Positions 1 to 64,000 of a stretch of DNA of 64,000 bases are shown piece by piece; position 1 is the stretch's first letter; each line of letters opens with the position of its first letter. The stretch lies in assembly GCF_009914755.1 (NCBI RefSeq), contig NC_060941.1. The stretch is one strand, 5' to 3'. The notes beneath the pieces are model-generated. The model saw only the letters and a list, made by a program, of their open reading frames with translations, made no database searches and was not told where the DNA came from. A program made the translations under genes and the position numbers. The DNA is from the human T2T-CHM13v2.0 reference genome, Homo sapiens.

Positions 1-221
1 CCTTGGTTTTGCCTTTCCCGCGTCCCAGTGTCCCGTCTTTGGGGTTCTGGACGAGGTCAGGGCGGAAAGGCCTCCTGGGCTTTCGGAGTGCCTTTCGGCC
101 TCGCGTCCCGTGAGGAAGGGGTTCAGGGACAGCCACTGAGTGAGACCGAGAGGAAAGATCCCTGCTCCCTGGACTGCTGGACCGGCTCGCACCACAGAAG
201 CCAGATGTGGCCCCTGTATAG

Positions 222-535
<314 letters not shown>

Positions 536-637
536 AGCCCGTGTAGATTCTATTGCCAGACCCAACTATTGTTTCTCTTACTGATTCTGCTTGTGCTTTA
601 CTTGGGACGGGTCTCACCCCCGTGTTCTTTCTCCCAG

Positions 638-5612
<4,975 letters not shown>

Positions 5613-6172
5613 TGGAGAGACACCCGGGGCCTGGCCACGCTCTGGGGCAACTGGCACCAGGAGCTGCTACACCTGGGTAGGAGAGAGGCAGGCCATGCCA
5701 GCAGTGTGGGGTGAGGCCTCCAGCTACTTGTTCACACGTTGGGCACTAGTGGGTCCACATCTTGCAGGGGGTGAGTGCCCGATGGACTAGGGCCAAGGCC
5801 TGGTTGACAGACGGCCCGTGGGGCCCGGTGTCACTCACAGCTCCATCTCTTTGTTTTGAATGTCCATTCTGAGTCTCAGCCCAGGTGGACCTTAGGAAGG
5901 GCTGGATCCCTGTCCCTGAACACCAACTACCGAGACAGCTGATGAGGCTGGCTCAGTGTGTGACGGAGGCCCCCGGGAGTCAGCAGAGCCGAGCGTACAG
6001 TGCACATCAGGCAGAGCAGGCCACGGGCAGGGACGACGCATCGGGACAGGGCTCTGCAGGGGACCGTGACTACAGGCCAGCTGTGAGTGGTCCCCTGCAG
6101 AGGCTGCCCACCCAAGGTTTGGTTGGGGTGAAACATGATGACAACACATACACTTAAGAAGGTGGGAACCGG

Positions 6173-6316
6173 GGGCCGGGCGCGGTGGCTCACACCTGTA
6201 ATGCCAGCACTTTGGGCAGCTGAGGCGAGTGGATCACCTGAGGTCAGGAGTTCGAACCAGCCTGGCCAACATGGTGAAACTGCATCTCTACTAAAAATAC
6301 ACGAAGAAAAAAAAAA
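6173..6316 (+). repeat. Alu left monomer in the CCDC137 3'UTR
   Basis: ggccgggcgcggtggctcacacc…ctactaaaaatac followed by an A-run; gtgggaac flanks both sides. Confidence 0.85.
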
Positions 6317-6585
6317 CAGTGGGAACAGAGTTGTCACCTACCTAACAGGGCTCTGAGAGAGCCGGGAGGCCCAAAGTGGCTGGAAGAAGGTAAAGGAAAA
6401 ATCCTGTCTTGGGCTCAAGGTCACAGAGTGGGGCCCAGGGGGAGTTCCTGCTGAGGGCAGGGCCTTGCCAGGCTTCAGTCTCCAGTGCCAAAGGAGGAAA
6501 TGCCCAGGCTGTCAGCATTTCCAGATGAGAGCAGAAGGGAGAAGCTTAAACCCAAGTCACACATCCAGCAATGGAGTCCGACAGC

Positions 6586-6825
6586 CCAGCACCATCTGGG
6601 AACTGAGAAGCACCTCTGCCCGGCCCCCACACCGTGTGGAAAGTGAGGAGCACCTCTGCCTGGCCGCCACCCCGTCTGGCAAGTGAGGAGCGCCTCTGCC
6701 CGGCCGCTGTGCAACCTTCCAAGTGTGAAGTGACAGCCTTGTGTGTGATGTTTTCTGCCTTCCCCAAGTTTGCACTTTCGACATTAAAGTTTACTTTTTA
6801 GTTAAAAGTTTTAAATTGGAGAATA
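6586..6825 (+). mobile_element. SVA2-like sequence: 3 x 40-bp SVA-type VNTR units plus unique 3' tail
   Basis: Exact 40-bp period (…tctgg(g/c)aa(c/g)tgag(a/g)agc(a/g)cctctgcc(c/t)ggcc) over 6586-6705, then gctgtgcaaccttccaagtgtgaagtgacagcc…gacattaaagtttacttttt, resembling the recalled SVA2 3' unique region. Confidence 0.75.
6783..6788 (+). terminator. Probable CCDC137 polyadenylation signal (ATTAAA)
   Basis: ATTAAA about 1.17 kb after the stop codon, followed by T-rich sequence; lies inside the SVA2-like tail. Confidence 0.7.
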
Positions 6826-7159
6826 TATATTTAAAGTCAGGGCTGTTTTCCTCTTATGGGCATGTTTCCCACCTTGTGATGGACCTGGCGGCCCCAGCCC
6901 TCGCGTTGGGATGTTGTTTTTGCAGCAGCCAGAACTCAGCCCCAGATCACAAGCAGCAGCTGGAAGGGGGTGGCCTTTCCCTGGGAAAGGGCTGGGACGG
7001 CAGCGGGTGGCACTCCCACTCGCTCAATGCCTTTGGTTTTGGGTGTCAGATCGGCCCGTGTATGGCTAAGCAAAGGGATCCCACAGGGCTGGGAAAGTGC
7101 TCATGCTCTCCACTGCATCCATGATTCTCAGGTTTTAGCTGCTGGAAGGGAAACCCCTG

Positions 7160-8172
<1,013 letters not shown>

Positions 8173-8281
8173 TGATTTTTTTTGAAGAAAAAAATTAATG
8201 TTACAATTTCACATACCGTATAATGCTATCCTTTGATTAGCGTTTAGTTTGATGGGAACTCCAAACTGTTAAAGAAAATTC

Positions 8282-8510
8282 AGGCCAGCTGTGGTGGCAC
8301 CATGCCTGTGGTCCCAGCTACTCGGGACGCTGAAATGGGAGGTTCACTCAAACCTGAGAGGTCAAGGCCGCCCCACCATCTGGGAAGTGAGGAGTACCTC
8401 TGCCTGGCTGCTGCACCGTCTGGGCCTGTGAGCCGTGATTGTGCCTCTGCACTCCAGCCTGGGCTGTAACAGAGCAAGACCCCCATCTCTAAAACAGAAA
8501 AGAAAAAAAA
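8282..8510 (+). repeat. Old Alu monomer (FRAM/AluJ right arm) interrupted by about 1.5 SVA-type VNTR units
   Basis: ggccagctgtggtggc…cccagctactcggga…gtcaagg[VNTR 8366-8424]tgtgagccgtgatt…ccagcctggg…A-tail. Confidence 0.75.
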
Positions 8511-8665
8511 TTCCTATCCAGGTGCTACATCTGCGCTGAGAAGAGTCCACGAGCAGAGACGACTCTGAGAACAGTGGTGTCCTCAGCAGCATCAATTTCC
8601 CCAGACTCAGGAGAGAATTGGGCTCTGGCATGTGCACTGAGGGGGGTCCAGCATGCCTGGCCCCA

Positions 8666-9651
8666 TGTGGGCGGCAAGCCACCCGGGTGCCAAGGCAAGA
8701 GACTGAGGACACGAGCTGTTCCAGTATAATAAAATATAAGAATAGTTATACCAGACATAGATCTTAGATATGATTATATATGAATCATGAATCATTAGTT
8801 TATAGCAATTACTCTTTATTCCAATATTATAATAATCCTCGCTCTATAATCATAACCTAGGAAAAGCCAGGCCATACAGAGATAGGAGCTGAGGGGACAT
8901 AGTGAGTGAGGTGTGACCAGAAGACAAGAGTGCGAGCCTTCTGTTATGCCCAGACAGGGCCACCAGAGGGCTCCTTGGTCTAGCGGTAACGCCAGCATCT
9001 GGGAAGACGCCTGTTGACAAGCGGACCGTGGTCTAGCGGTAGCGTTAGTGTCAAGGAAAAACACCCGCTACTTAGCGGACCGGGAAAGAGTCTCCCTTTC
9101 CCCAGGGGAGTTTAGAGAAGACTCTACTCCTCCACCTCCTGTGGAGGGCCTGACATCAGTCAGGCTCGCCCGCAGTTATCCGGAGGCCTAACCGTCTCCC
9201 TGTGATGCTGTGCTTCAGTGGTCACGCTCCTAGTCCGCCTTCACGTTCCATCCTGTACACCTGGCTCTGCCGTTTAGTTAGCAGTAGCAAATTAGTGAAA
9301 AGTCTCTGATAAGCAGAAATAATAATGTAAGCTGTTTATCTCCTTCTCCTCTCTCTCTCTCTCTGCCTCGGCTGCCAGGCAGGGAAGGGCCCCCTGTCCA
9401 GTGGACACGTGACCCACGTGACCTTACCTATCATTGGAGACGGCTCACATTCCTTACACTGCCCCTTTGTCTTGTATCCAATAATATCAGTGCAGCCTGG
9501 CATTCGGGGCCGCTACCGGTCTCCACAACTTGGTGGTAGTGGTCCCCCAGGCCCAGCTGTCTTTCATCTCTGTCTTGTGTCTCTATTTCTACACTCTCTC
9601 ATCTCTGCACATGGGGAGAGACCCACCGACCCTGTGGGGCTGGTCCCTACA
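8666..9651 (+). mobile_element. Solo ERV LTR, LTR13 family (ERVK/HML-4)
   Basis: 986 bp, TG…CA termini (tgtgggcggcaagccaccc … ggggctggtccctaca), perfect 5-bp target-site duplication CCCCA at 8661-8665 and 9652-9656; termini match recalled LTR13. Confidence 0.88.
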
Positions 9652-10178
9652 CCCCAGAACAGCCGCTGAGTGCAGGGACCCTAAGGTTGGGTGGGGGTCT
9701 GGGTGACAAGGCCAGGGGAGTCCCCAGCACCCCTCACCCACCCTGCAGGACACCCCAATTGACACTGTGTGCCAGCGAAGTGGGGACCTGATGGTTTTGA
9801 GAACGTGGGTTATTGAAAGTGGCCTGCAGCACACGGCCTGTCAGGAGCAGGCAAGGAGGGTCCTTATCCACCCACCCCGAGACCGTCCTCCCGTGGCACC
9901 ATGCCACGCCTGCGTAGGGCTCCCTGGCTGGAACCCACCCTTGAAAACCGCCTGAGGAGGTGCCAGAGTGTGGCTGCCAGCTCCAGACCACGTCGGCTCC
10001 ACCTGCCTGGAACCCAGCTGCCACCAGCGCTGGCTGGGAACACAGGCTTGCTGTTTTCTCCGGGTATTGGGAAACCCGTACTCTTAGGACTCATTCAGGA
10101 TCAGCATGTCCAGCCCAAGGATTGCTTCAGGAAAGGCACTCCCTCCCAACTAAAGGAACGTTCCGCCAAGCAAGCTGA

Positions 10179-10577
<399 letters not shown>

Positions 10578-10682
10578 ACACTTGGCCATTTCAACCAGGC
10601 TTTGCTAAAGTCCTCTGAAATTGGGGGACTGAAACCCAATTACTGGGATCACAAGTTGCCTGTGAAATCTGCAAGGACCTGC

Positions 10683-12191
<1,509 letters not shown>

Positions 12192-12264
12192 GGTACTAAC
12201 AGGACAGACACCTCAGGTGTCTAGTAGCTGTTTGGTGGTGGTAAGAGGCAGGGGGAGCAGTGCA

Positions 12265-12360
12265 TGGGGATTCATGTGGTGTCTAAGAAGGTGGCATCCA
12301 GGCCAGGCGCAGTGGGGATTCATGTGGTGTCTAAGAAGGTGGCATCCAGGCCAGGCGCAG
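12265..12360. repeat. Perfect 48-bp tandem duplication at an Alu 5' junction
   Basis: tggggattcatgtggtgtctaagaaggtggcatccaggccaggcgcag twice (12265-12312, 12313-12360). Confidence 0.95.
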
Positions 12361-12643
12361 TGGCTCATGCCTGTCATCCCAGCACTTTGGGAGGCCAAGG
12401 CAGGTGATCACGAGGTCAGGAGTTCAAGACCAGCCTGGCCAAGATGATGAAACCATCTCTACTAAAAATACAAAATTTAGCCGGGTGCGGTGGCAGGCGC
12501 CTGTAATCCCAGCTACTCAGGAGGCTGAGGCAGGAGAATTGCTTGAACCTGGGTGGCAGAGGTTGCAGTGAGTCGCTGAGATTGCACCACTACACTCCAG
12601 CCTGGGCGAGAGTGAGACTCTGTCTCAAAAAAAAAAAAAAAAA
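12349..12643 (+). repeat. AluS with TSD aaggtggcatcca
   Basis: TSD seen on both sides of the element. Confidence 0.9.
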
Positions 12644-12950
12644 GGTGGCATCCAACAGGGCACAGGCTGTGTACAGTTGAGAGCCCATGACACACTGGAA
12701 AGCAGAGATTGGAGCCCGAGCCACCCTGAAGCACACGCCGTGCTGCGAGCTTTTCCCAGGCATCGCACATAGCCCTCCACAGGAATAAAGACCCATTTCC
12801 CCACAAGCAAAGTGCAGCAGGTTTGTGCCACGGAGGAGGGTGGTGGGTGCGAGGCTCCTTCCATGACCGAAGGAGCCTAGGCTGCCAGCTGGGAAAACAT
12901 CTGTAGAAAATTCACATCTATTCTCAGGACTATAGGGTTTCTTATTCAAT

Positions 12951-13326
12951 TGTTGTAGTCAAATGACGGCCCCTAAAAGGTGTGTCCAAATTATAACCCC
13001 TGGAACAAGCAAGAGTGACCTTGTTTGGAAAATAGGGCATTTGCAGATGTAATGAGGAATCATCCTGGATTTTCAACGACAGATGTCCTTGTAAGAGAAC
13101 ACAGAGGCACAGGAGAGAAGCTGCGTGAAGGTGGAGGTGGAAACAGGCTTTGCAGGCCACAGCCCAGGGGCGCCGAGGAGCACCGCAGCCACTACGCAGG
13201 CAAGGCACGGATGCTCCTTCGGAGCCTCCAGAAGGAAACTACCCTGGTGAAAGCCCAGCTTTGGACTCTGGCCTCCGGAACTAAGAGAGCAAATTTGTGT
13301 TGTTTTGGCAGCTGCAGGACACTGAC
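12951..13326 (+). mobile_element. MLT1 (ERVL-MaLR) LTR remnant
   Basis: ggcccctaaaa…gtgaccttgtttggaaaatagggcatttgcagatgtaat…tggcctccggaact…aaatttgtgttgtttt, typical MLT1 motifs. Confidence 0.75.
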
Positions 13327-13491
13327 CCGTCAATCAACACTCCCACAAGTGGCCATGGCTGAGAACCAAAGTCAAGGAAGGGCACTGGGGAACCATGGGA
13401 GGCACGGCCACCATTTCCTGTGCTTCATCTGAGCCCCACCTGGCACACCTGTGGGGCGTTTCACGGCAATACCTGTTCACTGAACAAGTGA

Positions 13492-15437
<1,946 letters not shown>

Positions 15438-16488
15438 AAGTAGCTTTAAACAAAGCTTTGGGAACAAGCAGAAGCAGAGGGAATCGAGTTTTATGAAGAC
15501 GACCTGGTGTCACTCGTCTCTGTCCTCATGTGGCCATCAGTTCTCCATACTGGTATCCGCGGCACAGGCCTTATCAAGATGAGACCAACCAGAGGTACGT
15601 ATAAGTCCAACATAAACACAGACGTACCGGGGAGTGACACAGAGGGCCAAGTCTGTTCTCTGCGGAGCAGCAGCCCTGCCCTCAGCAAGCCCTCTGTGAG
15701 CTCCTACCGGGGGCCTGGGAGCGCAAGCACCAGAAACCAGACAGGGTGCCCAGCAGGAAGCAACACTAGCTAAGACCTATTTCCATGAGTAGTATAGTCA
15801 CTAAATAACCCAAACCCCTTTCTACACACAGCAAGGTTGGGGACTGGACGTCACAGAAATGTAGACACACTTCCCTAAAGGAAGCCCATATAGGATTACA
15901 ACCCACCAGGAGAGAACGGCAGTTTCCATAGTAACTGGACCAGATGGGGCCCATGCACCCCCCAAGCTCCCGGATGGTGATCTTTCTCTGTGCCACGATG
16001 TCAGTAAGATTGGTGCCCACCTATAGGAAAAACCACGATGCAAAGAGAACAATACAACCGCTGTCCCGTTGTGAACTCCTGAAGAGCACCGTGCCCACAC
16101 CTTACACGGTGGCCTGAACCCCGCAGACCCATTCTCCCTAACGCAGGAACGGCGAGCAGGGACCGACGCCCATCAGTAGCTGGACTCGCTGTGGGGGCGA
16201 CCAGCCACAGGAAGCCGTTGCGAGGGGAGAGGAAGTGCCCGTGGAGGGCGGCAGGCCCCCTCATCCCGCGCCAATTATCCTCAGCTCGGGCCGTCCCCCG
16301 CTCCCGAAGGCTGGCCTTAAGTCACGACCTGACCCGCTGCGCCTCGGCGTGCACTTAGAGGAGCCCGGAGCTCTTCGCCAAGCGCAGAACTGACCCCCCG
16401 CAACTCCACCCGCGGGGGCGGACACCTACCGTGGGCCGTGTCGGGGGCGGCTCCCCCAGGTCGCCTTTCCCATCCCGGGAGCTCACCT

Positions 16489-16586
16489 GTGCGAAGCGGT
16501 CAAGGACCCGAGCAGCTAAAGGGTGAGTCCCCGCCCCAGTCCGGGTGCCCCCCGCGCCCCGGTCCCGTCCCCGCGCGGAAGGATAT
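16489..16586 (-). other. ARL16: U12-type (minor spliceosome) AT-AC intron 1 of ARL16
   Basis: 5' splice site ATATCCTT, branch TCCTTGAC (16506-16499), terminal AC; 98 nt; removal restores G|AG GTG AGC (E-V-S) in frame. Confidence 0.93.
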
Positions 16587-16699
16587 CCTGCAGCCGTTTC
16601 ACCAGCAGCGTCTTCCCGACGCCCGTGGCCCCCAGCAGGAGACACATTCCGTGCTTCGCTCCACCCGGCACCCGTAGCTCGGCGCCGCGGCGCAAGGCC

Positions 16700-16960
16700 C
16701 GCCCACCGGCCACTCTCATTGGATAGTTCTCACCTTCGGACTTCTCATTGGTTCTTAGGGCTCATTGTTCCAAGGGCGCGTCCAATTAGCGCGCAGCGTT
16801 AGCGGGAGAGCGGAAGACCCCGCCTCCTCGCGGCTCTAGGGCCGGCGCGGTGACGTGCGCGTGCGCGCACTGGAGGGAAAAGGCGGAAGCGGAAGTCGGG
16901 GGGCGCGCCAGCTCGTAGCAGGGGAGCGCCCGCGGCGTCGGGTTTGGGCTGGAGGTCGCC
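16700..16960. promoter_or_regulatory. Bidirectional CpG-island promoter shared by ARL16 and HGS
   Basis: Head-to-head ATGs about 240-315 bp apart in a CpG island (about 16100-17330). CCAAT boxes at 16718-22, 16747-51 and 16782-86; CRE-like TGACGT at 16851; NRF1-like GCGCGTGCGC at 16857; tandem ETS/GABP CGGAAGCGGAAGT at 16884-16896. Confidence 0.88.
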
Positions 16961-34522
<17,562 letters not shown>

Positions 34523-35002
34523 CCCAGGCCATGCTCACGTCCGGAGTAACACTACATACAGTTCACCTGAAACGCCTCGTCTCTAACTGCCGTCGTCCTG
34601 CCTCCCTGTCCTCTACTGCCGGTAGTGTCCCTTCTCTGCGAGTGAGGGGGGGCCTTCACCCCAAGCCCACCTCCCTTGTCCTCAGCCTACTGCAGTCCCT
34701 GAGTTAGTCTCTGCTTTCTTTCCCCAGGGCTGGGCCATGGGGAGGGAAGGACTTTCTCCCAGGGGAAGCCTCCAGCCCTGTGGGTCATGGTCTGTGAGAG
34801 GTGGCAGGAATGGGGACCCTCACCCCCCAAGCAGCCTGTGCCCTCTGGCCGCACTGTGAGCTGGCTGTGGTGTCTGGGTGTGGCCTGGGGCTCCCTCTGC
34901 AGGGGCCTCTCTCGGCAGCCACAGCCAAGGGTGGAGGCTTCAGGTCTCCAGCTTCTCTGCTTCTCAGCTGCCATCTCCAGTGCCCCAGAATGGTACAGCG
35001 AT

Positions 35003-35008
35003 AATAAA
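35003..35008 (+). terminator. HGS poly(A) signal AATAAA
   Basis: About 480 nt after the HGS stop codon, followed by T-rich sequence. Confidence 0.85.
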
Positions 35009-35044
35009 ATGTATTTCAGAAAGCATCAGCGTTTTTTCTTTAAT

Positions 35045-35330
35045 TAATTTTTTTGAGATGGAGTCTCACTCTGTCACCCAGGCTGGAGTGGTGATCTCCG
35101 CTCACTGCAAGCTCCGCCTCCTGGGTTCAAGCGATTCTCGGGCCTCAGCCTCCCGAGTAGCTGGACTACAGGTGCACCCCATTACCATGCCTGGCTAGTT
35201 TTTGTATTTTTAGTAGCGACGGTGTTTCACCATGTTGGCCAGGCTGGTCGTGAACGCCTAACCTCAGGTGATCCACCTGCCTCGGGCTCCTAAAGTGCTG
35301 GGATTACAGGCATGAGCCACCGCGCCCGAC
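35045..35330 (-). repeat. Alu just downstream of HGS
   Basis: Alu consensus. Confidence 0.88.
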
Positions 35331-35899
35331 CTGCATCAACGTTTGCTCAGGGGGCAGGTGGTCAGGCTGATGGCCCAGCTGCAGGCAGGGTCATTTCCAG
35401 CCTGCCCCTCCCTGAGGCTGCGTGCCAGGGTTCATGTGTGCCCTCCGCGGCTCTGCACTGACCCCGCCGGTAGCTGGGGAGGAGTTTGGGCTTGGCGCCT
35501 CCTTCGTGTAGTGGCTGAAGCTTCCCGGGTGCTCCTCATTCCTGGGAAGGGAGTCGGGTGATGGGAACGGTGGGAGCTCAGCGCTCCGAGTCTGCGGCCG
35601 GGGGCCAGCGGGGCTGAAACGCGCCTCCTGAGTGTTGAAAGCGGCAGGCGCCGGCCTTTGCACCCAGAGGCCAGGGCGTCTCACTCACCTTCACATCCAG
35701 GCCTCTTAGGGGAGCGCGGCTTTGGCTTTTCCAGGAAGGAATGGACTCCAACGGACAGAGAAGAAGTGTGGAGAGACGGGCAGGATAAGCAGGCACTGGG
35801 CCCAAGCCGCCCTTGGAGGCTCTGCCTGTTCTGATCTGAAGGCGGAGGCTCAGCCGTGCTCTCCCAGGAAGCCACCTGGGCGTTTGGGGCTTTAGCTAG

Positions 35900-40138
<4,239 letters not shown>

Positions 40139-40397
40139 CCTCCAGCTCGGAGGACTTGTGTTCAGGGGTCCTGGGCCCCGGGCGAGGTCCCGCCCTCCCG
40201 TGGTCACTGGCTCCGCCCCCAGCACCAGGCGCCCAGTGGAGCCGTTTGGGAGAATTGCCTGCGCCACGCAGCGGGGCCGGACAGGCCGCACAGACCTACT
40301 GTGGCGGGAGGGAGGGGCGGCTGCTGCCTGGTGACGGCACCCGGAGGCCCACCAGGACGCGCCACCGGTGAATGTGCCTCTGGTGGCTGCTGAGAAA

Positions 40398-40403
40398 AAT
40401 ACA
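40398..40403 (+). terminator. Probable MRPL12 poly(A) signal, variant hexamer AATACA
   Basis: Only PAS-like hexamer seen in the 3'UTR; GT-rich sequence follows. Confidence 0.6.
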
Positions 40404-40417
40404 CTGTGCAGCTCAGT

Positions 40418-40525
40418 GTGTGGAGTGCCGTGCTCAGGCCGGGCTGCCGGGCCAGTGCGGGGATCCGGGCAGCGTGTGGAGTGCGGTGCTCAGGCCGAGC
40501 TGCGGGGCCAGTGCGGGGATCGAGG
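40418..40525. repeat. 56-bp imperfect tandem repeat (2 copies) just after the MRPL12 poly(A) site
   Basis: gtgtggagtgc(c/g)gtgctcaggccg(g/a)gctgc(c/g)gggccagtgcggggatc at 40418 and 40474. Confidence 0.85.
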
Positions 40526-42229
40526 CTGGTACGGGATGGGAGGCTTGTTCCCTGCCTCCTCAGCAGACATCTGAGAGTCTACAGACATTCATCAGGTCCC
40601 CGGTGTGCAGGGCCCTGTCCTGAGACCCCACAGTGGGCCTGGTGGACGGCAGTGGTGTGGAGGACCTGGGCAGCGGGAACCCTCCCTGTTTTCAGTGTTG
40701 GCCCTCTTTAAGGCAACAGGAAGTTCAGCACTCGCCTGAGAAACCGAGGCAGCCTTGGAGCCGGCGATGCCACCCCTAGCTTAGGCTGCAAGTACCGCTG
40801 AACCTAAACCCGGCCACGGGGCTGCGCAGGGGGATTGGGGAGGGGTGTGGGATGCACCTGCCATCTGCAGGGTTGGGGTGTCAGCTGTTCCTCTGGGGCC
40901 CTTAAGTGGGGTATCCTGGGACCTGGGCAAAGCGGCAGGAGGGGCTTGTGGACATGGGGACCGGGAGTGCCGTGGTCAGCTTGGAGCACTGGTCACTGTG
41001 CACTTGGTGAGGTGTGGCCCAGTGCTGGGCAGCCCTTGGCAGCCACTCTCGGGCTGCAGACCCCTTGGTGCCACTGCTGAGTACAGGGGGTGTGGCCCCA
41101 TGGCCTGGCTGGAACGGCCAGGGCCTTGCTTTGAGGACCCGTGGCCTCCTTTTCTTGGGCACACCTGTTTTCAGCCAAGCCTGGGAGAGAATCAGCGAAT
41201 TTCTGTCTCAGCTGGCCCGTGACCAAGGCCAGCCCCCAGGCTGTGGGCCCACAATGAGGCCAGAGACAGGCCATGTTCCGCACCTGCTTCGGGAAACATG
41301 CCTGGTGTGATGGCCCCGTAGGCTGCCATGCCCTCCAGCCTCAGTTTTCCTGGTGGAAGGATCCCTTGGATGGGACCAGAAAGGGGCACCGTGTGTCTGG
41401 AAGCTGCCCACTGGCTGGGACTCCTGGGGGAGCGGGAGGGGCAGGGAGTTTCAGGCTCACTGTGCGTGTACACCCTGCCTGGCCCAGGTCCTCTTCCAAG
41501 GCCTTCTGGTAGAGTTTCTCTGACTAACCTGCTGTCCCCAGGAAAGGCTGTCCCAAGCCAAGCCTGGAAGTCCCCATTGGCCATGGTATCCATTTTGAGG
41601 GGTTAATGGTCTTCCCTCAGGAGGTGACACTGCCACCTGGAGCTGGGTGCATTCTGCCTGGTGCCCTGCTGACCCCAACTGCCTTTCCCCTCTGGAAGGC
41701 AGCGAACATCTGAGCTCAGGGACGAGCCCTGCTTGGGGTCAGACAGACATGCTGTCTTCATCCAGGCTGCACCCAGGCCAGATAGACCAGCAAAATCTCT
41801 GCCCGCGACTCCTCGCTGTCTACCCTGGCTCAGGCGTCTGCCAGGCCACTCGCAGGAGCCACCGAGAGGCCCTTTCCTCCCTGCCGGGGGACCCCCAAAA
41901 TAACCTGTGGATGCCAAGCAGCAGGACACTGCGGTGGATGCCAGGCCGCAGTCGGAGGCTGGACGGGGAGCCCTGTACCGTGAGCTTGCTCAGTCTGCCC
42001 CAACCACCCCCTTGGGCCTACCGACATAACTTACGATCCGTTTGAGAATCCATCAGGGATCCTTGTGAGTCCCCGACCTGCAGTTCTAGATTCATCATTT
42101 GAAAAAGCCTCTGGCCCTGGATGCATTTCCTGTTTTCAGGATTCCTCGCCTTCTGACTGCTCTCCCGGCATCTCTAGCTCACGGAGTTCACAAACTTCAG
42201 TCCCCTACAGCTCCTTGCACTTTTGTTCT

Positions 42230-43087
<858 letters not shown>

Positions 43088-44510
43088 TTTTTGTTCTTTG
43101 TAAAGCTCTTCAGTTCCCGCTCCTTACCCGCTGGGCCCTGCTCTTTCTGCTTTGGAGCAGTTCTTCCTTCAGCAGGGAGCCAGTGTTCTGTGGGTTGGGG
43201 GGTCTCTGCCAGCAGCCAGTTTCAGCCCTGTCTTGCAGGTGGCCTTCGGAGGGACAGGTTGCAGCCCAGGCCCGCCCCCCTCCTTCCTGGAGTGTCTCAC
43301 AGACTCAGGGGACACTGGCCCTCCAGGCCCTGCTTCCCCCAAGGTTTCCATCCATCGCCTCTTGATTCTTGGTAATCGGGAGCCGATGGATGCAACTCAT
43401 CTCGGTTTACACTGAGTGAGACAGGCGCTGTGGGCACAGCCAAGTCTGCGGGACTCAGTCAGGTGTGAGCCTGGATGGCCCCGGACAAGGAAGCCTGTCC
43501 TCTTGCTGGGAAATTTCCGTTAAGATCGGGCCACTTCCCCTGCTTCCTAACGGTTGAGTCTGTTTGCTCTGGGCCTTTTAAGCCCAGCGTGATCCCTCTG
43601 AGTCCCTGCGGTGCATCTGCGCCATCTCCACGCTTCCTGTTGAGCCCCAGCCCAGGCTTGGTGCGGGCAGTGCTGCACTGCACTCTCCTGGTTGCCTCCT
43701 GAGCACCTCCACCCGCTTCCCCACCAGGCGTGGCTGTGTTTTCACCCCCAGTGTCCATCTGGCACCCTTCTCGATTGCCAGGTAGTTACGGTCTGTGTGG
43801 GCAACACCTGAGGGACCCAACCAAACCAAGGTCCAGGACACACTTCCGGGCAGGGGTACCGCCTCTGGTTAGCTGCTCACTCCCCAGCCCAAATCTTCCG
43901 CTGATGACTTCTGGGGTCAGAGGCCACCTGAGGGTCTAGAAAACAGTCTCCTCCAGTTGGCTGATTTAAACAAATAGCCTACCTGCCTACGTTGGGGTTA
44001 CGGCCCAATAAACCCACAGCCAAGCTGAAAATCCTAAGTGTGCGTCTTGCGCTTCCGACACAGCCAGGGCATCGCTGGATGCGCAGAGGCAGGGCTGGAC
44101 ACATTCTGGTGCTTGAGGGGTTCCAGGGACCACGAGTTGTTTTTCCGGTGCTCCTCACCCTTCGCCCTGGAGGGTGGGGGAGGCCGGACAGCAGTGACCA
44201 AGCTGGAGCTGCAGGTCTTCATCCCTGTGGCCCAGCCCTAAAGCAGCCTTGGGGACTTAAATTTCATTTTGCCCAGCAGGTGCACCTGGGCCAGGAACAC
44301 ACCAGCGCCTCCTTGTTCTTCGCAGGGAAGTGGAATCCAAGCAGGGGCCCAGATGCAGGCAGGCATCTCCTGGGAACAAGAGCCCCAGAATCCACCCCGG
44401 GGCCCCACTTCCAGGGTGGTTGCCTGGGGCGTCTGGTCAGAGCCAGACCAGAACTGAGCAGGAGCTTCCGGGCATCTGTGTGTGGGAAGGGAGAGGCAAG
44501 TCCTTCCTAA

Positions 44511-44742
<232 letters not shown>

Positions 44743-44749
44743 TCCCGAA

Positions 44750-45342
44750 GCCGGTTTTCTGTTCTCTTGCAGCTGGGCCGGGGCTGAGCCCTCGGTGGGG
44801 GCAGGGGTTGCAGACCTGTGGACGCAGGGCCCACGCCGCACACACGTGGCCCCCGCCAGGTGACTCACGAGCCAGCGCCTGCGCGGCGGGGTGGCCACCG
44901 GGTGCAGGTTCAGGGCCAGGGGCCGGGCCTCCTGGGGATTGGCAGGGCGCCCGCCGCGGTCCCATGTGCCTGGGGCCGGTCCCCGGGCGGTGGCCTTCGG
45001 CCCTGCGCTCCGGCCTGGAGAAGGGAGGACGCCAGGGGTCCGGGGGAGTGGAGGCGGCCACGCAGCAGCCCCGGAGCACCCGCGCGTCCGCAGGCCGGGC
45101 CCACCGCGCTCGGCGCCCCTCGCGGCCGCTTTAAGGCGCCGGGCCCGCCTCAATCGCAGGGGGCGTGGCCTAGCGGTCCCGCCCCCGGGGCGCGCGCGCG
45201 CATTGGCTGTGCGGGGTGCGGGCGCGCGGGCGGCGCTTTGAACCGGGCGCGGGGCGCGGGGCGCGGGGCGCTGCGGCCGGTACACGCCGGGGTAGGGCCG
45301 GGGTCGGGTTGTGGTCGGGCCGGGATTGGGCTCTCCTGGGCC
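44750..45342 (+). promoter_or_regulatory. SLC25A10 CpG-island promoter
   Basis: CpG-dense; GC boxes; AP-1-like TGACTCA at 44861; inverted CCAAT (ATTGG) at about 45202; G-run arrays. Confidence 0.8.
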
Positions 45343-53006
<7,664 letters not shown>

Positions 53007-53920
53007 CCAGCCGTGGGAATGGCTGGGCTGCCAGGCCAGACACGCTAGGTTCTTCCAAAGAGTCCCAAGCCCAGCACCTGCTCCTGGGGCCACGACCTCC
53101 CTGGCCGTGGCCACCCATCCTCCGCAGCAGGCCCCTGCTGTCCCCCCACCTGCTGGCTGAGCTCCTCCTGGCCTCGTCCCCTCTCAGCTGTAGCTGCACC
53201 ACCCCCGCTCTGGCTACCAGGCTCTCCCGGCTGGGCACTGCGTGGCCTTGCCCCTCTCCCGCTGGCAGCTCCTCAGGGGAACAGGGGCTACCAGAGGCTG
53301 ATTTCTCCCCTCTCCTGGGCCAGGGGAGGGGTATTATCCCTGCCTCCTGCCCCCGATGCCCAAAGCAGCATCTTCCAGCACTTTCCATCGAGGACTTGGG
53401 TGGCAGAGTGTGGGTGCAGCCTGGCTGTTGCTCACCCAAGTGCTAGCTCTGCACTTCGTGTCTGCTGAGAGCAACCAGACCTTCCATGTCCTCGGGCAGC
53501 TGCAACTCCCCGCGAGACCCCGCAGCTGGGTGGGATGAACAAGCAACGCAGACCACAAGCGAGTGCCTGGGAGGGAGTGGCCCAGAGTGGTTCTGGAGCC
53601 ATTGTGGGTGAGGGTCGAGGGCCACCGAGGTCCCTCGCACCGCTGCCTGCCCTGCAGTGGCTTTAACAGTTAGTTTTGCCAAAGCCTCTCCACTCACCAG
53701 CAGGCGGTCTCTGTCTTCAGGGATTGTGCCTGCGTCCCTCGGGCACCTGGGCCCCCCCACTTGGCTCCCTGGGGGAATGGCCCAGGCGGGCCGCGGTTCC
53801 TCCTTAGGGCCTTCTCCCCGACAAGGAGTCCGACGGGGCGGATGCTGCATCCTCTGCCTCCCTGGTCGCTGGGCTTCACCCCACCTGGGAAGGGCAGTGT
53901 GCTCTGTGGGGGCTGCAATC

Positions 53921-53926
53921 AATAAA
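53921..53926 (+). terminator. SLC25A10 poly(A) signal AATAAA
   Basis: About 915 nt after the stop codon. Confidence 0.85.
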
Positions 53927-54703
53927 TGCCGGGAGCTGCCACATCTGTTCCTGCCTGCGCTGCCTGCCCGCTGGCTGCCTTGCTGTCCAGACCAGCAGGA
54001 CCCCCTGCACCCCCTAAGGAGGACCGGGCCAAGGCCTTTTGGGGAGGAGCCAGGGTCCTCGCTGTGCATTTGGATGAAGGAATTGGGGAAGTAGGAGGAA
54101 CCAAAACCGGTGTGGGGGGAAGGGAACAAGACGGTGAGGCTGGGGTTGAGGGTCTCAGACACAGGATCTGGCTCTGTCATTCAGACTGGAGTGCAGTGGC
54201 ACGATCTTGGCTTACTAACCTGGGCCTCCTGGGCTCAAACCAGTCTTCTACCTCAGCCTTCCAAGTAGCTGGTGCTATGGGCGTGCACCATCATACCTGG
54301 CTAATTTTTGTATGTTTTTGTAGAGTTGGAGTCTCACAATGTTACCCAGGCTGGTCCCAAACTTCTGAGCTCAGGGGATCTGCCCATTTTGGCCTCCCAA
54401 AGATGCCCTTTTTTTTTTTTTTTTTAAGACAGGGTCTTACTGTGTCACTCAGGCTGGAGTGCAGTGGCGCAAACAGCCTGTAGTCCCAGCTACTTGGAAG
54501 GCTGCGGTGGGATCCTTTAAGCCTGCAAGTTCGAGGCTGCAGGGAGCTATGATCGCACCACTGCACTCCAGCCTGGGTGACAGAGCGAGACCCCATTTCA
54601 AAAAAAGAATGTAATGGTGGGCCGGGTGTGATCTCTCATACTTGTAATCCCAGCACTGTGGGAGGCTGAGGCAAGATCTCTTGAGCCCAGGAATTCGAGA
54701 CTA

Positions 54704-54937
<234 letters not shown>

Positions 54938-55519
54938 TCAGTGCTCAAGTTTCTCTGACTGCCATGTGCATTTTGTGAAGAGCTGGTTTTGTTTGAACTG
55001 GGGACCAGTGGGAGCTCTGAGGTTTGTACATGGTACCCAGTGCCCAGGTTGGAAATTCACACCCAGGGAGTGGCTGGGTAGGTTCAGGGGGAAGGCTGCT
55101 GCTTCCTGAGAAACCAGGTGGTTCAGAAAGGCAGCTCTAGCCAGCAAATCCCAAAATCTGCAGATGGAGGGACCACATTCTCAGAGCTGCTTTGATGGGA
55201 GCCCTGGAGGAAGCGGCCATCATGACAGGGCACCGGGGCCACCCCAGAGGCTGGCATCACCCCCAGCCCCTCCCTGCAGTCAGCCCCACTGGGACAGTGC
55301 CAGTCAGGGGATGAAAGTGCCCAGTCTGGTTTGGCAGGGCCAGGCCTGGCAGTGGGCCACCACAGGGCAGGGTGCAGAGGGTGGGGTGGGAGAGGAGGCC
55401 AGTGGGCAGGGCTCCTTACCCACCCTCCACAGAAGCCACAGCTCCCCAGGTCCAGGGCACAGGCCCAGGGTGGGGGTAGGTCAGAGGGGATGTCAGTCCT
55501 GTGGTTTCATGGCCCTTAA

Positions 55520-55792
<273 letters not shown>

Positions 55793-56029
55793 TGAGTAGC
55801 TGGGACTACAGGTGCACATCACCAAGCCTGGCTCCTTTTTGTATTTTTAGTAGAGACGAGGTTTCACCATGTTGGCCAGGCTGGTCTCAAACTCCTGACC
55901 TCAAGTGATCCACCCCCTTCAGCCTCCCAAAAGTTCTGGGATTACAGGCATGAGCCGCCGCATCCAGCCTCCATGCATTTTTTTAAGTGACTTCATAGTT
56001 TACAAAAAGTTACACAATAATCATTTATT

Positions 56030-56850
<821 letters not shown>

Positions 56851-56939
56851 GGAGATGGGCGTGGTGGTGCGTGCCTGTAGTCCCAGCTACCCAGGAGTCT
56901 AAGGTGGAAAGATCACTTGAGCCCCGTAGTTCAAGACTA

Positions 56940-57233
<294 letters not shown>

Positions 57234-57244
57234 TTAGAAGTTCA

Positions 57245-57472
<228 letters not shown>

Positions 57473-58153
57473 TTAGGAGCACATACTGAGGTGGTAAAAC
57501 AAAAAAGGGGAAACAGTCCCCATAAAGTCAGAAGGGTGTGGGTTGGGAAACCTGTAACTGGGAGGTGGCACCAGTGGCTTCTGGAAGCTTCTGGAACACT
57601 GGTTCTGCTCCCCACTATGGCCTGAGCGTCTGCCTTATCATCAATCACTTGGCTCTCCATATTTTCTTTTTTTTTTTTTTTTTTTTTTTTTGAGACGAAG
57701 TTTTGCTCTTTTTGCCCAGGCTGGAGTGCAGTGGTACGATCTCCAACCTCTGCCTCCCGGGAGGTATGATCACTGCAATCTCTGCCTCCCGGGTTCAAGC
57801 GATTCTCTTTTCTCAGCCTCCCAAGTAGCTGGCATTACAGGCATGCGCCACCATGCCCGGCTAATTTTTGTATTTTTAGTAGAGACAGGGTTTTGCCATG
57901 TTGGCCAGGCTGGTCTCGAACTCCTGACCTCAGGTGATCCACCTGCCTTGGCCTCCCAAAGTGCTGAGATTTTAGGTGTGAGCCACCACGCCCAGCCTGA
58001 AGCTCATACTTTAAAAATATTTTTTTGTGTGTGGCCGAGGGCAGTGGCTCACTCCTGTAATCCCAGCACTTTGGGAGACTGAGGTGGGCCGATCATCTGA
58101 GGTCAGAAGTTCAAGACCAGCCTCACCAACATGGAGAAAGCTCGTCTCTACTA

Positions 58154-58312
<159 letters not shown>

Positions 58313-58746
58313 TCAAAAAAAACAAAAAATAACAATAATTATTATTATTTTTGAGATGGGGTCTCGCTTTGTCACCCAGGCTGGAGTGAGATGGCACAAT
58401 AATAGCTCACTGCAGCTTGAACTTCTAGGCTGAAGCGATCCTCTGGCCTTGGCCTCCCATAGCCCTGGGACAGCAGGCATGAGCCATGGCCCAGCTGGTT
58501 TTCTGAAGTTATGGAGATTTTTATTGCAGTCTCGTACCCGCTACACTTTTGTGAACCGCTGCATGCACGTCTGAAAAGAACACGTGTTGTCTCTTGGTTA
58601 CACAGCTTAATTTGGGTATTCATGACTTTTTGATTAGGCATGCTAATTGTAATGTGCAAATCTTCTTTTTTTTTTTTTTTTTTTTTTTTTTTTGAGGCAA
58701 GGTTTCGCTCTTATTGCCCAGGCTGGGGTTCAATGGCTCGGTCTAG

Positions 58747-58977
<231 letters not shown>

Positions 58978-59337
58978 TAATGTTTAAATCTTCTATGTCC
59001 TTGCTTGGTTATGTTGAGCCAACCTTGTAAATTCTGAGATTGCGTGTGAAAGGTTCTCCCTGTGGTTCTGGATCTGTCCAATCCTCTGTGCACCTCACAG
59101 TCCTTCCTGACGTGATCCAGCTCCGTGTCTGCGCTTGCCGCTTTAGTCTCAGGTAAACATCTTAGTGGCACAGAGCCCACCAGTCTGCCCAGACAGGGGA
59201 GAGGCGGGTGAGTGGTGGCAAACCATGTGACCCAGTTCTTTTTTTTTTTTGAGATGGAGTTTCGCTCTTGTCGCCCAGGCTGGAGTGCAGTGGCATCATC
59301 TTGGCTCACTGTAACCTCCACCTCCTGGTTCAAGTGA

Positions 59338-59616
<279 letters not shown>

Positions 59617-59766
59617 TGATGGTCACACAGTTACGTTTGGCAGACCATTCTTTTTTTCAGTGATGGAATATTCTTCTAGGTCCTATGTAATCATTGTTGT
59701 TTTCACTTCTATTTTGTCTGATGTTAATATCACTGTACCTGCCTTATGTTCTACCTTTCCGGGTCA

Positions 59767-60065
<299 letters not shown>

Positions 60066-60149
60066 CTACAGAGCTAAACTGTCTCAAAAATAAATAAAGT
60101 AATAAAATAATAAAATAAATAGTCACGTGATGCTTCAGGTCATCTGACA

Positions 60150-60575
60150 TCCTGCCCCCCACCCCTTAGTAAAATGCCTGCTGTTTTATTCAAGCAGCTA
60201 CCACCCCACCCCAGTCCTTGGGCCTCAAGGGCACCAGGGCCTGACCCCAGCTCCCAGCATGAATAGGGTTGGTTTAAACCAGTCGGCATGGCCCACAGTG
60301 ACTGGTTTAGGCATGGGCCTGTCACCCACACTGGGCCAATGATATGTAAGATGTTTATTGTAGCTTCCGGGATGGAAACTTCTCTGCCAGCTTGTGGGTT
60401 GGGCAAGGACGACACTCCGGGCCCTACCGGCGGAAGCTCTGCTCCTGTCGTGCGTGGACCACGCAGCAAATGGCCTTGGAGGCTGCTGGCAGCCATCTTG
60501 TGACCATGAGGCAAGTCAGCGCGGGCCGAAGCCGACGACGCGAAGACAATGAGGAGAGGGAGAAAGAGCCGATCT
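60150..60575 (+). mobile_element. Old MLT1 (J/K-like) LTR remnant
   Basis: gactggtttaggcatgggcctgtcaccca…gggccaatga…gcagccatcttgtgaccatgagg. Confidence 0.55.
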
Positions 60576-61835
60576 TTGGTGTGTATTGGCTGTGACGTGC
60601 TGCCGCCTCTCTGGAGACCGGGTTCATTATACTTTTCCTGGTATCTTCTCATGTTTGCTCTGCTGGCTTTGGGCCCGAGTTTTACCTCCTGGGTGTATTG
60701 TGTGTGCCTGTTTTGTGGTGTTGATTTTGCTCCTGGGTTTGTTGACTCTTGGGTGTCTGCTCTTTTTTTTTTTTTTTTTTTTTTGGGACAGAGTCTCACG
60801 CTGTCACCCAGGCTGGAGTGCAGTGACCTGATCTTGGCTCACTGCAGCCTCTACCTCCTGGGTACAAGCGATTCTTCTGCCTCGGCCTCCTGAATAGCTG
60901 GGATTACAGGTGCCTGCCACGGCTAATTTTTTTACTTTTAGTAGAGATGGGGTTTTGCCATGTTGGCTAGGCTGGTCTTGAACTCTTAACCTCAGGTGAT
61001 CTGCCCACCTCCGCCTCCCAAAGTGCTAGGATTTATAGGCATGAGTCACCGTATCCAGCATTTTTTGCTTGTTTGTTTGTTTTGAGACGGAGTCTCGCTG
61101 TGTCACCCAGGCTGGAGTGCAGCGGTGTGATCTCGGCTCACTGCAAGCTCCGCCTCCCAGGTTCACACCATCCTCCTGCCTCAGCCTCCTGAGTTGAGTA
61201 TCTGGGACTGCAGGCGCCCGCCACCACGCCCGGCTAATTTTTTTGTATTTTTTAGTAGAGACGGGGTTTCACCGTGTTAGCCAGGATGGTCTCCGATCTC
61301 CTGACCCGGTGATCCACCTGCCTCGGCCTCCCGAAGTGCTGGGATTACAGGCGTGAGCCACCGCACCTGGCCAGCTCTAGCTGGTTTTACGGGTGAATTT
61401 TTACCAAACATTCATGGAACAGAAAAATCCGTGTCTTGAAATTTTCACAGAAGGCTAGCATGATCTCAACTCCAAAATGAAAATTAAGACACATCTGTTT
61501 CATGACTGTAGATGTAGAAAGCCTAGATAAACTATTAATAAATTGAAGTCAGCTGCATATAAGAAATGTCAGACCTCATGATCACGTAGGGGTTATATCA
61601 GAATTTCAATGTCAGGAAACTAACTAATGTTATCTGCATGTTACATTAAGAGTAAAGGAGGCTGGGCGTGGTGGCTCACGCCTGTAATCCCAGCACTTTG
61701 GGAGGCCGAGGCAGGCGGATCACCTGAGCTCAGGAGTTCAAGACCAGCCTGGCCAACATGGTGAAACCCCGTCTCTAGTAAAAATACAAAAATTAGCCCG
61801 GCATCATGGAGTGTGCCTGTAGTCCCAGCTACTCA

Positions 61836-61955
<120 letters not shown>

Positions 61956-61992
61956 TTAAAGAATAAAATTTCTGCAGGCATCTCAACAGCTA

Positions 61993-62145
<153 letters not shown>

Positions 62146-62800
62146 CTAAAAAAATAAGAAAATATTAGGCAAGCATGGTGCATATGTGCACAGGGCGCAC
62201 ACCTGTGGTCCCAGCTACTGGGGGTCTGAGGTGGGAGGATTGCTTGAGCCCAGGAGGTTGAGGCTACAGTGAGCCGTGATGGTGGCCCTGGACTCCAGCC
62301 TGGGCAACAGAGTGCAACCCCGTCTCAAAAAAGAAAAATACTCATTTGCAACTTTTATTTTTTTAATTAAAAAAAATTTTAATTTATTTATATTTTTGGG
62401 GACAGAGTCTCGCTATGTCACCCAGGCTGCAGTGCGATGGCATGATCTCAGCTCACTGCAACCTCCACCTTCTGAGTTCAAGTGATTCTCCTGCCTCAGC
62501 CTCCTGAATAGCTGGAATTACAGGTGACCGCCACCATGCCTGGCTAATTTTTGTATTTTTAGTAGAGACGGGGATTCACCATGTTGGCCAGGCTGGTCTC
62601 GAACTCCTGACCTCGTGATCCACCCATCTCAACCTCCCAAAGTGCTGGGGTTACAGGAGTGAGCCACCGTGCCTGGCCTCATTTGCAATTTTTAAAAATT
62701 GCTTTGCAATGCCGGGCGCGGTGGCTTACGCCTGTAATCTCAGCACTTTGGGAGGCCGAGGTGGGCACATCATGAGGTCAGATCGAGACCATCCTGGCTA

Positions 62801-63016
<216 letters not shown>

Positions 63017-63476
63017 CTAGTAGTAGAAGAACAATTCCTTGATCTGATAAAGAGCATTCCCTTAACAAGATATAGCAAAATTTAAAACCCGTGAATTATA
63101 GAAAAGATACACATTTGATTATATAATATTTTTAAAAATATGCATGGCACAAGACTCTATAAACAAATATACACAATGGAAGCCATGGTGGGAGGTATCG
63201 GCCAGGGCCACGTCTGAGTCCTTGGCAGAGCTGGGTCACGCAGTGAAGAGCTGGGAGGGGCCTGGACAGGGCAGCAGTGGGTCAGGTTTGGGCTTAAAGA
63301 AGACGTCCCAGCTGGTGGTTCTTCAAACAATTAAACATACAGTGGCCGTGCAACCCAGCAATGCCACTCCTAGGTGAGGACCCAAGATAAATGAAGACGT
63401 CCGGCCAGGCGCATTGGCTCACACCTGTAATCCCAGCACTTTGGGAGCCTTAGACAGATGGATCACTTTCAGCTCA

Positions 63477-63710
<234 letters not shown>

Positions 63711-63873
63711 TCAGGAGGCTGAGGCAGAAGCGCTTGAACCTGGGAAGCGGAGGTTGCAGTGAGCCGAGATCACGCCATTGCACTCCAGCCTGGGCAACAA
63801 GATGAAACTCCATCTCAAAAAAAAAAAAAAAAATTAGCTGGGCATCGTTGTCTTGTGCCTGCGGTGCCAGCTA

Positions 63874-63999
<126 letters not shown>

Positions 64000-64000
64000 C

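What the first reader, a model, noticed from the sequence alone, without database searches (positions are those of the whole stretch)
6586..6840. CCDC137 3' end is an SVA2-like VNTR plus tail with no poly(A) or TSD: candidate source locus of SVA2/SVA VNTR retroelements
Seen: three SVA-type VNTR units with an exact 40-bp period, then about 120 bp of unique sequence holding the only clear poly(A) hexamer after the CCDC137 stop. There is no CCCTCT hexamer, Alu-like domain or SINE-R. The sequence continues into atatatatttaaagtcagggctg with no A-tail and no recognisable TSD. Established: SVA2 elements (VNTR + unique 3' sequence + poly(A) + TSD) are regarded as precursors of the SVA and LAVA VNTR; the match of this tail to SVA2 is from my recall. 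Inference: either an old SVA2 insertion was exapted as the CCDC137 terminator, or this is the parental gene end whose polyadenylated RNA was retrocopied by L1 to found SVA2. The second model predicts exactly what is seen here.
Basis: partly seen in the sequence, partly recalled or inferred. Interest (0 to 1): 0.82.

Follow-up and report, generated by a model that had tools for sequence, protein, structure and literature searches.

The report
CCDC137 gene end: likely SVA2 progenitor
The last 270 bases of the human CCDC137 gene are the one copy of the old SVA2 retroelement that shows no sign of insertion and has changed in step with the family, so it is probably where the repeat block later used by SVA elements began.

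Summary
There are three 40-bp VNTR units (6590-6707), then a unique tail to 6837. The tail holds the only canonical poly(A) hexamer (ATTAAA, 6783). There is no A-tail and no target-site duplication (TSD).

The tail is a dispersed repeat. A 31-mer from it has 126 places in this genome. Dispersed copies end at 6806-6837 with poly(A), and 31 of 62 have a TSD of 10 nt or more.

New here: two CCDC137 processed pseudogenes (chr3 full length, chr1 5'-truncated) carry UTR, VNTR and tail. Eighty of 91 independent dispersed tails fit one nested series of eight changes. The chr3 pseudogene sits at stage 0 and the chr1 pseudogene at stage 3. Today's gene has 7 of the 8 derived states. So the gene end changed in step with the family, as a source locus would and a passive insertion would not.

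Against a simple source model:
- The gene has 3 units, while dispersed arrays reach 2.8 kb.
- A last-unit marker differs between the gene and most copies.
- The two pseudogenes look equally old.

Verdict: probably the progenitor and stem locus of SVA2 (about 0.55). The main rival is an old insertion whose tail was later overwritten. Outgroup primate loci would decide; none could be reached here.

The parts
5613..6569 (+). CCDC137 3'UTR upstream of the array. It includes an Alu-monomer-like piece at 6176-6310.
   Evidence: It occurs only three times in the genome: the gene, the chr3 pseudogene and the chr1 pseudogene. No other SVA2 copy carries it.
6570..6706 (+). VNTR: about 3.4 units of 40 bp of the SVA/SVA2 type.
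   Evidence: TRF gives 6590-6707, period 40, 3.0 copies. The same three units are in the chr3 pseudogene and one unit is in the chr1 pseudogene. Dispersed copies have 0-2830 bp of such units.
6707..6837 (+). Unique tail, read as the SVA2 3' unique sequence.
   Evidence: Forty of 40 scored genome matches have 89-100% identity, from 212 first-look candidates. A 31-mer (6719-6749) has 126 places at 3 or fewer mismatches, and the reversed control has 0. No copy extends past 6837.
6783..6788 (+). ATTAAA poly(A) signal in use.
   Evidence: It is the only canonical hexamer in 5613-7300. It is conserved in 96-103 of 103 tails per position.
6801..6806 (+). Former second ATTAAA, now GTTAAA.
   Evidence: Position 6801 is A in 81 of 97 tails and in both pseudogenes. 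It is G in the gene and in 13 tails.
6806..6837 (+). Cleavage zone. The main site is 6806-6811 (RefSeq end 6807). Further sites lie near 6815-6816, 6823-6827 and 6830-6837.
   Evidence: These are the positions where the poly(A) of dispersed copies starts. The chr3 pseudogene ends at 6807 and the chr1 pseudogene at 6827.
6838..7170 (+). Unique 3' flank, U/GU-rich just after 6840. It has no A-tail and no TSD.
   Evidence: A search with 6800-7170 returned only the gene itself: 1 match of 1 candidate. Sequence.

Best explanation
The VNTR-plus-tail at 6570-6837 is probably CCDC137's own 3' end, not an insertion. It is probably also the progenitor and stem lineage of the SVA2 family.

Proposed mechanism:
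- RNAs ending at this terminator were cleaved after the ATTAAA at 6783. In earlier times a second ATTAAA at 6801 was also used.
- They were polyadenylated at 6806-6837 and copied by LINE-1.
- Most cDNAs stopped inside the GC-rich array and became 'SVA2' copies. A few ran on into the UTR and became the two processed pseudogenes.
- Substitutions fixed in the gene end were passed to later copies. This gives the nested subfamilies.

Shown: the homology, the copy hallmarks, the two pseudogenes and the matching order of changes. Inferred: that the gene end itself was the template. This requires that its array was longer or variable in the past.
For: 1. The gene end is the only copy examined that has neither poly(A) nor TSD. 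It also holds all sequence up to the most distal poly(A) site used by any copy.

2. It supplies the only canonical poly(A) signal of a gene. No other lies in the UTR or in the 460 nt downstream.

3. Two intronless or truncated CCDC137 copies carry UTR, array and tail. So CCDC137 mRNA with this end was retrocopied.

4. Eighty of 91 independent dispersed tails fit one nested order of 8 changes: 6722, 6733, 6799, 6717, 6760, 6758, T-run, 6801.
- The chr3 pseudogene has 0 of 8 derived states.
- The chr1 pseudogene has the first 3.
- The gene today has 7 of 8.

5. A tree that holds the gene and both pseudogenes together is 24.8 lnL units worse (AU p = 0.037). The free tree puts the gene among the youngest copies.

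6. The gene differs from the family consensus at 0 of 89 non-diagnostic non-CpG tail sites, and its 3 tail CpGs are intact.

7. Subfamily ages fall along the series. Private divergence is 4.1% at stage 0 and 1.5% at stage 8.
Against: 1. The gene has 3 units today and had 3 when the chr3 pseudogene was made. Dispersed arrays run from 0 to 2830 bp and all begin inside the array.

2. The base matching 6680 in the last unit is C in the gene and the chr3 pseudogene. It is G in 73 of 78 readable dispersed copies, and C in only 2.

3. GGGATG-type units occur in 17 of 63 copies of stages H3, H5, H6 and H7. They are absent from the gene's units. This points to a long-array lineage distinct from the allele seen.

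4. Three-way UTR counts of 26, 24 and 24 over 572 columns make the two pseudogenes about equally old. Yet their tails are 3 steps apart (Poisson 0.0008 at the central estimate, 0.17 at the upper bound).

5. The stem changed about three times faster than private divergence predicts (8 changes against 2.6 expected, P = 0.005).

6. Sites 6717 and 6760 recur in parallel, and 6801 does so once, so not every shared state is a unique event.

7. Today's gene is 3 steps from the stage-8 consensus and 3-4 steps from stage 5.

8. The AU group was named after the haplotypes had been seen. The sample favours copies that resemble the gene's 31-mer.
Confidence: 0.55

Rival explanations
1. Old insertion, later overwritten. 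An early SVA2 copy, 5'-truncated to about 3 units, landed in sense at the end of the CCDC137 UTR and was taken over as the terminator. It lost its A-tail and TSD. Its tail was later replaced at least once, and probably twice, by sequence of the subfamily active at that time. The route would be gene conversion from another copy or a cDNA, or a second insertion into the array followed by recombination between the two tails.
For: - It explains why the arrays, the last-unit marker and the GGGATG units of dispersed copies do not match the gene.
- It explains three stem steps between two pseudogenes of equal age, as one conversion event.
- It explains a stem that evolves faster than one neutral locus.
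- Exaptation of SVA pieces as 3'UTR ends and poly(A) signals is described, and CCDC137 is on that list as 'SVA-F' (PMC3794087, abstract and one passage).
Against: - It needs complete loss of both A-tail and TSD. Stage-0 copies of the same age still show them (L070 has a 14-nt TSD).
- It needs two or more rare exchanges at one 130-bp target, each from the subfamily current at the time.
- Mosaic tails are rare among dispersed copies: 11 of 91, each at a single site.
- No trace of an earlier poly(A) signal exists.
- The 6758 state is not that of the supposed last donor.
Confidence: 0.25
2. Founder only. The tail and a proto-array are native to CCDC137 and seeded the first SVA2 copy. From then on, one or more daughter elements with expanded arrays were the masters. 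The later likeness of the gene's tail to young subfamilies comes from sequence exchange or partial parallel change.
For: - No insertion hallmarks at the gene.
- Early subfamilies (H0-H2) have short arrays, 43-363 bp in the 8 copies with flanks. Long arrays appear from H3 on.
- The array evidence points to a separate long-array lineage.
- Arrays do change after insertion. Twelve duplicates of one insertion differ by up to 565 bp, and one lost its array.
- Parallel changes at 6717, 6760 and 6801 are seen.
Against: The gene shares at least 6717T, 6760T and 6801G, and probably the longer T-run, with later subfamilies. From the observed recurrence of 2-7%, 5-11% and 1-2% per lineage, the joint chance is about 1e-4 (my estimate). 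So exchange would still be needed.
Confidence: 0.15
3. Ordinary passive insertion with no later exchange. The likeness in the order of changes is chance.
For: Some diagnostic sites are recurrent. Holding the gene and the chr1 pseudogene alone together is not rejected (AU p = 0.31).
Against: - Three nested changes separate the two pseudogenes, and at least three more are shared by the gene with later subfamilies. Chance is 1e-4 or less for each set, by my estimate.
- Holding all three together is rejected (p = 0.037).
- There is no A-tail or TSD.
Confidence: 0.03

Closest known systems
SVA2 elements (Repbase SVA2; described in rhesus macaque and human)
   Same: GC-rich VNTR of 39-40-bp units fused to a short non-SVA 3' sequence. 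The dispersed copies found here have poly(A) and TSDs. This matches the published description (PMC3287187 and PMC4432496, passages).
   Different: The CCDC137 copy has no poly(A) and no TSD. It is joined to a gene's UTR and is that gene's terminator.
LAVA 3' progenitor locus in an intron of HSD17B3
   Same: A single-copy genomic locus proposed as the origin of the 3' module of a VNTR composite retrotransposon, still present at orthologous places (PMC5174737, passages).
   Different: That locus supplies only the 3' part and lacks the VNTR. Here array and tail lie together, at the functional end of an mRNA, with two pseudogenes as dated samples.
SVA-derived 3'UTR ends of human genes (Kwon et al. 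2013 list)
   Same: CCDC137 is listed there with an 'SVA-F' piece in its 3'UTR that may supply a poly(A) signal (PMC3794087).
   Different: That label comes from RepeatMasker. RepeatMasker lacks SVA2 and calls such pieces SVA_F (PMC3362811, passage). The paper treats the piece as an insertion and does not raise the reverse direction.
Single-locus master genes of retroposon families (BC1 RNA gene and rodent ID elements; recalled, no call)
   Same: One expressed locus whose successive substitutions appear as nested subfamilies of its retrocopies.
   Different: Here the candidate master is the 3' end of a protein-coding mRNA. Its repeat array does not match that of most copies.

Membership tests
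SVA2 retroelement copy (an insertion) | VNTR of about 39-40-bp GC-rich units | tested here: met
   TRF gives period 40, 3.0 copies. The units align with the arrays of dispersed copies.
SVA2 retroelement copy (an insertion) | Family-specific unique 3' sequence after the VNTR | tested here: met
   Identity to 39 scored dispersed copies is 89-96%. The 31-mer has 126 places.
SVA2 retroelement copy (an insertion) | Poly(A) tail at the 3' end | tested here: not met
   There is 1 A in the 12 nt after 6837. Sixty-three of 91 dispersed copies have 8 or more A.
SVA2 retroelement copy (an insertion) | Target-site duplication | tested here: not met
   The best repeat is 6 nt, the chance level. Thirty-one of 62 dispersed copies have 10 nt or more.
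SVA2 retroelement copy (an insertion) | Match to the Repbase SVA2 consensus | not testable with these tools
   No repeat library is on hand. The name rests on published descriptions.
Canonical SVA (SVA_A to SVA_F) | CCCTCT hexamer repeat, antisense Alu-like region, SINE-R | tested here: not met
   No hexamer array lies in 5000-8500. The only Alu-like piece (6176-6310) is in sense orientation and 260 nt upstream. SINE-R was not checked against a library. The tail matches only SVA2-type loci.
Source (master) locus of a retrocopy family | No insertion hallmarks, and it contains every 3' end variant of the copies | tested here: met
Source (master) locus of a retrocopy family | Its substitutions over time are inherited by successive subfamilies | tested here: met
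   The pseudogenes sit at stages 0 and 3 and the gene has 7 of 8 derived states. AU p = 0.037. One state (6758) does not fit.
Source (master) locus of a retrocopy family | Copies carry the source's own flanking or upstream sequence | tested here: inconclusive
   The upstream UTR is in 2 loci only. No copy carries the 3' flank.
Source (master) locus of a retrocopy family | The internal structure of the copies equals that of the source | tested here: not met
   The gene has 3 units; copies have up to 2830 bp. The last-unit base is C in the gene and G in 73 of 78 copies. GGGATG units are absent from the gene.
Source (master) locus of a retrocopy family | Present at the orthologous place in species that predate the family | not testable with these tools
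   No other primate or mammal genome is held. The own-genome search states that the genome has no relatives here.

The most novel reading that the evidence does not exclude
The 3' end of the housekeeping gene CCDC137, a small minisatellite next to its terminator, is the birthplace of the VNTR module. That module was carried first by SVA2 and then by all hominoid VNTR composite retrotransposons (SVA, LAVA, PVA, FVA). The locus acted as a single-gene master for tens of millions of years. Long array alleles gave array-truncated 'SVA2' copies, and short alleles gave ordinary processed pseudogenes.
Probability: 0.45. Interest if true: 0.8.

Novelty: new member of a known kind. Interest (0 to 1): 0.66.

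Why it matters
[quoted passage not shown] None of the passages read says where SVA2's own array and tail came from.

A named, single-copy, still-functional gene end as progenitor would turn that question into a simple comparative test. It would also give a dated example of a host mRNA 3' end becoming a mobile element. It would show a coding gene acting as a master gene.

It also corrects the printed reading of the CCDC137 3'UTR as an 'SVA-F' insertion.

In the searchable library I found no paper linking CCDC137 to the origin of SVA2:
- 'ccdc137' + 'sva': 5 papers.
- 'ccdc137' + 'vntr': 1 paper.
- 'sva2' + 'vntr': 16 papers.
- 'sva2' as a whole word: 57 papers, 40 listed.

Three key papers were not held: Damert 2009, Ianc 2014, and Hancks and Kazazian 2010. 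Han 2007 was not looked up. Any of these may bear on priority.

Tried and rejected
- The 'TAASCC' group (8 tails) first looked like a stem subfamily. Seven of the 8 are among 12 loci that stem from one insertion inside an Alu, later multiplied within a larger unit. They were collapsed to one event.
- 6775C, shared by the gene with L023 and L055, was dropped as a marker. Three of 104 is within the noise of ordinary sites.
- Loss of the second ATTAAA (6801 A to G) does not clearly shift copy ends: 43 proximal to 30 distal against 9 to 2, Fisher p = 0.19.
- The search for read-through copies carrying the 3' flank found none.
- L007 looked like a second copy without poly(A). It has a short A-run and an AT-rich repeat of its upstream flank.
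- The within-array 'self shifted' identities are invalid. Free end gaps let the sequences re-align and gave 1.000. They were discarded.
- The private repeated 16-mer test shows some in-place amplification (L016, L060, L066). Most arrays consist of unit variants shared between loci, so expansion in place from 1-3 founder units does not explain them.
- Literature search returned nothing useful.
- Earlier findings of this scan were not open.

Full report
**The observation**

The window shows three 40-bp units at 6590-6707 (TRF period 40, 3.0 copies, 84% matches, score 166). Weaker unit-like sequence starts near 6570. A non-repeated tail follows.

ATTAAA at 6783-6788 is the only AATAAA or ATTAAA between the stop codon and 7300. 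It lies 19 nt before the RefSeq end at 6807. After 6837 the sequence runs into a U/GU-rich stretch without an A-run.

**The tail is a dispersed repeat with retrocopy hallmarks**

The held genome is the window's own assembly.
- A search with 6700-6840 gave 212 first-look candidates. Forty were scored. All matched, the 39 non-self ones at 89-96% identity.
- A 31-mer from 6719-6749 has 126 places at 3 or fewer mismatches. The reversed control has 0. One hundred places were listed.

I read 104 tails: 29 loci, the chr3 pseudogene, and 74 places fetched later. Twenty-six listed-out places and many first-look candidates were never examined. The sample favours copies that resemble the gene's 31-mer.

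What the dispersed copies show:
- They stop matching the window at 6801-6812 (52 copies), 6813-6822 (6), 6823-6829 (16) or 6830-6837 (10). An A-run follows.
- Sixty-three of 91 independent copies have 8 or more A in the next 12 nt.
- Thirty-one of 62 copies with flanks have an exact TSD of 10 nt or more, against 3 of 62 in an offset control.
- No copy matches beyond 6837. The 3' flank 6800-7170 found only itself.

This is the structure published for SVA2: a VNTR fused to a short non-SVA sequence, with L1 hallmarks (PMC3287187 and PMC4432496, passages). I could not align to the Repbase consensus.

**The CCDC137 copy is the exception**

Its best flank repeat is 6 nt, the chance level. It has no A-run. 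It holds the whole sequence up to the most distal poly(A) site used by any copy. The one other copy that looked tail-less, L007, has a short A-run and an AT-rich flank repeat.

**Two processed pseudogenes**

The UTR piece 6311-6589 occurs three times in the genome: in the gene, on chr3 and on chr1.
- The chr3 locus joins the five exons that lie in the window without introns. It runs to 6807 followed by A's (83.8% identity over the last exon).
- The chr1 locus starts at 5835 and ends at 6827 followed by A's.
- The chr3 copy has the same three units as the gene. The chr1 copy has one unit.

So CCDC137 mRNA with this end has been copied by L1, using two of the same cleavage sites as the dispersed copies.

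**The subfamily series**

Tail columns with a frequent second state define haplotypes. Twelve loci proved to be one insertion inside an Alu, later multiplied within a larger unit. They were collapsed to one, leaving 91 independent dispersed tails.

Eighty of the 91 fit a single nested order of eight changes: 6722 G>A, 6733 G>A, 6799 A>T, 6717 C>T, 6760 C>T, 6758 C>T, one more T in the run at 6751, and 6801 A>G. The other 11 conflict at one site each. An older CpG state at 6708 marks most stage-0 copies.

Private divergence falls from 4.1% at stage 0 to 1.5% at stage 8, and CpG retention rises from 0.46 to 0.70. This sets the direction of the series.

**The gene follows the series**

| Sample of the gene end | Derived states (of 8) |
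|---|---|
| chr3 pseudogene | 0 |
| chr1 pseudogene | the first 3 |
| gene today | 7 (6758 is still C) |

The gene also has two changes of its own, 6750 G and 6775 C.

A passive insertion and its pseudogenes should form one group with private changes. Instead:
- The free tree puts the three in three different parts of the family.
- Holding them together costs 24.8 lnL units (AU p = 0.037). I named this group after seeing the haplotypes. For the gene plus the chr1 pseudogene alone, p = 0.31.
- The gene differs from the family consensus at 0 of 89 non-diagnostic non-CpG sites.

Chance parallelism is not enough. Sites 6717 and 6760 share the context CC[C]TCC and do recur; 6801 recurs once. Even so, the joint chance of the shared set is about 1e-4 by my estimate.

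**What does not fit a simple source model**

1. Dispersed arrays run from 0 to 2830 bp (L028 with L113) and all start inside the array. The gene had 3 units at the chr3-pseudogene stage and has 3 now.
2. The base matching 6680 is C in the gene and the chr3 pseudogene. It is G in 73 of 78 readable dispersed copies, C in 2 and A in 3.
3. GGGATG-type units occur in 17 of 63 copies of stages H3, H5, H6 and H7. They occur in none of 21 H0-H2 rows (the chr3 pseudogene among them) and not in the gene.
4. Arrays of independent copies of one subfamily are not colinear. Identity in register is 0.79-0.82, and shifted by three units it is 0.80-0.83. The control, duplicates of one insertion, gives 0.90 against 0.84.
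5. UTR three-way counts are 26, 24 and 24 over 572 columns. The two pseudogenes therefore look equally old although their tails are three steps apart (Poisson 0.0008 at the central estimate, 0.17 at the upper bound).
6. The stem changed faster than private divergence predicts (8 against 2.6 expected, P = 0.005).
7. The gene is 3 steps from the stage-8 consensus and 3-4 from stage 5.

Arrays do change after insertion. The 12 duplicates range from 0 to 1227 bp. But most arrays are built of unit variants shared between loci, so expansion in place is not the whole answer.

**Reading**

The joint pattern is expected of a progenitor on the stem of the family:
- no insertion hallmarks,
- sole terminator of an expressed gene,
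- copied as mRNA,
- following the subfamily order.

Under the insertion model, each of these features needs its own coincidence. To be the template of most copies, the locus must have carried long or variable arrays in the past. This is inferred, not shown.

The main rival is an early insertion taken over as terminator, whose tail was later overwritten by conversion or by a second insertion plus recombination. It explains points 1-6. It needs loss of both hallmarks and at least two rare exchanges from the then-current subfamily.

I put the progenitor-and-stem reading at 0.55, insertion with overwriting at 0.25, founder-only at 0.15 and plain chance at 0.03.

**Literature**

- Kwon et al. 2013 list CCDC137 as having an 'SVA-F' piece in its 3'UTR (PMC3794087, abstract and one passage).
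- Lee et al. 2012 note that RepeatMasker lacks SVA2 and mislabels it SVA_F (PMC3362811, passage).
- A progenitor locus has been proposed for the LAVA 3' module (PMC5174737, passages).
- I found no paper naming CCDC137 as the origin of SVA2.
- Damert 2009, Ianc 2014, and Hancks and Kazazian 2010 were not held. Han 2007 was not looked up.

No other primate genome could be reached, so the decisive empty-site test remains open.

Noticed in passing
L047, L050, L058, L061-L064, L066, L098, L099, L107, L108 (chr1, 2, 6, 8, 9, 10, 13, 16): Twelve loci are one SVA2 insertion inside an Alu (TSD of about 10-12 nt) that was later multiplied as part of a larger unit. They share at least 1.5 kb upstream and about 485 bp downstream. 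Their arrays differ (0 and 662-1227 bp), which shows array change after insertion. What the larger unit is was not worked out.
   Followed up: partly
L036 (chr3, 2.4 kb upstream of the processed pseudogene in L035): A second, partial copy of the CCDC137 last exon (window 5471-6023, 83% identity) lies next to the full processed pseudogene. This suggests a local duplication.
   Followed up: no
window 6176-6310: An Alu left-monomer-like piece with an A-rich end lies in the CCDC137 3'UTR. It is present in both processed pseudogenes, so it is older than both.
   Followed up: partly
window 6717 and 6760, and homologous sites in the loci: C>T at these two sites recurs in unrelated backgrounds (L070, L097, L049, L059, L110, L050, L099), far more often than at ordinary sites. 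Both sites lie in the context CC[C]TCC. No cause was established.
   Followed up: partly
L006, L016, L018, L021, L059, L065, L088, L094, L102, L111: Ten independent SVA2 copies share an Alu-like 3' flank. For those whose flank was read, the insertion is at the AAAAATTAGCC stretch of an Alu. That stretch would be a favoured L1 endonuclease target (recalled).
   Followed up: no
window 6801: A>G in the gene destroyed a second ATTAAA that both pseudogenes and 81 of 97 tails still have. Copies with G end at 6801-6812 in 9 of 11 cases, against 43 of 73 with A. The difference is not significant (p = 0.19).
   Followed up: yes
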